Below are positions 1-64,000 of a stretch of 64,000 bases of DNA, one piece after another (positions within the stretch are counted from its first letter, which is position 1; the number at the start of each line of letters is the position of its first letter). The notes beneath the pieces were generated by a model. The model searched no databases and was not told the origin of the DNA. It was given only the letters and a program-made list of their open reading frames with translations. The translations under genes and the position numbers were made by a program. This DNA is from a virus. Taxonomy: Duplodnaviria > Caudoviricetes. Where the stretch lies: IMG/VR virus record IMGVR_UViG_3300025316_001101; one strand, written 5' to 3'.

Positions 1-178
1 AACTCTACCCAATACGTATGAATTTCTTCCTGAGTATCTGCATTTTTGCAGACCCGATAACAATCTTCTAAGCGATCACCTTCTTCAAGCAATCCCTTGG
101 GAAAAGGTATAACGGTTCCAAAGAACCCCTCTACCCACATGTCCGATAGGACTCGCACCCTATCTCCTACTTTGAAAG

Positions 179-535
179 TCATAGTACCAACGACTCCTTG
201 TTAAGAAGTTCTAAAATATCTACCACTTTAGACGGCAGAGTTTTCTTCACCTCTTCGGAACTACGGAACTTATGATTAAAAATCTTCGGCTCCTCATCCT
301 GATAACGATCTGCGTAATACGCTACCGTAAAACGATCTAACCCCGTATCTTCTGGAGAAGCCACTTGAATCCATTCATTGTTTTCTATTCTGCCTTTACA
401 CAAAATTTCTAACTTTTCATTGATTGCTTCTTGAAGATCAAATTCATCAAAAGGCAAATCGGCCGCTTCTTGCTGAGCCGAATCATGACACAATAATTCA
501 AAAACATCAAATACTCTAGTTGCTGTAATCTTCAT
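179..535 (-). CDS. hypothetical protein
   Basis: ORF track 179..547; the ATG at 535 overlaps the upstream stop (ATGA coupling). Confidence 0.6.
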   Translation of the reverse strand: MKITATRVFDVFELLCHDSAQQEAADLPFDEFDLQEAINEKLEILCKGRIENNEWIQVASPEDTGLDRFTVAYYADRYQDEEPKIFNHKFRSSEEVKKTLPSKVVDILELLNKESLVL

Positions 536-1239
536 GCTTTCACCCACGGTTGCACATTTTCTAAAAATTGTCGCACTTTGTCCAGATCAAGTTTCTGATC
601 ATCTTCGGAACGAACCTTAGATTCCACATCTATCCATGCAAAGTCTGGAGCTACCGATTCCAACTTCTCCAAAACACCCGCAACATTATCTGGTGATAAC
701 CCTCCCGCAAACCCGCAACGATTCATAGAAACTTGCTGAGGCCACTCTTGAGGCAATATACCGTGCCCACTAGAAACATCGTACATTGGGGCTACATTCG
801 TCACCTTAGATGCCGCCAATACAACAGGGTGATTTACATCTTCGACCTGAAGAATAATCTGCTGTTTTACTTGCAAGCCGGGCTCTTGTAGACCAATCAA
901 GAACCGACCAATATCAAGCCGATCCACCTCATGACTGAAATTTATTTGAAACCGTTTGAACATCGGCCAAAAAGGAAGCTCGTCAAAAATTCCCCATTTG
1001 CCTTTACAAACCTCACGCATCCATTTATCACAAATGTGGCCAGAGAAACGAATCGGAATTTTCGCCGCCTCTTGCATCCATTGTACAGACGGATAGCGTG
1101 GCGTCCCAGGCTTAGCCTGACTCAATAAAAGTCCCCATTCAACGAACGGAAACTGTTGTGAGAGCAATTGCAATTGGGAGGGCTCGACACTTTGGTCTGC
1201 TCCCGTTATCGTTACGAGGTCTAATATTTTCTTTACCAT
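532..1239 (-). CDS. phosphoribosylanthranilate isomerase (TrpF)-like TIM-barrel protein
   Basis: C-terminal FAGGLSPDNV...WIDVESKVR...LDLDKVRQF resembles the PRAI phosphate-binding end; divergent N-terminus. Confidence 0.6.
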   Translation of the reverse strand: MVKKILDLVTITGADQSVEPSQLQLLSQQFPFVEWGLLLSQAKPGTPRYPSVQWMQEAAKIPIRFSGHICDKWMREVCKGKWGIFDELPFWPMFKRFQINFSHEVDRLDIGRFLIGLQEPGLQVKQQIILQVEDVNHPVVLAASKVTNVAPMYDVSSGHGILPQEWPQQVSMNRCGFAGGLSPDNVAGVLEKLESVAPDFAWIDVESKVRSEDDQKLDLDKVRQFLENVQPWVKA

Positions 1240-1726
1240 AATCTTCCGCCAATAATTCTCTCATTTTCTTTCGTGCTCTATTCACCCTGGATAAAACCGT
1301 GCCCAAAGGAATATTCAAATGAGTAGCCACCTCTTGATGCGTCCATTCCATTACCGCTACTAAAAGTAATGTCTCTTTCATATCTTGTGGCAAACTGTCT
1401 AGTGCTTTTTGTATGTTGCTTGAAAACTCATGATCCACATAAGAATCATTTACGCCAACTTCTAAATCCTTATGATCTCTTAATTTTGGAAAAGGTTTTA
1501 ATCTAAATAAATCCGTCATTCTACGACGTAATATTTTTACCAACCATCCCATTCCAGTATCGTCAACATCCCGTAACTGAAAATCTGTATTTCCCGACCA
1601 AACAGATTTGAATGTTTCTTGAACTACATCTTCTGCCAAGTGAGATTGGCCTAAAGTGCGATAGGCTAAACGATACAGCCTACCACTGTGTAATTCAACC
1701 AATTGATTAAATTGCTGTACTTCCAC
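1139..1726 (-). CDS. ECF (sigma-70 group 4) RNA polymerase sigma factor
   Basis: LYRLAYR..AEDVVQETF (region 2) and LDSLP..KETLLLV..THQEVATHLNIPLGTVLSRVNRARKKMR (region 4); GTG start at 1726 with GGGAGA RBS. Confidence 0.9.
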   Translation of the reverse strand: MEVQQFNQLVELHSGRLYRLAYRTLGQSHLAEDVVQETFKSVWSGNTDFQLRDVDDTGMGWLVKILRRRMTDLFRLKPFPKLRDHKDLEVGVNDSYVDHEFSSNIQKALDSLPQDMKETLLLVAVMEWTHQEVATHLNIPLGTVLSRVNRARKKMRELLAEDYGKENIRPRNDNGSRPKCRALPIAIALTTVSVR

Positions 1727-1727
1727 C

Positions 1728-1937
1728 CTACATTTCTCCCAGCTTGACAAGCCAACGATTAGGAATGTCTATCTTTTTGACAGGAATTGTCTCGCCACAG
1801 GCGAGACAATTACAAGTATATGGCAACCGATGTCCAGAATCATCGCATTGAATGTCTCCGCATTCTACACCAAGAACCGCACAACATTTCGGACATTCAA
1901 TTTTGATATGGCTATCATGAATGATCCTCATCCACAT
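1728..1937 (-). CDS. small zinc-ribbon protein
   Basis: CPKC...CNCLAC motifs. Confidence 0.55.
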   Translation of the reverse strand: MWMRIIHDSHIKIECPKCCAVLGVECGDIQCDDSGHRLPYTCNCLACGETIPVKKIDIPNRWLVKLGEM

Positions 1938-2373
1938 TCTCCTTCATAGCAGTAGGTTTACTTTCGTGCCCAAAATGGCCAAAGCCATTTGCTTGAATAT
2001 CATCGTGTTCAGGATCATCAACCAATCTAGCTGCTTCGTTCGTTATGCGACCCTCAAATACATCGGCCACAACATCCGCAACTTCATAATAACCTAATGT
2101 AAATAAGTACGTGTTTAATGCATTGAACACATCATCACTTGCCCATCCCCCTGGATCATCGACAAACCGATTGCTATCGATAAACTTTTGCATATCCACT
2201 CGCCATTCAGGAGTGGTTTTCTTAGGATGTACAAAATAGGTTTCTTCCCGACCTTGATTGGTACTCAACCGAAGGCAAAAGATCCTTGCTCCAGTTGCGG
2301 AAATTTGTTGAAAAACTTCGTGCGAGTTCATGTTTGGATTCAATTCTTTCCACTGATTGTTCGATTTTTTCAT
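1915..2373 (-). CDS. hypothetical protein
   Basis: 152-aa ORF in a tightly packed minus-strand operon. Confidence 0.6.
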   Translation of the reverse strand: MKKSNNQWKELNPNMNSHEVFQQISATGARIFCLRLSTNQGREETYFVHPKKTTPEWRVDMQKFIDSNRFVDDPGGWASDDVFNALNTYLFTLGYYEVADVVADVFEGRITNEAARLVDDPEHDDIQANGFGHFGHESKPTAMKENVDEDHS

Positions 2374-2654
2374 AATTCTGCCAATCTATCATCCAATTCA
2401 AATGGATCACCGGCATCGGCCATTTTAATTTTGCCTTCCTTTTGCCATAAAATAACCGTATTGCTTCTAGCAATGGCAGGCATGGCATTACATTCTTCAG
2501 GAACGGTATAAGGAATGTGACCTTCCATCATTACCGCTTCTTCTGCATCGGAAATTTCCATCCCCACCAAACTATCCAAAAACAATTTTTTCATGTCTGT
2601 TCTCCTTTCGCCAGACATCATAGCACATTTGCCAAAAAAGAACAAGAGATGCCC

Positions 2655-3275
2655 TCACCTACTAGTTTCCAGATAGTGAATGGCACGATTCAGGATGTAA
2701 GCATTTTCTTTCAGCAAACCAATGGCTGTATTGCAATTCACACACAACAACCCTCTTACTTTATTGGTTTTATGGTCATGATCTACACAAAATCGTTTTC
2801 TTTGTTGCCCATAATTAGTCTTTCCTGTGATCCCCCCATCACAAATAGCGCACACCCCATTTTGCAATTGCAACATGTTTTTGTATTCTTGGAGTCCTAT
2901 GCCATACACACGCATGAGATCCAAATCGTCTTTACAATCATTGCAACTGGAATATAAACCATCCTTGAACGCACAATGCACAATGAACTCTTGTACTGAT
3001 TTTACAGCCCCGCACTTAACGCATTTTTTTAATCCATTCTGCGTGTGTCCATGAGCAATCGGACACTCCCAACCACAACTTTTAATGAGCCCTCTTGAAA
3101 CCTCTCCACATTTCCGCTCTATTTGTTTTCCGCAATCACATTTGAAATTAGCCCACTGCCTTGATTCGCCACGACTCACCCTGAATGGACTTGACACCAT
3201 AGTCAAATGGTTTCTTTTATCCCCCGGCTGCATGATCCACTCATTTTCTGGAACACCTCGCTTTTCTTCTGCCAT
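2655..3275 (-). CDS. recombination endonuclease VII-family (His-Me finger) homing-type endonuclease
   Basis: CAIC..CVDHDHKTNKVRGLLCVNCNTAIG motif; N-terminal WANFKCDCG zinc module; GAGGAGG RBS before the ATG at 3275. Confidence 0.85.
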   Translation of the reverse strand: MAEEKRGVPENEWIMQPGDKRNHLTMVSSPFRVSRGESRQWANFKCDCGKQIERKCGEVSRGLIKSCGWECPIAHGHTQNGLKKCVKCGAVKSVQEFIVHCAFKDGLYSSCNDCKDDLDLMRVYGIGLQEYKNMLQLQNGVCAICDGGITGKTNYGQQRKRFCVDHDHKTNKVRGLLCVNCNTAIGLLKENAYILNRAIHYLETSR

Positions 3276-3365
3276 AAATAAAAATCCTCCTCGCAAATGC
3301 CTATATCTTATATAAGCATCTGCGGGAGAAATTTTATTTCGGATCTTTTAGGAATTTACCCGCAT

Positions 3366-3983
3366 CTACCAATTCCACCACCAATTGCATTGTGGTTGAT
3401 AATATTGATAGCCCGGCCGCTGATAACCCGATGGTCTACAAACCGACTGCTGGTAAACCGGCTGCTGACAAACCGACTGCTGGTAAACCGGCTGCTGACA
3501 AACCGGCTGCTGACAAACCGGCTGCTGGTAAACCGGCTGCTGACAAACCGGCTGCTGGTAAACCGGCTGCTGACAAACCGGCTGCTGGTAAACCGGCTGC
3601 TGGTAAACCGGCTGCTGGTAAACCGGCTGCTGGTAAACCGGCTGCTGGTAAACCGGCTGCTGGTAAACCGGCTGCTGGTAAACCGGCTGCGATTCCCATT
3701 CCCTCACCGGCCGAATTTCATGAACATCCTGATGGGTATACGTCTCTCGCAATCCATTTCTCCACTCATGAATTGGCAATGAGCCAATCGGGTTCTGTTG
3801 AACCGGGATTGACTGGGCTACTACCGGCACCTGCTGTACCGGCACCTGCTGTACCGGCACCTGCTGTACCGGCACCTGCTGTACCGGCACCATTCCCATC
3901 GATCCTGGGGTATATGCTTCATACCCCTGCCCATACGCCACCGAACCAATCAACAACACAACCAACGTAACCAAAGTCTTCAT
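3366..3983 (-). CDS. secreted YQQPV/VQQVP pentapeptide-repeat protein
   Basis: signal peptide MKTLVTLVVLLIGSVAYG; ~17 15-nt YQQPV units and 4 QQVPV units. Confidence 0.8.
   Translation of the reverse strand: MKTLVTLVVLLIGSVAYGQGYEAYTPGSMGMVPVQQVPVQQVPVQQVPVQQVPVVAQSIPVQQNPIGSLPIHEWRNGLRETYTHQDVHEIRPVREWESQPVYQQPVYQQPVYQQPVYQQPVYQQPVYQQPVYQQPVCQQPVYQQPVCQQPVYQQPVCQQPVCQQPVYQQSVCQQPVYQQSVCRPSGYQRPGYQYYQPQCNWWWNW
3442..3691. repeat. coding 15-bp tandem repeat (GGCTGCTGGTAAACC unit)
   Basis: directly visible; variants GACAAACC/GACTGC. Confidence 0.95.
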
Positions 3984-4166
3984 AGCACACGATCCTTTCT
4001 TAGAAAAAACAAACTTCCTGTTTAATGTGCGATTAACAACACCTCAATCTGCTTCAGCCAATAACTGAAGTCTACTTTCATCGCTACAGCCGCTCCAAGC
4101 GCCGTAACTGTTACATCCAACAAGAAGCCAATAGTCCAACCGATAGCTTTCATGTTTCAGTTATCG

Positions 4167-4526
4167 TCACTTGGCTTCGGCGTCTTTAATCTGAATGTAA
4201 ATTTTCTTGGGGGCATTCTCAAAATATTTGAACAACGACGGACACAACCATCCTTCTTGCCCAACCTGTTCCCAGAGATATACGTTCCCACCCATTTCTT
4301 CTCGAACCCAAGTCAACTCAAACTCCGCAGTTGGAAATGGTGTTTCCGAAAATAGCAGTACAAAGCCCGCCTCTGGATTTTTGATCCCCTTATGTGCTGT
4401 AGCTAAATCAATCAACGTATCAGCCCCAGCTACGAAGGCTTCACGATATAAACCTACGGCAGGATCATCAAAAACCCAGATGTTTTCCCACTTGTACGGT
4501 TTGATTACGGCAATACTGTTACTCAA
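4167..4526 (-). CDS. conserved hypothetical protein (DUF6717-like)
   Basis: YKWENIWVFDDPAVGLYREAFVAGAD...WLCPSLFKYF pattern recalled from this family. Confidence 0.55.
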   Translation of the reverse strand: MSNSIAVIKPYKWENIWVFDDPAVGLYREAFVAGADTLIDLATAHKGIKNPEAGFVLLFSETPFPTAEFELTWVREEMGGNVYLWEQVGQEGWLCPSLFKYFENAPKKIYIQIKDAEAK

Positions 4527-4943
4527 TTTCTTTCCCTCGCTTGTTAAAACTTGTTGCTCACCCTGCGAATATTATACTCTGTGATTGAGGGTTGTAAACT
4601 AGAATCAGTAAAAAATACTGAACCCCCGGAGTGGCGTGTGTAGAGAATTGCCTGTAAGGAATAAACCTTACGACAAATTAGAGATTTTGCAAATTAAAAA
4701 CCAATTGCTGTTCTAAATTTTTTTCCAAAGTCTTTTCTAATTTATGCACACCCGCTTCAATTTCAGAAACTTGTGTTGATAAATTTTTCCATCGTCTATC
4801 TTCTTGAACATGGCCTTCTAATTCTTGTTTGCTGCGTACTCTATATTTCACAGTAGATGCCGGTTCCATTATTACCCCTATTATGATTAAATCATCGCCA
4901 ATAAATGTATATACAGTATCAGGAAAAAATCTTGTGAGATATC

Positions 4944-5375
4944 ATGAACGATAAACCCACGCTCAGCCAGAAATATGAGAACACTCAACGAACTCTACAA
5001 TCTGTAGTGGAAACACTCACAAGAGTTGACGTGCGGTTGGGTATTTTTATTGAAAATTTGGCCTCTCTGGAAGAGACTGTTAATTCCAATAAAGAAAAAG
5101 CCGACAGTTTGGGTATTCGCATTGCTGTCATTGAATCAAAAAGCTGTGACAGCCTTAAAGATTCAATTAAAGAACTAAAAGACGCCGTTAAAGATCTAGA
5201 CGAACGAGTAGATGACTTATCATCATCTCATCAAGAAATAAAAATGCTATCAGTCAGAAGCGATAGCTTGTGGAGCACTGTAGGCACCATCCTAATTAAA
5301 TTATTTGTGCCTATTATTATAGCTTTAACCACAGCCGCTATCATGTACCATTTTAATATTAGCAAAGGCCCTTAA
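4944..5375 (+). CDS. coiled-coil protein with C-terminal transmembrane helix (XhlA/holin-like architecture)
   Basis: heptad-rich body; hydrophobic ILIKLFVPIIIALTTAAIMY. Confidence 0.6.
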   Translation: MNDKPTLSQKYENTQRTLQSVVETLTRVDVRLGIFIENLASLEETVNSNKEKADSLGIRIAVIESKSCDSLKDSIKELKDAVKDLDERVDDLSSSHQEIKMLSVRSDSLWSTVGTILIKLFVPIIIALTTAAIMYHFNISKGP

Positions 5376-5692
5376 TAAACCGGCTCGTCCCCAAACGATA
5401 AGCTCATTTGGTTTGGAGCAGGACGATATGGCTCAGGTGGTGATTCTACCACACTAATAATTTCACATTGATAATCTGCGTCGTACTCTTCTTCGCCTAC
5501 ATAACTCCAAGTCTTAATAGTATCGGTATAGGCCATCTCTTCAACCATATCCTTGGCTTCATCCTCATCCTCAGCTTCAACAGTTACAGTGGTTCTTTCT
5601 GTTAAAGTTACTTCTGTTTTAGTTTCTCTTTCGATTTCAACCTTAAAATTTGGCATGGTATTAATCTCCTTGTCCGTATCATACCACACCAA
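5372..5692 (-). CDS. acidic hypothetical protein
   Basis: ORF track; the start may be the later ATG (MPNFK). Confidence 0.55.
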   Translation of the reverse strand: MVWYDTDKEINTMPNFKVEIERETKTEVTLTERTTVTVEAEDEDEAKDMVEEMAYTDTIKTWSYVGEEEYDADYQCEIISVVESPPEPYRPAPNQMSLSFGDEPVY

Positions 5693-5702
5693 TATTTCTT
5701 AA

Positions 5703-6098
5703 TCAAGCCGGATCTTTTGGGATGCGATGTTGATTGTTTTTCCACCAAGTTCTTATTCTCTTAGCAAGTTGTTCAATCATCTGCACCTTTTCTTCTGTTA
5801 AATCCTGAGGATTAGCTGGGCCTCCTGCAAGGCAACCCGTGCAATTAACAATGAAACCCGTGGCATACAACTGCTTATTAAATACCTCGGCCTTCTCCTG
5901 CATGCTTCGAACTTCTGATTTTAATCTTCTGTTCTTTTCCTCTAAGTCGGCCAAATGATGAGCCCTAGCAACTTGCTTTGGCGTCAAATAATGATTCACC
6001 AATCTCTCGGCCTTTTCCGCACGCTCTCTCCATTCATAATACTTTACAAACCAATCCTGACTGCTCTTTTTCCAAAACTCTACTTGATCTTCTGCCAT
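5703..6098 (-). CDS. hypothetical coiled-coil protein
   Basis: ORF track; AAGGAG RBS. Confidence 0.6.
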   Translation of the reverse strand: MAEDQVEFWKKSSQDWFVKYYEWRERAEKAERLVNHYLTPKQVARAHHLADLEEKNRRLKSEVRSMQEKAEVFNKQLYATGFIVNCTGCLAGGPANPQDLTEEKVQMIEQLAKRIRTWWKNNQHRIPKDPA

Positions 6099-6107
6099 AA
6101 TAACTCC

Positions 6108-6530
6108 TTATTCATTAACAACACCATATTTATGAAAATATCTTAACGGCCTATATTTCACTCCATTGACCCAAAAACCCCATTTACGATAGGGTCGGCC
6201 ACACAGGAGCAAAGTCCACGCACCCTCCTTCGATATATCCAAGTAGTGCCGTTTGTCTGCCTTGGAAACCCACCAACTCCCAGCCTTCACTTCAAATCTT
6301 CCTTCTGGCGTTACATTGGTGTATTTACCCTTCAAAATAATTGAAATGAAATCACAAGCATGATCATGAAAGAACCGCTTGTCGTCGGACCTAATCCAAT
6401 GGTGAATTCGTATGGTAAAACCAAACAATAGTATGGTCCAACGATACAAATAAGGTCGCCCAGGCTCACCCAGAGCTTCCTTCCATCGAATCTGAAAAAT
6501 TTTTCCAAATGGTTTCATATCATTCTCCAA
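6108..6530 (-). CDS. cupin-like (double-stranded beta-helix) hypothetical protein
   Basis: IHHWIRSDDKRFFHDH...SIILKGKY..H motif pattern. Confidence 0.5.
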   Translation of the reverse strand: MENDMKPFGKIFQIRWKEALGEPGRPYLYRWTILLFGFTIRIHHWIRSDDKRFFHDHACDFISIILKGKYTNVTPEGRFEVKAGSWWVSKADKRHYLDISKEGAWTLLLCGRPYRKWGFWVNGVKYRPLRYFHKYGVVNE

Positions 6531-6533
6531 AAG

Positions 6534-6685
6534 TCAGCGGTGAAGGACTCGAACCCCCGACCTCCGTGTAGTAGGCTCTGATACCCGGTGTAACTCGCTC
6601 CTGCTGCATTTGCAACCACAGCAATCGCTCGTAAGAATTCGTATCTTCGCCATCACGGTGCTCCAACCAACTGAGCTAACCGCCG
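6534..6685 (-). ncRNA. tRNA-like RNA with an 85-nt structured insert in place of the anticodon loop
   Basis: acceptor CGGCGGT/ACCGCTG, D-arm GCTC-AGTTGGTTG-GAGC, stem CCGTG/CACGG enclosing 6569-6653, T-loop TTCGAGT. Confidence 0.8.
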
Positions 6686-6689
6686 TCAG

Positions 6690-6763
6690 CCGGAAGTAAA
6701 GGATTTGAACCTCTATACCTACAACTTGCGTTGTAGTGCTCTAACCAATTGAGCTAACTTCCG
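6690..6763 (-). ncRNA. anticodon-less tRNA mimic (GCAA tetraloop)
   Basis: cloverleaf with anticodon arm CTACAAC-GCAA-GTTGTAG. Confidence 0.85.
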
Positions 6764-6835
6764 TCAACGAGAATGGACTTGAACCACCGACCTCCTACAG
6801 GTTTTGTAGGTGCTCTTTCACTGAGCTACTCGTTG
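6764..6835 (-). ncRNA. tRNA-like RNA with non-canonical anticodon loop
   Basis: CAACGAG/CTCGTTG acceptor; CCTACA-AAACC-TGTAGG arm lacking U33 and purine 37; T-loop TTCAAGT. Confidence 0.8.
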
Positions 6836-6839
6836 TCAG

Positions 6840-6913
6840 CCGAAGGTAAAGGACTCGAACCTCTATCCCTACAACTTGCGTTGTAGTGCTTTAGCCAATT
6901 AAGCTAACCTCCG
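6840..6913 (-). ncRNA. anticodon-less tRNA mimic (GCAA tetraloop), paralog of 6690-6763
   Basis: same CTACAAC-GCAA-GTTGTAG arm; compensatory changes in acceptor and D stems. Confidence 0.85.
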
Positions 6914-6916
6914 TTG

Positions 6917-6943
6917 ATCCGCCCGGCTTTGCCGGGCGGATCT
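6917..6943. terminator. perfect hairpin GATCCGCCCGGC-TTT-GCCGGGCGGATC
   Basis: 12-bp inverted repeat right after the stop of the 6953 ORF; terminator or processing stem. Confidence 0.6.
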
Positions 6944-6952
6944 TACAATCTT

Positions 6953-7438
6953 TTACTCCTCAAAATATTTCTTCGCTTCTTCATAAACTGCATTCACGGA
7001 ATATTCCAATTCCTTGTAATTCAAATCAATCCACTTTCCATCGCTCTTGCGAGCCATGCGATGCAAATTAAATTGAATCCCATGATTAACGTCATCAGGA
7101 TTTGCTTTAGGCATACGGGCATTCTTGTATGCTGCAATAATATTCAAATCATCGACAGCATTATGTAACACTCTGCCCGGTCTGGGAACAAATACTGAGC
7201 AATATATCGGTTCCGGGATAGGCCGATTGCTCCGCACTTTTTTATCAGTCTTATTGAGTCGGGGTTCCCAATAGAACTTATTCTTGGGTTCTTTTACATT
7301 CCAGCGATACCAACGGGCATAATCTTTCAACGTCTGGTAATACCACTTGTGAAGCTTCTTGAGCTTCAGATATGTTTCGTAATCACACGGATAAAATCCG
7401 TATTTACCTTCATTAACCATTTGCATGACAGCACTCAT
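6953..7438 (-). CDS. hypothetical protein
   Basis: ORF track; GAAGGAG RBS before the ATG at 7438. Confidence 0.6.
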   Translation of the reverse strand: MSAVMQMVNEGKYGFYPCDYETYLKLKKLHKWYYQTLKDYARWYRWNVKEPKNKFYWEPRLNKTDKKVRSNRPIPEPIYCSVFVPRPGRVLHNAVDDLNIIAAYKNARMPKANPDDVNHGIQFNLHRMARKSDGKWIDLNYKELEYSVNAVYEEAKKYFEE

Positions 7439-7777
7439 TTTCTTCTCCTTCATAAAGTTGTTCAGAAAGTTCATCAACACATTTAATCTCTTCATCGGGC
7501 ACCTCCTTCAAAAGAACTTCCTCTGCCTTTTTGTAGATGACCGTTTCGACCACTAATCCGCCACAGACCGCAGCTTCTAACGCACTGAGATCAATAGATC
7601 TTATTTTAGCTTCTTGCACCATATCGACCAAAGAAAATGATCGCACAATTTCCCATTCTGCACTGGGATACCCGCCAAGAGCATTGGCAATGTTCATAGC
7701 GGGGAAACAGTCAGAGCATCGCAAAGCGATGGCTTGTTTTAATTGTGCATCTGTGATAGGACGTTTTAATTCAAAAG

Positions 7778-8131
7778 TCATGCCACACCCCCTTGAACGC
7801 AATCAACGTTCCGAAGGCATTGATATTTTTGAAAATGGCGACGAGAATCGCCTGATTGGGGTTCTGTTGCAAAAGCCGTCATTTGACCATCAAGGTCAGA
7901 TTCAAAAAACGGTTTGCATTTAATGCCGAACCCAGAGATCCGTCTTAGAGCATTGATAAGCTGTTCTTCGTTACGAACAGACAGGGCAACCACAAACGGG
8001 TGATCGCCATCAGACGGAATAAGAGAATTTCGAGCAAGCTCGATAATTGCGTGGGTGGATTGAACAACTTGCTGCGGAAATGAAAGATCCCTACGAACAA
8101 AAGTGTAAACATAACTGTTTACCGTTTCCAC
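7778..8131 (-). CDS. peptidyl-tRNA hydrolase 2 (PTH2)-like protein
   Basis: YTFVRRDLSFPQQVVQSTHA...VVALSV..EEQL...FFESDLDGQMTAFATEP pattern of phage PTH2-like proteins. Confidence 0.7.
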   Translation of the reverse strand: METVNSYVYTFVRRDLSFPQQVVQSTHAIIELARNSLIPSDGDHPFVVALSVRNEEQLINALRRISGFGIKCKPFFESDLDGQMTAFATEPQSGDSRRHFQKYQCLRNVDCVQGGVA

Positions 8132-8345
8132 CTCATTAATCTACGTAAATCCGCTCATGTGCATTTTTCCTTTTTCGATAATCATTTTTGTTTTTGTAGA
8201 CCTGTTCAGTATTCGGGCATATAGCCTGACAAGGGTTGACAAGTCGTTCTTTGGGAGTAACTACAAGTTGCTCAGGTGGATAATCCACACTCCAAAGCCG
8301 GTGTCTTTCGACATCATACGTATTATACGCTCGTCAGCCCAAAAG

Positions 8346-9059
8346 TCAACTCCTGGCCAAATAATTTTTCTGAAGAGCGTCCTTTGACCACAATTTCCCC
8401 TGAACGAATCCATGTCGCACCATCTTAAAACGATGGGTAATCCAGCGATTATCCTTGCTAACCTTGATGTAAATACCTTCCCGTGGTTCCTTAGTCGTAA
8501 ATGGCGACGGTTGGAGAGTGAACTCCTCAATTTGGGGGTAATTCTCTACTGGGCCACTCCAAATCAACGGCACCAAATCAAATCCACAGACAGACAACAT
8601 CTCTCTGGCTTTGTCCGTCCTTACGAACTGCCCTTCGGCATAATCATAAAGATCATAGGCCACAAACCAGCCGGGTAATTTATCGTACTCCAAACCATGC
8701 TGGGCCACCATCCACTCGCCATAAACAGAAGCGTTTGGATAAACCCCTTCCAGAGCCTCAAAAAAATCCTGATGATCGTAAAACCAATTCCAAATCGCAA
8801 CAAATTGTCTCTTGGCTGGAGTGTCCTTTTGAAAACCCTTCTTGAGAATGTGATCCCGATTACGAATTACCGGATGTCCATCAATAAGAGCCATACCACA
8901 ATTCGCACCATCGATCTTCTCCTCAACATAAACATGCGGGAGTTGAAAAATGATGTCAGCGTCGTTTGCCGTTAGGTCGCCTCGCTGAGTGTTTGGCTTC
9001 CAAGGTAAATGCAACGTCCGAGGAAATTCCGGCAATTTGTGAAGGTTCTTAGGTTTCAT
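8346..9059 (-). CDS. ATP-dependent RNA ligase (Rnl1/Rnl2-type nucleotidyltransferase)
   Basis: FPRTLHLP, motif I EEKIDGAN, VYGEW, FVAYDLYD, EGIYIK, RFKMVR. Confidence 0.88.
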   Translation of the reverse strand: MKPKNLHKLPEFPRTLHLPWKPNTQRGDLTANDADIIFQLPHVYVEEKIDGANCGMALIDGHPVIRNRDHILKKGFQKDTPAKRQFVAIWNWFYDHQDFFEALEGVYPNASVYGEWMVAQHGLEYDKLPGWFVAYDLYDYAEGQFVRTDKAREMLSVCGFDLVPLIWSGPVENYPQIEEFTLQPSPFTTKEPREGIYIKVSKDNRWITHRFKMVRHGFVQGKLWSKDALQKNYLARS

Positions 9060-9244
9060 TTTATTGATCGTAATTCATATCGTGGATATCCCACCACCAT
9101 TTCTACCATTTGATGCGAATATCTCACGCCACATATCGGACAACGATATACGCTACGTTCCTTGTTGTCGTAAAACATCCGTATGAGACATTTCGGACAA
9201 AAGCAAGTGTATCTCGGTCGTTTTAGTGGATTCTTTCTACTCAT
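9056..9244 (-). CDS. small zinc-finger protein
   Basis: CFCPKC...CPICG. Confidence 0.55.
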   Translation of the reverse strand: MSRKNPLKRPRYTCFCPKCLIRMFYDNKERSVYRCPICGVRYSHQMVEMVVGYPRYELRSIK

Positions 9245-10110
9245 TTGATTAACGCTGGATTGGTGGTGACCACCAATTCAATCAATTCACGATCTGTGAT
9301 TATTACATCTGTTTTTTCAGGAATTGGATGATACTTCATTGTAAATGGCTGATTGTCTTTGCCGCCAAAGAAAATCAGTCCCAGGGCACGCAACATGCCC
9401 GTTACTTCTAGTTCCGTACCGTCCCATGATATAACATCCATGAGACGATCCAATCGCACACATTGATATCCCTTGATTGTTCCTGGTGGGATGTCTTTCA
9501 GCGTAGCTTTCAGGCTTTTAATTTCATCTATGTTGGTCGTCTTGGCCTTAATCGCCGGTTCTATTTCGACCGCATTAAGATACAATTCTAGAAACTGTTG
9601 CTTCAAATGGAACAAAAATTTTGGCACCTGTTCTTTTTGATAGGTGGTAATTTCTCCACCCATCAAAGCTTGCGGCCTAAATCTAACCAATGTGACGATT
9701 CGTTCTGGTGTTAATTCATTCTTAGGAACAAATGGCACACCAGAAATAAACAAAGAACTGTGCTGAACAAATGGCACTGCCTTACACATATCCATGTGTG
9801 CATATGGCAAGTAGTAATATTCTCCAATTTGTTGCATGCCACATTCATATGCACCTGCGGGCAATTTATATTTTACTGCGTCCTCTTTCATGACCTTGAC
9901 TTGATCACGATAGCTTTTAGCCCTTTTAGTCGGCGTTTTCTCCTGGCTACACTTTCCATAAATGCACCTCGACAACATACAAAGGTGAATACACTTGCCA
10001 ACATTAAGCAATGGGCATTCGCCACCTTCTAGTGAACAATAATATGTAACAGCAGTCGTCCGTTCGCTTTTCTTCTCAGCTTCACGAACCTGGATTCCTA
10101 GTGTCTTCAT
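9241..10110 (-). CDS. hypothetical protein (Cys-rich N-terminus)
   Basis: ORF track; plausible start MKTLGIQ at 10110. Confidence 0.6.
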   Translation of the reverse strand: MKTLGIQVREAEKKSERTTAVTYYCSLEGGECPLLNVGKCIHLCMLSRCIYGKCSQEKTPTKRAKSYRDQVKVMKEDAVKYKLPAGAYECGMQQIGEYYYLPYAHMDMCKAVPFVQHSSLFISGVPFVPKNELTPERIVTLVRFRPQALMGGEITTYQKEQVPKFLFHLKQQFLELYLNAVEIEPAIKAKTTNIDEIKSLKATLKDIPPGTIKGYQCVRLDRLMDVISWDGTELEVTGMLRALGLIFFGGKDNQPFTMKYHPIPEKTDVIITDRELIELVVTTNPALIK

Positions 10111-11005
10111 TAGGGCTTTCCATATATCCGGTGGGAACAGTTTCAATAACCTTACGATGAATAATGCTGCCTTTACGAAACAAAATCCTTGGCACAGTTC
10201 GGCCAGGACCAGTCCAATAAAGTGCAGTGTGAGCAATCCTTATATGAGGCGACATTTCCAAACGCTTACCAATATCCCAACCAACCTTACCTCTCCGATG
10301 TGCCTTTTCAACATATTTCTTGTCGCCAGTTTCATCAAATTTTGCACGATCTCTATTTAAGACATCGGCTGTGATTACATCTGGATCGTTTTCCAATAAA
10401 CACATGCAACAACAAAGCTTAATACAATCTCTTTGCACATCCTCTGGTATCACCACGCCTATATTAGCTGTTGGTGCCATAGGAAGATCACTAATTTCCT
10501 CTTCTAGCGATTTGCCCTTCCTGCATGAGAATGTACGATATGTATAAACTCGCTGACCAAGGCCGCTATCTACCATTCTGACTTCTTCACCGATATCGAT
10601 CCAAATAGACACACCAGATACTTTTTCTGACCTTATTTCGTCTATCTTCGCCATCATAATCCCTTGAACTTCGAATTTTTCTCCTTCAAATTCAAACTTC
10701 AATGGATTGTTTTCTACTGGCAATCTCAGAAATAATTCTGGAATGGGCGGCTGCATAAAACTAGCATCAACAGCTAGATTTAATTTCAATAATGGCGGTA
10801 CGATAGCTGGCCAAATACTGTAATATGGCTGATGTGCATTATACCAATTGGCCTCCATTCCCAATTGGGTATAAACTTCATTGTGCCGTCCGCTATATCC
10901 CGTCATCAATTTGCAATAAAAATCAAACGGCTTCAATGCATGAGCATCATGATCGCCCACGTTACGGTAGAATTGATAGATTGTTTGATATTCATGAAAT
11001 TGCAT
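10082..11005 (-). CDS. hypothetical protein
   Basis: 307-aa ORF. Confidence 0.7.
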   Translation of the reverse strand: MQFHEYQTIYQFYRNVGDHDAHALKPFDFYCKLMTGYSGRHNEVYTQLGMEANWYNAHQPYYSIWPAIVPPLLKLNLAVDASFMQPPIPELFLRLPVENNPLKFEFEGEKFEVQGIMMAKIDEIRSEKVSGVSIWIDIGEEVRMVDSGLGQRVYTYRTFSCRKGKSLEEEISDLPMAPTANIGVVIPEDVQRDCIKLCCCMCLLENDPDVITADVLNRDRAKFDETGDKKYVEKAHRRGKVGWDIGKRLEMSPHIRIAHTALYWTGPGRTVPRILFRKGSIIHRKVIETVPTGYMESPNEDTRNPGS

Positions 11006-11227
11006 TACCGCACCGTGTCATGGTCAATCCACTTTTTATCGATCCACAATTTTCTTTCTTTGTATGGCTGTTGAACAAGCACATGAACTTCATTTTCATT
11101 AAAGTCTAAAATTTCACAATCAATAGATTGTTTGCTACGACGATGAGCACCCGTAAATGCAGTTGCATTAATTTTAACTGTCTTGCCTTTTTCTAAATCC
11201 ATAAATTCTCCAAAAGTAAACACATAG

Positions 11228-11301
11228 CCCGTTTGGTGGGACTCGAACCCACGACATGCGACTTTAGAGATCGCCGCTCTAACCAACTGAGCTACAAACG
11301 G
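11228..11301 (-). tRNA. amber suppressor tRNA (anticodon CTA)
   Basis: canonical cloverleaf CCGTTTG/CAAACGG, GCGAT-CT CTA AA-GTCGC, T-loop TTCGAGT, G73. Confidence 0.9.
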
Positions 11302-11317
11302 TCATACGACCATTGTA

Positions 11318-11644
11318 CTACCGCTTAGGAGGTTTGTAAAGCGACCCCCGTTCGACCATCCTACGCTTGCGTTTCTTGGGAACTATTTTTTTGGCATCTC
11401 TCACTCTTTGTCTTGCCCGCTTCTGACAAGCATTTTGAGCCGGAAGGAACTCCCTGTGTTTACTGACAATATCCCAACAAGTCCGACCATCTTCTGTTTC
11501 GGTCAGTTCGCAGGCAACATATTTTGGAATAATAGCCACCCCTTGAAAATGAGATCGCCAAGTCACTCTGTATTTGCCCGTTTGATCAAGCCAATTCTTC
11601 TCCGTCAAAGTGTCGGTCGCCAATGTCCAAGTTAATGTAATCAT
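11318..11644 (-). CDS. basic hypothetical protein
   Basis: ORF track; GAAAGGA RBS. Confidence 0.55.
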   Translation of the reverse strand: MITLTWTLATDTLTEKNWLDQTGKYRVTWRSHFQGVAIIPKYVACELTETEDGRTCWDIVSKHREFLPAQNACQKRARQRVRDAKKIVPKKRKRRMVERGSLYKPPKR

Positions 11645-11659
11645 TTTATTTCCTTTCAG

Positions 11660-11778
11660 TGGCCAAGACAGGAATCGAACCTGTATACTCTAAGTTTGTC
11701 GCAATGGCTTACTATGAACAAAGCTCACGCTTTGGACCCCCAACTCCACCTAAAGTTTTACCATTAATATACTCGGCC
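11660..11778 (-). ncRNA. tRNA-like RNA with a ~54-nt insert in the anticodon loop
   Basis: acceptor GGCCGAG/CTTGGCC, T-arm ACAGG-TTCGATT-CCTGT, D-loop AATGGTA, stem TTAGG/CTTAG around the insert. Confidence 0.65.
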
Positions 11779-12559
11779 CACATATATATTTCAGGAGGGT
11801 TTCATATGATGATATTTGCTATTCTTATGTTGGTTGTAGGTCTTTTACTTTGTATAAAGGGTAAAGCGGAACAGAAAAAACAAACTGAAAAGAAAAGTTT
11901 TGTGGTACTATTAACCACATTATTTCTTGTCTATTTGTTCCCTGGTGCTACGCTAATAATCATTGGGGTCATCCTGCTCGCTTTAATGTTTGGCGGCATA
12001 ATGCCGTTCTGAACTATGTCCCTTGATAGACCAGCACTATTTTTCGGGTATTGTCGTTTAACCACTCTACATACTCTTCTGGCCCAAGACATTCTATTTC
12101 TTTTGGGACTGCGTAGACTCCGCCGTCTTGAGGAAAAGCAAGTCTAAAATACGGTCGCAAACCAGTAGAAACCTCGCCATCTTTCGGACCACCGACAAGA
12201 TGATACTGGTAAAAGATACAATCTTCGTAACCATCTAAACCTTCGCTCATGATATATTATGCTACGAAACCCATTGTTTGTAAAGTCACGACATGTAAAC
12301 AGCACCGGCTCCAGAAAATGGCACTTGATTGTTTTGTATGGCTGAAAGAGGTACGGGTTTAATCACCATTGTGCCACGCATAAACTTTGGTAAATTAAGG
12401 TTTATTTGTTGCAAAGCCATCTGTGCTTCTTGTTTGGTAGAATACATTTTATTACGAAAAGCATCATTCGGAGTGAAACTTGCCGAATCATGCCTGAAAA
12501 TACCGTAATACGTATAAATCTGTGTGACTGTAGGTTTGGTCATACCCTATTTAGCTATA

Positions 12560-13489
12560 TCACCAAGGAATCTTTTCATCAGTTCTGCGAGTTGCCGCCT
12601 CTACAAATTCACGATATAAAATTTTTGCATCTGTGAATGTGCCCGACAATTTCAATTTATTCAACAACAAATTACGTCTAGCCACTACTTCAAAATCAAA
12701 GAACCACATGATCGGCATAAATGGATTTACAAACACAGAATCATTAGTGGCCCCGGCAACCCGTGCATCTACATCTTCATACATCAAATGATTGCCGAAT
12801 TCGCCCTCGACCGCAGGGATAATTCTCGAATGAATGTGGCTCTTGCGTTTGGATTCTTTCATCACCGCACGGCACGTCCGATCATAACTCTTAAAACAGT
12901 CCATGTTTTTAGTGAGAGCACAGCATCCAAGAAAACCACCATCTTTAATAATGCCAGCCATATTCTCCAAAGCACGATAGTGGCACACCCCTTCTTCAGT
13001 CTCCGCACCAAATCCGATACACACAAGATATTTACATGGAATATCCAATTGCGCAATAGCTGACATCGAGATAAAATCTTCAAGAACAGTACCGCCACCA
13101 GTTTCGTCACCACGCATTAGCGAATCAACACCGCCATCAATTAGAAAAATTGTAGAAATTTTGTCTTGATGTTTCTTCAAAATCTCTTCGTAACCACGGC
13201 GTACAGTTTGTACACCTTCCCGACCGATCAAATAAACTGGAACATTTACCTTAGTAGACAACAGATATTCCGGGTCATCTCCCGGCTGTGCCACCCTAGA
13301 AAATATTCCACTTTTACTGGAATAATTTGCCATTGCCTTCACTAATGTTGGCCACTCATAAAATAATGGCAAACCACCACATATATCATACCCACCACCA
13401 ATACCGGCAAGCATAACACCACCTGAATATGCTATCCGATCTGCAATGGGACCAGGAATATTTAATTGGTTAGGCTTCGTCACTGCCAT
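12560..13489 (-). CDS. DUF1152 family protein
   Basis: AGIGGGYDICGGLPL, LIDGGVDSLMRGDE, GFGAE, HYRALENMA. Confidence 0.8.
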   Translation of the reverse strand: MAVTKPNQLNIPGPIADRIAYSGGVMLAGIGGGYDICGGLPLFYEWPTLVKAMANYSSKSGIFSRVAQPGDDPEYLLSTKVNVPVYLIGREGVQTVRRGYEEILKKHQDKISTIFLIDGGVDSLMRGDETGGGTVLEDFISMSAIAQLDIPCKYLVCIGFGAETEEGVCHYRALENMAGIIKDGGFLGCCALTKNMDCFKSYDRTCRAVMKESKRKSHIHSRIIPAVEGEFGNHLMYEDVDARVAGATNDSVFVNPFMPIMWFFDFEVVARRNLLLNKLKLSGTFTDAKILYREFVEAATRRTDEKIPW

Positions 13490-13901
13490 TCTCCCTTAAA
13501 TAAGCAACCACTAATTCCGCAGCTTCTTGACTTGCAAAAGAGCCATCTGCTTTACTAATTTCAAAAGGAGAATAACAATGAATTAACCATCCATTCTCCC
13601 GAAGAATGTCATCACGGGACTTTTCTCGCTTGGCCTTAATTTCTTCCAAAGTCGGCGGCTTGTGACCTACCAGCCACACATATACATCTTCTGCCGTGTG
13701 CTGCAATTCTTGTCGAGCTTCTTCAGCACGATCTTCATATTCCCGTTCTCTTGCCAACTCTTCTTCAGATGGTTCGTGATCCCAATGCGGAAATTGTAGC
13801 CACGTTTCACCCAGCAAATTCAACGCCTTGTGAATCAGAATATAAACCTGCCCTACATCGTGAGGATAGGCATTAAACGGACTAATTTGTCGGCCTTGCA
13901 T
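13470..13901 (-). CDS. hypothetical protein
   Basis: ORF track. Confidence 0.55.
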   Translation of the reverse strand: MQGRQISPFNAYPHDVGQVYILIHKALNLLGETWLQFPHWDHEPSEEELAREREYEDRAEEARQELQHTAEDVYVWLVGHKPPTLEEIKAKREKSRDDILRENGWLIHCYSPFEISKADGSFASQEAAELVVAYLRENGSDEA

Positions 13902-13902
13902 T

Positions 13903-14526
13903 TTATTGTCCCGCTTGCATTGCCATGAAATACGCTTGGGGATTGGTCAACATGTGATGTCGAGTCCAAGCATTGCCCAACACGTCAAAACATTTTGCTT
14001 CGTCTTTATAACGATAAGCTTCATACATTTGAATTGCACAAACTTCGTGTGGCATCTCGCCAACGGCTGTACCAAGACCAGGACATAAAACAGATTTGAA
14101 GTCATATTCCTTGGCCTTTCTTAATACAGCACGAAAAGCCAAATAGGCATTTGTTGTATGACCTACATTTTCAGGCACCCGCATTGTAGGCGCACTAATT
14201 AAATAGGGAATCGGCGTATCGGCCCGAGTGTTGCGAATGTCGATTACCTCAGCATCACCCACAAGAAGCTCACCAAAATGCTTGGTGTAAATTACTCTTC
14301 GCAATTCTTCCGACATACCCCAACCAAAATATTGTGAATACACATAATCGATCCCGCCATCCATGAAACCGAAACTTTGTGCTGGCGACACAACTGCATC
14401 TACACGCATGTGTTCGCCCGGTGCAAAAATATCACCGTGCGATACGTGGACATCCTGGCATCCTTCGAACACTTTGTTCCATGCCGCAATCATTTTAACA
14501 TTCAAATCTCTCAAATAAATCTGCAT
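13903..14526 (-). CDS. macro domain (Appr-1''-p processing / ADP-ribose hydrolase) protein
   Basis: GDIF..DAVVSPAQSFGFMDGGID, LISAPTMRVP, CPGLGTAVG. Confidence 0.9.
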   Translation of the reverse strand: MQIYLRDLNVKMIAAWNKVFEGCQDVHVSHGDIFAPGEHMRVDAVVSPAQSFGFMDGGIDYVYSQYFGWGMSEELRRVIYTKHFGELLVGDAEVIDIRNTRADTPIPYLISAPTMRVPENVGHTTNAYLAFRAVLRKAKEYDFKSVLCPGLGTAVGEMPHEVCAIQMYEAYRYKDEAKCFDVLGNAWTRHHMLTNPQAYFMAMQAGQ

Positions 14527-14867
14527 CTTTAATCCTTTCTACTTGCGCAATCATACATTGTGAAACTAGACGAATAATATCCGGCCTTTATCTGACGACT
14601 ACGGATCTCTCCATTGGTAGTCAAGCAAACGCATCGACTTGAACTCCAAGATTTTGACTCCCACTCCCACCATCCAAAAATCGTTTTCATCAGTCGGCAT
14701 CCCACATGGGGTCGTAAGTGGACATTGCTTTGCCGCCATCATAGAAGCCCTGCTCGTATGCTTTATATAAAAGCGATACCTGCGGATCTTCCATGTCCAC
14801 AAGCTTTCCCAAGGTCTTCTCGTACCATTTTTTGAAATCTATGCTACTGACTCTAAAGCCCATTGTT

Positions 14868-15173
14868 TTATTCCCGATCTGGCATTATACCCCGCAGCAT
14901 CGGACCCTTCGATAGGATGATGCCACTTCCGAATTTGGAATTATACGCATTGTACACTTCGTCTTCCAACTCCATTTGGCAAACAATGTGATCAGTCCTT
15001 ACAACAATCTCATTCCCTTTACAAAAAGGGGCGAACGGCATCATGCCCAATGAGTTTTCTGAAATGAAAAACTTAGCAGGATTTTTGAGAGATACTCCAC
15101 CCGATTCAATACCTTCCGTCACATCGGCAATGACATCTTCACCGGTAATCAACTTTACATATTTAACAGCCAT
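14868..15173 (-). CDS. conserved T4-like-phage small protein (Sm-like fold suspected)
   Basis: N-terminal VKLITGEDVIADV pattern common in T4-like phages. Confidence 0.45.
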   Translation of the reverse strand: MAVKYVKLITGEDVIADVTEGIESGGVSLKNPAKFFISENSLGMMPFAPFCKGNEIVVRTDHIVCQMELEDEVYNAYNSKFGSGIILSKGPMLRGIMPDRE

Positions 15174-15212
15174 TTACTTCTCCTTTAAGGTTATGATATA
15201 CAATAGAGTGAA

Positions 15213-16445
15213 TTACCCCGCCCCTAAAGAGGGCGGGGCTTCCGTTCCAACTAACAGCCCATCTTTGACGGGTCTTATGTCAGGACAAACGGCTATTCCT
15301 CGATTCCAGCGAGGAGTTATACCTTCATTGCGAATATTAGTCGCTGCATTTTCATCTCTATCGTGATTAGTCCAGCAATTCCAACAAGTCCATTCTCTAT
15401 CGGTAAGTTCCAAATCCTTGTTTTGCCAACCACACACCGAACAAAGTTGCGATGATGGATACCATTTATCTACTTGTCGCAACTCACGACCATACCATTC
15501 GCATTTGTATTTTAGTTTTTGGATGAACGACGAAAAAGAAGCATCATTTTGTTTTCTGTGATATGCTCGTTCTCTCCATCGTTCAATTTTCCGTGTTTCT
15601 GGATTTTGGTTCTTGAGCATTTCGGCTACTGACAATGTTTCTAAAACTACAACTTGGTTCTCATTGACAATTTTAGTGCTAACTTTGTGCTGGAAATCCT
15701 CACGAACATTATGGATATGTTGCTCAAGTATATTCAACTTGAGCCATGCTTTCTTTCGTCCTTTTCCTTCTGCTTTCGTTCTGTTCTTTGCTTTTTTCAA
15801 GAACCTCAATCTTTTAGCATATTTTGTTTTAGGAAGTGGGTTCTTATACTTTGTTCCATCGCTGCCAACTATTCCATGAACATTCAGGTCTAATCCAATG
15901 GTCTTATTCATTATCGGCAGAGGAGTAATTGTGCAATTGGCTGTGATACTAATGAAGTATTGCCCCGCTTTGTTCTTGCTAACTGTGGCAAACTCAATCT
16001 CGCCTTCTAATGGACGATGGAGATATATTTCAATACCTTCCTTGAATTTAGGAAAACTTACTTTCCCATCTTCAACTTTAATATTTTGTAATACCTTGAA
16101 CGATTGCTTGCCGTGTTTCTTTTTGAAACGAGGAAATCCTTTCTTTCCTTTCTTCTGCTTCTTGATGTTAGCGAAGAAATTATCGTATGCGTTTTGCAAT
16201 GCTCTGGCTGAATATTGTAATGCTTGACTTCCTGCTTCTTTCAACCAATCATAGGTCTGTTTTAGTTGTGGAATACTGGTGGCATTATCGTAATAGTTGA
16301 GAGTTTCTTTTTCGTTCTGATATTTATTGATACGAGTTTCAAGGAAGTGATTATACAGAAATCTTACACAACCGAAGTGCTTGGCGAGTAGCACTTCTTG
16401 TTCGGCTGTTGGATTCAATCTGTATTTGTAAGAAACTAAAGTCAT
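15213..16445 (-). CDS. tnpB: TnpB RNA-guided endonuclease
   Basis: YKYRLNPTAEQ..KHFGCVRFLYN; RuvC D (GLDLN), E (VLETL), D (DRDENAA); CSVC/CWNC zinc finger. Confidence 0.95.
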   Translation of the reverse strand: MTLVSYKYRLNPTAEQEVLLAKHFGCVRFLYNHFLETRINKYQNEKETLNYYDNATSIPQLKQTYDWLKEAGSQALQYSARALQNAYDNFFANIKKQKKGKKGFPRFKKKHGKQSFKVLQNIKVEDGKVSFPKFKEGIEIYLHRPLEGEIEFATVSKNKAGQYFISITANCTITPLPIMNKTIGLDLNVHGIVGSDGTKYKNPLPKTKYAKRLRFLKKAKNRTKAEGKGRKKAWLKLNILEQHIHNVREDFQHKVSTKIVNENQVVVLETLSVAEMLKNQNPETRKIERWRERAYHRKQNDASFSSFIQKLKYKCEWYGRELRQVDKWYPSSQLCSVCGWQNKDLELTDREWTCWNCWTNHDRDENAATNIRNEGITPRWNRGIAVCPDIRPVKDGLLVGTEAPPSLGAG

Positions 16446-16600
16446 TTGTCCTCGTTGTCTTCCACATACTTGACTACTAATTCCTTGACTACACTGGAAA
16501 TAGATGCGTATTTCCGCTCACAGATTTTCTTAAACCGCTCATACAAAGTCGGCTGAATGCGTATCTGTAATTGTCCTGTGTTTTGTTCTTTATTCTCCAT
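16442..16600 (-). CDS. ribbon-helix-helix (CopG-like) protein
   Basis: QLQIRIQPTLYERFKKICERKYASISSVVKELV; coupled to tnpB by ATGA overlap. Confidence 0.75.
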   Translation of the reverse strand: MENKEQNTGQLQIRIQPTLYERFKKICERKYASISSVVKELVVKYVEDNEDK

Positions 16601-16892
16601 ACACTTTATATAGTATGTCGCCACAATTTTTTACGACAAAATAAAAATAATTTTCCCAAGCCGTTTCAACTGATTTTCAGCCCATTTTGATGGGAGAACA
16701 TTGACCAAACTAAATCAGCGTCAATCAGTGGTGGTTTTGACTAATTTCCATTATGACGCCTTACATCCCGCTACCCTAAAGAGGTTTGCCCTGTTCATTC
16801 AGTCGTTCGCTAACGCTCACTCCCTCACTCACAGAGCAAACATTCCTTCGGAATGTAGGGGTTTTACGGCGTCCCAGATAAACAATACAATT

Positions 16893-17318
16893 TCACTCAA
16901 TCCACGTATAGCCTACGGCTACTTCTGATTTATCGACATTACACGCCCTAAAAAACTTCGTACTGCATTTATCGTGAGGACAAATTCTAATTGTACGATC
17001 CAGCTTTTTAGCTTTTTCTTTAGCTTTTTCTAACAATTGAGAACCATATCCACGCCGTCTATGTATGGGAATGATATAGATGTATGTCTTTACGCCTTTA
17101 CTATTTCTAGAACGATAAAAGTCCAACAGTGCCCAACCAACAAAAACTCCCCCAACATACATAATAATGGCAATATAAGAGCCCGCCTTTCGTCTATCAA
17201 CCACCTGACAGGCTTCTCTCATAAAATCTACAGCGCCATGCCAATTGGGTGTATGACGAGCAAGCAATTTACGAAATACTGGATCTATTTTTTGTAAATC
17301 TTTAATTTGCCATTTCAT
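16893..17318 (-). CDS. GNAT family acetyltransferase
   Basis: YIIPIHRRRGYGSQLL acetyl-CoA motif A. Confidence 0.75.
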   Translation of the reverse strand: MKWQIKDLQKIDPVFRKLLARHTPNWHGAVDFMREACQVVDRRKAGSYIAIIMYVGGVFVGWALLDFYRSRNSKGVKTYIYIIPIHRRRGYGSQLLEKAKEKAKKLDRTIRICPHDKCSTKFFRACNVDKSEVAVGYTWIE

Positions 17319-17320
17319 AA

Positions 17321-18034
17321 TTACTTAGCCAAGAGTCGCTTTTGTTCAGCTTCAAACTCAGCCTTGGCCTGTTCAAACTTACGACGAGCAACTTCCAACT
17401 GTCGCTTCTTAGCTTCTTGTTCCCGACGATCCCGACGACGCTGTTCTGCCAATCGCACCTGCTCCAAACGAGCTTTTTCATCGGATACTTCCGTGGCTAC
17501 TGTTGTAAACTTAACAATACTGGGAATATTGGTATTACCTGATTGTTTAGCATAATGAGTTACAATTGCACGGGCATGACCCAACTTGGCTTTTGAATAC
17601 AAACGGGCCTTAGTAAGGTTATCAACCCAACCCTTATCGGTCCTTTTGTTAAACCACTTACCATCAGTATTACGAATGGCATAGACATCCATTGCAATCT
17701 GAGGAGCAGCCGGTGCAGCCACATCAAAGGTTGTTCCACAGCCACAATCACATTGCGAACCATGTACATTCTTGGTAATATCATCAATAACCGTTTGAAC
17801 AGTAAGACCAAGCTCACTTGTCACTTCTAGGTTCTCCATTTTTTCTCCATATTGTAAAACATATTCCCTCAACGAAGGCTCGTTGCCACGCTGCCCACTA
17901 ACGTAATAAGCCAGCCGAGCCCTATAGTATTCTTGCGCATGTTCTTCACGTAAATTATAAATTACACCGTCGTCAAAACAGACATGAATGCCTCCCACAT
18001 GACGACTAGGAATTCTTATTTCCATCACCTTCAT
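17321..18034 (-). CDS. hypothetical protein with C-terminal coiled coil
   Basis: ORF track. Confidence 0.6.
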   Translation of the reverse strand: MKVMEIRIPSRHVGGIHVCFDDGVIYNLREEHAQEYYRARLAYYVSGQRGNEPSLREYVLQYGEKMENLEVTSELGLTVQTVIDDITKNVHGSQCDCGCGTTFDVAAPAAPQIAMDVYAIRNTDGKWFNKRTDKGWVDNLTKARLYSKAKLGHARAIVTHYAKQSGNTNIPSIVKFTTVATEVSDEKARLEQVRLAEQRRRDRREQEAKKRQLEVARRKFEQAKAEFEAEQKRLLAK

Positions 18035-18425
18035 TTTTATGCATCTTTTCTTTTAGAGAAGTTGGGTAAGTTTCAGGATGGCCCCAATCAATCATGGTCC
18101 AATCCTCATATTCAATAATTCCGACCTTCTGTAAGACCGCAATCAATTCTTCCTTAGTGTTAAAATATCCAGTCCAGCCCTGATCACTTTTTGTAGATGT
18201 TCTCCACTCACCATCGGCATGAAGGCAATAACTAAATGGTCCCTCATGAAATGCCCGCTGTAAATCCCAAGTCACTAAATCATTCCAATAACCCACTGAA
18301 GTAATTTCGTGAATGGATTTCAAAGGAAGCGGCTCAGATCTTTGCCGCATAGCATGAAACTTGCCGTTCAATTCTTCAGGATCATCTGGCGTGTCTGAAT
18401 GTTTTTCGATAATTATTCTTTCCAT
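18006..18425 (-). CDS. hypothetical protein
   Basis: ORF track. Confidence 0.55.
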   Translation of the reverse strand: MERIIIEKHSDTPDDPEELNGKFHAMRQRSEPLPLKSIHEITSVGYWNDLVTWDLQRAFHEGPFSYCLHADGEWRTSTKSDQGWTGYFNTKEELIAVLQKVGIIEYEDWTMIDWGHPETYPTSLKEKMHKNEGDGNKNS

Positions 18426-18697
18426 ACAGAATACGATATCAGAAAATTATGAAAAACACAAGATCAAGATCTTGGCGGTGCCCAAGTACCCCGTTTGCTC
18501 TTAGAAGAAGAATGATCGGGATGCCGACCACTGATCATATATGCTGCCCAACGGCCCGCCACACCCGATCTACAAGCCGTTACATAGCCTTCCGAAAAAC
18601 ACTCTCTCCCTCTGCTTAAAATATCACTTCCATTACTATGATGATAATGCCAGACAATTTTCATAATTTTTTATTTTAGGAGGCATAGATACGCATT

Positions 18698-18958
18698 ATG
18701 GAAAACAATAACGAAAAACCAGTCGAAGAAGTCAAGCAAGACTTGGCACCAGTAACCGAAGAAGTAGTTCAAGAAGTGGCTCAAGTGGATGCTCAGGCAG
18801 AGGCTCAGGCAAAGGAACAAGAAAAGCAAAACCGAGTAAATGAATGCGTTTCAACGGTTAATGCAGCAATGGACCGATTCCGTTGCCGCTTTGATGTTTC
18901 TATGCATGTTACAACCCAAGGGAATATTCCACGGGTCGTAATTGCACCTATCGACTAA
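18698..18958 (+). CDS. hypothetical protein
   Basis: ORF followed by a bidirectional terminator. Confidence 0.6.
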   Translation: MENNNEKPVEEVKQDLAPVTEEVVQEVAQVDAQAEAQAKEQEKQNRVNECVSTVNAAMDRFRCRFDVSMHVTTQGNIPRVVIAPID

Positions 18959-18980
18959 CAAGCCAATACGCTCATTAATT

Positions 18981-19013
18981 AAAAAACCCACCCGGCTTTG
19001 CCGGGTGGGTTTT
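18981..19013. terminator. bidirectional intrinsic terminator
   Basis: AAAAAACCCACCCGGC-TTT-GCCGGGTGGGTTTT between convergent genes. Confidence 0.85.
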
Positions 19014-19028
19014 ATCGATTTGCCAATC

Positions 19029-19343
19029 TTACGGGGTAATTGCCTGTAAGAAATTGCGAATTGGTTGCCCTTCAACGTAATACTTCGGATGCACGTACAC
19101 CTGTGGCGAACGGTATCCGTAGTACGTCGGCGTAGAGTAATAATACGTCGGCGTAGAGTAATCATACGTCGGCGGCGTATAAACCGGCATTGGGTAACAA
19201 ATTGGCGGCGTATAAACCGGCATTGAATAATACGTGATCGGAGGCGATACGTATACCGGCAATGTTTGATAATAACACTGCGCCGAGGCCGATGCGGCAA
19301 ACAAACTCATCAAGACCACACCCAACAAAACAATCTTTCTCAT
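19029..19343 (-). CDS. secreted Tyr/Pro-rich repeat protein, Planctomycete-type
   Basis: signal peptide MRKIVLLGVVLMSLFAASASA; YSTPTY repeats; C-terminal YYVEGQPIRNFLQAITP; AAGGAG RBS. Confidence 0.8.
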   Translation of the reverse strand: MRKIVLLGVVLMSLFAASASAQCYYQTLPVYVSPPITYYSMPVYTPPICYPMPVYTPPTYDYSTPTYYYSTPTYYGYRSPQVYVHPKYYVEGQPIRNFLQAITP

Positions 19344-19486
19344 AATACAACTCCTTTGTGACTTCTTTCCATACTCTCTGGTCTCCCAGAGAAACAACAC
19401 CATTATTATAGCACGAAATGGCTAAAAAGCAAGCCCGATTCGGCAACGCCGAATCGGGCTTGTTACAAACGATACAACCGCTAAAG

Positions 19487-19948
19487 TTACGCAACTGCTG
19501 GAATTGCCACCGGAGCGGTCAACTGGTCGATGGCCTTACGGATCATCGATTCCATTTTGAAACGCTTGGGAGTGCCGGGTACAACCGTCAGCAAATCGCT
19601 ATGACGGATACCAGCCTTGCGCAAGCAACGGCCCAAGCTTCGATTCCATGACAAAATGGTTTCTACACTGTGACCACTCCTAAAGCTAACATCGGGCCAA
19701 TCAAAAGTCACACCATCTTCGTAATGGGCGGCAGCGGCGATCAACACCTTGCCTACGGTACGATTGACAATGTGGGCCAAGAAGCGTAAAATCCTGGCAT
19801 CTACTGCCGAAATCACATCGGCACTGTGAGGGGATGCAACGGTTGGTGCAGGAGAGACAGCAGCACTGGTTCTACGAGCGACTGCTATAATCTCTTCTGC
19901 CCACCGTCGCTGTTCCTCAACGAACGGATCGAACGAAATCTGCGGCAT
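19487..19948 (-). CDS. hypothetical protein
   Basis: ORF track; GGAGA RBS. Confidence 0.6.
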   Translation of the reverse strand: MPQISFDPFVEEQRRWAEEIIAVARRTSAAVSPAPTVASPHSADVISAVDARILRFLAHIVNRTVGKVLIAAAAHYEDGVTFDWPDVSFRSGHSVETILSWNRSLGRCLRKAGIRHSDLLTVVPGTPKRFKMESMIRKAIDQLTAPVAIPAVA

Positions 19949-20042
19949 TGCTTTTCTCCTTATGCCGGAATACAGGACGATGCAAGCGGTGCTTGCTACT
20001 TTCGCCTGTCTGCATATATTCTACGCAAGCCACAGGAGGAAG

Positions 20043-20426
20043 TCAACCCCTGCACACATCTGTCCTGTCCTGTGTGGCGAAAAACGCACGCAACAACGCC
20101 GCCATAAAGCCATTTCTGGAAACACTTTGCATCCTTTTCATGTATTTTTTACGAAGTGTTATAAGCCTGTGCTGTCTCATAGCCAGTGGCGTGTTTACAA
20201 AGGTAGTGAGCATCTCATCGGTGCTCATCAATTTTGCCCATCTTGCCCATTTAGGTGACATTGCCATGAACATAAGACTCACATCGCCTGGGAATCGTTC
20301 CGACTTCTCAGCTAAACGATAGATCGATGAAAAAGTTTTCCAGGCCGTTCGTGCATCTAAAGGCTTACGGCCATTGGCTTTGATCTCGCTGTCCAAGTGA
20401 TTCGATAGCAATTTGTTGATACTCAT
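20043..20426 (-). CDS. hypothetical protein
   Basis: ORF track; AGGGGA RBS. Confidence 0.55.
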   Translation of the reverse strand: MSINKLLSNHLDSEIKANGRKPLDARTAWKTFSSIYRLAEKSERFPGDVSLMFMAMSPKWARWAKLMSTDEMLTTFVNTPLAMRQHRLITLRKKYMKRMQSVSRNGFMAALLRAFFATQDRTDVCRG

Positions 20427-21038
20427 TTAACATTTCCCCTTAGTTTGACGACTATATGGGTGGCGACCATCGCTTCCCTACTAAGACATACGCCACGTGT
20501 TATTGGTTATTTCACTAGGCAAAAAAATTTCACTTTTTCTGAGCGGGCGACCGCCGAAGTGGACCAATGGAAGTGAGGGCCACACTAGGAGTACGCTATG
20601 TTCTGGACAAATTTTCAAGAAAAAGTTTCGAGCGCCATGATTCACAGTGATTCTGATGCCGCCATGCTCAAATTGCGAAATCGAATCAATCGACTCGCCA
20701 GAATGGAACAGTTGCCCTATCCAGTACCACCATTCCTCATAGATCGAGAACTGGCATTAATTGCTCAAGCTGCTGTAGAGAAACTTATGTTCTCCGAATT
20801 TGATTACGATACACTATATTAAACCAAAGGAGAATTCTCATGAAAAACACTAAAGCAGTAGAAAAAATCAAGAGGCCATTCTGGTGGTCCAAGCGAGAAC
20901 GTACTTATACCGTAGAGGAAATTGCTGCCTTGTTGGCAGCAGTGAAAGAGTTCAACGCAGGATGCATCGATGTCTTACTCGATAAACATGTCGATAAGGT
21001 GTACAAAGAATGGCTTGCCAGTAATGGCTAACGCACAA

Positions 21039-21068
21039 GAAACTGCCCGGCCTTGGCCGGGCAGTTTC
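21039..21068. terminator. hairpin terminator between convergent genes
   Basis: GAAACTGCCCGGCC-TT-GGCCGGGCAGTTTC. Confidence 0.75.
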
Positions 21069-21072
21069 GTTT

Positions 21073-21966
21073 CTATAGCATTTTTACTCGTTGTGATTTG
21101 GGCACCACTAACAAATCTTCGATCTCTTTTTCATTAATCACAGCAATCCTACACTCTTCATCTTGATATCCATATGACAAGATCCATTTGCCATTTTTGT
21201 ATATTACTCCGCAGGGGAACACGCATGCTATGCCGTGCGTAGGTCCAATCATAATAGGATCTTGTGTTACCTGTAAAATGTTAAACTTTTCATCAAAAGT
21301 GCAACATCCTACCGCATATCGTTTATAGCCATCAAATCTATAACTTGAATGAAAAAAGGAATAAAACTTATTATCTTTCCAGATAGGAGGACAACCACCG
21401 CTGATTGCAATTGAACCGTATTTCCAACCTTGGAATATCGTGGTTGAATTAAAACTTCGCAGAACTTGCCAAATACTATCTTTCCATATAAGCACTACAA
21501 ACGATGGATGATGGCTATAGACCATACACAAATGATCTTTTATGATAAATGGCACCCAATTTTTTTCATTGCTGGTAATTTTATTAAATGGGCATTGTGC
21601 GGTAGCTTTACAACGGCCTTCTATATCAACCACTGCTTGCCACACTTGAGTGCGAGCGTAATCATGTGCCTGACTTCTAACAAAAAAGACCCACAATTGA
21701 TCCTTCCAACATATCAATCTTGGGTCTTCTTGTGTGGTAGCCCAATTATCGCCTACCAAATCAATCATGCAAGGGTTGCTTAATTGAAAATTGTCATCAA
21801 GTTGAGCCATCCCCAACCTGCTAGGAAACCCAATTCTATAAATCAAGATTGTCTTATCCCAGATGTTTATGATTCCAGGATTAAAACAAGGCGGCATGTG
21901 ATCGACAAGCAGAAGTGAATAAAGATCCAGCTTATGTGTTTCACCTTTACATAACAACTCATCCAC
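21073..21966 (-). CDS. GH130/PH1107-like beta-propeller glycosidase/phosphorylase
   Basis: FNPGI, QEDPRL, EKNWVPF, ISGGCPP, VFPCG, SYGYQDE. Confidence 0.75.
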   Translation of the reverse strand: MDELLCKGETHKLDLYSLLLVDHMPPCFNPGIINIWDKTILIYRIGFPSRLGMAQLDDNFQLSNPCMIDLVGDNWATTQEDPRLICWKDQLWVFFVRSQAHDYARTQVWQAVVDIEGRCKATAQCPFNKITSNEKNWVPFIIKDHLCMVYSHHPSFVVLIWKDSIWQVLRSFNSTTIFQGWKYGSIAISGGCPPIWKDNKFYSFFHSSYRFDGYKRYAVGCCTFDEKFNILQVTQDPIMIGPTHGIACVFPCGVIYKNGKWILSYGYQDEECRIAVINEKEIEDLLVVPKSQRVKML

Positions 21967-22004
21967 AAGCCGTTTACCCCACTTTAAGACCGATGTATGA
22001 GTAT

Positions 22005-22697
22005 TTACTTCTTGCTCGGATCTTTTCTAAAGCTGAATTTATCGAAGCCTTTGGCCGCAGCCAAATCTTTATCAGAGACTTCAGGAATGGGCCGGTTAGG
22101 CATTGCCATGCCGCCCAAGAACATAGAGATTTCTTGGAAAGCAGTAAATGGCTCGATCACCCGGAAAAACTCAAACGGCTTTAATTGTCCATCATAGACA
22201 AACTTCTTGTCACCGTGTCTACCCTCTTCACAACTGGCAATAAAAATGGGGCATTTATGTTTAAGGAAAATGTGCCCAAATGCATTCTGCTTGGCTTTCA
22301 TTTCCTCAAACCACTTTTCAAAAGCATTACGACAAAGTGCAGCATCCCAATAACGATGGTGCCGACTGTGTTTGAGCGGATACCGATATTCTTCCAATAC
22401 CTTTTCCCTATAATTAGCCTCCATGTAAACATCGACATCTTCAACATTGTGACAATAAGTGTTGTGCCCGCAATTGACTACAGGATATATCTTGCCACAA
22501 AATCCTATAGTGTATTGGCTCACAGAAGGATCAGACATTCTCGACCACCAACTCCAACGACGATGATAGGCAATCATCGGGAACGGATAATCCTTGGTTT
22601 CCTCTTCCACAGCTTTACGTAGGTAAAGAAGCGTCTGATCCTGACCGGTAGCCTGGACGGCATCGTAATAATCGTGAAAATCTGAAATAATTCGCAT
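22005..22697 (-). CDS. conserved phage hypothetical protein
   Basis: MRIISDFHDYYD...AFQEISMFLGG...GFDKFSFR. Confidence 0.7.
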   Translation of the reverse strand: MRIISDFHDYYDAVQATGQDQTLLYLRKAVEEETKDYPFPMIAYHRRWSWWSRMSDPSVSQYTIGFCGKIYPVVNCGHNTYCHNVEDVDVYMEANYREKVLEEYRYPLKHSRHHRYWDAALCRNAFEKWFEEMKAKQNAFGHIFLKHKCPIFIASCEEGRHGDKKFVYDGQLKPFEFFRVIEPFTAFQEISMFLGGMAMPNRPIPEVSDKDLAAAKGFDKFSFRKDPSKK

Positions 22698-22698
22698 G

Positions 22699-23070
22699 TT
22701 ATTTAATCACCACATAATTCATGCTTAGTAACGAAAACATCACCACAAAATGCAAAAATTGATCAAAGGCAATGGTGTTCCAGAATGCTTTGTCCAAATA
22801 TGGATTCTCTACCTTCTTCCTGCCGTACCACTGCCAAATTAGTCGATCCTGTACCGCATGGGCAACTGCGTATATCGATAAATAAACCGTAGCCCACACC
22901 ACATTAAAAAGAACAAAAGCTGGAATGGCGAACCCAGCAGCAATAATCAAAGTGTGCGAGATCAACGCCCAGTAATTCTTGGACTTGTTGACAGCAACCC
23001 ATCGTGGCTGAAGAATCCAATCAAAAAAGAAATGCTGAAAAATGACCAGCAAAATAATCCATAGACTCAT
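22699..23070 (-). CDS. DUF3307 family membrane protein
   Basis: HFFFDWILQP..AVNK, H..QD, FDQFLH. Confidence 0.75.
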   Translation of the reverse strand: MSLWIILLVIFQHFFFDWILQPRWVAVNKSKNYWALISHTLIIAAGFAIPAFVLFNVVWATVYLSIYAVAHAVQDRLIWQWYGRKKVENPYLDKAFWNTIAFDQFLHFVVMFSLLSMNYVVIK

Positions 23071-23203
23071 TTGTTTTCTGCCTTAAATTCCTCAACCCAG
23101 CGATTAACCCTTCCTGTTGCTTTATATAATCGCTGAATCTCATACAGTATCTACCATTATACCACACTAAATCAATCTTGTAAACTGCCCAACTAGATAG
23201 AAT

Positions 23204-23440
23204 ATGCTAAGTTTTAGACTGTTCCTTGAAGCTACTCGACCCATGATTACTAGCGTCTCAAAATACGCTGGCACCGTTTGGATAACGGTCATTATTAGAA
23301 CCAAGAAATACGTCTACCACTGCTACGATAATCCAAGAGTATGGCGAATCGTTCGGCAAATGAATGTTCAAGGTGCCGAATGGCACGCCCTGAACGCACT
23401 CAAAAAAGAAGCTGAATCTTTTGAGATGCACCCTATATAA
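23204..23440 (+). CDS. small protein with internal-head-protein-like N-terminus
   Basis: MLSFRLFLE; upstream TAGATA-N4-ATG. Confidence 0.55.
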   Translation: MLSFRLFLEATRPMITSVSKYAGTVWITVIIRTKKYVYHCYDNPRVWRIVRQMNVQGAEWHALNALKKEAESFEMHPI

Positions 23441-23456
23441 TCCGAGGAGAATTATT

Positions 23457-23777
23457 ATGTTACAAAGTTTTAATGAATGGTCAAATTCCCAAATCAAACT
23501 TAGCTTCCAAGAAAAGTACAATATGCTACAGCAAAGACTGAGCACTTTGCAATCATTGAAACTATCAGCAGATGCCAGTCTTAGATCGGCCGCTGGTGGC
23601 ATGGTCGGTTATGCTGTCATGGGTGGCTGTGGATGCTATGGTTCTGATAATCGATCCGCAGAAGATCTAGCCGCTGATGTGGACCTTATGTGGGCGGAAC
23701 TCAAAAAAGAAATAATTGCTTCAGTTCAAGAGCAGAAAAAAGCACAAAAGGTTAAGTTGAAAGATACAAAAAAATGA
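23457..23777 (+). CDS. small protein with MLQSFNEW N-terminus
   Basis: GAGGAG RBS; ATG at 23457. Confidence 0.55.
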   Translation: MLQSFNEWSNSQIKLSFQEKYNMLQQRLSTLQSLKLSADASLRSAAGGMVGYAVMGGCGCYGSDNRSAEDLAADVDLMWAELKKEIIASVQEQKKAQKVKLKDTKK

Positions 23778-24166
23778 AAACATTTCTAGAGTGGATGCAA
23801 ACATCTTTTTTAAGCGAAATACACAGACAAACCATGACGGGAAATGATTGGTCCAGCCCCGTCGATTGGGCCGTAATCGAAGATCACCTGCGAAAAAACA
23901 CTTGTCAAGAACGAAGGCGATATGGAAATTGCACCCATAGAAAATGCGAAATTGGAGAGAGTTTAGCTAATATTGCACGTACATATGATCTTGGAGCAAA
24001 TACTAGCAATCATGAAATCGATGTCATGATTCAATTCATACGATCTAAAACATGCGGCCCACATAGATCTACAGGACAATGTAATCATGCCGCCTGTGGA
24101 TACACCACACATTTAATTGATTGGCTAGAAAAACAACAGCATGGACAACAGAGACGAATTGCATAA
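23774..24166 (+). CDS. Cys/His-rich protein with MKTFLEW N-terminus
   Basis: two internal repeats C..(R/H)R..G.C.H..C. Confidence 0.6.
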   Translation: MKTFLEWMQTSFLSEIHRQTMTGNDWSSPVDWAVIEDHLRKNTCQERRRYGNCTHRKCEIGESLANIARTYDLGANTSNHEIDVMIQFIRSKTCGPHRSTGQCNHAACGYTTHLIDWLEKQQHGQQRRIA

Positions 24167-24186
24167 ATCGCTTACTATATTAACGC

Positions 24187-24975
24187 ATGGAAAATAACGT
24201 AGTGTTAAATGGTAATTGTATCGATCTTGCAAAAGCGTTTGATTTAGAATCCATTGATCTTATTCCCACCTCTCCACCCTACGCCGAACAACGTGGAAAA
24301 CAATACGGCGGCATCCCAGAAAAAGAATATCCCCAATGGACAGTAGAATGGTGCAATGCGTTCCGAAACGCCTTGAAACCCAATGGATCTATTGCCATCG
24401 TAATCCGACCAAATATTCGACAAGGAGAAATATCGGACTATGTTCTACTCACACGTCTAGAAATGCGCAAAGCAGGATGGATCGAGGCTGAAGAACTGAT
24501 ATGGATCAAACCCGATTCTCCTCCTCTGGGCCACATCGGCAGGCCCAGACGAGCATGGGAAAACATCTTGTGGTTTTCCAAAAATAGAAGACCGTTTTGC
24601 GATCCTAAAGCTAATGGTCATCCCAGTGATAGAGTTGGATTTGAAAGTATCAAAGGAATGGGCGATTATAAACGCAGCGGATCAGTCGCTAGAAACGGCA
24701 TCGCTCGCTGCCGAGACTATGTAGAAATTGGTACGGGAGCCGTAGACAAATCACCAGAAAATACACACCCGGCTCAATTTCCAGAAAAATTAGCAGCTTG
24801 GATTGTACGACTATTGTGCCCAAAAACCGGTGTGGTGGTAGACCCGTTCGTTGGCAGCGGTAGTACACTTGTGGCCTGTAAAAATCTCAACCAAAACGAA
24901 GATTATAACCTAAAATATTACGGAATTGAACTGCGAGAGGATTACTGCCAAATTGCCCGTAATAGATTAAAATGA
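24187..24975 (+). CDS. beta-class DNA amino-methyltransferase (probably N4-cytosine)
   Basis: TSPPY motif IV, HPAQFPEKL, VVDPFVGSGST motif I. Confidence 0.92.
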   Translation: MENNVVLNGNCIDLAKAFDLESIDLIPTSPPYAEQRGKQYGGIPEKEYPQWTVEWCNAFRNALKPNGSIAIVIRPNIRQGEISDYVLLTRLEMRKAGWIEAEELIWIKPDSPPLGHIGRPRRAWENILWFSKNRRPFCDPKANGHPSDRVGFESIKGMGDYKRSGSVARNGIARCRDYVEIGTGAVDKSPENTHPAQFPEKLAAWIVRLLCPKTGVVVDPFVGSGSTLVACKNLNQNEDYNLKYYGIELREDYCQIARNRLK

Positions 24976-25010
24976 AAAAAGCCCGCCAAACTTTGTTTAG
25001 CGGGCTTTTT
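24975..25010. terminator. bidirectional intrinsic terminator
   Basis: AAAAAAGCCCGC..GCGGGCTTTTT. Confidence 0.8.
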
Positions 25011-25043
25011 TGTTTCACGCAATCGTATCATACATCCCTGTGC

Positions 25044-26069
25044 TCATGCAACATTCTCTTTGCGAGACCGGGGTTTCACCACAATCTGCCGGGGTTTGAT
25101 TTGCAACCATGTAGACAACTGCTTGCAAAATTTAACGACCTCTGAGCGGTCGCCTCGACATAGATCAGGACAAATTTCCTTCACATCATCTTGGCGTTTT
25201 AGAATCTGAGCGACGACTTTTTCCATCTTCGGCAAAACCATCAATTTTGACAATTTGGCCGTCAAAATAAAACCAAAGAAACCAGCGCTCTTGGTGATCT
25301 TCATTACATTGGCCTTCCCCGCCTCCGCTTTAATGGAAAGAATCAAATCGCTCCAATATTGAATAGCTTCAACCAAAGCATCAGTATTTTCAGGAGAAAC
25401 ATGCAACAACTTCTTGCTTGGCAAATTGTTTGCAATGGCCGTCGCCTGTCCCCGCTTACTATACAGATGAGGGAAATTCCAATCTTCAGAACCCCGATCA
25501 ATTGTGCTCAACGACAAAAGCATACTGGACACTACCGTCCATCTCTTGTCGCCAATTCTTGCCTTACACTCATCGCTGAGTCGGTCTTTGATCTCATCCC
25601 AAACTTTACCAAATATCAAATTCGGGTTTTTAATTTTGTCATGCGTCCTGTGATTCGTCACAGAATTCATCTTCATATAGCTCTCAAGGAACTTCTCAAC
25701 AACCCTCACAGAAACCTTGGTTTTGTACTCCGCATCGGTCATCTTGCCATCCACATGACGCTTCAGAAATCCATAAAAACGGCTATGCTTATCGTTCATA
25801 TGCATGCAGCCGTTCCACAATCCAATTGTCAACTCTCCAATAACATCCTTGTCCACACCCGCTTCAGCGCTTTCGGCCGTAACAGGAGCCACATGCCCAT
25901 CCCCCCGATTATTGGCGTAACTAAGCACCTGTTCAGAAATAATCCAATTCAAAATTCCGCCAACAGTGTAATCGCTACCAACCGTTCCGGGAACGGTGGG
26001 AACATCGAAAATCTGTCTCGGAACCAGCTTGACTCCAGTCAAATCTATGTCAAAAAATCTCGCCATCAT
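25044..26069 (-). CDS. hypothetical protein
   Basis: 341-aa ORF; AGGAAAC RBS. Confidence 0.7.
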   Translation of the reverse strand: MMARFFDIDLTGVKLVPRQIFDVPTVPGTVGSDYTVGGILNWIISEQVLSYANNRGDGHVAPVTAESAEAGVDKDVIGELTIGLWNGCMHMNDKHSRFYGFLKRHVDGKMTDAEYKTKVSVRVVEKFLESYMKMNSVTNHRTHDKIKNPNLIFGKVWDEIKDRLSDECKARIGDKRWTVVSSMLLSLSTIDRGSEDWNFPHLYSKRGQATAIANNLPSKKLLHVSPENTDALVEAIQYWSDLILSIKAEAGKANVMKITKSAGFFGFILTAKLSKLMVLPKMEKVVAQILKRQDDVKEICPDLCRGDRSEVVKFCKQLSTWLQIKPRQIVVKPRSRKENVA

Positions 26070-26358
26070 CGTTTCCTTTCTTCTTGATCTCCGCTGGTAA
26101 CGAGTAAATTTTGTACCATCACCAAATGGTATCTCGTTACATCAACTGTGGAAATTATAGTCTAGCTACCGGCGATTGTAAAGCAGCCGGAATAACCGAT
26201 TTCCTAGAACATCTGTATTCTACGTCCACTTTTTGAAAAGTCAACCGTCAGACAGAAAAATGCGTTAAGCTAGAATGTTTAGCGAACATAGGCAATCAAC
26301 ATATTATACTACAATCACCCATAAGAACTACAAGAATGCCGCTCATCTGAATAGAATT

Positions 26359-26718
26359 TCACTTCTTACAAACCACCTGCTGTTCTTTCCCATCCAAAAC
26401 CATGATGCAGAATCCATGCTTCCACGGCTGAAAATGCAATTCTATGTCCCCATATTTGTAGATGTTTGGGACTCTATACTTCCTGCTAGTGTTTTTACTT
26501 ATGGAATCCGGCTCGCCCAAAAGACGAACCACATCCTCCCGATATACGCCCAATACCTGTTCCCACTGCTGTACCCGCTTTAGCTCATCTATGCAAACCA
26601 ACACTCCGTTTACAAAACCCCTCCAACGGATATAGTCTACATCTGTTGGTCCATACAACCTTGCCTGAGTTTCCCCATGCAACTGATAATTTTCTAAAAT
26701 TTTAAGAAGTGTGTTCAT
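26359..26718 (-). CDS. hypothetical protein
   Basis: ORF track; LLGEPD..YKYGDIELHF. Confidence 0.55.
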   Translation of the reverse strand: MNTLLKILENYQLHGETQARLYGPTDVDYIRWRGFVNGVLVCIDELKRVQQWEQVLGVYREDVVRLLGEPDSISKNTSRKYRVPNIYKYGDIELHFQPWKHGFCIMVLDGKEQQVVCKK

Positions 26719-26990
26719 CCCGTCACCGCTGGTTCTAAAAGTTTGTCATCCAACTCTACATGCAATGGCGTAGCCGTTCCTTCTATAAAATAGACACAAC
26801 AACATATCGGTACTTTAGGAGCGGTATATGGGCCAAAATTTCCAACGGATGGTGAACAGCAACCAGAAGATCCACTACAACCTACCGTACCCGTCGTTTC
26901 GCAGTCCTGCCTCTCAACGTACTTCTCCACCGTCATCTTCGGCCCACCACTCTTCAATATGACCACATCACCAATATCAAATTTTTTCAT
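26715..26990 (-). CDS. YodC/DUF2158 family protein with a Cys-rich insertion
   Basis: FDIGDVVILKSGGPKMTV. Confidence 0.75.
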   Translation of the reverse strand: MKKFDIGDVVILKSGGPKMTVEKYVERQDCETTGTVGCSGSSGCCSPSVGNFGPYTAPKVPICCCVYFIEGTATPLHVELDDKLLEPAVTG

Positions 26991-27071
26991 GAATTGCCTC
27001 CACTACCATCATACCTAAAACATACGTCAATTGCAATACTATAATGATGTCATGTGACCACAACTTATGCT

Positions 27072-29252
27072 TTACCATCGTACCAAACTGGTCATCTTCA
27101 TAAAAAAATTACTCACCCAGAATTCAACCACCTCTTCCATGTTATCGAATTGAGTATACTTAATAGCAAAATATGGAATCCCCAATGCACGACAGGTCTC
27201 ACGTTTAATCCTATCGCTTTTTTTATTTCTAGCCAATTGCTCCGCCCCAGATTTCTTCGTGCTACCAAAGCTGATTGGCTTGTAATGTTGCTCTCCATGA
27301 TATTCCCACAGACACATCTTGCCGCTAATTGTAACTTGAAAATCAAATGGCAGGTGTTTGATCATTTTTATATTCGGATGTTTATATTGCGGAATGCAAC
27401 TTTCTATTTGACCAGTCGCTATATATCGTTCTATTATAGAACGAAGTTTCTTCTCGCCCTTGGATTGTTTACAGTGCGGACACCCACACCCACGATCCTT
27501 GGTTCTATTATACAAGGTTGATAACCAGGATCGCTTGCATTTCGGACACTTAAACCAACATCTTCTCCCAGAGGTGGCAACTACATCATACGGAGTCAAT
27601 GGAGCGTTTTTCGTCGGATGCCACTGAGCCGCTATCTCAGAATATAAAGTCGCTAAACAATTCCCCGAATAAACCAATCTATTAGCACAATATGGACACC
27701 CGCAACCTTTCCCACTAGGCTGATTGTCACCTATTCTACTCCTCAGGCTTGCCAACCACGATTGTTTACACACTGAACAATAAAACCAATATTTGCTAGC
27801 AGAGCCAGCCACTACATCACACGGAGTCAATGGAGCGTTTTTCGTCGAATGCCACTGAGCCGCTATCTCAGGATATAAAGTTGCTAAACAATTCCCCGAA
27901 TAAACAAGTCTATTAGCACAATACGGACATCCACAGTCATCTTTTCCTGTTCTTGTGGTAATGGATGTTCGCCAATCCTGACCGCATACCGAACAGTGAA
28001 ACCAAAATTTTCTACTGGAACCAGCCGTTACATTATGCGGAGTCAATGGAGCGTTTTTCGTCGAATGCCATTGAGCCGCTATCTGGGAAATCAAAGCCAG
28101 TGGAGCGTTTTTCGTTGGATGCCATTGAGCCGCTATCTCAGGATGTAAAGTCGCCAAACAATTCCCCGAGTACGCCAAATTGCCAGCGCAATATGGGCAT
28201 CCCGAATTTTTTGATGTTCTATTGGCGATACGAACCTGCCAGTCCTGCCCGCATTCCGAACAACAAAACCAACATTTTTTATCAGAGCCAGCCACTACAT
28301 CATACGGGGTCAGTGGAGCGTTTTTCGTTGGATGCCATTGAGCCGCTATCTCAGGATGTAAAGTAGCCAAACAATTCCCTGAGTACACCAATTGATTAGC
28401 ACAATATGGGCATCCATTACCCTGTTTCCTAGCATAGACAAAAGCCTGCCAGTCCTGTCCGCATTCCGAACAATGAAACCAACATTTTTTACCAGAACAG
28501 GCAGTAATATCGTATGGGGTTAATGGGGCGTTCTTCGTCGGATGCCACTGAGCCGCTATCTCGGGATACAAAGTTGCCAGACAATTCCCCGAGTACGCTA
28601 ATTGACCAGCACAATATGGGCATCCACTGCCTTTTTTCCTATTATAGATAGGAGCCTGCCAGTCCTGTCCGCATTCCGAACAATGAAACCAACATTTTTT
28701 ACCAGAACAGGCAGTAATATCGCATGGGGTTAATGGGGCGTTCTTTGTCGGATGCCACTGAACCGCTATCTCGGGATACAAAGTCGCCAAACAGTTTTCA
28801 GCATAAGCTAATTGACCAGCACAATATGGGCATCCACTGCCCTTTTTTCTACTACAGACATTAGCCTGCCAATCTTGTCCACATTCTGAACAATGAAACC
28901 AATACTTTTTACCAGATCCCGGTGTAACATCGTATGGAGTTAATGGAGCATTTTCCGTCGAATGCCATTGAGCCGCTATCTCGGGATACAAAGTTGCCAA
29001 ACAATTCCCCGAGTACGCCAAGTGACCGGCACAATATGGGCATCCCCGATTGTTTGCTGTTCTATTACCAAGACGAGCCTGCCAGTCCTGTCCGCATTTC
29101 GAACAATGAAACCAATACTTTTTACCAGAATAGGCGGCGATATCATACGGAGTCAATGGAGCGTTCTTCGTCGGATGCCACTGAGCCGCTATCTCAGGAT
29201 GCAAAGTCGCTAAACAGTTTTCAGTAGCAGTTTTTTTACATTTTGTACACAT
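27072..29252 (-). CDS. tandem zinc-ribbon (DUF4379-like treble-clef) repeat protein with C-terminal PD-(D/E)xK nuclease
   Basis: 8 units of LATL.PEIAAQWHPTKNAPLTP.D..A.S.KK.WF.CS.CGQDW..GCPYC; tail SKGEKK..LPFDF..WEYHGEQHY; promoter-proximal ATG at 29252. Confidence 0.88.
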   Translation of the reverse strand: MCTKCKKTATENCLATLHPEIAAQWHPTKNAPLTPYDIAAYSGKKYWFHCSKCGQDWQARLGNRTANNRGCPYCAGHLAYSGNCLATLYPEIAAQWHSTENAPLTPYDVTPGSGKKYWFHCSECGQDWQANVCSRKKGSGCPYCAGQLAYAENCLATLYPEIAVQWHPTKNAPLTPCDITACSGKKCWFHCSECGQDWQAPIYNRKKGSGCPYCAGQLAYSGNCLATLYPEIAAQWHPTKNAPLTPYDITACSGKKCWFHCSECGQDWQAFVYARKQGNGCPYCANQLVYSGNCLATLHPEIAAQWHPTKNAPLTPYDVVAGSDKKCWFCCSECGQDWQVRIANRTSKNSGCPYCAGNLAYSGNCLATLHPEIAAQWHPTKNAPLALISQIAAQWHSTKNAPLTPHNVTAGSSRKFWFHCSVCGQDWRTSITTRTGKDDCGCPYCANRLVYSGNCLATLYPEIAAQWHSTKNAPLTPCDVVAGSASKYWFYCSVCKQSWLASLRSRIGDNQPSGKGCGCPYCANRLVYSGNCLATLYSEIAAQWHPTKNAPLTPYDVVATSGRRCWFKCPKCKRSWLSTLYNRTKDRGCGCPHCKQSKGEKKLRSIIERYIATGQIESCIPQYKHPNIKMIKHLPFDFQVTISGKMCLWEYHGEQHYKPISFGSTKKSGAEQLARNKKSDRIKRETCRALGIPYFAIKYTQFDNMEEVVEFWVSNFFMKMTSLVRW

Positions 29253-29314
29253 GCCACAATTATAGCACAAGCACCTAGCTTTGCAAGGCGAGTGGGGCAA
29301 GCATATATAATTTT

Positions 29315-29857
29315 ATGCAATTTAGACTTTGGTTAGAAAAACTGGAAAATACATTCACGTATAAGATCTGCCCCAATAATAAACGGGGTGATCCTCATGC
29401 GGAATATAAAACCTTCCACTATAAGGTCTACAAGAACCCCACTAAAGAAGAACTGCTCGAAGCCCTTAAAAAAGAAAAAGAAATAGGCTCATTCGAATTC
29501 CCTGATCATACCAATATGGAACATGAAGTCAGAGGAATGGTCATGCATAACGGCGATCTCTATATCTGGGCTGGAACTGCTTGCAATCATCCAGATATGG
29601 AAGGAATGGTCGGTGGCGCAGCAAGAGTCGTCTTCTATATCCTCCAAGACCTAAGCCTGCGTGTGTGGATGGACCCCCAATCAACACACGTCATAGAAGA
29701 AAATCCCCACTATAGAAAAATGATGGGGCAGCCGCCACTAGAACCCGGCACGCCTAAATCAAATTGGCAATATACCGCACCATCGTGGGAAGATGCCGTC
29801 AATAGAAAAGCCGTTCCAGGTGGACTACGAAAATTGCCGTATGAATCGGTTCAATGA
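29315..29857 (+). CDS. hypothetical protein (MQFRLWLE N-terminus)
   Basis: ORF track; TATATAAT upstream. Confidence 0.6.
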   Translation: MQFRLWLEKLENTFTYKICPNNKRGDPHAEYKTFHYKVYKNPTKEELLEALKKEKEIGSFEFPDHTNMEHEVRGMVMHNGDLYIWAGTACNHPDMEGMVGGAARVVFYILQDLSLRVWMDPQSTHVIEENPHYRKMMGQPPLEPGTPKSNWQYTAPSWEDAVNRKAVPGGLRKLPYESVQ

Positions 29858-30366
29858 TTCGGTTGAATTTTGGCAATTACACAATTATACTTTGACGAAT
29901 CTTTCAACCATTTTTTATACTGTGACTCGCTACATGTTTTATTCACGCATGTCAATCGATTAATCCAAAATGCTTCCACTACCAATGCGGACATTTGATC
30001 CGTAATGTCCAACACTGTCATAGTAGGTGCAACATTATTATCAATGGCAGCCGTCACCACTAATACACTGGCAGACTCGTCTTTGCATAAATGACATTCA
30101 TATCTTTGCAATGGATCTTTTGTCTGACCGATGTATCGTAAACCACATGCTTCCAATTGATATACATATCGCACATCTGGACGCATAACAATACAATCAT
30201 GCCCAGCAGCGATCAAATCATCGCTTAGTTTTACCAATGACCTAGATCGATATCTAAATTCTGCGTGAGGATACAAACCCTCAGTCACACCATGCGGAGA
30301 CGGTTTACAACCCAATAATTTATTGTAAAAATCCGTTCGCTGCGTCGGAGTATACTTGTGTTTCAT
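29851..30366 (-). CDS. GIY-YIG endonuclease
   Basis: YVYQLEACGLRYIGQTKDPLQRYECH..EAFWIN. Confidence 0.8.
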   Translation of the reverse strand: MKHKYTPTQRTDFYNKLLGCKPSPHGVTEGLYPHAEFRYRSRSLVKLSDDLIAAGHDCIVMRPDVRYVYQLEACGLRYIGQTKDPLQRYECHLCKDESASVLVVTAAIDNNVAPTMTVLDITDQMSALVVEAFWINRLTCVNKTCSESQYKKWLKDSSKYNCVIAKIQPNH

Positions 30367-30402
30367 TTAGAAAAATTGCCGTATGAATCGGTTCAATAAA
30401 GC

Positions 30403-31224
30403 TCACTCTATAAAACCCGGAATCCTAAATGGAAGCTGATGCTCTGCATCATAATATTCAAATTTGGCTTCGTCGCCAGAAACCGGCCTGCGAAATTGCC
30501 AACGGTCATTGAGCCGTAAGGCAAAGATTCCAAGCTCATTGGGTACATCCCACAGTTGCTCGTTTGTCTTTTCCCCATCCACATACAAATAATCTACATA
30601 CTCTGGTTTCATTATCTCACTGTGCGGAAATATCACCATAGCATTTTTGAAAATACTCACCACAATACTATAATCCATACCCTGTTCGCCCTTGCGAAAC
30701 ATCTGATGCATTGTTCCTTTACACAATGCTGTGTTCCACGCCGCTCCTGGTTTACCTTTACCATTCTTGATCTCAGGATCGAAAGTAAAAACATACCCAC
30801 CTGGAAAAGTTATTCGCACGTCTCCGCACATTTCACCACACAAAATAAATTCCCATGTAGCCGTTGGCACCATCTGTTTTACCAATTCAAGAAAAGCATC
30901 AATAGCCATCATGTTATAATATGCAGACCTATACACACTAAAAATGGGACGCACCATGCCATTAGCTGATTTTTTCGTCTGCACCTTTCCAAATATCGCA
31001 TTTTCTATAACTGCAATTTCGGAACTCAAGTTGCTCCAAATCGCATAGTTCAGCCAATTGTTGTGAAGAGCACGACCCATATTTAATAGTCTGTCTACGA
31101 GCATCCTGATTTCATCAGCTTGCGGATCTTCGGGCCACCGATTGAGAATATGCCTGTATACACCCCACCACATGCTACATTTATCAAAAGTATTCTTACA
31201 AGCTCTAGCATTAATTTTATCCAT
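30403..31224 (-). CDS. hypothetical protein (leaderless)
   Basis: TTGCGG-N17-TATAAT-N6-ATG at 31224. Confidence 0.65.
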   Translation of the reverse strand: MDKINARACKNTFDKCSMWWGVYRHILNRWPEDPQADEIRMLVDRLLNMGRALHNNWLNYAIWSNLSSEIAVIENAIFGKVQTKKSANGMVRPIFSVYRSAYYNMMAIDAFLELVKQMVPTATWEFILCGEMCGDVRITFPGGYVFTFDPEIKNGKGKPGAAWNTALCKGTMHQMFRKGEQGMDYSIVVSIFKNAMVIFPHSEIMKPEYVDYLYVDGEKTNEQLWDVPNELGIFALRLNDRWQFRRPVSGDEAKFEYYDAEHQLPFRIPGFIE

Positions 31225-31304
31225 ATCCCAATTATACGGAAAAGCCCCACTCGCCGCAAGGCGAGTGGGGCAAATTACTGCGCACCGTAATACTCTATTA
31301 TCAC

Positions 31305-31772
31305 ATGGCACACCCACAAAGACATTTCTTCAATAACAAATTCGTCTGTCACCCAGAAATCGACAAAGAAAAGAAGATCCTCAAATTCATAATCTTCGAT
31401 CCTCTAAATAATGTCCACATCCAAGAACATTACGAGGAAGCATTCATCGATTACTACTCGGCACCAGATTTAATCCTTCCTTATATGGACGGCGATACTA
31501 CTAAAGATGAGTTCCTACGCTATAGCCGCACAACTTTCAAAAATTTGCGACTCATTGATTGCGAAGAACTATTCCCTAATGATCCCATCACTGTCGTCTT
31601 CTCATTCGATGAAATGATCTATCAATGGATCGGATACGATGACCCATTCCACTATAGCGATGTGCCCCTGGGTAAATATTCCGGCCTCACCATAGAAGGT
31701 ATCGAAGCACGTAGAAAAAAGAAGTGGAATCTCGGCCCGTTTAAGAGGACGGAACCGGATTATGTGATATGA
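31305..31772 (+). CDS. hypothetical protein
   Basis: ORF track. Confidence 0.55.
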   Translation: MAHPQRHFFNNKFVCHPEIDKEKKILKFIIFDPLNNVHIQEHYEEAFIDYYSAPDLILPYMDGDTTKDEFLRYSRTTFKNLRLIDCEELFPNDPITVVFSFDEMIYQWIGYDDPFHYSDVPLGKYSGLTIEGIEARRKKKWNLGPFKRTEPDYVI

Positions 31773-32361
31773 GCGGTCCCGGTTTTCTTCGCTCTAATGC
31801 AATGCCGTAATTCCTTACCCACTTCTTAATCGAATTATCTCTAACGCCATATTTCTTTCCTAATTCGACATAAGTGTGCGACTGCAATTCTATCATCAAT
31901 TGCTCTTTACTTGGCCGATCCACTACTTTCCTCTGCGCTTTTTTAGCACATTCACCATCACAGTATTTTTGTTGATACCACTTTCTTCGAGACTCTTTTT
32001 TACAAAAAGCACATGTAATTGTCTTAGGATACATCTTTCTGTTTAACACCATCCGCTCTGATCGTAGTTCTTGATCTAATTCCCAATGCAATTCTTGATG
32101 ACACGTAGCACACAACAATAAACACTTATCCACTTCTGCTTTTTGTTTTTCAAAGGACAATGATTGACTGCTAATCCCAAAGTCTTTTTGTTCTGGGTCT
32201 TTGTGGTGGAAATGATATGCGGGCGGAATTCTTTTGTTATACCCACATGTCTCACACTTGCCGCCTTTGTAATCCACTAGTTTTAACTTTGTCCTATTTC
32301 TCCAATTCATTACTGCCATAGATCTTTTATTCATACCCACACTCCTTATATTAACAACCAT
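31741..32361 (-). CDS. HNH-like endonuclease with C-terminal HTH
   Basis: KGGKCETCGY..AYHFHHKDP..K..EVDKCLLLCATCHQELH; YVELGKKYGVRDNSIKKW. Confidence 0.8.
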   Translation of the reverse strand: MVVNIRSVGMNKRSMAVMNWRNRTKLKLVDYKGGKCETCGYNKRIPPAYHFHHKDPEQKDFGISSQSLSFEKQKAEVDKCLLLCATCHQELHWELDQELRSERMVLNRKMYPKTITCAFCKKESRRKWYQQKYCDGECAKKAQRKVVDRPSKEQLMIELQSHTYVELGKKYGVRDNSIKKWVRNYGIALERRKPGPLISHNPVPSS

Positions 32362-32390
32362 TGTAATATATAGGAGTGTAGGTTCAAAAT

Positions 32391-32422
32391 AAAAAGCCCA
32401 CGGAATAAATTCCGTGGGCTTT
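32391..32422. terminator. intrinsic terminator closing the tRNA operon
   Basis: AAAAAGCCCACGGAA-TAAA-TTCCGTGGGCTTT. Confidence 0.8.
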
Positions 32423-32424
32423 AG

Positions 32425-32495
32425 CTAGTCCCGGAGGATTTGAACCTCCACTAAGACAGTCAAAGTGTCTTGTGCTACCGTTACACTAGGGACTA
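32425..32495 (-). tRNA. tRNA-Gln(TTG)
   Basis: TAGTCCC/GGGACTA, AGACA-CT TTG AC-TGTCT, U1-A72, G73. Confidence 0.92.
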
Positions 32496-32499
32496 AAAG

Positions 32500-32584
32500 C
32501 TGTAGGGGTCAGAATCGAACTGACGTAGGCTTCCGCCACACGTGATTAACAGTCACGCCGAAGTACCAACACTTCATCCCTACA
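32500..32584 (-). tRNA. tRNA-Asn(GTT) with a long variable arm
   Basis: CGTGA-CT GTT AA-TCACG; extra arm GTGGC-GGAA-GCCTAC. Confidence 0.85.
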
Positions 32585-32589
32585 ATAAG

Positions 32590-32664
32590 CGCCCTCGGTG
32601 GGATTCGAACCCACGACCTTTAGCTTCGGAGGCTAACGCTCTCATTCCACTGAGCTACAAGGGC
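32590..32664 (-). tRNA. tRNA-Arg(CCG)
   Basis: canonical cloverleaf, TTAGC-CT CCG AA-GCTAA. Confidence 0.93.
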
Positions 32665-32749
32665 CAGCCGGATGCTCTACCATTGAGCCACACTGGAATG
32701 AATAAAAAAGCTCCAGCGGAAGGACTCGAACCTTCAACTGTCCGGTTAA
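32665..32749 (-). tRNA. circularly permuted tRNA-Asn(GTT): 3' half 32749-32711, 13-nt linker, 5' half 32697-32665
   Basis: 5' half TCCAGTGTGGCTCAATGGTAGAGCATCCGGCTG plus 3' half TTAACCGGACAGTTGAAGGTTCGAGTCCTTCCGCTGGAG make one complete cloverleaf with no gap or overlap. Confidence 0.85.
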
Positions 32750-32750
32750 G

Positions 32751-32823
32751 TACGCCCTCGGGGAGTCGAACCCCGAACCTCGACATTAAGAGTGTCTTGC
32801 TCTGCCAATTGAGCTAAGGACGC
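32751..32823 (-). tRNA. tRNA-Lys(CTT)
   Basis: GCGTCCT/AGGGCGT, loop CT CTT AA, A73. Confidence 0.9.
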
Positions 32824-32839
32824 ATATAAATTTTTCAAG

Positions 32840-32912
32840 CTATCCCGCAAGGTAACGCTCCTTGTCCCTCAGATTCAAATTCTGATGTGCAAAACTTCTA
32901 CACCACGGGATA
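32840..32912 (-). tRNA. tRNA-Gln(TTG), non-canonical T- and D-loops
   Basis: TATCCCG/CGGGATA; TCAGA-AT TTG AA-TCTGA; T-loop AGCGTTA. Confidence 0.75.
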
Positions 32913-32921
32913 TCATTCAAG

Positions 32922-32994
32922 CTGGGCAACTACGATTTGCACGTAGCACTCTAAGTTCAGAGCTTAGTGTGATTGCTGAATTCACCATTGCCCA
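32922..32994 (-). tRNA. tRNA-Gln(CTG), non-canonical loops
   Basis: TGGGCAA/TTGCCCA; CTAAG-CT CTG AA-CTTAG; T-loop TGCAAAT; D-loop lacks GG. Confidence 0.8.
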
Positions 32995-33009
32995 ATATAT
33001 TTTTTCAAG

Positions 33010-33136
33010 CTGCCGAGAGTCGATTCGAACGACTTCCTTTTGATTAACAGTCAATTGATGTAGTTCCAACTGCATGCGTTGCCGCCAAGGGTCGCTGAAA
33101 CTTTCATTTTTTATGCTACCATTACACCACTCGGCA
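33010..33136 (-). tRNA. tRNA-Asn(GTT) with a ~56-nt insert between D-arm and anticodon arm
   Basis: TGCCGAG/CTCGGCA; GTGT-AATGGTA-GCAT; TTGA-CT GTT AA-TCAA; AGTCG-TTCGAAT-CGACT. Confidence 0.75.
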
Positions 33137-33534
33137 ATGTTTATTTCAATCCTTTCATGGTCCCACCTCGATTACCAAAGCAGTTCCATTGTGCTTAACA
33201 GATTCAACACAAAGTTCTTCGGGATGACCCCACACATCAAGTTCACCTTCGTGAACTTGATGTGTGCCGATTACTTCGGTGCCATCGGGCACATCGGCAA
33301 TCAAAGCTCGTAATTCTTCAACCTTCATTTCTTCACCTTCTTCTTGTACCATTCTTTAGGTTTATGGGGCGGGAGCATAAAAACTCTCTCGCCCGTTGGC
33401 TGCACTACAACACGTACTACAAACCTACGACCGCATGTGGGGCAACGCACTCTTGTAGGGCGTTTAGCCGCACCGGCCGGAATTAGCGGTTTGTTGTCGA
33501 AACTACATGTGGCGTTCATGTTTTTAACTCCAAG

Positions 33535-33608
33535 TGAGACCACGGGGATTTGAACCCACGACCTACCTCGTTAAGAGCGAGGAATGCTGCCAGTAACACC
33601 TTGATCCC
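33535..33608 (-). tRNA. tRNA-Lys(CTT), second copy
   Basis: CCTCG-CT CTT AA-CGAGG; imperfect T-stem. Confidence 0.8.
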
Positions 33609-33766
33609 ATTAATGTTTTATGCATCCCAACCATGTTCTGTCCAGCGAAACGTACCAGATCCAAAAGCGATGTGTGGAAAACACATTATTTCTTCAACCT
33701 CCTCAATTACTTCTTCAACTTCCTCAATTAGCTCATCATAATCATCTTTCATCTTTATCTCCCAAT

Positions 33767-33803
33767 AAAAAAGCCTCCCCCAGGCGTTGCCTGGGGGAGG
33801 CTC
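33767..33803 (-). terminator. intrinsic terminator
   Basis: GAGCCTCCCCCAGG-CAACG-CCTGGGGGAGGC followed by a U-tract on the minus strand. Confidence 0.85.
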
Positions 33804-33922
33804 AATCTTTGTACGGAATAGACCATACCCCAGGCTGCGCCCTGGAGTTGATTTCCAGAGCGGTTAAGGCTTCTGATTATTCCGTTGCTTACGAGTCATT
33901 GTTTTAATCCTCACTGTATCTA

Positions 33923-33954
33923 TATTATACGCTGAAATTTTCGTTTGTCAAGTC
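33923..33954 (-). promoter_or_regulatory. sigma70-type promoter TTGACA-N16-TATAAT (32-bp exact copy at 55695-55726)
   Basis: perfect -35 and -10 hexamers. Confidence 0.85.
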
Positions 33955-34004
33955 AGAATCTTTCGAATCTACCGTATAGACGCATTGGTTCAGGAAAAGG
34001 TTCA

Positions 34005-34457
34005 CTAACTGCTCCAAATTTCGTCTGGGGCCTCGAAAAGCTTTTCAACCTCTTCCCGGCTGTTGTGCTGGGGGCAAAGGTTCCAGCATCGCATCTGAAT
34101 TTCGGCATATAACTCTGTCCATTCCCCGCAGACTTCACATTTGTGCTGAACATTCTCCCAGGCACCATTCAGGTGGAGTGCATGATCGAGGAGGTATGCC
34201 CGGTAGCAGGCTTGGGCTTCTTGGGCCGTATCGTGGCCGTCACCGTGGTGCTTGTCTTTGGTGGCCTCATTTGCTGCTCGGTAGCTTTCACTGATCCAAT
34301 TATCGTTGGGCAACTCATGATAAACCGAACAATATCCCACTGGCCATATCTGGCCATCATTCATGCAAGTATAATCGAATTTTCCATCTTTTCTTTGTCT
34401 GGCTTTGAAGTAGTTCATATTTTTCTCCCTAAATGATAAATAGTAATATGAAGACAT
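34005..34457 (-). CDS. hypothetical zinc-binding protein
   Basis: CEVCG..CPQH; the true start is probably MNYFK. Confidence 0.55.
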   Translation of the reverse strand: MSSYYYLSFREKNMNYFKARQRKDGKFDYTCMNDGQIWPVGYCSVYHELPNDNWISESYRAANEATKDKHHGDGHDTAQEAQACYRAYLLDHALHLNGAWENVQHKCEVCGEWTELYAEIQMRCWNLCPQHNSREEVEKLFEAPDEIWSS

Positions 34458-35017
34458 TTCAAGAATGGTTAATCGAAGTTCATCCCGAATCCGTAGATGA
34501 AGGATTTCTTAGTAAAACTCTAGGCGGATTAGGCATGGCTGCGGCATTAGCCACTGGAAGTGGGATGTCTGCACAGGGAGCCGAACCTGTAGCCAAGCCA
34601 GCTATTGCGGCTGAGGCAGGAGCTTCATTCCATGATCCATTTACTAATCAATGGGTCACAGTCAAAGACAGTGAAACATTTTCTTGGAAAGATGGAGTGA
34701 TGGCTAAAGTGATTCCAGAAAAAGGAAATCCAAACATCATTCATGTGAAATTTTTGGTAATGGACGGTTCTCCCATAGCTCAAATTTTAGAAGACAATCC
34801 TAGCAATATGGCTCAGGTGTTTGGCGGTAGAATTAAAGCTTCTCACATGTTAGTATTACAACCGCCTCCTGGTTATATGGGCATGGTGAAGTCTGTGCAA
34901 TTTGAAGGTCGCACAGAAAAAGAAGTGAATGGCAAGCCGGGCAAGATTTATAAATTCACCAGCACATCGCAAAAAATGACGCCAAAGCAAGCGATGATGA
35001 TGCAAAGACAAAACTAA
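34448..35017 (+). CDS. protein with MKTFQEW N-terminus and a hydrophobic segment
   Basis: TAAATA-N5-ATG; LGGLGMAAALATG. Confidence 0.6.
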   Translation: MKTFQEWLIEVHPESVDEGFLSKTLGGLGMAAALATGSGMSAQGAEPVAKPAIAAEAGASFHDPFTNQWVTVKDSETFSWKDGVMAKVIPEKGNPNIIHVKFLVMDGSPIAQILEDNPSNMAQVFGGRIKASHMLVLQPPPGYMGMVKSVQFEGRTEKEVNGKPGKIYKFTSTSQKMTPKQAMMMQRQN

Positions 35018-35244
35018 GTTCCGGCTACTTTTTCCATATCTGCTTTGCGATCACTACTAATATCTGAGTGTGATCGTGGCGTCCAACCAGACCCCTTAAA
35101 GATAAGACCGACACCACCGCTTATAAGCCTTTGCAATTTATCCTTGCCGCATTTTGGACAAGTCTTTTCCGGTTCGGCTTTAATACTATGAAAAAATTCA
35201 TGTATTGATTTGCAATCGCTGCATTGATAATCATATGTTGGCAT
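35014..35244 (-). CDS. FmdB-family zinc-ribbon protein
   Basis: MPTYDYQCSDC..CPKCG..RLIS..GLIFKGSGW. Confidence 0.88.
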   Translation of the reverse strand: MPTYDYQCSDCKSIHEFFHSIKAEPEKTCPKCGKDKLQRLISGGVGLIFKGSGWTPRSHSDISSDRKADMEKVAGT

Positions 35245-35391
35245 GAATTAAGATAGTATTATTTTGGCTTTTCAATTCCCAAGGAGGCCAAATAATCTTT
35301 AAGTTCTTTAGCCTCTTTGGGAGCCAATGCGACAATACGATCACCCAGATCTTGGATGTAATCATCAAATCCTGTAACTATTCTTGGATTT

Positions 35392-35670
35392 TTAGGCGGC
35401 GGAGCCTGAATCACTTGAGTTTCCATATTGTTCCTTCCAATTTAGATCGGCCAGATCCTCTTGACGGGTCTGATCCTTCCAACATCTTCTTGGATTACCG
35501 CACATATAGCAAGAGCAAGATTTTAGATGATCTGCTCGTTTGGCGGCTGCGTCTTCAAATTCTTGATTTCTCGGTTCACCCAATCGCCAACTATTGTTAA
35601 GGCGATACACTCTTCGAGCCTTGGCCTTCATTCGTTGCGAATCTAATCGTCGTTCTGCTCGTTTTGACAT
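35392..35670 (-). CDS. basic hypothetical protein
   Basis: CSCYMCGNPRR motif; GGAGA RBS. Confidence 0.6.
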   Translation of the reverse strand: MSKRAERRLDSQRMKAKARRVYRLNNSWRLGEPRNQEFEDAAAKRADHLKSCSCYMCGNPRRCWKDQTRQEDLADLNWKEQYGNSSDSGSAA

Positions 35671-35750
35671 TCAATTCTCCTTCTTCTATATTTATGCATA
35701 TGATCATATTTTTTGGGGGATAATTTGGGGGCAGCATACTATATAACTAC

Positions 35751-36155
35751 ATGAAAAGAAAATGCTCTACTTGCGGAAAAGAAAAAGAACTCAATGCTGA
35801 TAATTTTAGGCCAAAACTAGATCGTCCTGGAAAATCAAGACTATCTTACTCCTGTCGCCCATGCCAACAAAAACGACAAAGAAACATGCGGCAAATAAAA
35901 AAATCTATAGTGTTTACAAAACTCTCCGAACAACTTGGTTCACTCTGCCCCATTTGTGGGTCGCCAGCGACCGCCATAGATCACAATCACCAAACAAATA
36001 AAATAAGAGGATTGTTATGCATGTCATGCAATACGGGATTGGGATGTTTTGCGGATAATATTGACAACCTACGACGTGCGATTGTTTATCTAAAAAACAA
36101 TTGTGAGTTAGGTGAATGGGAAGAAAAAACAGGCGGTAAACTGTTTTCTACCTGA
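35751..36155 (+). CDS. endonuclease VII-family endonuclease
   Basis: CPICG..IDHNHQTNKIRGLLCMSCNTGLG..DN. Confidence 0.85.
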   Translation: MKRKCSTCGKEKELNADNFRPKLDRPGKSRLSYSCRPCQQKRQRNMRQIKKSIVFTKLSEQLGSLCPICGSPATAIDHNHQTNKIRGLLCMSCNTGLGCFADNIDNLRRAIVYLKNNCELGEWEEKTGGKLFST

Positions 36156-36196
36156 TCACGATTTTCTATTGTACTCCAAACCTCTCTGATTGTAAA

Positions 36197-36616
36197 CTAG
36201 TAATCGCTTCTCATAGTAAATCTGGGGGTAATGACCAATGTGCTACCATTCTGCATGTGCCTCACTTCGGAAAATGCCTCCACCCACAAAAGCTTACCGG
36301 ACGTACTTCCTACTACAAAATAACCATAAAGGTCATCTCCAGTTTCTCCCGCTAACCAATCCAATGTAGACGAATAAGTAGATTGTGCTACCCCATTTGA
36401 ATTCAAAGCTGCGTCCCCCCAACCTGATCGCAACAATGTTTTTCGCTCATACCCGGTAAAATCAGCTTCCGAATAATCATCTACTGTATCCGTCAGCATC
36501 GGGATGTTATTGTTATTGTAAAGTCGTACCGATAAAGTCTCATCATCCACCAATGCTATTTTAAGACATGTGTTTAATAAAACCAGTTGACCCTCGGTTG
36601 GAATAATTAAAGTCAT
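36197..36616 (-). CDS. putative virion structural protein
   Basis: LYNNN..EADFTGY..YGYFVV..LLWVEAF pattern of small tail-associated beta proteins. Confidence 0.55.
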   Translation of the reverse strand: MTLIIPTEGQLVLLNTCLKIALVDDETLSVRLYNNNNIPMLTDTVDDYSEADFTGYERKTLLRSGWGDAALNSNGVAQSTYSSTLDWLAGETGDDLYGYFVVGSTSGKLLWVEAFSEVRHMQNGSTLVITPRFTMRSDY

Positions 36617-36831
36617 AACAACTCCTGAAAAAATCTACTAGTATCTAGTATATATCGATAGGAGAAATTATGGAAACCAAAGAAGTAAAAGCCGAAACCA
36701 CAGTGCATCCCGATGGACGCATCGATGTTAACATATTGGTGCCCGGACTTACAATGCAACCAAAATTTAACTTTGGTAACCAAGAACCCTCAGAAGAGCA
36801 AAATCCCAAACAGGAATAATAGGAGCGTATT

Positions 36832-37254
36832 ATGGCTAGTGGCGTTTATAATATTTTCAAAGCTGAAATAATGAAAGGCACTTTTGCTTTACTGACTGAT
36901 GAGATTCGAGTCGCTTTAATGACTTCTTCACACAGCTTCAATGCAACACATACTACATGGTCCAATGTTTCTACTAATGAAATAACAGGTGCCACGGCCG
37001 TAGGATATGACACCCCTGGTTTTGTACTAGCATCCGCTGCCGTTACTGTGGATGGTGGAACCAGAGGTAAATTTACCGGTGCTGGCATTACTTGGTCTAC
37101 ATCTACCATTACCGCACGACATATAGTTCTACATGATGTGACGGCTGGAAACAGACTTATTTGCAGCATAGATCTAAGTACAGACTACATTTCATCGGCT
37201 GGCAATTTCCAAATTACTTGGGATGCTTCTAATGGTATTTTAACTATTACTTAA
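36832..37254 (+). CDS. putative virion structural protein
   Basis: MASGVYNIFK..EIRVALMT..GY..ITARHIVLHD..GNFQITWDASNGILTIT. Confidence 0.6.
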   Translation: MASGVYNIFKAEIMKGTFALLTDEIRVALMTSSHSFNATHTTWSNVSTNEITGATAVGYDTPGFVLASAAVTVDGGTRGKFTGAGITWSTSTITARHIVLHDVTAGNRLICSIDLSTDYISSAGNFQITWDASNGILTIT

Positions 37255-40127
37255 TTATCAAGTTGTTTCCAAGCAGTGCCATTATAGCCATAAAAGTGTT
37301 TATCGCCAGTATTGAAATATAAATCGCCAGCAACTCCTGATGGGTCTCCGCTATAACTACCTATTGTTAATAGATTATTGATTTTCATGTCTCCGCTTAC
37401 CAAAAGCTTTCCGGTATTATAATCTTGCGACATAATCTGCAATGTAGAAGCTGGATCTATATAAATTTTACTCAAATCGGATGTAAGCGACATTGACCCC
37501 ACCGCTCCAGCCGTTAAAATGTTTACATCTTTATTGCCACATCGTAGCATAGTTGCTGTTGCATTAATCATGGGAGTAGACAATGGACTAGCATCAGTCT
37601 GTATTCCAAATTCATAAGTAGTAACCATATTCCCCATGAAAAATACTGTTGGACTACCATTTAACTGCCAACATGTCTGACTTGGAGCACCCATTCTTGC
37701 TAACACATTATTTGTAAATATGCCCACCACTCCATTACCAGATAGTATCGAAAATCCGCCTAAGCTTACGCTCATTAACTTAGCATTATTCACAGTAGTG
37801 GTTACAAAATGAATCCCATCCGTTGATAAATTCAAAAATAATGGTATGTTTGCTGTAACATCACAAGAGGCATCATTGACAGTTAACGTGTTTGAAGCTC
37901 CAGACACATCATAAGCATCAATTGCTACGCCACCTACGCAAGAGCCCCAATCGATTCCAATTAGTCTTAACAAACCACCTGTGTATCGCACCAATCCCTT
38001 AGCTGCTCCTAAAATAGAAGCGCCTATTAACGCACAATTCTGTATTGCCGTTATGGCTGATGTAGTAAACAAATATTCATTTAACACATTGCTTGTATTT
38101 AATTGAATTCTAACTGACGTTTTATATGAAGCCCCAACAATATACACGTAATCCTTTAATATCATAGAATCTTCTACAAATACACCTGGACCAATGGATA
38201 TTGTATATCTGTGTGTTGGTCCAGCGTCATTAATGCTATCTAAAGCACTTTTAACCGAACTATAATCTCCGCCTACCTTTGCCACTATTATGATGTGATC
38301 ATCTTTTCCAGTAATGATAAAATAATCCGACTCAACGAGATGTTTACCAGCCTCCGAATATCCTGTAAATGTTCCGACTGCTGTGCTGTTTTCTATATGA
38401 AAATCCATTGTGTTATCATCGAAATCTACAGCCTCCATTCTAGCATATGGACTTACACCCGTGGTATCCACATAAACACCCTTACTCCAATTATTGATTT
38501 TCATGCTACTGCCAGCAAAATAACCACCTTCTCGAACCCATACTCCATATGATTGTGGAGCACCCGATGAATTGCCACTTATTGTAGCTCCTTGCATTGT
38601 CAAGACAGCTTTGGGACCATCCACCACTAGTCCAGATTCCGGCACCACAGACTGATACTGTATAAAAGTGTTTTCTGCATCTATTACTGACTCGTAATCA
38701 ACACCCTCCACTCGTATAGCATGCTCTTCACAGTCTACAAAATCTACATATTCTAAATACAAATATGAATCTACACTCGGAGAATTCATCTCAATTCCAA
38801 TGGCACAAGTGTCGAAACTACATTTGTGTATGGTAATCCAATCGCCTATATCCTCCAAATATACACCAGATTGATTTGCACCAGCATTTGCAATAGTTAT
38901 AAACATCAAACCACTACGATTACTAAGCTGAAACACATGATGAGTATCCGCATCCGGTTGAATCACAGTCATATCTTGTTGCCAACCCACAATATAAACA
39001 AACGAAGGCACCTGTAACAAAGGCTCAACAAAAGTTCCTGGACCTACATTGATTAAATATTTGTTGTCTTCGGCTGCATCTCCTAATGTGACAATATATG
39101 CAATGGCATCTGCTAGCGTCTTAAAATCGCCACCTTTTTTAGCCACCACTACAATGTTGGTATCTCTGTTAGCAACGAAAAAATCACAAGGTTTACACAC
39201 AGAATATTTCAACCGATCAGCACTTCCCACAAATTGACCGGTGGCTGTTAAATTATCTACCAAAAAATCCATTGTGTTGTCATCGAAATCTACAGATTGA
39301 AGCTTTAAGTATGGAGTGGTGCCAACATTGTCAACATACGCACCTATAGCCCAATCTTCTATTCTGGCAGACGATACATTAATATAACCACCATTTGTCA
39401 CCCTAATGGCATTACCCACCATGTCTTCTGAACCATATAGTCCCAATCCTTGAAAATTGGCTTCTGTTTTATTGCCACTTATTAAAATCACATCTACTGG
39501 GGGATCTCCGTCCGTATAGTCCACATACACATTTTCAGCGTTAAAAAAACATTCGTCCAATCCCAAATTTGTACATTTAATAGCGTGTTGTGTGCAGTTG
39601 GAAAAATCCACATACTCCAAATACATTGATGATGTAAAGCTTTGCGTTTCATGCAAAACTCCAATATAACAATCTTGAATAGTGACCTTGTGCATAACAG
39701 TGAAATAGCCACAGTCATGAGAATAAATAGCAGCATATCCTGATCCCGCTCCCTGTAGTGTCAAATCTACCATTCCTGCCCTATTAGACAGTTTTACAAT
39801 ATGATGATTCACATCATCCGGCTCGATTATTACAGCATCAATATGCGTACCTTTTAAGTATACAAATGGCGGCAAAACCAATTCTGGTTCTGTATATGTT
39901 CCAGGACTAATCCTTATTACGTATCGCCTAGCAGAGGAGCTATCTGTAATGTGGGCTATGGCCGCTGCAATTGTGATAAATTCTCCTCCATCTTTCTGCA
40001 CATAAAGAACATTCGGCCCCTCTCCCGTTTCGGAAATGGATAAATCTTCCCGCAGTGCCTCAAGGATTCTTGGATACCATTGTTGCGGATTAAAACAACC
40101 AAGTTCTGCTTCGGTCGGTGTTGACAT
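37251..40127 (-). CDS. large parallel beta-helix (pectin-lyase-like) repeat protein, putative tail-associated depolymerase
   Basis: three V(A/Q)KxGG(D/E)F/Y..I.I.PG.(Y/F).E modules; C-terminal LYFNTGDKHFYGYNGTAW. Confidence 0.7.
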   Translation of the reverse strand: MSTPTEAELGCFNPQQWYPRILEALREDLSISETGEGPNVLYVQKDGGEFITIAAAIAHITDSSSARRYVIRISPGTYTEPELVLPPFVYLKGTHIDAVIIEPDDVNHHIVKLSNRAGMVDLTLQGAGSGYAAIYSHDCGYFTVMHKVTIQDCYIGVLHETQSFTSSMYLEYVDFSNCTQHAIKCTNLGLDECFFNAENVYVDYTDGDPPVDVILISGNKTEANFQGLGLYGSEDMVGNAIRVTNGGYINVSSARIEDWAIGAYVDNVGTTPYLKLQSVDFDDNTMDFLVDNLTATGQFVGSADRLKYSVCKPCDFFVANRDTNIVVVAKKGGDFKTLADAIAYIVTLGDAAEDNKYLINVGPGTFVEPLLQVPSFVYIVGWQQDMTVIQPDADTHHVFQLSNRSGLMFITIANAGANQSGVYLEDIGDWITIHKCSFDTCAIGIEMNSPSVDSYLYLEYVDFVDCEEHAIRVEGVDYESVIDAENTFIQYQSVVPESGLVVDGPKAVLTMQGATISGNSSGAPQSYGVWVREGGYFAGSSMKINNWSKGVYVDTTGVSPYARMEAVDFDDNTMDFHIENSTAVGTFTGYSEAGKHLVESDYFIITGKDDHIIIVAKVGGDYSSVKSALDSINDAGPTHRYTISIGPGVFVEDSMILKDYVYIVGASYKTSVRIQLNTSNVLNEYLFTTSAITAIQNCALIGASILGAAKGLVRYTGGLLRLIGIDWGSCVGGVAIDAYDVSGASNTLTVNDASCDVTANIPLFLNLSTDGIHFVTTTVNNAKLMSVSLGGFSILSGNGVVGIFTNNVLARMGAPSQTCWQLNGSPTVFFMGNMVTTYEFGIQTDASPLSTPMINATATMLRCGNKDVNILTAGAVGSMSLTSDLSKIYIDPASTLQIMSQDYNTGKLLVSGDMKINNLLTIGSYSGDPSGVAGDLYFNTGDKHFYGYNGTAWKQLDN

Positions 40128-40218
40128 ACGATTCCCCTTTGCTGTATTTAGATTAACCAAATTGCATTTTCTGAACGATATATAACCTTGAATCATATTC
40201 TAAGGTCGAGGATGCACA

Positions 40219-42390
40219 ATGAAAGTAGCTGTAGAAAACTTATTGCAAGGAACCACGGCAGCATATCCTGGCTCCTACAGCCAAACTGCCGTCAATTTAG
40301 GCTCTCTTATTCAACAAAAAACTGGCGCAACTGCCCTGGATAAATTTATCGGCCCTGTACCTATTGCTCTTGCTAGGCCGATGGAAGAAAGCACTGCGAT
40401 TCCAGTGTTTTATCCTCACATCATTGCTTGGAGCAGCAATATTTATTGGATATTTTTAGCAGAGGCCACAACTACTGGAGCCGCCACCAGACGTGTTATA
40501 GCTTACACTTATACCAAATCTACCTCTACGTTTGCTTATAAAGGATATGTGACTCTTACCTACCCCACAGGAAGCACTCACACTATTCAAGGACATAGAG
40601 TAGCATATCGTACCTTTAGTACAGGCACCATCTCCTCTGTTACCAATGCTGCTCAATCTGTTGTGACTGGATCAGGCACGGCATGGGTTACCAATAAAAT
40701 TTGCGGTGGTGCCAGAATAGGCTTTGGCAGCACAGATCCTACACAAATATCAACATGGTATTACATTGGTTCTGCCGTGGGTACTTCTGGAGTTAGTGGA
40801 GAAACTACCATTACTCTCACTGGCACCGCCCCTTCTTTTTCTGGAAGCTATGTAATAGAAGAATTAACTATTATTCACGCTAATAGAAATGGTACAGCTA
40901 CTTCTGCTGGGTTATTTGTCATAAAAGGAATAAATTGGGATGATTTCCAACCAGCGGGCCTTACCATTTTATCGGCCACTACCGTTGATTTAGTTAAAGC
41001 CTGTTATTGGTTGAAAGATGCCGCTTCACCAGCCATGACAGCATCATGTGGCATTGGATTAACCACACCTACAGATGCTAACACACATTGGATTTATGTA
41101 ATCAATGCTGACGGTGCCGCATCAATGCGTGTGTATAAATACAATATTAGACAAGCATTGACATTAACCTCTGGTGCTATGTTGCTTCCTGTAACCGCTG
41201 GTTATCAATACACTTCTTGGTTCAAAACTGGAGCACAAGCAACCACTGGTAACATTAGTACAACCAACTGCTGTCGATTAATGACTTTGAATCATGGTCC
41301 AGGGGCGGGAGTTTCCTGTATTTATGGGGCTACTGCCTCTAGAGTATTTCGTATACCAGAGTCCGCAGTAATTGATTCCGGCACACAATTTATAGCAGAT
41401 AATATGGTAGAACTACCTCCTGGCTCTGTCAACACATTTGCCGCAACTGGTGGTTTAACATCAGTAGAGGATTCCTCTGTGTTGGATAGACTCTATATTA
41501 CGGCTGGTAGCGGGCAACGGCACTATTGTACACGATATAATCCTACCGCAGCTACATGGGATATTGTCTGGTCTAGTGATAACAAACAAATCGATCAAAG
41601 CACAGCCAGTACAGAACTTCAACCCTATCCTTCCACTGTTGCTGGTGGTTTTTCTATTTGGGCACAAGCTGGCTTATTGTTTGCAGTAAGAAATGGTCAA
41701 AATGCTCAAACCAACATTATGTACGCCTTCCCTGCGGGTGCCCATTGGGACTTTGCTTCAACTACCGGACAGAGACTTATATGCCCTGTGATGAGCACGG
41801 TAGGAGCCACTAGATTTTATCGTCTTTATATAAATGCCGAAGAAATACTAGGAGGAGACAATTTAGGAATTGCACCCGAGCCCTATAGAGCTTATATTCG
41901 CACAAGCGGAATTTCTGACGATAGCGGTACTTGGCAGTTAATCAATGATACTGGTGACCTTACTAGCATTATACCCGGATCACAGATTCAAGTAATGATC
42001 GAATTCAAAACTCTTGGCATGACCTGCGTTCCCGCTCGTATTTTTGGAGTTTGCATTACCTACGAAGATAACTCAACGGATAGTCATTATCAACCATCTG
42101 TCAAATGGTCAGATAGACTCAACAAGAAATTTGCATGGAGATTTGCAACAGCCTGGGGTGGAACCGTACCAACTCTTACTGTAAAACTATACGATGCCGT
42201 CACTGGAAATTTATTATTAACAGATACCACTGCCGCACAAGCCGCTGGTACTTTTGATAAAACTACCGATGATAGCAATTGGGTAACACCATATAACACA
42301 ACAGACAAAGGCAACGAAACAACGTACATTCGTTACACGCCTTCGTCGTTAGCCGACAATGTTAAGGTAAGAGCAATTATCACACAATAA
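40219..42390 (+). CDS. putative tail fibre/virion protein, paralog 1
   Basis: 723 aa, Thr/Gly/Ser/Ala-rich; extensive motif identity with the next gene. Confidence 0.65.
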   Translation: MKVAVENLLQGTTAAYPGSYSQTAVNLGSLIQQKTGATALDKFIGPVPIALARPMEESTAIPVFYPHIIAWSSNIYWIFLAEATTTGAATRRVIAYTYTKSTSTFAYKGYVTLTYPTGSTHTIQGHRVAYRTFSTGTISSVTNAAQSVVTGSGTAWVTNKICGGARIGFGSTDPTQISTWYYIGSAVGTSGVSGETTITLTGTAPSFSGSYVIEELTIIHANRNGTATSAGLFVIKGINWDDFQPAGLTILSATTVDLVKACYWLKDAASPAMTASCGIGLTTPTDANTHWIYVINADGAASMRVYKYNIRQALTLTSGAMLLPVTAGYQYTSWFKTGAQATTGNISTTNCCRLMTLNHGPGAGVSCIYGATASRVFRIPESAVIDSGTQFIADNMVELPPGSVNTFAATGGLTSVEDSSVLDRLYITAGSGQRHYCTRYNPTAATWDIVWSSDNKQIDQSTASTELQPYPSTVAGGFSIWAQAGLLFAVRNGQNAQTNIMYAFPAGAHWDFASTTGQRLICPVMSTVGATRFYRLYINAEEILGGDNLGIAPEPYRAYIRTSGISDDSGTWQLINDTGDLTSIIPGSQIQVMIEFKTLGMTCVPARIFGVCITYEDNSTDSHYQPSVKWSDRLNKKFAWRFATAWGGTVPTLTVKLYDAVTGNLLLTDTTAAQAAGTFDKTTDDSNWVTPYNTTDKGNETTYIRYTPSSLADNVKVRAIITQ

Positions 42391-42392
42391 TT

Positions 42393-44606
42393 ATGGCATT
42401 ACAAGCAATAGAAACATTGATGTCAGGGGCAACCTCTGTTTATCCACTATATGATCAAACAAAGATTAATATAGGACAATGGATAAAAAGCACATACGCA
42501 TCTACCGCATTAGGACCACAACAAATATGCGTTGGTCGTCCTATGGAAGAATCGACAGCTAATCAATGTTTCGTGCCTTGGATTGTACAATGGACAAGTG
42601 ATGTTTATTACGTATTTTTGGCAGACGCTACAGGTGGTGCAGCTACCAGAAAAATATATTGTTATAAATATGTCATCTCTAACAACACCCTTAGCTTTCA
42701 AGGATTTGTCACTCTTACATTTCCAACGGGTGGAACCCATACCATTCGTGGTTTCGCAGTAGAATATAGAACCTATAATACAGGTACTATTTCATCAGTA
42801 TCAAACGCTTCTCCCTCTATAGTTGCAGGTTCTAGCACCGCTTGGACCACTGCGGGCCTTGCAGGTGGTGCTAGAATTGGATTTGGTTCAGCATTAGACC
42901 CTTCTGCTATACCCAAATGGTATTACATTGCACAAACCATTACCACCTCGGGAATTGCTTCTGACACAAGTATTACTTTATCTGGGAATGCCCCTTCTTT
43001 TTCTGGGGTTTACATGATAGAGGAATTGCGAATTATCGTAGCCACTACTAATGGTACAGTTGCTCAAAGTGGACTATTTGTAGCAAAAGGCTTAACATTT
43101 GATGATTTCGCTTTAGCAGGCACCACTATTGCCGCTGGCACCACATTTGATAATACTAAAGCTGTTTATTGGCTACAAGACAACGCCACAATGACTAATA
43201 CAGCCGCATGTGGAATAGGATATCAAACAGCAGCAAGTGCGACATCTCAAACAATTTATGTTGCAAACGCTGATACCACTACCTCCTTAAAAATATTTCA
43301 ATACAATGTACGAATCGCACTTGGAGTAATGACTACCGGCACTTCTGCTTTAGCTTTTGTCCAAAAAACTGGCGCACAAGCCGTTACAGGAACCCTAGCA
43401 CAAATTCAATCTTGGACTCTAGCCAATCTAAGTCATGGTCCTGGAAACGGCGTCTTATCCATGTATGGACTAACAGCTTCTAGAGTGTTGCGTTGCCCAA
43501 CTACCGGCAGTGGATCAGCCTATATTACTAGCGGAAGCACAACATTTATTGTAGACACTAGCACAGAATGGGCACCGGGAAAAATACTACAAGGCGATAC
43601 ATTTGCAACCACTGGGGGTATGTCTTCCATTGCTTATGCCGACACCATTGATCGATTGGCTATTTTCAATGGATCTGGTCAACGATCTTATGTCACACAG
43701 TACAGTCCCACTGGCGGCAATCCACCGTCCACTGGTTTCGATCATGTCATGTTTCTAGATTCTAAACAATTAGACAAAACAACAAGTTTTGCTATGAATT
43801 ACCATCCAAGCAATACTGGATTTGCTTATACTGGCAATATAAAAAACGGCATGGCCTTTGTGTGCCGTAGCGGAACCGCTGTAGATTCTAATATCTTATA
43901 TGGATGGCCACTAGGAGCCCATTGGACATATGCTTATGGAGTTGTCGCCTTAGGTCAAAACAGACTTGTGACCCCAGTAATGAACACTACGGGAGCTAAA
44001 AAATTCTATCGTGTCTATGTAAATTTTGACAGAGATAATTGGATACAGACTGGAGATTTTGGAGCATTTCCTGAACCCTATAGAATATTCTATAGAACAT
44101 CGGGAATATCAGACAATACAGGAACTTGGCTTCCCGCTGGTCCAACTCGCATTCGTGCTGGAAATCTCACTTCTGTGACTGCGGCATCGACCATTCAATT
44201 TATGATTGAATTTAGAACTATTGGTATGACTTGCATTCCAAATAGCATTTTTAATGTATGTGTATTATATGAAGATGGAAACACAGATAGTCATTTCGAG
44301 CCATCTGTTTATCGATCCTCTATAAGCGAACGCAGATTTGCTTGGAGATTTGAAAATCCATTTGAAACCGCAGTTCCCACACTTAATATATCTATAGTCA
44401 ATGCAGATAGCGGCAGCGTGCTATTAACTGATAGTACCGTCGCTAGTGCTAATGGAACATGGGGAAAATCCACAGATGACGGAGCAAACTTTATCGCTTA
44501 TGGTACATTAAGTGACAAAGCCAATGAAACAACCTATATACGATATACTCCAACCTCACCTACATTTGGTGATAACACAAGAGTAAAAGCAATATTGACA
44601 CAATAA
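42393..44606 (+). CDS. putative tail fibre/virion protein, paralog 2
   Basis: shares RPMEEST, GARIGFGS, PEPYR, FAWRF and NETTYIRYTP with paralog 1. Confidence 0.65.
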   Translation: MALQAIETLMSGATSVYPLYDQTKINIGQWIKSTYASTALGPQQICVGRPMEESTANQCFVPWIVQWTSDVYYVFLADATGGAATRKIYCYKYVISNNTLSFQGFVTLTFPTGGTHTIRGFAVEYRTYNTGTISSVSNASPSIVAGSSTAWTTAGLAGGARIGFGSALDPSAIPKWYYIAQTITTSGIASDTSITLSGNAPSFSGVYMIEELRIIVATTNGTVAQSGLFVAKGLTFDDFALAGTTIAAGTTFDNTKAVYWLQDNATMTNTAACGIGYQTAASATSQTIYVANADTTTSLKIFQYNVRIALGVMTTGTSALAFVQKTGAQAVTGTLAQIQSWTLANLSHGPGNGVLSMYGLTASRVLRCPTTGSGSAYITSGSTTFIVDTSTEWAPGKILQGDTFATTGGMSSIAYADTIDRLAIFNGSGQRSYVTQYSPTGGNPPSTGFDHVMFLDSKQLDKTTSFAMNYHPSNTGFAYTGNIKNGMAFVCRSGTAVDSNILYGWPLGAHWTYAYGVVALGQNRLVTPVMNTTGAKKFYRVYVNFDRDNWIQTGDFGAFPEPYRIFYRTSGISDNTGTWLPAGPTRIRAGNLTSVTAASTIQFMIEFRTIGMTCIPNSIFNVCVLYEDGNTDSHFEPSVYRSSISERRFAWRFENPFETAVPTLNISIVNADSGSVLLTDSTVASANGTWGKSTDDGANFIAYGTLSDKANETTYIRYTPTSPTFGDNTRVKAILTQ

Positions 44607-44792
44607 AATGGCCATTACAGATATTTGTTTTTGCGAAAATGATAATCAAAAATTTATTCTAGAAATCCCTCAAGGAAGTCTAGGAACGCCAACAGATATT
44701 GTATCAGAAGCCGGTAGTGACACTGGTCCATTAGTAGAAGAGTTAGTGCAAGTCATCACCATTATCAATCAAAGAAAATTAGTGAGGTAATC

Positions 44793-45263
44793 ATGCGTGG
44801 AGTTTATACAGCACAGATAACTATAACCGGTGCTCAAGCAGCCAAAACCTTGGTCTATATTCAATCTCCAAGCACGTGCGTTGTAGAAATATTAAGTGCT
44901 AGCTTGGGCAATGCCAATCTAGGCACGGCCGAACAATGGAACATAGGATTATTTCGTGTAACAACCATTGGATCACCCACTGGAACCACAATTACACCAG
45001 AAAAGCATGAAGTCGGAGATGCAGTATCAGCAGCAGGAGCCGCTACAGGCGTTCTAGGCAATTTAACCGCTGAACCCACAACCTACTCATCTGTTGCCAT
45101 TGATAGACAGGGAGCATCAGATCTCGCTGGATACCGATATGATCCCATTCCCGAAGAAAGACCCATTGTTCCTCCTGGCGGTGCCATTGGACTAAGATTA
45201 TTGACTGCCACTAACGGTCAATTTACGGCTAATGCTCAAATTATCTTTAGAGAAATAGGATAA
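44793..45263 (+). CDS. putative virion structural protein
   Basis: beta-rich 156-aa ORF in the structural operon; GAGG RBS. Confidence 0.55.
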   Translation: MRGVYTAQITITGAQAAKTLVYIQSPSTCVVEILSASLGNANLGTAEQWNIGLFRVTTIGSPTGTTITPEKHEVGDAVSAAGAATGVLGNLTAEPTTYSSVAIDRQGASDLAGYRYDPIPEERPIVPPGGAIGLRLLTATNGQFTANAQIIFREIG

Positions 45264-45285
45264 CGTCCTTATCCTCCTAAATACA

Positions 45286-54791: not shown

Positions 54792-54872
54792 TAGGACCGA
54801 AGGGAATCGAACCCTTATTGCCCTTTCGAGCCCAGATTAAAAGTCTGGAGCATTCCAGTCTGCCACGATCCC
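54792..54872 (-). tRNA. tRNA-Lys(TTT) with a long variable arm
   Basis: CCAGA-CT TTT AA-TCTGG; extra arm GCTC-GAAA-GGGC. Confidence 0.85.
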
Positions 54873-54902
54873 ATATTGGTGATCGTTGCACGTTTAAGCC
54901 TG

Positions 54903-55178
54903 TTAAAATCCATCTTCCATTTCCTTAATCATTTGTTCAAGAGCAACTTCTTGCTCTGTAATTTTTTGATATTCTTCCGGCGTCATATCTGCCGCACAGT
55001 TGTTGTTACACAACTTCACCAACTTTTCATGTGTCGGTGACTTCCATTTCTCGGCTAACATTTCCTCACCACCGCCGATCAAGTCAACCCATCCCATTCC
55101 CATCGCATTTTCAAATGCGTCTTCTGCGCCACATCGGGTGCAATATGCTCCCGGCCAACCACTCCAATTATGTGCCAT
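54903..55178 (-). CDS. hypothetical protein
   Basis: AGGAGA RBS before MAHNWSGWPG; CTRCG. Confidence 0.6.
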   Translation of the reverse strand: MAHNWSGWPGAYCTRCGAEDAFENAMGMGWVDLIGGGEEMLAEKWKSPTHEKLVKLCNNNCAADMTPEEYQKITEQEVALEQMIKEMEDGF

Positions 55179-55236
55179 GTTAGTTCTCCTTTGGTGTCTA
55201 TTATACCGTAACTGATCCAACTTGTGAACACCAAAC

Positions 55237-55268
55237 AAAAAACCCCGGTTCTTCGAACCGGGGTTTTT
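55237..55268. terminator. bidirectional-type intrinsic terminator
   Basis: AAAAAACCCCGGTTC-TTC-GAACCGGGGTTTTT. Confidence 0.85.
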
Positions 55269-55504
55269 CCTAAAACTTATACCGGTTCGGGCTGTCCCGA
55301 CCGGCGTATGCCTTGGTTCAGGACGTAGTGTGGCTAATATGACCGTGTTTCGGCCAGCATTTACCACTACGTCTTGTAATCAAAGCAAATAACATTTTCG
55401 TTTCCTTTACACCTTAGACGCACCAAGCGTCCAAAAGGTTCACTAAAAAATGGGCCGGTCATATAGACACGGCCAACCTCTCACCAAGAGAGGGGAGTCG
55501 TAAG

Positions 55505-55577
55505 TGGCAGACCCAGGTTCCGACCCTGGAAGCCTCGGCTTATGAGACCGAGAAGGCGACCACGCCTACCATCTGCT
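55505..55577 (-). tRNA. tRNA-Met(CAT), 1:72 mismatch, non-canonical T-loop
   Basis: TCGGT-CT CAT AA-GCCGA; A1:C72; T-loop GTCGGAA. Confidence 0.75.
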
Positions 55578-55582
55578 ATAAG

Positions 55583-55675
55583 TGGTGGGGGCTGGGATCG
55601 AACCAGCGATCTTCAGGTTATTCTAGGGCTTGTCTGAGCCAAGAGCCTGACGAGATGCCTCTTCTCCACCCCACG
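55583..55675 (-). tRNA. initiator-type tRNA-fMet(CAT) with a 21-nt insert at anticodon position 34/35 (55622-55642)
   Basis: CGTGGGG start with C1:C72 mismatch; TCAGG-CTC[TTGGCTCAGACAAGCCCTAGA]ATAA-CCTGA. Confidence 0.8.
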
Positions 55676-55694
55676 TCATGTATTCTTATATATC

Positions 55695-55726
55695 TATTAT
55701 ACGCTGAAATTTTCGTTTGTCAAGTC
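55695..55726 (-). promoter_or_regulatory. sigma70-type promoter driving the 55.7-52.5 kb tRNA operon
   Basis: TTGACA-N16-TATAAT, identical to 33923-33954. Confidence 0.85.
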
Positions 55727-55803
55727 GGAATTTTTCAGAAGCTCATCGGAATTTCTCTGCCATCCAATTTCAACGAAGAAATCAACGGTAATATATAATT
55801 TCA

Positions 55804-56523
55804 ATGAAACAATCAGATTTGATCATCCTTAGCTCTACTCGGAACAAAACCATAGAGAATTTTGAAATTAAGATGCTTGATTCCTTTTGCAGGACGACTC
55901 CTCAAGAATGCAAAATGTTAGTCATAGAAAATAATTCCAATGCAGTGGATCATGCTCAATGGAAAGAATGTGTCGAATCAAAAGGCCAAACATTTATGTT
56001 TTTTGATGGAGAATTCAACATAAACAAAATGTACAATTTGGGGACCAAATTAACCACCAGTGAATATGTGATGTATGCTAATTCAGATATTGTATTTCAC
56101 ACGAACTGGTATCGTAATCTTTTGAATTGGTTTGATGTCACGCCCAATCTATTTGTCGTATCGCCTTTTTCTAAAGCCCTAGTTCCTGACGTAAATAGAC
56201 ATGGAGTATACAGAACCGATGTGATGCCCGTCAGATATATTCACGATACCGTTTACATACCTGGATGGTTTTATTGTTTGAAGCGATCAAGTCATTTCGT
56301 GTGGGATGAAAACTTCCGGGCACATTTTCAAGATGTGGATTTTGTTTATACGCTTGAAAGAATGAGAAAGAAAGACAATAGCATTAAAAGCGGAATAGCC
56401 TACAACAGCAGAGTTGATCACTTGTGTGGCGGCACGGCTCACAATGCATCTCAATACTATTACACCACACAAGGCGAATATGCTTGTTTCGCCAAGTGGG
56501 GAGTGGGCAAGAAGTGGAATTAG
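55804..56523 (+). CDS. glycosyltransferase family 2
   Basis: NINKMYNLG, YANSDIVF (DxD-like), WDENF..FQDVDF. Confidence 0.8.
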   Translation: MKQSDLIILSSTRNKTIENFEIKMLDSFCRTTPQECKMLVIENNSNAVDHAQWKECVESKGQTFMFFDGEFNINKMYNLGTKLTTSEYVMYANSDIVFHTNWYRNLLNWFDVTPNLFVVSPFSKALVPDVNRHGVYRTDVMPVRYIHDTVYIPGWFYCLKRSSHFVWDENFRAHFQDVDFVYTLERMRKKDNSIKSGIAYNSRVDHLCGGTAHNASQYYYTTQGEYACFAKWGVGKKWN

Positions 56524-57122
56524 TTGTGCAGTACCACTTTTATATTCCTGCTTTCCAACTGCTTGATCAATTCTTTAACTGATTCATCAGACTCAGTTGA
56601 CACAAATCTCTGGTGAAATTCGACGTGTAATTCGTCGATCCAATCGGCTATATTTCTTTCTAGCAAACTACGCAATACACGGAACTCAGATCCTTCAATA
56701 TCCATTTTAATCAAAATATAATCATCTTGATTAAAATTAGCCGTAATGAATCTTCCTAAATCTATTTTTGGCACCATAAAGGTGGCAATCAAAACATCAC
56801 TGATTGCGGTTGACTCGTTCTTAAATTTGCGCATAGCTTGACCGGCTTGCACTGCAAAGTCCTGATAAATAGAAGATCCGCCGTCATCATCTTTAGAAAC
56901 ATGAAACGCTGCGTTTCCATCTTCTATACCGATCACTGCATTCAACAAAGAAACCGTTACGCCTTTGAACGTAACTTTACCCGTACTACATACTAAAGGA
57001 TTGGCTTCAAATCCATAAACCTCCCAAGTAGAATCAATTTTATTTTGATCTATCATCACACCCATACCGTGTCCACGATGAGTGCCACAATCTAAGAAAA
57101 CTTTTTTATTCATTTGAAACAC
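56520..57122 (-). CDS. FkbM family methyltransferase
   Basis: FLDCGTHRG, GFEANP, LIKMDIEGSEF, LHVEFH. Confidence 0.9.
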   Translation of the reverse strand: MFQMNKKVFLDCGTHRGHGMGVMIDQNKIDSTWEVYGFEANPLVCSTGKVTFKGVTVSLLNAVIGIEDGNAAFHVSKDDDGGSSIYQDFAVQAGQAMRKFKNESTAISDVLIATFMVPKIDLGRFITANFNQDDYILIKMDIEGSEFRVLRSLLERNIADWIDELHVEFHQRFVSTESDESVKELIKQLESRNIKVVLHN

Positions 57123-57326
57123 ATTAAAAGGTTGCCTACTAAAATGAACGTGCCAATTATGGATATTACAGCGACGATGCCATATCCTATTTTAGCATCA
57201 GCACTTTGATGCCTACTTGAAGTCCACAATCCATAAGTAGCGATGGAGCCGCCGAAAATCATAATGAATACGGCGGCTACCAATCGCATTAAATCTATCG
57301 AGTTGTTTTCCATCAGTCAATTCTAC

Positions 57327-57878
57327 TTATTTTGACGGCTCAACTTTTTTCTCTTCGAGTTTAATGTCAGCTTTAGGCTGTTCGGCTTTCAATTCCTTTT
57401 CCAGCTTTTCCAGCTTGTTCTCAACCTGCGGCTGATCTTTAATTTCCGGCTTGGGGAGTTCCGTCTTCGGTGCTGGATTCTTGGGTTGAGTTTCAGGATG
57501 CAGTGGAACATATCTCCAACCGGCAATTTGTCCTGGGCCGTGATAGATGTCGATCTCTTTGCCCCACTGCTTGTCAATTGGAACGACCGCTACTGACCAA
57601 TTTTTGCCACTATGAACGGCTTTTTCCACATCAATCTTCGCCGGTTCAGTCTTATCAGATGTTGCGGCTGAAGCTGTTTTTGGTTGTGAAAGCCCAGAAA
57701 TATCGGATTCCCACTTGCCAAGATACTTTCCAATCACCATGCCTAACACCAACGATCCTAAACATCCCCATGCTACATAACGCTTATTCATTGTACTACT
57801 CCTAACAGAAAAACTACTCTCTTGGGGAACACTCCCAAGAACATTGCCATAGTATAACATTTTCACAAGGCTTGTCAA
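57327..57878 (-). CDS. membrane-anchored hypothetical protein
   Basis: TM segment VAWGCLGSLVLGMVIG; the real start is probably MNKRY. Confidence 0.5.
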   Translation of the reverse strand: MTSLVKMLYYGNVLGSVPQESSFSVRSSTMNKRYVAWGCLGSLVLGMVIGKYLGKWESDISGLSQPKTASAATSDKTEPAKIDVEKAVHSGKNWSVAVVPIDKQWGKEIDIYHGPGQIAGWRYVPLHPETQPKNPAPKTELPKPEIKDQPQVENKLEKLEKELKAEQPKADIKLEEKKVEPSK

Positions 57879-58393
57879 TCCCTTGGTCTGATGTATTCTT
57901 TAAGGGGGTCTTCCCAATTGACCCTTTCCCCTGCTTCGCTACGTTTTTGCGCATCCTTGAACCGCCAACTATTGACGAACTGATAACCATTCATGCACAT
58001 CTCCGTATGGCCATCGTCGCCGTGGTTATACCATGCTTCGCAAAGCCATACATCAGGATGATGAGCCGTACCCTTGAATTGTCCTTCTGACAATTTGTGA
58101 AATTCTTCGTAGTTGCCAATATAAAACAACTCATTATCATCCTCCGGTGGCAAGGCAAGCATTTCAGCCGGTGCCTCCCACACTTCTGGGCCTATCAACT
58201 CTACCCCCGGCTTGTTGAACAAGAAAAGCTCGCACTCGTACACCCGACCAAAATCTGGAATACAGAATTCTGGTTTGCAAAGCACTCTCTCGGTAGGCAG
58301 CCAGAACCGACCGCATGGAAATTGTAAAAATTTAGCCCACTCTGGTTTGAGTTCCCGATAGAGTTTCATCAACCTAATGTCTGTATAAGTCAT
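57875..58393 (-). CDS. hypothetical protein
   Basis: ORF coupled by ATGA overlaps. Confidence 0.6.
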   Translation of the reverse strand: MTYTDIRLMKLYRELKPEWAKFLQFPCGRFWLPTERVLCKPEFCIPDFGRVYECELFLFNKPGVELIGPEVWEAPAEMLALPPEDDNELFYIGNYEEFHKLSEGQFKGTAHHPDVWLCEAWYNHGDDGHTEMCMNGYQFVNSWRFKDAQKRSEAGERVNWEDPLKEYIRPRD

Positions 58394-58834
58394 TCGTCAT
58401 CATCCGCTAATGTTTTTTCTTCAAAGTGATTCAATTCCCGCATAGACCAAATAAACCCGCCGTCGCCGCTTCCAGAAAAGATTCTATGATCCCATGTACA
58501 CCACCCTTGTCTCGGATTCCACTTGCTCATAGCAATCAAAGTTCCAGGTCGTGTTTCAGAATAAAGCATTCCCGTGCGCCAACTCCCTTCGGCAAAAGGC
58601 AAGAATCCAATTCGTCGGATGAGCTTCATCGCCTATACTTTCTCGACCAAGCAGCAGCACGCTCATCAGCAAACCCAAGTGAAAATACCCCTCTAGAGCC
58701 TACACTGCGGGCTCTATTAATGGCGTTTGCAGAATTCAATGATGCATTTCCCATATTACAAGAGAACCCGCTAACCGGCCTATGATCTCGATGGCTCTCA
58801 CAAAATGGGAAAAATCCAATTTGACGTATGAGTT

Positions 58835-60085
58835 TCATTCGTAATCACTTAATTTGAATACATTGGATTCTTTAGGAATGTAATGTCGGCAATCATAGCT
58901 CAAAAACCAATACCAACGTTCGGGCTTCTCAGGTCGAACCGAATTACCCATGCCATCCGTAATCAAAAATACGGCTTCTGGATATTTGCAACCTTCGTTC
59001 AGCATCGTCTTTTGAATAAATGCTTCCAGAATACCGAATGATGTTCCACCACCGCCGTATATCTTACCCTTGGCAAGCTCCACTTCTTTCACCGCTGTAT
59101 CGAAGCAGAACAGTCTTACATCGAACCGCTTTGGATCAAGACTACGAGCCGCTTTGAAAAATCGATCTTTGAGATTCCAGCACGATCCACTGGTATCTTG
59201 AAACAAAAATACCATAATCTTGCCTTCGGTTTCGTGCTCGATTTCCATCTCCGTGGGCAGCATAAGCTTCTTATCCAAAGTGACGAATCTTCGATTCACT
59301 CTAGCCCACTGTTCAATGTCCTTCATTTCCGGCCGGTCGTATTTTCTGGACCACTCTTTTATTACAGTCTCCCACTTCTTCTTCTTTTTAACCGGCTTCA
59401 CATCAATGAAAGTCCAACCACCCGTGCCTACGCCCGCCTGTGACTCTTGCACTTCCGCTTCATAATGCTTTTCAATCGTGTCCTTGAGAGCATCTTTCTC
59501 TTCCTTGGACAACACCCCATCTAATTTACCGACTACCTCATCCCAATTAGATGTTCCCAATCCAGCATGATCATCCAACGTGCGAATCACCAACTTGAGT
59601 TTTTCTAAATTTTTGGGCATACGGTTGAAGTAATACTCAAACGATTTATCGTCAGGCATATCTTCGCCAACAAACACCGTATCGACCCAACAGCCCTTCT
59701 TGTTGAGATCGCCAAGAAGGGCTCGATCAAATCCAAATCCTCGCACCAAGGCATGATTCACAATAACATCTAGCAAATAATTTGCAACCTCATGATCCTG
59801 AGACCCCAAGGTTCTAATGCCATGATTCAAAATGATGTGCAAACATTCATGGCAGATTACAAATAGCCGTTGATACTCATTTAACGAATTCCAATACTTG
59901 GGATTGAACACGAATTCTACCCAATCGCCTTGAGAATCAAAACTAACCGCTGCCGTTTCAATCTCATTGGTGAAAACAGGACGACCCATTTTCCACAACT
60001 GATAAAAAACAGCATGGTATTCCTCTAGCTTCAAGCTCAAAGCCAGAAACTCATCGGCGCTAAGCGTCGGTGTTGGGATACTCAC
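58835..60085 (-). CDS. DUF2201-type metallopeptidase + vWA domain protein
   Basis: HECLH zinc motif, FQDTSGS MIDAS, GGGGTSF, FLITDG; GTG start overlaps the upstream TAG. Confidence 0.88.
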   Translation of the reverse strand: MSIPTPTLSADEFLALSLKLEEYHAVFYQLWKMGRPVFTNEIETAAVSFDSQGDWVEFVFNPKYWNSLNEYQRLFVICHECLHIILNHGIRTLGSQDHEVANYLLDVIVNHALVRGFGFDRALLGDLNKKGCWVDTVFVGEDMPDDKSFEYYFNRMPKNLEKLKLVIRTLDDHAGLGTSNWDEVVGKLDGVLSKEEKDALKDTIEKHYEAEVQESQAGVGTGGWTFIDVKPVKKKKKWETVIKEWSRKYDRPEMKDIEQWARVNRRFVTLDKKLMLPTEMEIEHETEGKIMVFLFQDTSGSCWNLKDRFFKAARSLDPKRFDVRLFCFDTAVKEVELAKGKIYGGGGTSFGILEAFIQKTMLNEGCKYPEAVFLITDGMGNSVRPEKPERWYWFLSYDCRHYIPKESNVFKLSDYE

Positions 60086-60223
60086 TACTTGCCCACTCCC
60101 ATTACGGCCACAGCCGCTATGATTGAAACGATTACACACTCTACGATCAAAAGCGTCAATCCAGCATTAAACGACCGATGTTGACACATCATCACCACCG
60201 CAATAATTGCCGCTGGCAAGCAA

Positions 60224-61722
60224 GTCAATTACCCCTCCCACAAGGGGAGGGGCTTGGGATTTGTCAAACTAATGTTTTAACTAATCGCTTAGAAGAAGTT
60301 TGACGAATTGCTTCAATCCTTATTCTTCTCGGTGTATTGACGACACCACTATTGAGTTGAGTAATTAAACTCTTCCCTTTACCTTCTTTTAACATTATAC
60401 CCAATGCTCCATTTACATCTGCATTAAGCACTATTCCTGTTGATGACTTAAATAATCCTCTTGGGTATCTTTTTCCCATATATTCATCATGATGACACAT
60501 TACTTCACCAGCAAGATGATCGCATTTACTTGTGTATGCTTCTTCCCTTGCTTTGAAACTAATACCATTTAACATTAGTTTTGATTTTAGTTTTTGAACA
60601 AACTTAGCAAAAGGAAGATTTACGAAGTTTTGGTTGTTCTTATCGCCGTGATTAACACCATTTTGTGCCATCCATCCTTCGCCAATTACCACATTACCAA
60701 CATCATTATTCAAACAATATTGAAGAATGAAATTAGAATAATTATTTAAGTAATCATTGATTTGTCGCCCTCGTCTTGCTCCAAGCCAACGAATACGCTT
60801 ACTGCTTTTCTTTCCTTGCTTTTCAAGTATTGATTGTAATTCTGCTTTTGTTTTGTTATATAATCTGTTTAGTGATTTAAGTTCCCGACCATCCATAATG
60901 AATGAGCGTCCAGATTTTTCATCAAGACAAGTAGCAAAATTATTTACACCAATGTCAATACTTAGACAATTCTTTCCTTCACTTGCTTTCGGTTCTTCTA
61001 CTTCATACACATATTCAATCTCAAAGTATTCAGCATCTAATTTGGGAATAATGCGTATTTCTTTAATTTTATGTTTTTTAATACATTCGGGTATTAGATA
61101 TTTGAATTCTTTGAGTCTGTATTTGCTTTTGAGAGTTGGTGTAATCCTAACTTTGATTTCAGTTTTCCATAATCCTTTATTGTTTGGAAGAATGAATGGA
61201 AAATATCCATCCTTGTCCAAGTATCCAGGTATTTTAACTTCTCCTACATAATGACCCAATCTCTTACTTCGTAATAATCCAAAGAATGAAGCGTATGCTC
61301 TATCAACCATCATCATTGACTGCTGACTTGCTAATGTTGGCATTGATTTGTATGAATGATGGTTTTTAACTGAATGATATGCTGTTGCGTAAGTCAGGCG
61401 TTCTCCACACTTAAAAAAATGTTGTCGCATTGCGTAAAGAGTGCTGTTGTAAACATCCTTACTTTTACGGCACATTGACTTCAAGAAGTAATGTTCTTTT
61501 TGCGTTAGACCTTTGAGTTTGTTTTTCAATACAAGTAGCATACTAAATTATATAGTATGCTAAGTTTATTTTTTCATAACTTTTTCAAAATAATTTTCAT
61601 TATGCGGGCTTACATCCCCCACCACAAGGGTTTGACCTAGTTCGCATTTTCGTTCGCTACGCTCACTCAACGCTCACAGGTCAAACATTCCTGCGGAATG
61701 TGGAGGTTTTCGCCCGCTTTCT
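60224..61722 (-). mobile_element. non-autonomous IS200/IS605-family element (tnpB only)
   Basis: TTTAT target 5' of the left end; right-end hairpin CCCCTCCC-ACAAG-GGGAGGGG followed by TAATTGAC. Confidence 0.85.
60264..61541 (-). CDS. tnpB: TnpB RNA-guided endonuclease
   Basis: RuvC D (SIDIGVNN), E (VIGEG / REEAYTSK), D (NADVNGALGI); reduced zinc finger. Confidence 0.92.
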   Translation of the reverse strand: MLLVLKNKLKGLTQKEHYFLKSMCRKSKDVYNSTLYAMRQHFFKCGERLTYATAYHSVKNHHSYKSMPTLASQQSMMMVDRAYASFFGLLRSKRLGHYVGEVKIPGYLDKDGYFPFILPNNKGLWKTEIKVRITPTLKSKYRLKEFKYLIPECIKKHKIKEIRIIPKLDAEYFEIEYVYEVEEPKASEGKNCLSIDIGVNNFATCLDEKSGRSFIMDGRELKSLNRLYNKTKAELQSILEKQGKKSSKRIRWLGARRGRQINDYLNNYSNFILQYCLNNDVGNVVIGEGWMAQNGVNHGDKNNQNFVNLPFAKFVQKLKSKLMLNGISFKAREEAYTSKCDHLAGEVMCHHDEYMGKRYPRGLFKSSTGIVLNADVNGALGIMLKEGKGKSLITQLNSGVVNTPRRIRIEAIRQTSSKRLVKTLV

Positions 61723-61798
61723 ATAAACCAATAGCGTGTCAATATACTCCACACGCACAGAAAGAACAAAATAATTGCAAATTCCACTTCATTATCTC

Positions 61799-63433
61799 CT
61801 ATTTACGAGTCCAACTTTTACCACCAAGCCCTCTGTATGTAGAGGGAGCAGGCACAGGTGTGGCTACCGGCACTTTCGGCGGTCTGCCACGACCACGCTT
61901 GGTTGGCAAAGCAATAGCACTTCCATTAGACGTAGATACGCCTGTAGCCCTGGGACAAAGGATTTTGCCGCCATGACCCGCCGCACACAACTTGTTCAAC
62001 AGATCGGGGAAAGCCCCACCGTACTTTTTATAAATTTCCGGCCAATGAATATTTTCATTCTTGGCAATTTGATCAATAGCGTGATTTGCCATTCCCACCA
62101 TACCATTCAACCGAATTGAATTTTTCAACGTGGTTAAATGTGACTTCTTACAAATTAACGCCAATATCTTCAACACTTCTACGGCTTCTGCACTTGTCAT
62201 GGTCGGCGGCAATCGACGAGCCATATCCTCCAAAACCTTCTTACGGTCGTAGGTCTGCTGTCTCTTGCCAAGCTGATTCTTCCAAAGATCGGTCGCAGCC
62301 CTAAACGGATTGCTCGGTGTATAAATTGCACCTGCGTGCGTATTAAACTTCGGCTTATCTGGCATGCTATGCCCGATCATCTCTCCACCACTGGTAATAA
62401 ATCCTACATTTAGAGCATTCAAAGCATCGGGATGACTCGCCAATGCCTTCTTCAGCTTCTTGGTCAATGCTTTGTTTTGATCGGCTGTCAAAATTTCCGC
62501 CACTATTGCACGTAACGACTCATTCGTATCTACATGCTTCATTGTCCAATCAAACACTGCATCTTCGGCAACGATCAGCGAACTAATCTTTTCATCAGAC
62601 ATCAGCGGAAGAAAGTAATCCCTAAACACTTCCTCATTCACAATATAATTAACGGCCGCTGCATAGGTATTTTCAGTCGTTACAAATTTCCTAGCTTCGT
62701 CCTTGTTGTTGGTAGACATCAATTCCCGCAAACGATCCATCACAGGACCAGTCTTAATGATCGTTAGCAACTTCGATACATTGGCCTTAGGTGGCAACAC
62801 ATCTCGTACATCCCCTTGCTTGGTCAAAATATCCAGGGCATAATCCAATCGCCGGGGCGAACAAGCATCCTTCATTTCAACTGGCAATTCATTCCACCAA
62901 GAAATTGCCGCTCTGGATGTATCGGCACCATAGACCTTGGTAAAATAATCTAGATCCGGCTTATAAGGAATGTCCAATGAAACGTGGAATCGGTCCTTTT
63001 GCGCCGGGTCCAATCGTTCAACATCGTATTCATCTTCATCGTCTGGGTTGATCGCCGCCCACACGATACGCAAATTCTTAAATTTCTTGCCGTTAATGCT
63101 CTTGAACTGCATCAACTCCATTACAGCATTACGCACCTTCTTATGAGCACGATTGAACTCATCGAAAAATAACGCCTCGATCTGGTCCAACTGAAATTCC
63201 AATGGTCGCACCAAATCAATATAAGGCACACCCTCGGCAGTCACTTGCTCTTTAGGAATTCCAATAAAATCTACCCACGGGTCCATCGTAGCAGCAGAGA
63301 AATACTTCCACCGCAAATTGGCCTTATCAAATGCCTGGGTGATTATAGCTGTCTTACCGACACCGTGACGACCAACAAACAATACGTTATAACCGTGCTT
63401 GATCCAAAACTCTAACTTCGCTTGACTAATCAT
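61799..63433 (-). CDS. MoxR-like AAA+ ATPase with C-terminal AT-hook
   Basis: Walker A GRHGVGKT, Walker B LFFDEFNR, AAINP, LDPAQKDRF; tail KRGRGRPPK. Confidence 0.9.
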   Translation of the reverse strand: MISQAKLEFWIKHGYNVLFVGRHGVGKTAIITQAFDKANLRWKYFSAATMDPWVDFIGIPKEQVTAEGVPYIDLVRPLEFQLDQIEALFFDEFNRAHKKVRNAVMELMQFKSINGKKFKNLRIVWAAINPDDEDEYDVERLDPAQKDRFHVSLDIPYKPDLDYFTKVYGADTSRAAISWWNELPVEMKDACSPRRLDYALDILTKQGDVRDVLPPKANVSKLLTIIKTGPVMDRLRELMSTNNKDEARKFVTTENTYAAAVNYIVNEEVFRDYFLPLMSDEKISSLIVAEDAVFDWTMKHVDTNESLRAIVAEILTADQNKALTKKLKKALASHPDALNALNVGFITSGGEMIGHSMPDKPKFNTHAGAIYTPSNPFRAATDLWKNQLGKRQQTYDRKKVLEDMARRLPPTMTSAEAVEVLKILALICKKSHLTTLKNSIRLNGMVGMANHAIDQIAKNENIHWPEIYKKYGGAFPDLLNKLCAAGHGGKILCPRATGVSTSNGSAIALPTKRGRGRPPKVPVATPVPAPSTYRGLGGKSWTRK

Positions 63434-63445
63434 TATCGCCCCTTG

Positions 63446-63982
63446 TTATTCTGCTTCTGTTGGTTTGCCATCTGCCATTTCGTCTTTAACTAGCTGCTCG
63501 AATCTGCTTTGCAATAGTTGTTCTCCATGCAGTTTCAATTGACGCACTCGCTCTTTTGTAACCTTTATTTTGCTACCAATGGCTTCGAGCGTCATTTCTT
63601 TAACATAATAGTCAAACACTATTTGCTTGCAACGAGCATCCTTTTCAGTATCCTCAGGATGTGATTCAAAGAATCTCTCAATCAACCATGTGGGCATTGC
63701 ATGATCATTACCACGATAATCAGGAATGTCTACCGTATCCCGACGATTCATTCGTTCCAATGATTCAGTCGGCAACCGTTCAGAACGCTTGCGACTACGA
63801 CCAGAATGAATAATGGAATTTTTCATACACATAAATGCCCAAGTGCTGAATTCTCCCCACTTAGGGTTATATGTCCTAATGGCCTGTGCAAGACCAAGAA
63901 GGGCATCAGAAAACTCCTCTGTGTCCATAAGCTCTTGCCCACGCCGACGACGAGCAAATTTCTTCGTCACTTCGATTGCCAA
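63446..63982 (-). CDS. sigma-70-family sigma factor (N-terminus may extend past the window edge)
   Basis: DALLGLAQAIRTYNPKWGEFSTWAFMCMKN (region 2); MTLEAIGSKIKVTKERVRQLK (region 4 HTH). Confidence 0.85.
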   Translation of the reverse strand: MAIEVTKKFARRRRGQELMDTEEFSDALLGLAQAIRTYNPKWGEFSTWAFMCMKNSIIHSGRSRKRSERLPTESLERMNRRDTVDIPDYRGNDHAMPTWLIERFFESHPEDTEKDARCKQIVFDYYVKEMTLEAIGSKIKVTKERVRQLKLHGEQLLQSRFEQLVKDEMADGKPTEAE

Positions 63983-64000
63983 GCCGAAATGATCCTCAGC

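Follow-up and report, generated by a model that had tools for sequence, protein, structure and literature searches.

A tRNA-Val-like gene of a huge phage carries a selected RNA structure in its anticodon loop and is a candidate non-decoding RNA

Interrupted tRNA genes of giant phages have been an open puzzle since 'enigmatic' introns were described in the tRNA genes of Lak megaphages (Devoto et al., bioRxiv 10.1101/356790 / PMC6784885). Is such a gene the precursor of a decoding tRNA from which the interruption is removed, or does it encode a stable RNA of a different kind? This question is raised by a tRNA-shaped gene of 152 nt, here called T, at positions 6534-6685 on the minus strand of the 64,000-nt stretch of phage DNA that we analysed (the window). 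The window is the reverse strand of its source record, and the genes within it, T included, lie on the minus strand. The record comes from lake metagenomes and has 259,024 bp, a GC content of 41%, about 50 tRNA genes and a tmRNA, so that it can be ascribed to a jumbo phage. T closes a tandem array of four tRNA-shaped genes (A, V, B and T). An initial annotation had described an 85-nt structured RNA in the anticodon stem and had proposed that the phage may use a tRNA body as a chassis for a functional aptamer or guide.

The body of T has the cloverleaf features of a decoding tRNA, namely a 7-bp acceptor stem, a D arm and a T arm with a UUCRANU loop. It extends from C1 at 6685 to the discriminator A73 at 6534, does not encode CCA and is directly followed by CUUUU. 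The Rfam tRNA model aligned with T from end to end (model positions 1-71, 38.6 bits, E 1.7e-6 in an Infernal search of 801 nt), leaving 83 nt unaligned in the anticodon loop. The 5' strand of the acceptor stem, CGGCGGU (6679-6685), forms 7 bp with ACCGCUG (6535-6541). The first pairs are C1-G72, G2.U71 and G3-C70, which places the wobble at 2:71 and not at 3:70. U8-A9 follow, then a D arm GCUC/GAGC with a 9-nt loop, the 5-bp anticodon stem CCGUG/CACGG (6654-6658 with 6564-6568), a variable loop AGGUC containing G45 and the T arm GGGGG-UUCGAGU-CCUUC with two G.U pairs (6542-6558). The T arm GGGGGTTCGARTCCTTC was seen again in many relatives in IMG/VR, with the pattern GGGGGUUCGARUCCUUC. Three additional runs from lake metagenomes contained near-identical copies of T; no RNA run with the locus was found. 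In run X5, one strain differs at 6567 alone (T>C), and this exchange turns one anticodon-stem pair into a G.U pair that is still paired.

The anticodon stem encloses exactly the 85 nt (6569-6653) that had been marked earlier, and the helices named at that time (GGC/GCC, GAUAC/GUAUC and the internal hairpin) are all part of the minimum free energy (MFE) fold. Most of the insert is a structured domain of 78 nt (6574-6651) that is closed by GGC (6651-6649) and GCC (6576-6574) in the MFE and consensus folds. From base to tip, the insert starts with a free AU and continues with the GGC/GCC helix, a 3x3 loop, the GAUAC/GUAUC helix (6645-6641 with 6584-6580), an 8x8 internal loop and a stack of helices. 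In the latter, the short helices AC/GU and GC/GC are each followed by a tandem G-A loop, and the tip is an apical hairpin (6624-6601) with 8 bp and an 8-nt loop; the two short helices also form in the MFE fold of the insert. Palindromes occur in two of the loops: UUGCAA (6610-6615) in the apical loop GUUGCAAA (6609-6616) and GAAUUC (6635-6640) in GAAUUCUU (6633-6640), which forms the 5' strand of the large internal loop. The remaining nucleotides next to the 3' stem strand, UACUA (6569-6573), are an unpaired 3' remnant of the anticodon loop and correspond to positions 34-38 when counted from this strand. Several pairs of the insert are G-U pairs, which makes the structure specific to the RNA of the minus strand. 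With an MFE of -25.6 kcal/mol the insert has a z-score of -1.9, and 4.5% of 1000 dinucleotide shuffles were equally stable; for the whole 154-nt stretch the folding z-score was -0.6. The folding energy by itself is modest to weak evidence for a structure of the insert.

No Rfam family matched the insert or the inserts of relatives. Between positions 6300 and 7100 we obtained no match to the Intron_gpI model at E values up to 10, and none in the relatives' inserts up to 1; at 85 nt, the insert compares with about 200 nt or more for the P3-P9 core of a group I ribozyme. We also considered a coding role, given a frame of 41 codons that starts with ATG in the insert and runs to the 3' end of the tRNA, and rejected it: in the ortholog L008 the ATG is AAG.

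The evidence for a selected structure comes from this ortholog, which is 16% diverged. It was first met as a Logan contig, and the loci L008 and L014 were obtained via the cluster of the neighbouring protein and a pattern scan; the scan of metagenomes recovered L014 alone, the T copy of which is identical to that of L008. Blastn against the INPHARED phages found no homolog of T, two exact T patterns had no match in IMG/VR and the upstream protein P0002 found nothing there as a query. The T copy of L008 differs at 20 of 152 positions, with 14 differences in the insert, two in the D arm and four in the T stem. The four T-stem changes amount to two compensated pairs (G.U to U-A and G-C to C-G), and in the D stem one pair is switched to G.U. 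Nine of the 14 substitutions in the insert fall on paired sites, and none of its 20 pairs is broken. Both sides were exchanged at 6642/6583 (A-U to G-C), 6627/6598 (C-G to U-A) and 6619/6606 (G-C to U-A), and single changes at 6649, 6618 and 6608 are three switches between G-U and G-C; this covariation in the insert is derived from two distinct alleles. When substitutions of the same kind were placed at random, no pair was broken in 0.9% of trials (P = 0.009). Changes were less frequent at unpaired than at paired nucleotides (5 of 45 as compared to 9 of 40). In the ortholog, no change affects the apical loop or the 5' strand of the large internal loop, and the opposite strand of the latter (6585-6592) has one. 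Compensated pairs and conserved loops together argue that the rod has been selected as an RNA structure of the minus-strand transcript. A consensus fold of both alleles has 45 pairs of which none is broken, and comparison of the alleles shows the cloverleaf body of T to be kept by selection as well. A decaying tRNA pseudogene with a junk insertion, to which the non-canonical loop and the variable cargo of relatives could be attributed, is therefore scarcely credible: stems are compensated in both body and insert, copies of the gene in three other samples show no change and its family is widespread in huge phages.

Given a selected body and a selected insert, the next question is whether T could read a codon. 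In its intron mode, ARAGORN called T a tRNA-Ala(GGC) whose intron of 78 nt sits at the canonical 37/38 site, giving the loop A32-U33-GGC-G37-A38. The statement in the initial annotation that no register combines U33 with a purine at position 37 was thus incorrect for this canonical register, which can be rejected by comparison only. In L008, U33 is replaced by A and C36 by U, which converts GGC to GGU (Thr), and both changes suit the GGC/GCC helix. Additionally, position 3:70 of T is a G-C pair and the G3:U70 identity pair of tRNA-Ala is missing. We reject the Ala(GGC) register because of these mutations and the absence of G3:U70, and since a canonical tRNA-Ala(GGC) is encoded elsewhere in the genome, the chance that T is a tRNA-Ala(GGC) with a canonical intron is next to nil.

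A second register had been missed in the initial annotation. The 3' stem strand is preceded by CCUACUA, seven nucleotides that contain the valine anticodon UAC in the correct register with the stem, followed by U37 and A38; UACUA is kept in L008/L014 and in a further relative, L043. The identity set of tRNA-Val consists of A35, C36 and A73 with minor contributions of G20 and G45 (PMC9976931). T has A35, C36, A73 and G45, whereas position 20 is U rather than G. Furthermore, the tRNAs of other organisms that matched the arms of T in metagenomes are almost all tRNA-Val (TAC/CAC). Joints that skip about 95 nt, which we considered as intron-less alleles of T, also belong to unrelated tRNA genes, most of them Val, in which a separate anticodon arm lies between the matches to the D and T arms. 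The in-register UAC, A73, G45 and the Val-like arm matches lead us to regard T as a derivative of tRNA-Val in which the 78-nt rod-like domain stands in for the two 5' nucleotides of the anticodon loop. As A35, C36 and A73 are the main identity elements for valyl-tRNA synthetase (ValRS), the body of T may still be bound or charged by this enzyme; with G20 absent and G2.U71 present, we consider this possible rather than probable.

In place of the conserved 7-nt anticodon loop with U33 and a purine at position 37, T has a loop of 85 nt. The Val(UAC) registers give U37 together with C33 or A33, and removal of the helical domain leaves AU-UAC-UA in T and AA-UAC-UA in L008, that is, a pyrimidine at position 37 and no conserved U33. 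The genome contains canonical tRNA-Val genes for UAC (two uninterrupted copies), GAC and CAC, all with G1-C72. T is therefore not needed for decoding, given two uninterrupted tRNA-Val(UAC) genes.

Still, T could be a precursor of tRNA-Val(UAC) with a protein-spliced intron, an explanation that we consider rather unlikely but the main rival. A nuclease would remove 76-78 nt and an Rnl2-type RNA ligase, the gene of which is located at 8346-9059 and 1.7 kb upstream of T, would reseal the ends to yield a decoding tRNA. The conserved structure would then be needed by splicing proteins or would mask the anticodon until the phage enzymes arrive. The retention of UAC, A73 and a Val-like body, the mostly Val-type arm matches in other organisms and the persistence of N-A-C in the family agree with splicing, as do a perfect heptamer loop that adjoins the insert in some relatives and the precedent of the Lak tRNAs. 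Moreover, four other tRNA genes of the same genome (Leu, Lys, Arg and Val) have inserts of 21-22 nt, and as their removal restores perfect canonical loops, some excision pathway probably exists in this phage system. However, every excision from T leaves a non-canonical loop in which neither U37 nor position 33 fits a conserved decoding loop, and two canonical genes already serve UAC. No tRNA splicing endonuclease (PF01974) and no RtcB were found in the 259-kb record, which is possibly incomplete. The bulge-helix-bulge motif consists of two 3-nt bulges and a 4-bp helix; in T, loops of 2x5 and 3x3 flank the 3-bp GGC/GCC helix, and this geometry is absent.

A further argument against splicing comes from genes that share the acceptor stem of T (CGGCGG[GU]). 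Their loops comprise 6, 8, 9, 12, 85 or 126 nt, and the normal length of 7 nt was never seen. L037 has a 6-nt loop AUACAU in an effectively sealed arm, L023 a 9-nt loop and L043 a 12-nt loop with UACU paired to AGUA, so that the genes without a large insert likewise fail to form a normal loop. In L043 and L037, UAC is sealed within a helix or tetraloop. L024 combines a loop of about 8 nt with a large insert in the D-loop, T and L008 share the 85-nt loop and L001 has 126 nt. All of these genes retain N-A-C. That the loop is never 7 nt long although N-A-C is kept is the strongest argument that the lineage of T is non-decoding, with or without excision. These genes also speak to a prediction attached to the initial chassis idea, variable cargo in a constant scaffold: genes with a T-like acceptor and T arm carry 6, 9, 12, 85 or 126 nt that share no sequence. 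The idea itself is borne out in part, since the body is intact and selected and the insert is a conserved folded domain. On the other hand, the retention of N-A-C and A73 across the family indicates that the body is more than a neutral chassis. A guide function received no backing from the phage genome, in which the insert shares 17 exact 11-mers as compared to 9.4 +/- 4.1 for shuffled sequences, with a longest complementary match of 12 nt and no target that stands out.

All genes with the CGGCGG[GU] acceptor are located upstream of a cupin gene, and L037, L001 and T end just before it. In the window, the cupin gene (6108-6518, minus strand, 136 aa) lies downstream of T and its ribosome-binding GGAG begins 7 nt after A73. 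The protein is predicted by AlphaFold to adopt a cupin fold (pLDDT 91), its best fold matches are small metal cupins and it matches PHROG 4786 'cysteine dioxygenase' with an E value of 2.8e-30. Homologs number in the hundreds at 65-84% identity, and on contigs retrieved via this protein, tRNA-shaped genes whose anticodon arm carries a large insert repeatedly adjoin the cupin gene. We surveyed 70 loci with cupin homologs in IMG/VR, mostly on contigs of 100-675 kb. A tRNA-like gene with C1-G72 and A73 was found on the same strand as the cupin gene and within 1.5 kb at 47 of the 70 loci, in 39 cases upstream and often 0-60 nt from the start codon. At 35 loci this gene measures 100 nt or more, and the C1-G72/A73 signature occurs in 35 of 49 tRNA-like calls of at least this length as compared to 14 of 90 shorter ones. 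In L015-L017 and L019-L021, a cupin homolog is present and no tRNA-like gene was found within these short contigs.

Counted from the 3' stem strand, A35-C36 are present in 21 of 35 parsed C1/A73 members with a discriminator A and at least four stem pairs, and most exceptions have stems of 3-4 pairs, are poorly parsed or are ordinary tRNA-Pro or tRNA-Lys genes. All four nucleotides (A, G, U and C) occur at position 34, and there is no restriction to U at position 33 or to a purine at position 37. The inserts of the IMG/VR members measure roughly 70-160 nt, fold into rods or branched arms and occupy the 5' half of the anticodon loop. They have no common motif in the sense that no 8-mer occurred in three or more lineages, and compensated pairs were likewise observed in the insert of the L046/L055/L063 lineage. 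About half of the wider family (e.g. L040, L054, L002 and L006_2) has a canonical N-U-NAC-R-N heptamer at the 3' end of the insert, and judged from this sequence such relatives could be true intron-bearing tRNA-Val genes. Overall, a large and apparently undescribed family of Val-derived, probably non-decoding C1-G72 genes with variable arms emerges; we found no description of it in the literature, nor of its linkage to a cupin.

This linkage raises the possibility that T is a cis element of the cupin mRNA. Its tRNA shape would act as a processing signal in the manner of tRNA punctuation, or as a protein operator, and determine where the cupin message begins, how stable it is or how it is translated, and the arm would be secondary. 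The short distance between A73 and the ribosome-binding site, the same-strand family members upstream of the cupin gene at 39 of 70 loci and an insert-bearing tRNA-like gene directly before Y-RNA-like hairpins beside a Ro60 gene would all fit. Nevertheless, we consider a cis element improbable, because it leaves unexplained both the compensatory upkeep of a 78-nt rod with conserved loops and the retention of N-A-C. In addition, the RNA lies downstream of the cupin in L006 and L018, and in L008 an HNH gene separates the two.

The other members of the tandem array (6690-6913, minus strand) deviate from decoding tRNAs, too. In A (6840-6913) and B (6690-6763), the anticodon arm is sealed by a 7-bp stem with a GCAA tetraloop, and the 7-nt loop of V (6764-6835), AAAACCU, places A at position 33 and C at position 37. 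The array of L008 lacks B; its A gene is shortened to 5 bp closed by a 3-nt loop, and its V gene has the loop AAGACCU, in which A33 and C37 are kept. 60 kb from T, the genome encodes a Ro60 (TROVE) protein together with YrlA/YrlB-like Y-RNA handles; near this gene, Y-RNA-like hairpins directly follow another tRNA-like gene with an insert. T might accordingly be a hybrid of tRNA and Y RNA, with the insert as a docking helix for the phage Ro60 protein. Beyond the presence of this protein and the handles, such a hybrid could be seen in the similarity of CGAAUUCU in the insert to CGAAUGCU in the handle, which agree in 7 of 8 letters. Yet of the handle (GAAUGC ... CUUGUC flanking the lower stem) the 5' half alone has a similar counterpart in the insert, the 3' half, CUUGUC by the lower stem, is absent and the register of the lower stem is unfit. 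The YrlA/YrlB covariance models matched only tRNA-like parts of the array and not the insert (E up to 10). With the Ro60 gene 60 kb away, we consider a Ro60-docking hybrid very improbable.

Taken together, these findings are best explained if T encodes a non-decoding stable RNA that is processed like a tRNA, carries a lineage-specific cargo arm and is possibly still recognised by ValRS. On the evidence of sequence and predicted folds, we give this explanation about an even chance. The A-V-B-T array would be transcribed as one precursor, from which RNase P, a 3' nuclease and the CCA-adding enzyme would trim T like a tRNA to an RNA of about 155 nt with protected ends. The rod with its conserved loops would be the working part, most likely binding a protein or an RNA in the tRNA or RNA-repair biology of the phage; our searches found no binding partner or target of the rod. 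A more tentative extension, which we regard as doubtful, concerns huge phages of freshwater and soil in general: a valylatable, non-decoding chassis and an adjoining, highly conserved thiol-dioxygenase-like cupin could form a hitherto unrecognised RNA-protein module in which the chassis recruits and the arm targets. On a chassis with C1-G72, A73 and A35-C36, a fast-evolving, lineage-specific arm would take the place of loop positions 32-33. The chassis would recruit RNase P, the CCA-adding enzyme, ValRS and perhaps EF-Tu of the host, and the variable arm would engage changing targets of host or phage, for instance by serving as a decoy where tRNA is the object of conflict.

With the T locus, the puzzle of interrupted phage tRNA genes can be broken down into statements that are open to test. 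A selected RNA structure interrupts the gene, and its site, on the 5' side of the loop, is fixed; T keeps the nucleotides that ValRS reads and loses those that the ribosome needs; and the same chassis with different arms is found in dozens of contigs of huge phages next to one conserved cupin gene. If T is not spliced, nature uses the tRNA-scaffold trick of biotechnologists and phages possess a family of tRNA-shaped effectors. If it is spliced, viruses that infect bacteria have an undescribed, protein-based route of tRNA splicing. Spliced or not, the locus would represent new biology.

Several known systems resemble T in part. Phage T4 produces two non-tRNA stable RNAs of about 140 nt, species 1 and 2, from its tRNA cluster that are co-transcribed and processed with the phage tRNAs. 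With the interrupted tRNA genes of Lak megaphages, T shares its origin in a huge phage and a non-ribozyme insert in the anticodon region that is conserved between relatives. The Lak inserts were interpreted as introns and occur in various isotypes, among them Phe, Gly, Thr and Tyr, whereas the family of T is Val-like with C1-G72. In contrast to these introns, excision from T leaves a non-canonical loop, and orthologs free of the insert likewise lack a normal loop.

The engineered tRNA scaffold, the Val-type tRNA-like structure of plant viruses (TLS-Val), Y RNA and tmRNA are the closest analogies, and T fails a defining feature of each. Like tmRNA, T combines a tRNA-like domain with a large structured insertion that replaces the anticodon arm, and tmRNA is charged by way of acceptor or identity elements without decoding. 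T differs from it in that it has no G3:U70, no pseudoknots and no reading frame for a tag, the ATG at the start of the insert being lost in L008; the Rfam tmRNA model has no match at the T locus, and the phage has a separate tmRNA. In YrlA-type Y RNAs (Rfam RF02553), a tRNA-like module is similarly joined at the position of the anticodon stem to a long irregular helix. These RNAs end in the long helix and their acceptor stem is closed, while T is arranged the other way round and lacks a detectable Ro60 handle. TLS-Val is also a viral, non-decoding tRNA mimic with A35 and C36, and its valylation tolerates large stem-loop insertions. However, it forms the 3' end of an RNA genome and has a pseudoknotted acceptor, whereas T stands alone as a gene encoded in DNA, and its acceptor stem is a normal one of 7 bp. 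The engineered tRNA scaffold (Ponchon and Dardel; PMC3753655) corresponds to T in its tRNA body with an anticodon stem that is extended into a foreign structured RNA, and by analogy tRNA-type end processing and stability would be expected consequences for T, too. In contrast to this scaffold, T belongs to a natural, evolving gene family that keeps the N-A-C-N-N part of the loop as a bulge and accommodates its insertion at the 5' side of the loop.

The tRNA-shaped gene T, which holds an 85-nt folded insert in its anticodon stem, lies next to a small cupin gene on the minus strand (6108-6518) that is annotated as 'cysteine dioxygenase' in PHROG and has counterparts in loci L023-L092. The cupin is strongly conserved and its His/Asp cluster HHW..DD..HDH..H is invariant. 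Among the C1-G72/A73 tRNA-like genes of huge phages it is the usual neighbour, being found in 47 of 70 IMG/VR loci, and the cupin may be functionally linked to the tRNA-like RNA. In one relative (L012), the gene at 2637-4552 follows the cupin gene, and its 790-aa product contains shoulder and repeat domains of the major vault protein (Pfam MVP_shoulder; Vault_3 weak). In L008, which carries the 16%-diverged ortholog of T, T and the cupin gene are separated by an inserted ORF (1433-2014). This ORF has two HNH-like motifs, CxxC...HxxxH, and resembles a free-standing homing endonuclease located at the border of the tRNA-like array.

Upstream of T, three tRNA-shaped genes follow each other in tandem on the same strand (6690-6913, minus). 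Two of these three neighbours have an anticodon arm closed off by a GCAA tetraloop and the third has the loop AAAACCU (A33, C37). The array of L008 lacks one sealed copy and its other sealed copy is shorter, with the cloverleaves intact. Between the upstream gene and the array we found a GC-rich hairpin without a U-tract (6917-6942, minus). L008 preserves this hairpin, as the change 6926 G>C is compensated in the same pair by 6932 C>G. The genome also encodes two tRNA(CUA) genes of the amber-suppressor type, located at 11228-11301 (minus) and at genome position 210663-210736. In related loci, one or two CUA tRNAs are often placed directly upstream of a member of the T family and the cupin gene (L041, L045, L047, L004).

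Of the unpaired stretches in the T insert, the two that are conserved best each contain a palindrome of 6 nt: UUGCAA (6610-6615) in the apical loop and GAAUUC (6635-6640) in the internal loop. Both could serve loop-loop dimerisation; two such palindromes in this insert are near chance expectation. A second tRNA body with an insert of ~56 nt was identified at 11660-11778 (minus; Rfam 32.4 bits). It has the acceptor stem GGCCGAG (G1-C72) and A73, and GAC falls in register given a 6-bp stem. Its insert shares no common sequence with the 85-nt insert of T. The gene at 905-1077 of L024 has the same acceptor stem as T, and its large insert of ~100 nt is located in the D-loop rather than in the anticodon arm.

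Smaller inserts of 21-22 nt interrupt the anticodon loop of four tRNAs that are canonical in other respects (Lys-CUU, Leu-UAA, Val-UAC and Arg-UCU), one at 55582-55675 (minus) and three outside the window at genome positions 5204, 209999 and 226755. Since removal of the insert restores a perfect 7-nt loop in all four tRNAs, the inserts suggest a small class of protein-spliced introns. Those of Lys, Leu and Arg resemble each other in a 4-5-bp stem, a loop reading CAGUCA, AAGUCA or CAGACA and an A-rich tail, and look related.

Also outside the window, at 126.4-129.6 kb of the genome (L022), a tRNA-like gene of 129 nt, 61 nt of which are an insert, comes after the TROVE/Ro60 gene. A minimal YrlA-like hairpin lies 4 nt downstream of this tRNA-like gene, which is also followed by a YrlB-like RNA.

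What the first reader, a model, noticed from the sequence alone, without database searches (positions are those of the whole stretch)
32500..33136. All three tRNA-Asn genes are structurally disguised, each in a different way
Seen: the Asn(GTT) copies have a long variable arm (32500), are permuted (32665), or carry an inserted arm (33010); this window has no canonical Asn tRNA. Established: phage tRNA variants can rescue infection from anticodon nucleases (e.g. T5 tRNA-Lys versus PARIS), and T4 Pnk/Rnl1 repairs PrrC-cut tRNA-Lys. Inference: sustained pressure from an Asn/Q-tRNA-specific nuclease in the host.
Basis: partly seen in the sequence, partly recalled or inferred. Interest (0 to 1): 0.65.

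Follow-up and report, generated by a model that had tools for sequence, protein, structure and literature searches.

The report
Three unconventional phage tRNA-Asn genes
A giant freshwater phage has no ordinary asparagine tRNA gene in the 259 kb on record; it has one with an extra arm, one whose two halves are encoded in swapped order, and one fused to a Ro60-binding (Y RNA) module, so these are three different kinds of RNA and not three disguises of one.

Summary
The window's three GUU-anticodon genes are all non-canonical, they are identical in independent assemblies, and the 259-kb record (estimated about half complete) holds no canonical Asn gene.

Each has its own explanation:
- **e1 (32499-32584)** belongs to a large class of tRNA-Asn found almost only in phages, with a short, usually GNRA-capped extra arm. 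I found 83 distinct examples in viral contigs. It is probably the working decoder.
- **e2 (32665-32749)** is a circularly permuted tRNA-Asn gene. Its ends are set by the neighbouring tRNA-Lys and tRNA-Arg. A second example in another contig breaks one base further on (35/36 instead of 34/35), yet its ends also add up to the loop CUGUUAA, and five base pairs change compensatorily. This argues that the ends are joined, probably by the phage's Rnl1-type ligase. The product would be a canonical tRNA-Asn.
- **e3 (33010-33136)** is a tRNA-Asn carrying the Ro60-binding handle of the phage's own Y RNAs.

All three keep the CUGUUAA loop and G73, and sit in one operon behind a leader peptide with two Asn codons.

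An Asn-specific nuclease is plausible for e1 only and remains untested. A Q-tRNA nuclease is not supported.

Earlier notes of this scan flagged e2 and e3 separately on this same window, not on other DNA.

The parts
32499..32584 (-). e1: tRNA-Asn(GUU) with a 15-nt extra (variable) arm at 32525-32539 capped by GGAA; 6-bp anticodon stem; G73 at 32500, C74 at 32499
   Evidence: ARAGORN; fold; homologues with extra arms in related phages and in 83 distinct viral sequences
32711..32749 (-). e2, 3' half: U35-U36-A37-A38, anticodon-stem 3' strand, variable loop, T arm, acceptor 3' strand, G73
   Evidence: sequence; fold; in-silico rejoined form is tRNA-Asn; covariation with L260
32698..32710 (-). e2 linker (C74 plus 12 U-rich nt) closing the acceptor stem; it must be cut by RNase P and the 3'-end nuclease
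   Evidence: the same N73-C-U signature follows 42 of 48 tRNAs of the genome
32665..32697 (-). e2, 5' half: acceptor 5' strand, D arm, anticodon-stem 5' strand, C32-U33-G34
32750..32823 (-). tRNA-Lys(CUU); its A73-C74 (C74 at 32750) defines the 5' end of e2
   Evidence: Rfam 60.9 bits, ARAGORN
32589..32664 (-). tRNA-Arg(CCG); RNase P cleavage at its G1 (32664) would create the 3' end (G34) of e2
   Evidence: Rfam 71.1 bits, ARAGORN
33010..33136 (-). e3: chimera of tRNA-Asn and Y RNA (acceptor stem, D arm, inserted Ro60 handle, 4-bp anticodon hairpin at 33040-33054, T arm, G73)
33063..33101 (-). Ro60-type handle within e3, in hairpin form (8-bp upper helix, conserved internal loop, 3-bp helix, GCAA cap)
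   Evidence: alignment with the tRNA-shaped Y RNA beside the Ro60 gene; the e3 covariance model hits that Y RNA at 43.2 bits, E 2e-9
33864..33899 (-). leader peptide MTRKQRNNQKP; seven of its codons are those read by the operon's five anticodon species, including AAU AAU for Asn
33924..33951 (-). consensus sigma-70 promoter (12 of 12 matches, 16-nt spacer) of the tRNA operon
33771..33803 (-). attenuator terminator after the leader
32393..32422 (-). intrinsic terminator ending the operon
32839..32994 (-). two tRNA-Gln genes (CUG, UUG) with non-canonical D and T loops, between e3 and tRNA-Lys
   Evidence: ARAGORN; no Rfam tRNA hit at E<=1

Best explanation
The three GUU genes are three different RNA species made from one attenuator-controlled operon.

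(1) e1 is the phage's ordinary working tRNA-Asn. It belongs to a widespread class of tRNA-Asn, found almost only in phages, that carries a short, usually GNRA-capped extra arm while keeping the AsnRS identity set (GUU, G73, U1-A72). What the arm does is inferred: most likely it blocks a protein that grips the 3' strand of the anticodon stem.

(2) e2 is a circularly permuted tRNA-Asn gene. The 3' processing of tRNA-Lys (after C74) and RNase P cleavage at tRNA-Arg G1 release an RNA with 5'-phosphate U35 and 3'-OH G34. An ATP-dependent ligase, with the phage's Rnl1 homologue as candidate, seals the anticodon loop. RNase P and the 3' nuclease open the 13-nt acceptor linker. CCA completion then gives a canonical 72-nt tRNA-Asn. 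Shown here: the gene layout, a second example, covariation, and the presence of the ligase gene. Inferred: the cleavage sites, the joining and the order of steps.

(3) e3 is a Y RNA paralogue: a tRNA-Asn body with the Ro60-binding handle inserted between the D and anticodon arms. It probably presents an Asn anticodon arm and G73 acceptor end on the phage's Ro60. Its partner is unknown.
For: e1:
- Extra-arm Asn genes occur in phages related through Ro60 (G001 with a 22-nt arm, G004 with a 17-nt GCAA-capped arm), and the arm sequences differ.
- 101 of 115 pattern hits in viral contigs are ARAGORN tRNA-Asn of 79-92 nt.
- Of the 83 distinct sequences, all have G73, 79 have U1 and 58% have GNRA caps.
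- Cellular genomes (596 Gb) give only 38, about half of them in dense tRNA arrays.

e2:
- The fold and the rejoined product are as expected.
- L260:3571-3653 has the same layout between tRNA-Met (A73-C74) and tRNA-Arg(CCU) G1, but is broken at 35/36. Its overhangs CUGU + UAA, like e2's CUG + UUAA, add up to CUGUUAA.
- All 21 pairs form in both sequences; 5 pairs change on both sides.
- 43 of 48 tRNAs of the genome have C74, 42 of these followed by U, and none encodes CCA.
- An Rnl1 homologue is present: it matches T4 Rnl1 (2C5U) at E 1.7e-10 with the motif I lysine aligned, and the T4_Rnl1_C domain.
- There is no RtcB. That fits, because RNase P and RNase Z products carry 3'-OH and 5'-phosphate ends (established enzymology).
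- M. smegmatis YrlA, which has the same closed 7-bp acceptor stem, is cut by RNase P and receives CCA (PMC4201824).
- A bacterial family of permuted tRNA-Asn flanked by split group I intron halves also joins at 35/36.

e3:
- Its insert shares stretches of 9, 5 and 15 identical bases with the Y RNA beside the Ro60 gene.
- Its covariance model hits that Y RNA over the full length (43.2 bits).
- The Ro60 ORF has TROVE and vWA_Ro60 domains.

Operon:
- Consensus promoter, attenuator and final terminator.
- The leader codons match the operon's anticodons and include two Asn codons.
Against: No RNA data exist for this phage.

e2:
- Joining rests on two sequences plus analogy.
- Cleavage after C74, rather than after N73, is inferred.
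- PF09511 itself gave no hit, though the control genomes gave none either.
- In relatives, the permuted tRNA-Asn-like modules are the cargo of YrlA-type Y RNAs with handles. e2 could therefore be a Y-RNA-like mimic that is never joined.

e3:
- It has GCAUGC where the array units have the invariant GAAUGC, although the change is compensated in the helix.
- Its anticodon stem has only 4 weak pairs.
- No e3-like gene was found in four related phage genomes.

e1:
- Aminoacylation is not tested.
- Extra arms also occur on Trp and Lys in this phage, so the arm's role need not concern Asn.

The record may be only about half of the genome.
Confidence: 0.55

Rival explanations
1. One reading: all three architectures are adaptations to one host nuclease that cuts tRNA-Asn (or all Q-family tRNAs). 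Each variant would be a different way of escaping or surviving cleavage.
For: tRNA-Asn(GUU) is a proven target of PARIS AriB, and T5's Asn variant contributes to escape (PMC12409363). Extra-arm variants in phages are enriched in the AriB targets Asn(GUU) and Lys(UUU), and absent for Asp. The phage carries an Rnl1 ligase and Ro60/Y RNAs, a set that in Salmonella is linked to repair of nicked tRNA (PMC10159003). The leader peptide senses Asn codons.
Against: The loop CUGUUAA is unchanged in all three, and e1 and e3 keep the UAAUC-A motif that AriB cuts. Asp and His of the same phage are canonical, which argues against a colicin E5-like Q-family nuclease. Mature e2 would be an ordinary tRNA-Asn. 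The e3 insert is a Ro60 handle. Extra arms are also on Trp. The host and its defence genes are unknown.
Confidence: 0.2
2. e2 is never joined. It would be a YrlA-type tRNA mimic without a handle, in effect a natural 'nicked tRNA' look-alike. It could act as a decoy, a ligase substrate or competitor, or a signal, for example for RNA-repair regulators.
For: The Rfam YrlA model matches at 32.8 bits, E 1.4e-4. Relatives G003 and G004 carry the same permuted tRNA-Asn-like module inside Y RNAs with handles, and in G003 it sits right next to a canonical tRNA-Asn. An engineered circularly permuted tRNA mimics nicked tRNA and binds RtcR (PMC10159003).
Against: e2 has no handle, because its flanks are functional tRNAs. 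It keeps a perfect 5-bp anticodon stem, which the Y-RNA cargo modules have lost. In e2 and L260 the two overhangs add up to the exact 7-nt Asn loop despite a shifted break. That is hard to explain without joining.
Confidence: 0.27
3. e2 and e3 are decaying relics of recombination in a tRNA array and have no function; only e1 matters.
For: tRNA arrays of huge phages rearrange often. An HNH endonuclease gene lies next to the operon. No e3 homologue was found in relatives.
Against: The sequence is identical in five or more assemblies. All helices are intact. There are compensatory changes between e2 and L260. The junctions with the flanking tRNAs are exact to the base in both. e3 keeps G73, C74-U and a full handle.
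Confidence: 0.06
4. e1-type tRNAs are mischarged: the long arm plus G73 would attract SerRS, so Asn codons would be partly read as Ser.
For: From textbook knowledge, not tested here: bacterial SerRS uses the long variable arm and G73, not the anticodon.
Against: The arms are short, mostly 3-4 bp. U1-A72 and GUU+G73 are the Asn set in 79-83 of 83 sequences. The class is too widespread for a harmful recoding.
Confidence: 0.03

Closest known systems
Circularly permuted tRNA genes of Cyanidioschyzon merolae and other algae, also reported in the archaeon Thermofilum pendens (reviewed in PMC4090602, PMC6379350)
   Same: The 3' half is encoded upstream of the 5' half in one transcript. The halves rebuild a complete cloverleaf. 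Maturation must pass through joining of the ends and opening of the acceptor linker by RNase P and a 3' nuclease.
   Different: Those genes use a bulge-helix-bulge junction cut by the splicing endonuclease of eukaryotes and archaea. Here the gene is in a bacteriophage, the ends are set by the neighbouring tRNA genes, no such motif or enzyme is present, and the likely ligase is a T4 Rnl1-type enzyme.
YrlA, the tRNA-like Y RNA bound by bacterial and phage Ro60/Rsr (Rfam RF02553; Chen et al. 2014, PMC4201824)
   Same: e2 has the YrlA order: T arm, closed acceptor stem, D arm. e3 carries the Ro60-binding handle of the phage's own Y RNAs. M. smegmatis YrlA is cut by RNase P and receives CCA.
   Different: e2 lacks the handle and keeps both parts of the anticodon loop. 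e3 has free tRNA ends and keeps an anticodon hairpin beside the handle; YrlA has neither. Both lie 33 kb from the Ro60 gene, inside a tRNA operon.
Phage T5 tRNA-Lys(UUU), Thr(UGU) and Asn(GUU) variants that neutralise PARIS AriB (PMC11464382, PMC12409363)
   Same: These are phage-encoded copies of tRNAs that a defence nuclease targets, Asn(GUU) among them.
   Different: The T5 variants escape through point substitutions at positions 39-41. e1 and e3 keep that motif, and e1 instead adds an arm right after the stem that AriB cuts. No resistance has been shown.
T4 Pnk/Rnl1 repair of PrrC-cut tRNA-Lys, and the Salmonella rsr-yrlBA-rtcBA operon that responds to nicked tRNA (PMC10159003)
   Same: An Rnl1-type ligase specialised for breaks in the anticodon loop. 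Ro60 and Y RNAs are encoded together with RNA-repair functions. A circularly permuted tRNA behaves as a nicked tRNA and can be ligated into a circle.
   Different: Here the break would be written into the gene, not made by a nuclease. No Pnk or RtcB was sought or found beyond.

Membership tests
Permuted tRNA gene (C. merolae type) | 3' half upstream of 5' half on one strand, separated by a short linker | tested here: met
   e2 at 32749-32665; second example L260:3571-3653
Permuted tRNA gene (C. merolae type) | The halves rebuild a complete cloverleaf with an intact 7-nt anticodon loop | tested here: met
   The rejoined sequence is a 72-nt tRNA-Asn by ARAGORN; 21 of 21 pairs form in both examples
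Permuted tRNA gene (C. merolae type) | Bulge-helix-bulge motif at the junction, cut by the splicing endonuclease | tested here: not met
   The flanks are tRNA-Lys and tRNA-Arg genes with 1 and 0 spacer bases. They can form 7 pairs with each other, but without the bulge-helix-bulge geometry
Permuted tRNA gene (C. merolae type) | Circular RNA intermediate and mature joined tRNA | not testable with these tools
   No RNA run holds this sequence
YrlA / Y RNA (RF02553) | Ro60-binding helix with the conserved handle sequence | tested here: inconclusive
   e3: the handle aligns with the Y RNA beside the Ro60 gene, but has GCAUGC where the array units have GAAUGC. e2: no handle; Rfam 32.8 bits against a gathering score of 69
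YrlA / Y RNA (RF02553) | tRNA-like module in the order T arm, closed acceptor stem, D arm | tested here: met
   Met for e2. Not met for e3, which has free acceptor ends
YrlA / Y RNA (RF02553) | Encoded next to the Ro60 gene | tested here: not met
   The Ro60 ORF is at G000:127091-128800; e2 and e3 lie at about 162 kb, some 33 kb away
tRNA-Asn (AsnRS substrate) | G34-U35-U36 anticodon and G73 discriminator (E. coli identity set, from memory) | tested here: met
   All three have the loop CUGUUAA (e2 after joining) and G73
Class II tRNA (Leu, Ser, Tyr) | Long variable arm together with the identity elements of Leu, Ser or Tyr | tested here: not met
   e1 has the arm, but also the GUU anticodon, G73 and U1-A72. 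The same holds for 79-83 of the 83 class members
Nuclease-escape tRNA variants (T5 type) | Substitutions in the anticodon stem-loop at the nuclease's cleavage site, relative to the host tRNA | tested here: inconclusive
   The host is unknown. e1 and e3 keep U36-A-A-U-C-A41, the E. coli AriB motif; e2 has C39 (PMC12409363)
T4 Rnl1-type RNA ligase (phage protein at G000:112970-114286) | Nucleotidyltransferase domain with the motif I lysine, plus the Rnl1 C-terminal tRNA-specificity domain | tested here: met
   phmmer against 2C5U gives E 1.7e-10 over residues 92-391 with the K-x-D-G lysine aligned. PF20819 scores 27.4 bits against a cut-off of 27. PF09511 gave no hit, but its control was also empty

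The most novel reading that the evidence does not exclude
The operon is a self-contained emergency circuit for AAN/CAN decoding. Ribosome stalling at the leader's Lys, Gln, Arg and Asn codons, for instance after a defence nuclease depletes host tRNAs, would switch it on. It would then deliver three things:
- a nuclease-shielded tRNA-Asn (e1);
- a 'pre-nicked' tRNA-Asn (e2) that becomes functional only through the phage's own anticodon-loop ligase;
- a Ro60-tethered tRNA-Asn look-alike (e3) that captures or monitors the Asn-specific factor.

This would be the first permuted tRNA gene matured by a repair ligase in the bacterial world.
Probability: 0.15. Interest if true: 0.9.

Novelty: new variant of a known kind. 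Interest (0 to 1): 0.72.

Why it matters
- **Permuted tRNA genes.** They were known only where the archaeal/eukaryal splicing endonuclease exists. A phage version that borrows the processing of neighbouring tRNAs and an Rnl1-type ligase would be a new maturation route, and a new natural job for a 'repair' ligase.
- **Extra-arm tRNA-Asn.** This class is common in viral contigs and rare in cells, and I found no description of it. It offers a testable idea for how phage tRNAs resist nucleases that grip the anticodon stem.
- **The tRNA-Asn/Y RNA chimera.** It links Ro60 biology to one specific tRNA identity.
- **Annotation.** Phage tRNA counts made by standard tools miss or mislabel such genes.

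Tried and rejected
- The viral-contig scan with the e2 3'-half pattern found only ordinary tRNAs and att-site fragments.
- The scan with the e3 handle pattern gave only chance hits in coding DNA.
- A viral scan for the e2 acceptor junction found nothing.
- A search for related loci with the neighbouring 150-aa protein found no relatives.
- The blastn search of phage GenBank records gave only generic tRNA matches.
- The e3 model found no counterpart in four related huge-phage genomes. The e2 model found no second permuted gene in the own genome.
- No RNA holder is listed for this sequence. The laid runs were DNA contigs only, so nothing can be said on expression, ends or junctions.
- RtcB and a class IIb aaRS (the AsnRS type) were not found in the 259 kb. 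PF09511 gave nothing, but its control was empty too.
- I considered whether the flanks of e2 form a Ro60 handle, as the Rfam YrlA alignment suggests. I rejected this because those bases belong to high-scoring tRNA-Lys and tRNA-Arg genes.
- I considered homology between the flanks of e2 and the 21-nt hairpin inserts at 34/35 in the initiator tRNA (and apparently at the same junction in a relative's tRNA-Gln) and found none.
- A relaxed script scan of all loci held for further permuted tRNAs found only e2, L260 and the group I family.
- Literature searches found no report of permuted tRNA genes in phages or of extra-arm tRNA-Asn.

Full report
**Setting**

The window is the reverse strand of positions 131025-195024 of a 259-kb IMG/VR virus record. 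The record carries about 50 tRNA genes and a tmRNA gene, all of the tRNA genes on the window's minus strand. Runs that hold the sequence are freshwater and lake metagenomes.

The three GUU elements lie in one transcription unit:
- a 12-of-12 consensus promoter at 33951-33924;
- an 11-codon leader at 33899-33864;
- a strong terminator-like hairpin at 33803-33771;
- tRNA-Lys(CUU), then two small ORFs;
- e3, two odd tRNA-Gln genes, tRNA-Lys(CUU), e2, tRNA-Arg(CCG), e1 and tRNA-Gln(UUG);
- a final terminator at 32422-32393.

The leader reads MTRKQRNNQKP. Its codons AAG, CAA, CGG, AAU, AAU, CAG and AAG are exactly those decoded by the five anticodon species of the operon. I re-read the sequence but did not test the switch.

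**Observation**

All three descriptions are correct.
- e1 is an 86-nt tRNA-Asn(GUU) with a 15-nt variable arm and a 6-bp anticodon stem.
- e2 encodes positions 35-73, a 13-nt linker, then positions 1-34. Its minimum-energy fold is a cloverleaf with the acceptor end closed and the anticodon loop open. Rejoined in silico, it is a 72-nt tRNA-Asn by ARAGORN.
- e3 has all four arms plus a 58-nt insert between the D arm and a weak 4-bp anticodon hairpin.

The Rfam tRNA model misses e1 and e2 and matches only part of e3 (20.3 bits).

Neither ARAGORN nor a scan for GUU-type stem-loops finds another Asn gene in the 259 kb. The record may be only half of the genome.

The cluster is 100% identical in a contig from another sample. 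It is also covered without differences by contigs of four more runs from three studies. It is therefore real DNA and not a mis-assembly.

**e1**

I found relatives through the Ro60 protein (42-55% identity). Two of them also have tRNA-Asn(GUU) with a long arm: 22 nt in G001, and 17 nt with a GCAA cap in G004. A third, G003, has a canonical 74-nt gene. The arms differ in sequence but all form a short capped hairpin.

A pattern for 'D loop, CUGUUAA, 19-31 nt, T loop' gave 114 stretches in viral contigs.
- 101 of the 115 candidates are ARAGORN tRNA-Asn of 79-92 nt.
- Of the 83 distinct sequences, all have G73, 79 begin with U, the arms are mostly 3-4 bp, and 58% have GNRA caps.

The same pattern in 596 Gb of cellular genomes gave 92 stretches. 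Only 38 of these are such tRNAs, and about half sit in dense tRNA arrays that look viral.

With the loop changed to Lys(UUU), the viral scan gave 26 validated hits. With Asp(GUC) it gave none. These counts are not normalised to the number of canonical genes.

In this phage, one Lys(UUU) and the Trp gene also carry GNRA-capped extra arms. So e1 is a member of a large, phage-typical class, and the arm is not private to Asn.

PARIS AriB cuts tRNA-Lys(UUU), Thr(UGU) and Asn(GUU) between positions 40 and 41 (PMC12409363). An arm that leaves the core directly after position 43 could hinder such an enzyme. This is an inference, and e1 keeps the cut motif itself.

**e2**

A covariance model of e2 finds only e2 in the own genome.

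In relatives G003 and G004 it finds permuted tRNA-like modules with perfectly paired closed acceptor stems. These sit inside Y RNAs with clear Ro60 handles, and one of them lies right beside G003's canonical tRNA-Asn. Their 'anticodon stems' are degenerate.

The one metagenome scan found a true second example, L260:3571-3653. It lies in a contig with TnpB genes and a similar odd tRNA-Gln. Its layout is tRNA-Met (A73, C74), then the permuted Asn element, then G1 of tRNA-Arg(CCU). The break is between 35 and 36, not between 34 and 35.

If C74 stays with the upstream tRNA, the overhangs are UUAA + CUG in e2 and UAA + CUGU in L260. Both sum to CUGUUAA. If the cut were after N73, the two loops would have 8 nt and would differ.

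In this genome 43 of 48 tRNAs have C at position 74, 42 of these followed by U, and none encodes CCA. This supports a conserved C74.

Between the two sequences all 21 pairs hold. Five change on both sides and two on one side.

A shifted break with a conserved sum is what selection on the joined loop predicts. It is hard to explain for an RNA that stays open.

RNase P and RNase Z leave 3'-OH and 5'-phosphate ends (established enzymology). Those are the substrates of ATP-dependent ligases and not of RtcB. The phage has an Rnl1 homologue and no RtcB in the 259 kb.

There are published precedents for the other steps:
- M. smegmatis YrlA, with a closed 7-bp acceptor stem, is cut by RNase P and receives CCA (PMC4201824).
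- An engineered circularly permuted tRNA is ligated into a circle (PMC10159003).

The mature product would be an ordinary tRNA-Asn, so e2 is unusual as a gene and not as an RNA.

**e3**

The insert aligns with the first tRNA-shaped Y RNA downstream of the Ro60 gene (L001:2961-3089), sharing blocks of 9, 5 and 15 identical bases. The e3 model hits that RNA end to end at 43.2 bits, E 2e-9, and the only large difference is e3's extra anticodon hairpin.

The Ro60 ORF has TROVE and vWA_Ro60 domains.

The handle in e3 has the same upper helix and internal loop as the array units. One A-U pair is replaced by C-G, which changes the otherwise invariant GAAUGC to GCAUGC.

No e3-like gene was found in four relatives.

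I read e3 as a Y RNA paralogue that displays an Asn anticodon arm and a G73 acceptor end. Whether it can be charged or enter the ribosome is open.

**Interpretation**

The common denominators are the retained Asn identity set and co-expression behind an Asn-sensing leader. They are not a shared disguise.

A colicin E5-like nuclease that acts on all Q-family tRNAs is unlikely, because Asp and His are canonical.

A nuclease of the AriB kind remains a fair hypothesis for the extra-arm class. The combination of Rnl1, Ro60 and Y RNAs echoes the bacterial operon for repair of nicked tRNA. But nothing here shows cleavage or resistance.

**Novelty**

Searches of the paper library found none of the following:
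- a permuted tRNA gene in a phage or bacterium;
- a description of extra-arm tRNA-Asn;
- a natural permuted group I intron around a tRNA.

The library lacks many subscription papers, so this is absence of a find, not proof of novelty.

Noticed in passing
L259:1290-1640 (also L245, L247, L248, L251, L255, L257, L258; L244 has a canonical copy upstream): These are bacterial metagenome contigs. L259 also carries a tRNA-Ile and tRNA-Ala gene pair of the kind found in bacterial rRNA operons. They hold a permuted tRNA-Asn flanked by the two halves of a group I intron in swapped order: the intron 3' end with its terminal G comes before U36, and the internal guide pairs with CUGU after U35. This looks like a natural permuted intron-exon arrangement that should splice into a circular tRNA-Asn. 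Rfam Intron_gpI scores 42.7 and 23.8 bits on the two sides, both below its gathering score of 50. I found no paper on it.
   Followed up: partly
window 55583-55675 (-) and L234:1441-1533 (-): The initiator tRNA carries a 21-nt hairpin insert after position 34. A tRNA-Gln(UUG) of relative G001 carries a similar 21-nt insert that begins with the same six bases; its junction is ambiguous within a run of U but is compatible with 34/35. This is the same junction as the e2 break. The removal mechanism is unknown.
   Followed up: partly
window 6689-6763 and 6839-6913 (-): Two tRNA-shaped genes flank tRNA-Val(AAC). Their anticodon arm is a 7-bp stem capped by a GCAA tetraloop, so they have no anticodon.
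   Followed up: no
window 52613-52696 and 54791-54872 (-): tRNA-Trp(CCA) and one tRNA-Lys(UUU) also carry GNRA-capped extra arms. A second, canonical Lys(UUU) lies at 54474-54546.
   Followed up: partly
window 32839-32912 and 32921-32994 (-): Two tRNA-Gln genes (UUG, CUG) lack the canonical GG of the D loop and the TTC of the T loop. The Rfam tRNA model misses them. A similar Gln gene lies in L260:3420-3497.
   Followed up: no
window 11660-11778 (-) and G000:209999-210093: tRNA-shaped genes with 29-60-nt inserts in place of the anticodon loop. Earlier notes of this scan read such RNAs as Y RNAs with ribosomal-RNA-like cargo.
   Followed up: no
whole record G000: 43 of 48 tRNA genes are followed by C74, 42 of these then by U, and none encodes CCA. 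This suggests a shared 3'-processing signal or a retained C74.
   Followed up: partly
window 55714-55723 (-): The -35 box and the next four bases of the Asn-operon promoter recur upstream of the initiator-tRNA cluster. The tRNA operons may share a promoter type.
   Followed up: no
runs X2-X5 laid on window 32665-32738: Abundant lake organisms (depth up to 165) carry canonical tRNA-Asn genes at least 80% like both halves of e2. This is a possible clue to the host, but I could not take it further.
   Followed up: no

What the first reader, a model, noticed from the sequence alone, without database searches (positions are those of the whole stretch)
32665..32749. Circularly permuted tRNA-Asn(GUU), split exactly at anticodon 34/35 and framed by two neighbouring tRNAs
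Seen: on the minus strand the order is tRNA-Lys(CTT), 1 nt (C), the 3' half of tRNA-Asn (TTAACCGGA...CGCTGGAG, positions 35-73, 39 nt), a 13-nt linker CTTTTTTATTCAT, the 5' half (TCCAGTG...TCCGGCTG, positions 1-34), then G1 of tRNA-Arg(CCG) with no spacer. The halves rebuild a full cloverleaf with no missing or duplicated base: acceptor TCCAGTG/CGCTGGA, anticodon stem TCCGG/CCGGA, and Asn-type U1-A72 and G73. Established: permuted tRNA genes are known from Cyanidioschyzon, some green algae and Thermofilum, where they mature through a circular intermediate. Colicin E5 cuts Q-family tRNAs (Asn, Asp, His, Tyr) between 34 and 35. RNase P leaves a 3'-OH on leaders and RNase Z leaves a 5'-P on trailers. 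Inference: processing Arg and Lys would release this piece with 5'-P and 3'-OH ends held together by the anticodon stem, a ready substrate for the phage ATP-dependent RNA ligase (8346-9059). RNase P/Z would then open the linker. I know of no phage example. Caveat: the extra C after Lys A73 must be trimmed, or the loop would be 8 nt.
Basis: partly seen in the sequence, partly recalled or inferred. Interest (0 to 1): 0.93.

Follow-up and report, generated by a model that had tools for sequence, protein, structure and literature searches.

The report
Circularly permuted tRNA-Asn gene in phage
A large freshwater phage encodes an asparagine tRNA whose back half comes before its front half, each half butted against a neighbouring tRNA, so ordinary tRNA-trimming enzymes plus the phage's own RNA ligase could assemble it; this would be the first such gene outside algae and archaea, but no RNA evidence exists yet.

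Summary
On the minus strand the order is tRNA-Lys(CUU), one C, Asn nucleotides 35-73, a 13-nt linker, Asn nucleotides 1-34, then tRNA-Arg(CCG) with no spacer. Rejoined, the halves give a clean 72-nt tRNA-Asn(GUU). Contigs from three other studies show the same arrangement with no differences, so it is not a misassembly.

New context:
- The "extra C" fits this phage's standard tRNA 3' end. 42 of 48 tRNAs end N73-C74, and 47 of 48 are followed by U.
- Three other large phages carry Asn(GUU) genes broken at the same G34|U35 bond, in normal order, with a tRNA-like insert. One of them also splits Arg(UCU) there.
- This genome also has an initiator tRNA and an Arg(UCU) with hairpin inserts at 34|35.
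- All three split-Asn genomes that could be searched encode RNA ligases.
- A leader peptide upstream of the operon uses the codons that the operon's tRNAs read, including two Asn codons.

The main rival is a YrlA/Y-RNA-like tRNA mimic, since the phage encodes Ro60. The element fails the YrlA score, motif and location tests.

Ligation is inferred, not shown. This scan had already noted tRNA-shaped inserts in phage tRNAs on other DNA, and judged one earlier "permuted tRNA" to be a YrlA-like mimic. This permuted, tRNA-framed form appears new.

The parts
32751..32823 (-). tRNA-Lys(CUU); its 3' processing would define the 5' end of the Asn 3' half
   Evidence: Rfam RF00005 60.9 bits; ARAGORN
32750..32750 (-).
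   Evidence: 42 of 48 tRNAs of this genome end N73-C and 47 of 48 are followed by T
32711..32749 (-). tRNA-Asn 3' half, positions 35-73 (UUAA, anticodon-stem 3' strand, variable loop, T arm, acceptor 3' strand, G73)
32698..32710 (-). Linker CTTTTTTATTCAT: C74 plus a U/A-rich spacer like the other inter-tRNA spacers; to be opened by 3'-end endonuclease and RNase P
32665..32697 (-). tRNA-Asn 5' half, positions 1-34 (acceptor 5' strand, D arm, anticodon-stem 5' strand, C32 U33 G34)
   Evidence: cellular tRNA-Asn contigs at 85% identity or more run on into TTAACCGG (table 7)
32590..32664 (-). tRNA-Arg(CCG); RNase P cleavage at its G1 would leave G34 with a 3'-OH
   Evidence: Rfam 71.1 bits, starts at 32664
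8346..9059 (-). ATP-dependent RNA ligase (237 aa, nucleotidyltransferase domain only), candidate sealing enzyme
   Evidence: PF09414 E 3.4e-25; PHROG RNA ligase families; motifs KIDG, YGEW, EGIYIK
33864..33951 (-). Operon promoter (TTGACA, 16 nt, TATAAT) and leader ORF MTRKQRNNQKP (33899-33864); codons 4-10 match the operon's anticodons
33774..33800 (-). Terminator after the leader ORF (candidate attenuator)
32393..32422 (-). Intrinsic terminator ending the tRNA operon

Best explanation
This is a functional, circularly permuted (in effect split) tRNA-Asn(GUU) gene inside a polycistronic phage tRNA operon. All four ends of the two halves coincide with ordinary tRNA end-processing sites. RNase P cutting at G1 of tRNA-Arg leaves G34 with a 3'-OH. 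The 3'-end endonuclease that trims tRNA-Lys after C74 leaves U35 with a 5'-phosphate. The same two activities cut the linker after G73-C74 and before U1. The halves stay together through the 7-bp acceptor stem, the 5-bp anticodon stem and the D/T elbow. The phage's ATP-dependent RNA ligase seals the G34/U35 nick, which needs no end-healing. CCA completion then gives a normal tRNA-Asn. Because every end is made by standard tRNA processing, the genomic order of the halves does not matter, and a circular intermediate is possible but not required. Shown: the anatomy, its presence in independent samples, intact pairing, the C74-U rule, the recurrence of the 34|35 break, and the presence of a ligase. 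Inferred: the identity and exact position of the cuts, and the ligation.
For: The rejoined halves form a clean tRNA-Asn, flush with two high-scoring tRNAs. The piece folds on its own as a permuted cloverleaf. Three other studies hold the identical arrangement. Four phage Asn(GUU) genes broken at G34|U35 (window, L004/L028, L016, L040) keep all 12 inter-half base pairs (48/48 cells), and 11 of 12 positions show two or more pair types. In five genes the 3' exon starts immediately after that phage's standard tRNA 3' end: C74 in G000 and G002, CCA in G001 and L004. In three of them the 5' exon ends exactly at the insert's or neighbour's first base. G73-C74-U also follows the Asn 3' half itself. 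G000 has two more tRNAs interrupted at 34|35, so it needs some cut-and-reseal route anyway. RNA ligase genes are present in G000, G001 and G002, with intact motifs in G000. No RtcB was found, which fits 3'-OH/5'-P chemistry. The operon's leader ORF has AAT AAT among seven consecutive codons that match the operon's anticodons. G001 has 29 ordinary tRNAs and no uninterrupted Asn. Precedent: a permuted tRNA-like RNA with a closed 7-bp acceptor stem (M. smegmatis YrlA) is cut by RNase P and receives CCA (10.1101/312249). The end chemistry of RNase P and RNase Z/E, and nick sealing by Rnl-type ligases, are established knowledge.
Against: There is no RNA evidence: no junction reads and no usable RNA runs. 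No diverged relative with the same permuted order was found, so the permuted form itself shows no evolutionary conservation. The operon holds two other Asn(GUU) genes (86 nt with a long variable arm; 127 nt with a 55-nt insert), so this copy may be dispensable. In G002, 28-29 nt separate nucleotide 34 from the insert's first base, so RNase P alone cannot explain that end. The 21-22-nt hairpin inserts at 34|35 are not tRNA-shaped, which hints at another nuclease. If the 3' cut falls after N73 and not after C74, the loop would have 8 nt. The ligases of the four phages are only distantly related, and RNA ligases are common in jumbo phages (PMC7824862), so co-occurrence is weak evidence. The window's ligase is 237 aa, barely longer than the PF09414 nucleotidyltransferase domain (matched at residues 42-213), so it appears to have no separate nick-sensing domain.
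Confidence: 0.55

Rival explanations
1. It is a tRNA-mimic non-coding RNA of the YrlA/Y-RNA kind, or another decoy. The permuted tRNA-like piece is released from between Lys and Arg and acts unligated, for example with the phage's Ro60 or another tRNA-binding protein.
For: Rfam YrlA (RF02553) aligns end to end over 32772-32643 at 32.8 bits, E 2.8e-5. YrlA RNAs are described as resembling circularly permuted tRNAs with a closed acceptor stem (10.1101/312249). G000 encodes a real Ro60 (vWA_Ro60 64 bits plus TROVE). The first Asn gene of the same operon carries a 55-nt module shared with the tRNA-like gene beside Ro60. An earlier permuted 'tRNA' in this scan was judged YrlA-like (e1-4597622).
Against: The score is far below the family's gathering score of 69. 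It comes mostly from the T and D arms plus a chance-like pairing of Lys CGAGGGC with Arg GCCCUUG, both of which belong to those tRNAs' own acceptor stems. The Ro-binding motif pair GAAUGC...UUGUC is absent here but occurs six times directly after the Ro60 gene, 33 kb away. This phage's Ro60-linked tRNA-like RNAs use an inserted arm in normal order, which this element lacks. A mimic has no need for exact CUG and UUAA termini, G73-C74-U or a 7-bp acceptor stem. The nested relatives broken at the same bond are in normal tRNA order.
Confidence: 0.15
2. It is a non-functional relic. Two neighbouring nested Asn genes (5' half-tRNA-3' half) lost their outer halves, or a rearrangement scrambled one gene. 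The leftover halves are young and have not yet decayed, and Asn decoding is supplied by the other Asn(GUU) genes or by the host.
For: The order tRNA, 3' half, spacer, 5' half, tRNA is exactly the middle of two tandem nested genes, and nested genes exist in other phages. No diverged relative keeps the permuted order. Other Asn(GUU) genes are present in the operon.
Against: There is not one mismatch in 21 stem pairs, the loop halves are exact and the boundaries are flush. No remnant of an outer 5' half lies upstream of Lys, and none of a 3' half lies downstream of Arg. Lys and Arg are unrelated apart from a shared 9-mer, so this is not a recent simple duplication. The arrangement is identical in samples from 2016 to 2020 in four studies. 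If halves of nested genes are joined after full processing, this leftover would still work.
Confidence: 0.15
3. It is a functional split tRNA, but the 34|35 ends are made by a dedicated (possibly phage-encoded) endonuclease that recognises the anticodon-loop junction. The same enzyme would remove the 21-22-nt hairpin inserts and the G002 inserts with leaders. The flush tRNAs would be incidental or only helpers.
For: Non-tRNA-shaped hairpin inserts sit at exactly 34|35 in the initiator tRNA and Arg(UCU) of the same genome. Leaders of 28-29 nt precede the tRNA-like part in both G002 inserts.
Against: No candidate endonuclease was identified. The 3' exon starts exactly after a tRNA-type 3' end in all five tRNA-framed genes, and that end follows each phage's own C74 or CCA habit, which a loop-specific nuclease would not explain. 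No RtcB was found to join the cyclic-phosphate/5'-OH ends typical of such nucleases, although the genome records are incomplete.
Confidence: 0.1

Closest known systems
Circularly permuted tRNA genes of Cyanidioschyzon merolae, some green algae and Thermofilum pendens (Soma 2007; Maruyama 2010; Chan 2011, as cited in 10.1101/312249)
   Same: The 3' half is encoded upstream of the 5' half on one strand. The halves rebuild a complete cloverleaf. A short linker closes the acceptor stem and must be opened by RNase P and a 3' endonuclease.
   Different: Those precursors join their termini through a bulge-helix-bulge motif cut by the splicing endonuclease, and they pass through a circular intermediate. 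Here the host domain is bacterial/phage, there is no room for such a motif, the termini are defined by abutting tRNAs, the break is at 34/35, and the expected ligase is an ATP-dependent 3'-OH/5'-P enzyme.
tRNA-shaped inserts in phage tRNA anticodon loops
   Same: The interruption is inside the anticodon. The interrupting element is a tRNA or tRNA-like RNA running from its first base to its 3' end. The setting is a large phage with many tRNAs and an RNA ligase. L004, L016 and L040 found here belong to this kind and share the 34|35 break.
   Different: Those genes are in normal order with one insert. Here there is no insert: two separate, apparently functional tRNAs (Lys, Arg) supply the two cut sites, and the halves are permuted. 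No mechanism has been demonstrated for either form.
YrlA (Rfam RF02553), tRNA-like Y RNAs bound by Ro60/Rsr
   Same: Same topology: T arm 5' of the D arm, closed acceptor-like stem, ends in the anticodon-stem position. The phage encodes Ro60. M. smegmatis YrlA is cut by RNase P and receives CCA.
   Different: The element scores below the family threshold, has no Ro-binding helix or motif, is not next to the Ro60 gene, keeps exact anticodon-loop halves and Asn identity elements, and is flanked flush by real tRNAs.
Phage T4 tRNA repair (PrrC nick in the tRNA-Lys anticodon loop, healed by Pnkp and sealed by Rnl1); Rnl2-family nick-sealing ligases
   Same: A phage RNA ligase reseals a broken tRNA anticodon loop that is held together by the rest of the tRNA.
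   Different: In T4 the break is damage with cyclic-phosphate/5'-OH ends that need healing. Here the break is encoded in the gene, and the predicted ends are directly ligatable.
Split tRNA genes of Nanoarchaeum equitans
   Same: Halves broken in the anticodon loop are made as separate pieces and joined after pairing, so gene order is irrelevant.
   Different: The archaeal halves carry complementary leader/trailer sequences that form a splicing motif, and they use the archaeal endonuclease with an RtcB-type ligase. Here both halves lie in one operon and are delimited by tRNAs.

Membership tests
Permuted tRNA genes (algal/archaeal type) | 3' half upstream of 5' half on the same strand, joined by a short linker at the acceptor ends | tested here: met
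Permuted tRNA genes (algal/archaeal type) | Halves rebuild a complete cloverleaf with no missing or duplicated base | tested here: met
   ARAGORN calls the rejoined sequence a 72-nt tRNA-Asn(gtt)
Permuted tRNA genes (algal/archaeal type) | Bulge-helix-bulge motif formed by leader and trailer at the joined termini | tested here: not met
   The termini abut tRNA-Lys (+C74) and G1 of tRNA-Arg, so there is no leader or trailer to form the motif
Permuted tRNA genes (algal/archaeal type) | Circular RNA intermediate and mature contiguous tRNA | not testable with these tools
YrlA (RF02553) | Reaches Rfam's gathering score | tested here: not met
   32.8 bits against 69
YrlA (RF02553) | Long terminal helix with the conserved Ro60-binding motif (GAAUGC / UUGUC in the Rfam consensus) | tested here: not met
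   The motifs are absent from 32830-32580, and six motif pairs lie next to the Ro60 gene instead
YrlA (RF02553) | Encoded next to the Ro60 (rsr) gene | tested here: not met
   The Ro60 ORF is at G000 about 127.1-128.8 kb and the element at 162.3 kb
YrlA (RF02553) | tRNA-like module with the T arm 5' of the D arm and a closed acceptor-like stem | tested here: met
Phage tRNA genes with tRNA-shaped inserts | Break inside the anticodon loop, bounded by a tRNA-like 5' start and 3' end | tested here: met
   34|35, flush with Arg G1 and Lys C74
Phage tRNA genes with tRNA-shaped inserts | Normal exon order with a single insert between the exons | tested here: not met
   The exons are permuted and two different full tRNAs flank them
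tRNA (RF00005) | Contiguous cloverleaf gene detectable by standard tools | tested here: not met
   Neither ARAGORN nor Rfam calls it in place; it is called only after rejoining
tRNA-Asn identity | GUU anticodon and G73 (U1-A72 is common in bacterial Asn tRNAs; from my own knowledge) | tested here: met
Rnl2-like RNA ligase (PF09414) | Pfam match over the cut-off, with the motif I lysine and motifs III and IV | tested here: met
   89.6 bits against 27; KIDG, YGEW, EGIYIK
Rnl2-like RNA ligase (PF09414) | Seals a 3'-OH/5'-P nick in a tRNA anticodon loop | not testable with these tools
   Needs a biochemical assay

The most novel reading that the evidence does not exclude
Large phages run a tRNA-splicing pathway that needs no intron-specific endonuclease. 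tRNA exons are delimited purely by neighbouring tRNA or tRNA-like structures, cut by RNase P and the tRNA 3' endonuclease, and joined by a phage ATP-dependent RNA ligase acting on halves that pair after release. Exon order in the genome is then free, and this gene is the first permuted tRNA of the bacterial/phage world and the proof of that freedom.
Probability: 0.45. Interest if true: 0.9.

Novelty: new variant of a known kind. Interest (0 to 1): 0.8.

Why it matters
Permuted tRNA genes are known only from a few algae and one archaeon, where they depend on the archaeal/eukaryal splicing endonuclease. A permuted tRNA in a bacteriophage, with every end placed at an ordinary tRNA-processing site, would show that bacteria-infecting viruses can assemble tRNAs from pieces using RNase P, a 3' endonuclease and an RNA ligase. 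That would give phage RNA ligases a biosynthetic role beside repair. It would also explain how the tRNA-shaped 'introns' seen in Lak and other huge phages are removed, and it would mean that standard tRNA finders undercount phage tRNA sets. The gene is a compact substrate (234 nt of Lys-Asn-Arg plus one 237-aa ligase) for testing the idea directly.

Tried and rejected
- An exact-match scan of IMG/VR with the 3' half found nothing.
- A search by the neighbouring 742-aa protein found no related viral locus.
- A permuted-hairpin pattern gave 14 loci. All were ordinary tandem tRNAs with 4 or fewer acceptor pairs.
- The junction pattern in metagenome and genome collections gave only a duplicate of L004 (L028) and two chance hits in coding or non-tRNA sequence. 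Of the 21 IMG/VR hits to the looser pattern, 19 were chance hits in coding sequence; the other two were L004 and L016.
- RNA evidence: no RNA holder was listed for the 901-nt stretch.
- The MFE fold of the whole 234-nt Lys-Asn-Arg precursor did not give three cloverleaves (ensemble frequency 0.0013; it mispairs Lys with Arg through their shared 9-mer). I treat this as uninformative.
- PDB sequence searches with the two ligases gave no meaningful match. NCBIfam gave none.
- No RtcB, T4 Rnl1-type ligase or CCA-adding enzyme was found in G000. The record is about 50% complete, and the Rnl1 control rang nowhere.
- L004's full record is not held, so its ligase content is unknown.
- ARAGORN's intron mode produced several chimeras of adjacent paralogous tRNAs (for example G000 188112-188336), which I rejected as nested genes.
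- The colicin E5/Q-family link was considered and dropped, because Arg(UCU) and the initiator tRNA share the 34|35 site.
- A microhomology-deletion origin through the shared CCGAGGGCG 9-mer was considered, but it does not reproduce the Lys 3' end.

Full report
**What is there.**
On the minus strand the sequence reads as follows:
- tRNA-Lys(CUU), 32823-32751
- a single C, 32750
- TTAACCGGA...CGCTGGAG, 32749-32711 (39 nt, tRNA positions 35-73)
- the linker CTTTTTTATTCAT, 32710-32698
- TCCAGTG...TCCGGCTG, 32697-32665 (33 nt, positions 1-34 without position 17)
- tRNA-Arg(CCG), starting at 32664

Rfam puts Lys at 32751-32823 (60.9 bits) and Arg at 32590-32664 (71.1 bits), so both boundaries are flush. 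ARAGORN reads the rejoined halves as a 72-nt tRNA-Asn(gtt). It has a 7/7 acceptor stem, a 5/5 anticodon stem, the loop CTGTTAA, U1-A72 and G73. The 85-nt piece on its own has the permuted cloverleaf as its minimum-energy fold.

A structural scan found this as the only site in the 259-kb genome, against 1 hit in 10 shuffled genomes. A stricter scan found none in 3 shuffles.

**Not an assembly artefact.**
The window comes from a 259-kb IMG/VR virus record of about 50% completeness, and the sequence occurs in freshwater metagenomes. Contigs from three other studies cover both junctions with no differences: X2 record 10 (32443-33127), X3 record 20 (32629-32837) and X5 record 26 (32563-32792).

The same runs hold cellular tRNA-Asn genes whose 5' halves match this one at 85% or more and then run on into TTAACCGG. 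The halves are therefore true Asn tRNA sequence (tables 5c and 7).

**The 'extra C'.**
In G000, 42 of 48 ARAGORN tRNAs end N73-C, and 47 of 48 are then followed by T. With C at 0.18 and T at 0.29 of bases, chance predicts about 5% for C-T.
- The C at 32750 is therefore best read as C74 of Lys.
- U35 sits where the conserved trailer U always sits.
- The Asn 3' half itself is followed by G73-C-TTTTTT, so the linker looks like any other spacer in the array.
- I infer that the 3' endonuclease cuts after C74, which would leave pU35 and a 7-nt loop. This is not shown. A cut after A73 would give an 8-nt loop.

**Relatives.**
I found no second permuted copy. Junction patterns did find Asn(GUU) genes in three other large viral contigs. 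All are broken at the same G34|U35 bond, but in normal order with a tRNA-like insert between the halves.

| Locus | Contig | Insert |
|---|---|---|
| L004 (= L028) | 143 kb | 77 nt, ends in CCA |
| L016 = G001 | 147 kb | 75 nt, ends in CCA, poor anticodon arm |
| L040 = G002 | 217 kb | 29-nt leader plus 77-nt tRNA-like element, ends N73-C |

- G002 also splits Arg(UCU) at 34|35. Its insert is homologous to the Asn insert (64/107 identical).
- Across the four Asn genes, all 12 pairs formed between the two halves are intact (48/48 cells). Eleven of the 12 positions show two or more pair types.
- In all five genes the 3' exon begins right after that phage's usual tRNA 3' end: C74 in G000 and G002, CCA in G001 and L004.
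- In three of the five genes the 5' exon ends at the first base of the next tRNA. In the two G002 genes 28-29 nt intervene, which a pure RNase P model does not explain.

**Context in this genome.**
The element lies in an operon bounded by terminators at 33800-33774 and 32422-32393. The operon encodes Lys(CUU) twice, Gln(UUG) twice, Gln(CUG), Arg(CCG) and three odd Asn(GUU) genes:
- the permuted one
- an 86-nt gene with a long variable arm (32584-32499)
- a 127-nt gene with a 55-nt insert at 26/27 (33136-33010)

Upstream are a TTGACA-16-TATAAT promoter and the leader ORF MTRKQRNNQKP. Its codons 4-10 (AAG CAA CGG AAT AAT CAG AAG) are read by exactly the operon's anticodons. By my rough arithmetic the chance of that is about (6/61)^7. 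This suggests the operon is tuned to supply decoding tRNAs, Asn included, though it does not say which Asn gene supplies them.

Elsewhere in G000, an initiator tRNA (55675-55583) and an Arg(UCU) (G000 226755-226850) carry 21-22-nt hairpin inserts at exactly 34|35. The phage therefore needs some way to cut and reseal at this bond.

**The ligase.**
The ORF at 8346-9059 (minus strand) matches PF09414 at 89.6 bits, E 3.4e-25. It also matches PHROG RNA-ligase families and has motifs KIDG, YGEW and EGIYIK.
- G001 has a 473-aa PHROG RNA ligase (E 1.8e-65), and G002 a 309-aa one.
- These ligases are only distantly related to each other.
- RNA ligases are common in jumbo phages (PMC7824862), so this co-occurrence is weak support.
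- No RtcB was found.

**Mechanism.**
RNase P leaves a 3'-OH upstream and a 5'-P downstream, and RNase Z and RNase E do the same; this is established enzymology. Processing of Arg and Lys would therefore leave G34-OH and pU35, a nick that an ATP-dependent ligase can seal without end-healing.

The same activities would open the linker. Wang et al. report that a permuted tRNA-like RNA with a closed 7-bp acceptor stem (M. smegmatis YrlA) is cut by RNase P and receives CCA (10.1101/312249).

Since all four ends are standard processing sites, the halves can pair after release, and their order in the genome is irrelevant. A plausible origin is two tandem nested genes that lost their outer halves. I found no remnant of those halves.

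**Main rival: a YrlA-like mimic.**
In its favour:
- The YrlA model aligns over the element at 32.8 bits, below its gathering score of 69.
- The phage encodes a true Ro60.
- The 127-nt Asn gene shares a module with the tRNA-like gene beside Ro60.

Against it:
- The alignment's 'Ro stem' borrows the acceptor strands of Lys and Arg.
- The GAAUGC/UUGUC motif pair is absent here but present six times just after the Ro60 gene.
- The element keeps exact anticodon-loop termini and Asn identity elements.

I put this rival at 0.15, a young relic at 0.15, and a dedicated 34|35 endonuclease at 0.10.

**Literature.**
Full-text searches found no permuted or tRNA-framed split tRNA in a phage or bacterium. 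The closest published item is the Lak megaphage report of tRNA introns, one of which 'may encode a tRNA' (PMC6784885). Earlier notes of this scan had already seen tRNA-shaped inserts in phage tRNAs on other DNA. The permuted, tRNA-framed form is new to both.

**Verdict.**

Noticed in passing
window 33010-33136 (-): Third Asn(GUU) gene, 127 nt. Removing a 55-nt hairpin insert between positions 26 and 27 gives a 72-nt tRNA-Asn. The insert shares GTTTCAGCG and the 15-mer AGTTGGAACTACATC with a tRNA-like gene next to the Ro60 gene (G000 128960-129088).
   Followed up: partly
window 32499-32584 (-); also 54791-54872 and 52613-52696: tRNAs with long variable arms and 6-bp anticodon stems: Asn(GUU) 86 nt (U1-A72, G73; weak tRNA-Sec hit at 31.9 bits), Lys(UUU) 82 nt and Trp(CCA) 84 nt. 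G002 also has an 85-nt long-arm Asn(GUU) right beside its split Asn.
   Followed up: partly
window 55583-55675 (-); G000 226755-226850: An initiator-like tRNA(CAU) and an Arg(UCU) each carry a 21-22-nt hairpin insert exactly at 34|35. The spliced forms are called Met(cat) and Arg(tct) by ARAGORN.
   Followed up: yes
window 33864-33951 (-), terminator 33774-33800: Promoter, 11-codon leader ORF MTRKQRNNQKP and terminator upstream of the tRNA operon. Seven consecutive codons match the operon's anticodons, so this is a candidate attenuator that senses tRNA supply.
   Followed up: partly
whole G000 (48 tRNAs): Nearly all tRNA genes end N73-C74 followed by U, with none encoding CCA. G002 uses N73-C74-A, and G001 and L004 encode full CCA.
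   Followed up: yes
G000 127.1-130.1 kb (just outside the window; L038): Ro60 orthologue (569 aa; vWA_Ro60 plus TROVE), followed by a tRNA-like gene with a 61-nt insert, a weak YrlB hit, and an array of six GAAUGC...UUGUC motif pairs. These are likely the phage's Y RNAs.
   Followed up: partly
window 6533-6913 (-): Four back-to-back tRNA-like genes. Two near-identical copies have a 6-nt loop where the anticodon loop should be, one is Val(AAC), and one is Ala(GGC)-like with a 78-nt insert.
   Followed up: partly
window 11660-11778 (-) and 11227-11301 (-): A 119-nt Rfam tRNA hit with an internal insert that ARAGORN does not call, and an amber-suppressor tRNA(CUA). A second tRNA(CUA) lies at G000 210663-210736.
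   Followed up: no
window 32751-32823 and 32590-32664: tRNA-Lys and tRNA-Arg share the 9-mer CCGAGGGCG at their 3' ends, offset by 2 nt. The Arg 5' strand could therefore pair with the Lys 3' end. This underlies the YrlA hit and the odd whole-precursor fold.
   Followed up: partly
G001 (L016 genome) 96183-96506; 98382-98554; 95971-96038: A tRNA-Leu(UAA)-like gene with a 237-nt insert in its anticodon, at or next to the classic group I intron site; intron type not tested. A Tyr-like gene with a roughly 93-nt insert. An unresolved second permuted-like junction between two interrupted paralogous tRNA-like genes.
   Followed up: partly
L039 and L041 (L041 about 7470-7640): A run of abutting T-arm/acceptor modules, each ending N73-C or similar and one starting TTAA. 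This is possibly a multiply nested or fragmentary tRNA structure. Both genomes have PF09414 hits.
   Followed up: no

Follow-up and report, generated by a model that had tools for sequence, protein, structure and literature searches.

A tRNA-Asn(GUU) frame carrying an additional arm

The window, meaning the whole 64,000-nt stretch of DNA analyzed here, corresponds to the minus strand of a 259-kb IMG/VR virus record that represents a freshwater huge phage (CheckV completeness, ~50%). About 49 tRNA genes and a tmRNA with the tag ANTFAVAA are encoded in the record, which points to a huge phage of a bacterium. Within one of its tRNA arrays, a 127-nt gene was found that becomes a 71-nt tRNA-Asn(GUU) once 56 nt after the D arm are removed. 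The intact locus was skipped by ARAGORN and by the Rfam gathering scan, though 18 to 20 surrounding tRNAs were called, and the intact 127-nt sequence gave only a local 20-bit match to the Rfam tRNA model (RF00005). After in-silico deletion of the 56 nt, ARAGORN called a 71-nt tRNA-Asn(GUU). With introns allowed, the same program proposed a tRNA-Ser(GGA) for the 127-nt locus; this call was rejected as strained, with weak pairs and the Asn arm turned into a variable arm. The parts of the tRNA frame are as follows (window coordinates).

33010 to 33136, minus strand: whole gene, made up of a tRNA-Asn(GUU) frame and the inserted arm; CCA is not encoded
33130 to 33136, minus strand: acceptor 5' strand UGCCGAG, forming 7 bp with CUCGGCA at 33011 to 33017
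33113 to 33127, minus strand: D arm GUGU-AAUGGUA-GCAU
33108 to 33112, minus strand: AAAAA linker from the D stem to the inserted arm
33039 to 33055, minus strand: anticodon arm AUUGA-CUGUUAA-UCAAA, with the anticodon GUU at 33046 to 33048
33018 to 33034, minus strand: T arm AGUCG-UUCGAAU-CGACU
33010, minus strand: discriminator G (G73)
32995 to 33009, minus strand: 3' spacer CUUGAAAAAAUAUAU, of a type common to the next two tRNA genes

The acceptor 5' strand is joined to the D arm by UG, and the variable loop consists of 4 nt (AGGA). The anticodon stem has an A.A pair at 27-43, and its loop carries U33, GUU, and A37. For AsnRS, the identity elements of Escherichia coli tRNA-Asn are G73 and the anticodon. 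The 7-nt anticodon loop, GUU, G73, and the cloverleaf are all present in the 127-nt gene, the cloverleaf only after the 56-nt deletion. The insert boundary is ambiguous in that one A can slide. These results bear out the sequence-only reading, which had described an intact tRNA-Asn frame with an insertion of ~56 nt at the junction of the D and anticodon arms, and we agree with its remark that an extra structured arm at this site is not a normal feature of bacterial tRNAs.

The gene is closely packed among its neighbors, with a small ORF ending 18 nt upstream and a tRNA-Gln(CUG) gene 15 nt downstream. A (C)UUGAA-A/U-rich spacer follows three consecutive tRNA genes (window 32995 to 33009, 32913 to 32921, and 32824 to 32839, all on the minus strand) and is possibly a shared processing signal.

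A Ro60 gene and an array of Y-RNA-like elements in the same genome

A 569-aa ORF at genome positions 127091 to 128800 (plus strand) encodes a Ro60 homologue, with Pfam matches to vWA_Ro60 (64 bits) and TROVE (28 bits). Full-length alignments to Ro60 structures, including Deinococcus radiodurans Rsr, Xenopus Ro60, and the Ro60 of Thermus phage phiLo, were obtained with E values down to 8e-16. On the same strand, 160 nt past the gene, begins an array of about nine Y-RNA-like elements that extends to genome position 130060. The array consists of plain stem-loops (E1, E2, E4, E7, and E8) and tRNA-framed capped elements (B, E3, and E5). The elements have in common a 5' strand, (N)GAAUGC-N4-6-UGG-NCUACAU (GAAUGC...UGGNCUACAU), and a 3' strand, ...CCCUUGUC. 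In the canonical order, a terminal helix is followed by an asymmetric internal loop with AUGCC(A) opposite (G)AACCCUUG, a helix of 6 to 9 bp, and CAU/AUG. Additional copies of the 5'-strand motif were present at genome positions 206823 and 217042.

Two array elements aligned to Rfam YrlA (25 bits) and YrlB (29 bits) below threshold and exactly over the common motifs. No phage element reached the threshold of the Rfam YrlA model (RF02553), whose gathering score is 69 bits compared with 25 to 29 bits for the canonical elements. RF02553 gave no match at the tRNA-Asn locus, as expected from its permuted strand order (see below).

The first array element, locus B (genome 128960 to 129089), lies 160 nt downstream of the Ro60 gene and has a tRNA frame (Rfam tRNA, 43.8 bits) in which a 61-nt capped module replaces the anticodon loop. 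B, E3, and E5 each consist of a capped module set on a tRNA-like frame that has acceptor, D, and T arms and lacks any anticodon loop. E3 and E5 also have additional GNRA-capped hairpins. A further capped module of the Y type (GACUUGUC-AACCCUUGU-hairpin-GAAUAC-...GGUCUACA) occurs at window 8195 to 8246 (minus strand), ~58 kb from the Ro60 gene and without a recognizable tRNA frame.

The inserted arm is homologous to the Y-RNA modules

The 56-nt insert of the tRNA-Asn gene, AAAAAAUGAAAGUUUCAGCGACCCUUGGCGGCAACGCAUGCAGUUGGAACUACAUC, begins with AAAAAAUGAAAG and ends with ACAUC, after which A26 follows. It folds into one long arm with the following parts.

33058 to 33107, minus strand: capped module of the Y-RNA type (RNA positions 30 to 79), with an AUG/CAU base, a 2x1 loop, a 9-bp helix, an internal loop, and a capped distal stem
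33094 to 33102, minus strand: 5' strand of the module helix, AGUUUCAGC, forming 9 bp with GUUGGAACU at 33062 to 33070; near-identical in locus B
33086 to 33093, minus strand: internal-loop strand GACCCUUG, counterpart of the ...AACCCUUGU 3' strand in the canonical Y RNAs of the phage
33076 to 33085, minus strand: distal stem GCG-GCAA-CGC with a GNRA cap, in place of the open 5'/3' terminal helix of the canonical Y RNAs
33071 to 33075, minus strand: internal-loop strand AUGCA, preceded by CGC; counterpart of the CGAAUGC Ro/Rsr motif region, here CGCAUGC

Read outward from the tRNA, the arm starts with an AUG/CAU base of 3 bp in the fold, continues through AGUUUCAGC/GUUGGAACU to GACCCUUG opposite AUGCA, and ends in GCG/CGC, a distal stem of only 3 bp closed by a GCAA tetraloop. 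The architecture of the insert is thus that of the canonical Y RNAs in permuted order. The small hairpins noted in the sequence-only reading are present, but merely as parts of this longer fold. The Ro/Rsr motif GNCGAAN0-1G, which belongs to the stem strand touched by Ro60, reads ACGCAUGCA in the insert, with one mismatch (CGCA for CGAA) compared with NNGAAUGC in canonical array members, and the mismatch falls at a position that is invariant across the canonical array.

When the insert was compared with its own genome by BLAST, one notable partner was found, locus B. The two inserts share GUUUCAGCG, CCUUG, AUGYA, and an identical 15-nt block, AGUUGGAACUACAUC; the hairpin between the common blocks differs, being GCG-GCAA-CGC in the Asn insert and UUGGG-CCUUAAAA-CCCAA in B. 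Their local alignment score of 46 was not reached in any of 2,000 shuffles (14 ± 2.5), and B was the best nonself match genome-wide.

A covariance model, R1, was trained on the modules of B, E3, and E5 and on that at window 8195, with the Asn insert excluded. MAFFT misaligned modules with unequal cap lengths, so the structure of R1 was restricted to the 8-bp helix. R1 matched the Asn module at window 33058 to 33102 with 29.5 bits (E = 1.4e-6) and the module of an orthologue with 26.4 bits. Across the 259-kb record, nothing spurious was returned; the matches were all four modules used for training, the Asn module (E = 2.2e-6), and two junctions between canonical Y RNAs (31.3 and 17 bits). The Asn module was the sole nontraining capped module detected genome-wide, and it has the traits of the capped family, namely, a helix of 8 to 9 bp, a ..CCCUUG../..AUGC.. 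loop, a capped distal stem, and a 3' CUACAU. Each junction match comprised the 3' strand of one canonical Y RNA and then the 5' strand of the next, which shows a capped module to be a canonical Y stem with its strands in a different order.

A sequence-only nhmmer profile of canonical Y stems permuted in silico was too insensitive, leaving the Asn insert unmatched at E ≤ 10 and giving locus B an E value of 1.4; a structure-aware model was therefore needed. A hand-written structural descriptor matched both the Asn insert and B, but it also gave ~0.75 matches per shuffled genome and was not taken as evidence. The exact pattern GTTTCAGCG...AGTTGGAAC had 52 matches in IMG/VR, all in coding-like sequence and at about the number expected by chance. 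A solitary CRISPR-like repeat (GTTTC...GGAAC ends) and a small self-cleaving ribozyme were dropped as candidates, given the Y-RNA array and the lack of an Rfam match.

The homology also bears on the view that the insert is an intervening sequence, which had been raised in the sequence-only reading. In that case, the 56 nt would be excised by a protein endonuclease and the halves religated into an ordinary 71-nt tRNA-Asn. Such a view agrees with the clean tRNA left by exact deletion and with an insert that is structured and conserved. A BHB motif places a 4-bp helix between two bulges of 3 nt each at the exon-intron junctions. No such motif was found there by folding or by inspection; the A-rich 5' end of the insert can pair with the first nucleotides of the 3' exon over no more than 2 bp. 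No group I intron or other ribozyme was matched in Rfam at E ≤ 10, and the insert measures only 56 nt, against a group I core of at least 200 nt with P3 to P9 (RF00028). EndA (PF01974), RtcB, and a class IIb aminoacyl-tRNA synthetase were not found in the 259-kb record, an absence that weighs little because the record is ~50% complete. In addition, the module is homologous to Y RNAs that are not introns, and the frames of B, E3, E5, and the related contig G004 (below) would yield no tRNA if the module were removed. Hence an intron, for which the homology, the junctions, and the Rfam and protein searches gave no support, is very unlikely.

Other unusual tRNA-like genes in the record

An 86-nt tRNA-Asn(GUU) at window 32499 to 32584 (minus strand) has a long variable arm, an uncommon trait in an Asn tRNA, and is better matched by the tRNA-Sec model (32 bits) than by the tRNA model; it is the counterpart of a 91-nt tRNA-Asn in G004. 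A 119-nt tRNA-like gene at window 11660 to 11778 (minus strand; Rfam tRNA, 32 bits) has 60 nt replacing 13 central positions of the anticodon arm. R1 did not match this gene, and its insert is therefore of a different kind. A 153-nt tRNA-like frame at window 6533 to 6685 (minus strand; genome 188340 to 188492) emerged when introns were permitted in ARAGORN and encloses an internal segment of 78 nt; of the three tRNAs next to it, two received odd calls for the anticodon loop ("ca"). A 94-nt tRNA at window 55582 to 55675 (minus strand) was assigned by ARAGORN a 4-nt anticodon (CUUG) or, alternatively, Lys(CUU) with a 21-nt insert in the anticodon loop. Two tRNAs with CUA anticodons (amber suppressors), one at window 11227 to 11301 (minus strand) and one outside the window at genome 210663 to 210736, hint at TAG reassignment or read-through in the phage.

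Both halves of the RNA are under selection

By way of a neighboring 65-aa ORF, the locus was traced in identical form to two other assemblies (L076 and L077) and as a variant of ~91% identity to four contigs from other metagenome samples (L072 to L075). When the variant was set against the 36-pair structure, 98.6% of cells were paired and six pairs had changed on both sides; slid controls had none. The changes on both sides comprised C4-G to G4-C in the acceptor, U-A to C-G in the Y helix, and four of the five T-stem pairs. In the D arm, a G.U pair became G-C. The anticodon stem gained a U and was a perfect 5 bp. The tetraloop changed from GCAA to GUAA, so the cap remained GNRA. Both internal-loop strands, the CUGUUAA loop, and G73 were unchanged. 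In addition, G18 of the D loop became A together with a change of the T loop from UUCGAAU to UGCAAAU (G18/U55 to A18/G55). These two positions are normally in contact at the tRNA elbow, and the coordinated change fits a conserved elbow.

The pair changes and the retained features indicate selection on both the tRNA frame and the module. The compensatory changes, together with the position in a tRNA array with the common (C)UUGAA spacer, argue that the gene is more than a chance arrangement. They also bear on whether a tRNA-Asn gene was simply disrupted by a duplicated Y module and is now dead. The identical blocks of 9 nt and 15 nt in common with locus B suggest recent copying within the genome, and the A.A at 27-43 would suit a decaying gene. 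Evidence against such decay comes from a diverged orthologue, with its compensatory changes in the acceptor, the T stem, and the module helix and its coordinated change of the D and T loops, and from the retention of tRNA-type spacers. We regard a dead gene as extremely improbable.

Ro60 proteins with 42 to 55% identity were found in eight IMG/VR contigs, where the gene is mostly followed by YrlA-type Y RNAs in the canonical order. In G004, the closest relative, a tRNA-framed module that resembles B and lacks an anticodon loop (L081, complement of 1463 to 1582) lies in a tRNA array, 7 nt ahead of the 91-nt tRNA-Asn with a long variable arm. This arrangement suggests that Y modules are recurrently associated with Asn tRNAs in this phage clade. 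Another tRNA-framed module was present in G005. In G003 (complete, 407 kb; L079, about 1490 to 1700), a Y-type 3' strand, GUCUUGACUCCCCUUGUUGG, is followed by a complete tRNA-Phe(GAA) and a Y-type 5' strand, GAAUGACCGUAAGGACUACAU, and a whole tRNA thus appears to cap the Y stem.

The chimera pattern CTACAT..CTGTTAA..GTTCRAWTC of the Asn gene had no match in IMG/VR, and a junction pattern searched across the metagenome collection returned only the already known variant contig. By these pattern searches of IMG/VR and the metagenome collection, no second lineage with the Asn-type layout was found. Megablast of the region against GenBank phages gave no match.

The conserved Asn features raise the possibility of a decoding tRNA-Asn that keeps its arm, with or without Ro60, as a means to mark the tRNA or to protect it from attack, such as that of an anticodon nuclease of the host (a "steric shield"). 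The complete cloverleaf with U33, GUU, A37, and the discriminator G is what such a tRNA would have, and the orthologue keeps both the loop and G73 and has a better-paired anticodon stem. The linkers (AAAAA before the arm, C and A26 after it, and a 4-nt variable loop) have lengths that fit an Asn arm at its normal position and a Y module branching off to the side. Moreover, all Asn genes seen in the 259-kb record are atypical. On the other hand, a 50-nt arm at the hinge of the D and anticodon arms would seem ill-suited to passage through the ribosome, all the more when it carries a 60-kDa ring, and the sister module genes B, E3, E5, and that of G004 have no anticodon loop. With two variants only, conservation of the 7-nt CUGUUAA loop is by itself not significant and carries little weight. 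We consider a decoding tRNA that retains the arm unlikely.

A probable tRNA-shaped partner of Ro60

From the homology and architecture of the module, the Ro60 gene, and the selection on both halves of the RNA, we infer that the arm is retained, that it binds Ro60, and that the tRNA half is put to use. The insert is probably a GNRA-capped copy of the Ro60-binding stem of the phage Y RNAs, set into a tRNA-Asn frame to give a YrlA-type Y RNA in tRNA order. Since the insert copies the docking stem of the Y RNAs and the phage encodes Ro60, a tRNA-shaped partner RNA of Ro60 appears the most likely product.

In this model, the gene would probably be cotranscribed with the neighboring tRNAs, and both ends of the transcript would probably be trimmed in the manner of a tRNA before CCA is added. 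The arm would probably be kept rather than spliced, giving a mature RNA of ~130 nt, and would dock the phage-encoded Ro60 ring, which would then cover that side of the tRNA. The tRNA-Asn body may provide the Ro60 particle with a nuclease-resistant L-shaped fold and may act as a handle for RNase P/Z, the CCA enzyme, and modification enzymes, and perhaps for AsnRS or a host enzyme that targets tRNA-Asn. The Asn identity could serve stability and tRNA-type processing only, charging, or a role as decoy or tether for a factor specific to tRNA-Asn.

Several points count against a Ro60-docking RNA. The motif is CGCAUGC, as opposed to the CGAAUGC/GNCGAA consensus, the capped stem has 3 bp, and the gene lies ~33 kb from the Ro60 gene, though on the same strand. 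In published cases, the Y RNA genes share the strand of the Ro60 gene and lie no more than ~4 kb from it. Every element scored below threshold with Rfam YrlA, and the sequence-only profile of permuted stems did not match the insert. A decoding tRNA would likewise be consistent with the intact loop around the Asn anticodon, with G73, and with the exact 71-nt tRNA obtained by deletion.

The imperfect Ro motif, which is also found in locus B, and the distance from the Ro60 gene could instead indicate that the arm docks another phage or host protein and that the module family is merely colocated with the Ro60 gene. Against this, the family begins 160 nt past that gene and on its strand, as do published Y RNAs, and it shares the AUGC/CUUGUC motifs with YrlA and YrlB. 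A partner other than Ro60 is therefore quite unlikely.

In a stronger form of the Ro60-docking reading, the RNA would be a true hybrid, charged with Asn, in keeping with its intact anticodon and G73, while carrying Ro60 on its arm, and would tether Ro60 (with PNPase) to AsnRS, EF-Tu, ribosomes, or a host nuclease directed at tRNA-Asn. We regard this form as doubtful.

Comparison with known systems

As reported previously, the tRNA-mimicking domain of YrlA Y RNAs is modified by TruB and DusA (PMC4201824). Neither a free CCA end nor an anticodon loop is present in YrlA as described in the literature. The phage gene resembles YrlA-type Y RNAs (RF02553; Chen et al. 2014, PMC4201824; Wang et al. 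2018, bioRxiv 10.1101/312249) in having a Ro60/Rsr-type stem with AUGC and CUUG(U) strands and the D and T arms of a tRNA, and in being encoded in a genome that also encodes Ro60. However, YrlA is circularly permuted relative to tRNA, with a closed acceptor and a Ro stem open at the 5' and 3' ends, whereas the phage gene has an open acceptor, a GNRA-capped stem of the Ro type, and a full Asn anticodon arm, and it lies in a tRNA operon 33 kb from Ro60.

In Mycobacterium smegmatis, YrlA is cut by RNase P in the "acceptor" loop, and CCA is added while the RNA is bound to Rsr (PMC4201824). The cleaved RNA is similar to the phage gene in that an Rsr-bound molecule has an open, CCA-bearing acceptor and a Ro stem at the site of the anticodon arm. 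It differs in being a two-piece RNA without an anticodon loop, whereas the phage gene specifies one chain that keeps the anticodon arm. Locus B directly encodes, in one chain, the topology that M. smegmatis YrlA reaches by cleavage, to which the Asn gene adds a full anticodon arm.

The Ro60 of Thermus phage phiLo binds phage-encoded Y-like RNAs and host PNPase (PMC12135203). Both phages have a Ro60 and Y-like RNAs with a CGAA-type bulge; binding to Ro60 and to host PNPase was shown experimentally for phiLo. Unlike the tRNA-Asn gene, Yrl1 and Yrl2 of phiLo are plain stem-bulge-stem RNAs that adjoin the Ro60 gene and are not tRNA chimeras.

Archaeal noncanonical tRNA introns (BHB, EndA) likewise interrupt tRNA genes outside the anticodon loop, near 25/26, and are of comparable length. 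They differ from the phage locus, which has neither BHB nor EndA, belongs to a phage with a bacterial host (tmRNA), and carries an insert homologous to Y-RNA stems. Class II tRNAs and allo-tRNAs also have a fifth arm, but theirs exits between 44 and 48, while the phage arm exits between 25 and 26, is ~50 nt long, and has an internal loop that resembles a protein site. In the searchable literature, we found no description of a Y RNA in tRNA order with an anticodon arm.

Significance for Ro60 systems in phages

On the practical side, these results warn that phage "tRNA genes with odd introns" can be protein-docking chimeras. The question of what purpose the tRNA-like half serves in bacterial Y RNAs has stood since 2014. 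The mimicry found here goes beyond a partial resemblance: the acceptor end is free, the anticodon arm is complete, the identity elements for Asn are in place, and the parts follow the normal order of a tRNA in a gene located within a tRNA operon. If the true hybrid existed, it would couple RNA surveillance directly and physically to translation and would represent a living intermediate in the origin of tRNA-like Y RNAs from tRNAs. As a complete mimic, the phage gene offers a natural test case for three problems: whether tRNA enzymes or the translation apparatus are engaged by Ro60 particles, what route led from tRNAs to YrlA-type RNAs, and why huge phages invest in Ro60 systems.

Follow-up and report, generated by a model that had tools for sequence, protein, structure and literature searches.

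Protein-spliced tRNA introns, removed by the endonucleases EndA or TSEN and followed by ligation via RtcB or Trl1, belong to archaea and eukaryotes, and archaeal tRNA introns also occur at non-canonical positions. Group I tRNA introns, which are hundreds of nucleotides long and contain a catalytic core, interrupt tRNA-fMet and tRNA-Leu(UAA) in cyanobacteria and tRNA-Arg and tRNA-Ile in proteobacteria. To our knowledge, bacteria and their viruses lack protein-dependent tRNA splicing, and the tRNA introns known there are ribozymes. Joining of tRNA pieces by a phage enzyme is known from phage T4, where the RNA ligase Rnl1 rejoins tRNA broken in the anticodon loop.

For very large phages, Devoto et al. 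2019 (PMC6784885) describe 'enigmatic' tRNA introns in Lak megaphages, called there the first phage tRNA introns to the knowledge of those authors. In a Lak tRNA-Tyr, the intron is located 3′ of the anticodon and has a length of about 93 nt, and another Lak intron is reported to contain a tRNA-like fold. Our full-text literature searches yielded no description of short or mini tRNA introns of the present kind in phages and no description of a permuted tRNA in a phage, and introns are not mentioned in a huge-phage survey paper. The insert at the locus analyzed here belongs to a family of hairpin inserts that is explained by no known bacterial splicing mechanism; inserts of 21–22 nt in phage tRNAs that are otherwise standard would indicate a new pathway for cutting and joining RNA.

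Genome context and expression signals

The window, i.e. the whole stretch of 64,000 nt under analysis, is part of a single virus record of 259 kb with 41% G+C, which is classified as provirus in IMG/VR and is about 50% complete according to CheckV. On this contig, ARAGORN detects 48–52 tRNA genes, and a DnaE-type polymerase, PrkA and SpoVR are encoded. The nearest phage relative in GenBank is the 595-kb uncultured phage LR756511.1, with a DnaE identity of 49%. In IMG/VR, an alignment-based search identified 18 contigs as related, the largest having 527 kb. No relatives were found via the neighboring glycosyltransferase, methyltransferase and 1176-aa protein. Metagenomes of freshwater and lakes from ten studies contain the locus. 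Promoter type, polymerase and tRNA features are bacterial. The following features were annotated at the locus:

55696..55723, (-) strand: consensus sigma-70-type promoter, TTGACA-16 nt-TATAAT, ending 20 nt upstream of C1
55583..55675, (-) strand: interrupted initiator-type tRNA gene, 93 nt, with C1 = 55675 and A73 = 55583; CCA not encoded
55643..55675, (-) strand: 5′ exon, tRNA positions 1-34, ending in ...CTC (C32 U33 C34), from the insert-free allele and the spliced model
55622..55642, (-) strand: 21-nt hairpin insert (putative mini-intron), consisting of U, stem UGGCU, loop CAGACA, stem AGCCC and tail UAGA, with the outer U.C unpaired
55583..55621, (-) strand: 3′ exon, tRNA positions 35-73, starting with ATAA (A35 U36 A37 A38), from the insert-free allele and the spliced model
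55507..55576, (-) strand: tRNA-like cloverleaf directly downstream of the fMet gene in the same unit, minimum free energy (MFE) cloverleaf, z = -2.2

The promoter hexamers match the consensus at 12/12 positions, with 0.4 expected in shuffles. The downstream cloverleaf at 55507..55576 has the 7-nt loop CUCAUAA, which is identical to the mature initiator loop, together with a non-canonical T loop and D arm, and was called neither by Rfam nor by ARAGORN. A hairpin followed by a T run was noticed by eye at about 55444-55474, where the terminator scan gave no call. Elsewhere in the window, ARAGORN reports 'tRNA-???' at 6689-6913, and the genome holds tRNA mimics without usable anticodon loops.

An initiator tRNA gene interrupted between C34 and A35

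The gene is a phage initiator tRNA (tRNA-fMet, anticodon CAU) that is interrupted between C34 and A35. Rfam RF00005 matches it end to end with 45.3 bits (E 1.6e-08 locally; threshold 29), and the model places 24 extra nt of the tRNA running from 55675 to 55583 into the anticodon loop. In the acceptor stem (CGTGGGG/CCCCACC), C1 faces C72, i.e. a C x C mismatch takes the place of a Watson-Crick pair at 1:72; the canonical bacterial initiator pair at this site is C1xA72. The D stem is GAGA/TCTC with A11:U24 present, the T arm is standard, and the anticodon stem TCAGG/CCTGA encloses a loop of 28 nt. This stem contains A29:U41, G30:C40 and G31:C39; with A:U at 29:41, it has just two of the three G:C pairs that flank the loop in initiators. 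In the complete relative G001, the initiator tRNA is insert-free and shows C1xC72, A11:U24, A29:U41 and the loop CTCATAA, and the other two Met tRNAs on the contig have G1:C72 and are of elongator type. An identical TCAGG...CCTGA arm is found in bacterial initiator genes of several phyla, also from the same lakes; as these include Patescibacteria, Verrucomicrobiota, Anaerolineae and others, they do not point to any one host.

Without introns, ARAGORN assigns a tRNA of unassignable type to 55583-55675, and with introns allowed it calls Lys(CTT) with a 21-nt intron located one to two bases further 3′. When 55622-55642 is removed, the loop becomes CTCATAA and ARAGORN gives tRNA-Met(CAT) with a clean cloverleaf; only after this removal does CAU stand in a 7-nt loop of the initiator tRNA.

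To define the insert, contigs of four sequencing runs were compared against 55300-55900. In run X5, originating from lake water of a different study, an 837-nt contig matches 55300-55724 with a single substitution (55330) and lacks 21 letters at 55622, and its anticodon loop is CTCATAA. As different bases stand at the two junctions, the gap cannot slide in either direction. The insert junctions show neither a target duplication nor a duplicated or shared base. Since the contig spans the promoter and the strain has its own downstream SNPs, it represents a DNA allele of a sister strain and not a transcript. The insert-bearing allele was found in identical form in run X2 and in the ENA assembly L251, and two more ENA records share with this allele a distance of 436 nt between the flanking genes. 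It is thereby the commoner form in the samples seen (source sample, X2, L251 and two ENA records vs. one insert-free contig). Pattern scans of IMG/VR gave neither insert-bearing nor insert-free copies.

The 21 nt are a discrete unit and a natural indel, recently gained or lost. As presence and absence of the insert distinguish near-identical strains, the event is recent, and exon conservation at the locus therefore says little. Also, a clean insertion always leaves removable flanks, so that restoration of the loop by removal is not in itself evidence of splicing.

These data bear out what the original prediction had read from the letters. The initiator-type body it recognized is supported by C1xC72, A11:U24, the TCAGG/CCTGA stem, the Rfam score and the matching insert-free initiator of G001, and the 28-nt anticodon loop is read directly from 55675 to 55583. 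Its delimitation of the insert as exactly 55622-55642, between C34 and A35, coincides with the 21 nt absent from the X5 contig. It had also set aside a register giving Lys(CUU) in favor of an fMet-like body; the insert-free allele reads CTCATAA, which excludes this register at the DNA level, and the initiator of G001 shares C1xC72 and A29:U41 with the interrupted gene.

Predicted fold of the precursor

For the fMet precursor, RNAfold predicts a GGCU/AGCC hairpin with the loop CAGACA, UCU/AGA pairing at its base and a single-stranded AUAA, and thus reproduces the fold proposed originally (GGCT-CAGACA-AGCC with TCT/AGA pairing at the base). The 5′ junction is predicted inside the 3-bp helix, and the 3′ junction at the border between the helix and a 4-nt tail. 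[quoted passage not shown] The insert was also rightly judged not to be of ribozyme size: a group I or II core does not fit into 21 nt, and searches with Rfam at gathering level and with E up to 10 find only the tRNA at the gene and no intron family. In the search with E up to 10, a chance-level 13-bit group II fragment appeared outside the gene. RNase E-like and RNase P/Z-like junction recognition were considered by eye and rejected, as no single known site rule fits and the tails are without CCA.

A family of hairpin inserts in anticodon loops

By scanning the whole 259-kb contig with the intron mode of ARAGORN, inserts in tRNA-Leu(UAA) and tRNA-Arg(UCU) were found, and an elongator tRNA-Met of the 595-kb relative carries another one. 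Their stem, loop and stem sequences are as follows:

fMet insert, window 55622-55642: 21 nt, UGGCU / CAGACA / AGCCC
Leu(UAA) insert, tRNA at genome 5204-5312: 22 nt, AGCGA / CAGUCA / UCGCU
Arg(UCU) insert, tRNA at genome 226755-226850: 22 nt, GGGGC / AAGUCA / GCCCC
Elongator Met insert, LR756511.1: 21 nt, CGGGU / UUAUCA / ACCCG

All four (4/4) have a common layout, obtained with no manual shifting and amounting to 21–22 nt: 1 nt precedes a stem of 5 positions, the loop has 6 nt and ends in CA, and a tail of 4–5 nt follows. Bases are paired in 19 of the 20 stem cells (95%), the exception being the outermost U.C of the fMet insert. Across the four inserts, 4/5 stem pairs are changed on both sides, while the CA at the loop end is invariant. 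The covariation score was reached by 1/500 shuffles, and pairing was lost when the partner was slid by one column, although with four sequences this is a small test. Insert-free orthologues in relatives have the mature loops CTCATAA (Met) and CTTAAAA (Leu).

The inserts are located at 34/35 in tRNA-fMet, at 32/33 in the Met and Leu tRNAs, and at 33/34 or 34/35 in tRNA-Arg(UCU), where the site is ambiguous because of a repeated T. With the mature loops fixed by the insert-free orthologues, the 5′ junction precedes the stem by 1 nt in the fMet, Met and Leu tRNAs; in Arg it does so by 1 or 2 nt. The original prediction had derived one processing rule at 34/35 from the initiator gene and the permuted tRNA-Asn. 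This part does not stand, given the sister inserts at 32/33 (Leu-UAA and Met of the relative) and at 33/34 or 34/35 (Arg-UCU). With sites ranging from 32/33 to 34/35, a common rule would follow the hairpin and not one tRNA position, and the feature that appears constant across the aligned inserts is the distance from the hairpin. In the predicted folds of all four arms, the anticodon stem is followed by 1–3 extra pairs between loop positions 32-34 and the 3′ end of the insert and then by the hairpin, and the rest of the loop lies in a single-stranded 3′ tail.

In the rest of the genome, the hairpin pattern has 93 matches compared with 80 in shuffles, and the three G+C-rich ones are the tRNA inserts. 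As this is chance level genome-wide, the hairpin is not a dispersed repeat, and such an origin of the insert was rejected. A fifth gene, tRNA-Val(UAC) (genome 209999-210094), is longer by 22 nt, but these form another kind of hairpin, one paired to the anticodon, and the gene was not counted as a member. Further 21–22-nt hairpin inserts were not detected in tRNA scans of the 18 related IMG/VR contigs; in the five largest, tRNA regions were also analyzed by ARAGORN intron mode, and the other 13 had few tRNA matches, none of them over-long. Inserts of other lengths were seen in two relatives, i.e. 10 nt in tRNA-Leu(UAA) of G002 and 52 nt in tRNA-Arg(UCU) of G003, two isoacceptors that are also interrupted in the phage studied here. 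A loose pattern for initiator tRNAs with 22–30 nt between C32 and A37 gave 9 viral and at least 120 metagenome matches, nearly all of which were discarded as random matches within coding regions; only L064, L098 and L079 look like tRNAs, the last with a 23-nt insert at 33/34 that has no clear hairpin.

A permuted tRNA-Asn and candidate joining enzymes

Three further features bear on the joining of RNA ends:

32665..32749, (-) strand: circularly permuted tRNA-Asn(GUU), whose reordered halves give a perfect cloverleaf
8346..9059, (-) strand: RNA ligase, 237 aa, nucleotidyltransferase domain only (Pfam PF09414 E 3.4e-25; PHROG RNA ligase families)
Genome 112970-114286, outside the window: T4 Rnl1-type ligase, 438 aa (phrog_562 E 1.2e-41; Pfam T4_Rnl1_C)

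The tRNA-Asn gene runs from positions 35-73 (32749-32711) via a 13-nt linker (32710-32698) to positions 1-34 (32697-32665), and ARAGORN recognizes the reordered halves as perfect tRNA-Asn(GTT). The 3′ half starts 1 nt after tRNA-Lys(CUU), and the 5′ half ends with G34, which directly abuts G1 of tRNA-Arg(CCG). Coordinates and reordered cloverleaf agree with the break at 34/35 that had been proposed. To be functional, this permuted tRNA needs an RNA ligase that joins position 34 to position 35.

A phage ligase able to join such ends had likewise been anticipated, and both an Rnl1-type and a PF09414 ligase are encoded, their functions being predicted. The 438-aa ligase matches Pfam T4_Rnl1_C, the tRNA-specific C-terminal domain, with 27.4 bits vs. 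a cut-off of 27. The Pfam Rnl1 core model has no match in the contig and is uninformative, since it is also silent in all control genomes, and a PDB sequence search with the 237-aa ligase gave no match. Two AAA_33 P-loop proteins show weak matches to phrog_505 'polynucleotide kinase' (E about 1e-7), and a separate metallophosphoesterase is encoded by the phage. EndA (PF01974) and RtcB have no match in the 259-kb contig, for which CheckV estimates a completeness of about 50%.

In this phage clade, RNA ligases are common regardless of the inserts seen. PF09414 ligases are shared by insert-bearing and insert-free relatives, G001 being one of the latter. Rnl1-type ligases were found in G000, LR756511.1, G003 and G004, the last with no inserts seen. 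They were found neither in the complete G001, which has no inserts, nor in G002, which is 69% complete and has a 10-nt insert. In this small and mixed sample, the ligases do not track the inserts cleanly across relatives, so that co-occurrence adds nothing.

Proposed splicing and alternative explanations

From the sequence data we infer that the RNA may be cut and rejoined, and by which kinds of enzymes. In our main reading, to which we assign a probability of roughly 50%, the insert is a mini-intron that would be cut by a hairpin-reading protein nuclease, the exons then being joined by the Rnl1-type ligase. The case for splicing draws on a covarying hairpin in a fixed register, on the restriction of this hairpin, in two phages with DnaE about 46–49% identical, to tRNAs that are intact and to their anticodon loops, on the prevalence of the insert-bearing allele, and on the independent need for anticodon-loop ligation in the permuted tRNA-Asn. 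The fMet gene would be transcribed from its own consensus promoter, and the insert hairpin would stack on the anticodon stem, leaving the 3′ part of the loop, AUAA, single-stranded. A protein endonuclease of the phage or the host would read the hairpin and cut 1 nt before the stem and 4–5 nt after it. If needed, the ends could be healed by the kinase-like and phosphoesterase proteins, and the T4 Rnl1-type anticodon-loop ligase would join them, so that the loop regains its normal 7 nt, CUCAUAA. Ligation of this kind would also mature the permuted tRNA-Asn. Its G34 end would be freed, with a 3′-OH, when RNase P cuts the downstream tRNA-Arg at its 5′ end; its U35 end should be generated when the upstream tRNA-Lys is processed at the 3′ end, which leaves a single spacer C unaccounted for.

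The insert might instead be kept, with the hairpin RNA acting as a non-decoding tRNA look-alike, e.g. as bait or shield towards host nucleases that attack anticodon loops, or as a regulator, while the host initiator decodes. Several tRNA-like genes in the genome lack valid anticodon loops (6689-6913), another tRNA-like cloverleaf follows right after the fMet gene, EndA and RtcB matches are missing from the contig, and a conserved hairpin fits a splicing signal and an element bound by a protein equally well. We nevertheless regard this as unlikely, because the inserts lie in otherwise standard isoacceptor-specific tRNAs (fMet, Met, Leu, Arg) with flanks matching insert-free orthologues, the same gene is an ordinary initiator tRNA in the sister strain, and the permuted tRNA-Asn already requires RNA joining in the anticodon loop. 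Somewhat more doubtful still is a recent neutral or harmful DNA insertion, e.g. of a hairpin element moved by a trans-acting transposase, by which a dispensable tRNA would have been knocked out. Such an event would fit presence and absence between strains differing by 1 SNP over 404 nt, and phage tRNA genes are often dispensable. It is at odds, however, with the insert-bearing allele being the commoner one, with four inserts that all reside in anticodon loops in the same orientation and register in the two phages, whose DnaE proteins are only about 46–49% identical, and with the lack of a target duplication, a shared flanking target word or extra genomic copies.

Two further explanations concern the product and the mode of removal. 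Another splice register could yield the anticodon CUU (Lys), or two products might be formed, in line with the Lys(CTT) call of ARAGORN in intron mode and with the first five loop bases CUCUU, which are those of a Lys(CUU) loop start. Given the natural insert-free allele, the initiator-type body matching the insert-free initiator of the clade, two standard tRNA-Lys(CTT) genes already present on the contig, and a family register (5′ junction 1 nt before the stem) that gives CAU, this is very improbable. Self-removal of the insert as a ribozyme, either of group I/II type or as a small self-cleaver, would agree with all bacterial tRNA introns described so far being self-splicing, but it is hardly credible for 21 nt that cannot contain a group I or II core and in a gene where Rfam finds only tRNA up to E 10. 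Removal of a mini-intron by protein enzymes stays our main reading. Extending it, we suggest tentatively that huge freshwater phages may use a so far unknown protein-dependent tRNA splicing in a bacterial setting, in which a nuclease would be guided by a 16-nt hairpin to excise the 21–22-nt inserts and an Rnl1-type ligase would join the exons and also assemble the permuted tRNA from ends made in the processing of its neighbor tRNAs.

Significance and comparison with known systems

There are three reasons to take this possibility seriously: an insert-free allele occurs in nature, the genome also contains a permuted tRNA, and it encodes a ligase of the T4 Rnl1 type. If true, the RNA ligases common in large phages would gain a physiological role beyond repairing defence damage, and phage tRNA function would depend on phage enzymes. 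If the inserts are not spliced, they would represent a new kind of engineered tRNA look-alike, relevant to the phage-host conflict over tRNAs. The system is small and well defined, with a 93-nt precursor, known junctions and candidate enzymes, and is thus directly testable.

Intervening sequences in tRNA genes of very large phages are already known, and there is a substantial chance that the mechanism here is new. With the Lak introns (PMC6784885), the present inserts share the occurrence in very large phages, identity across cohorts and a patchy distribution among genomes. They differ from them as 21–22-nt hairpins located 5′ of or within the anticodon, and in belonging to another phage lineage from a freshwater habitat. 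Bacterial group I tRNA introns also interrupt fMet, Leu-UAA and Arg types in the anticodon loop and are likewise patchily present or absent, whereas the phage inserts have 21–22 nt and form one hairpin.

Like the protein-spliced introns of archaea and eukaryotes, the phage insert is short, lies in the anticodon loop and is too small for a ribozyme, and its presumed removal by endonuclease and ligase would resemble theirs. In contrast to these introns, it has no BHB motif and is positioned 5′ of or inside the anticodon instead of at 37/38, and its setting is bacterial by all signs, on a contig without an EndA or RtcB match. The permuted tRNA-Asn resembles the permuted tRNA genes of Cyanidioschyzon merolae and some archaea in that the 3′ half is encoded upstream of the 5′ half. 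Those genes use a BHB-type junction and the archaeal or eukaryal splicing enzymes, whereas in the phage the downstream tRNA directly follows the 5′ half, and the start of the 3′ half lies 1 nt after the upstream one. The break-and-repair system of T4 (PrrC nuclease of the host, Pnkp and Rnl1 of T4) has a counterpart in the Rnl1-type ligase with a T4 Rnl1 C-terminal domain, and proteins with weak kinase matches are also encoded here. In T4, a single cut (33/34) in a host tRNA is repaired and nothing is removed, whereas the phage insert would need two cuts and the loss of 21 nt in a tRNA of the phage's own.

Initiator tRNA locus and similar genes elsewhere

Immediately 3′ of the interrupted initiator tRNA, a second cloverleaf was predicted by folding, and an unrelated gene of initiator type was found on another metagenome contig:

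window 55507-55576 (-), 70-nt cloverleaf, predicted fold
L079 (metagenome contig Ga0209521_10005308) 7583-7679, unrelated initiator-type tRNA with a 1:72 mismatch

The cloverleaf has an acceptor stem of 6 bp, a D stem of 5 bp with a D loop of 4 nt, an anticodon stem of 7 bp with the loop CUCAUAA, and the T loop GUCGGAA. It receives no call from Rfam or ARAGORN and may be a tRNA look-alike bearing the anticodon loop of the initiator. Short inserts are also present in initiator tRNA genes elsewhere, as in the L079 gene, in which 23 nt without a clear hairpin lie at U33/C34.

In the lake metagenome runs X2-X4, contigs with deeper coverage align to the tRNA over its 3′ half alone (window 55587-55621, 3 mismatches) and run on as a classical bacterial initiator tRNA, with GGTAGCTCGTCAGGCTC before the loop and the 3′ end ...CCCCGCAAC. 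These contigs come from a different organism of the same lakes. Their initiator tRNA sequence is also found in genomes of Patescibacteria, Verrucomicrobiota and Anaerolineae, and therefore names no host.

Other unusual tRNA genes in the phage genome

window 11660-11778 (-), 119-nt tRNA match (Rfam, 32.4 bits)
window 6689-6913 (-), two 'tRNA-???' genes, either side of tRNA-Val(AAC) (ARAGORN)
window 11227-11301 (-), amber-reading tRNA, anticodon CUA, 'Pyl' according to ARAGORN
genome 210663-210736, amber-reading tRNA, anticodon CUA, 'Pyl' according to ARAGORN

The 119-nt match, not called as a tRNA by ARAGORN, carries about 45 surplus nt between D arm and T arm. To the 'tRNA-???' pair ARAGORN assigns an 'anticodon' of two letters; both are tRNA-like genes lacking a usable anticodon loop. 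The two CUA tRNAs raise the question of whether TAG is a sense codon in part of the genome.

Further insert types

window 33009-33136 (-), over-long tRNA-like gene, Ser-GGA, 33 extra nt (ARAGORN)
genome 128960-129089, over-long tRNA-like gene, Val-AAC, 37 extra nt (ARAGORN)
L017 (phage LR756511.1) 11133-11258 and 13310-13437, two over-long tRNA genes of 126 and 128 nt
L236 (relative G002) 858-952, tRNA-Leu(UAA), interrupted by a mini-hairpin of 10 nt (AAG-UCGG-CUU)
L238 (relative G003) 10482-10605, tRNA-Arg(UCU), interrupted by 52 nt
genome 209999-210094, outside the window, tRNA-Val(UAC) with 22 surplus nt in the anticodon loop (insert, L008 16031-16052)

The Ser-GGA and Val-AAC inserts, which have the words GTTTCAGCG and AGTTGGAACTACATC in common, are a second insert family, distinct from the 21-22-nt hairpin inserts. 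Relatives contain further types, such as the 38-53-nt inserts of the over-long LR756511.1 genes, both with GCATACAAACA. The isoacceptors interrupted in G002 and G003, Leu(UAA) and Arg(UCU), respectively, are interrupted in the window's genome, too. The longer hairpin formed by the Val(UAC) insert has a GUAU loop and is paired to the anticodon itself, a layout different from that of the four-member hairpin family (fMet, Leu(UAA) and Arg(UCU) of this genome and Met of LR756511.1).
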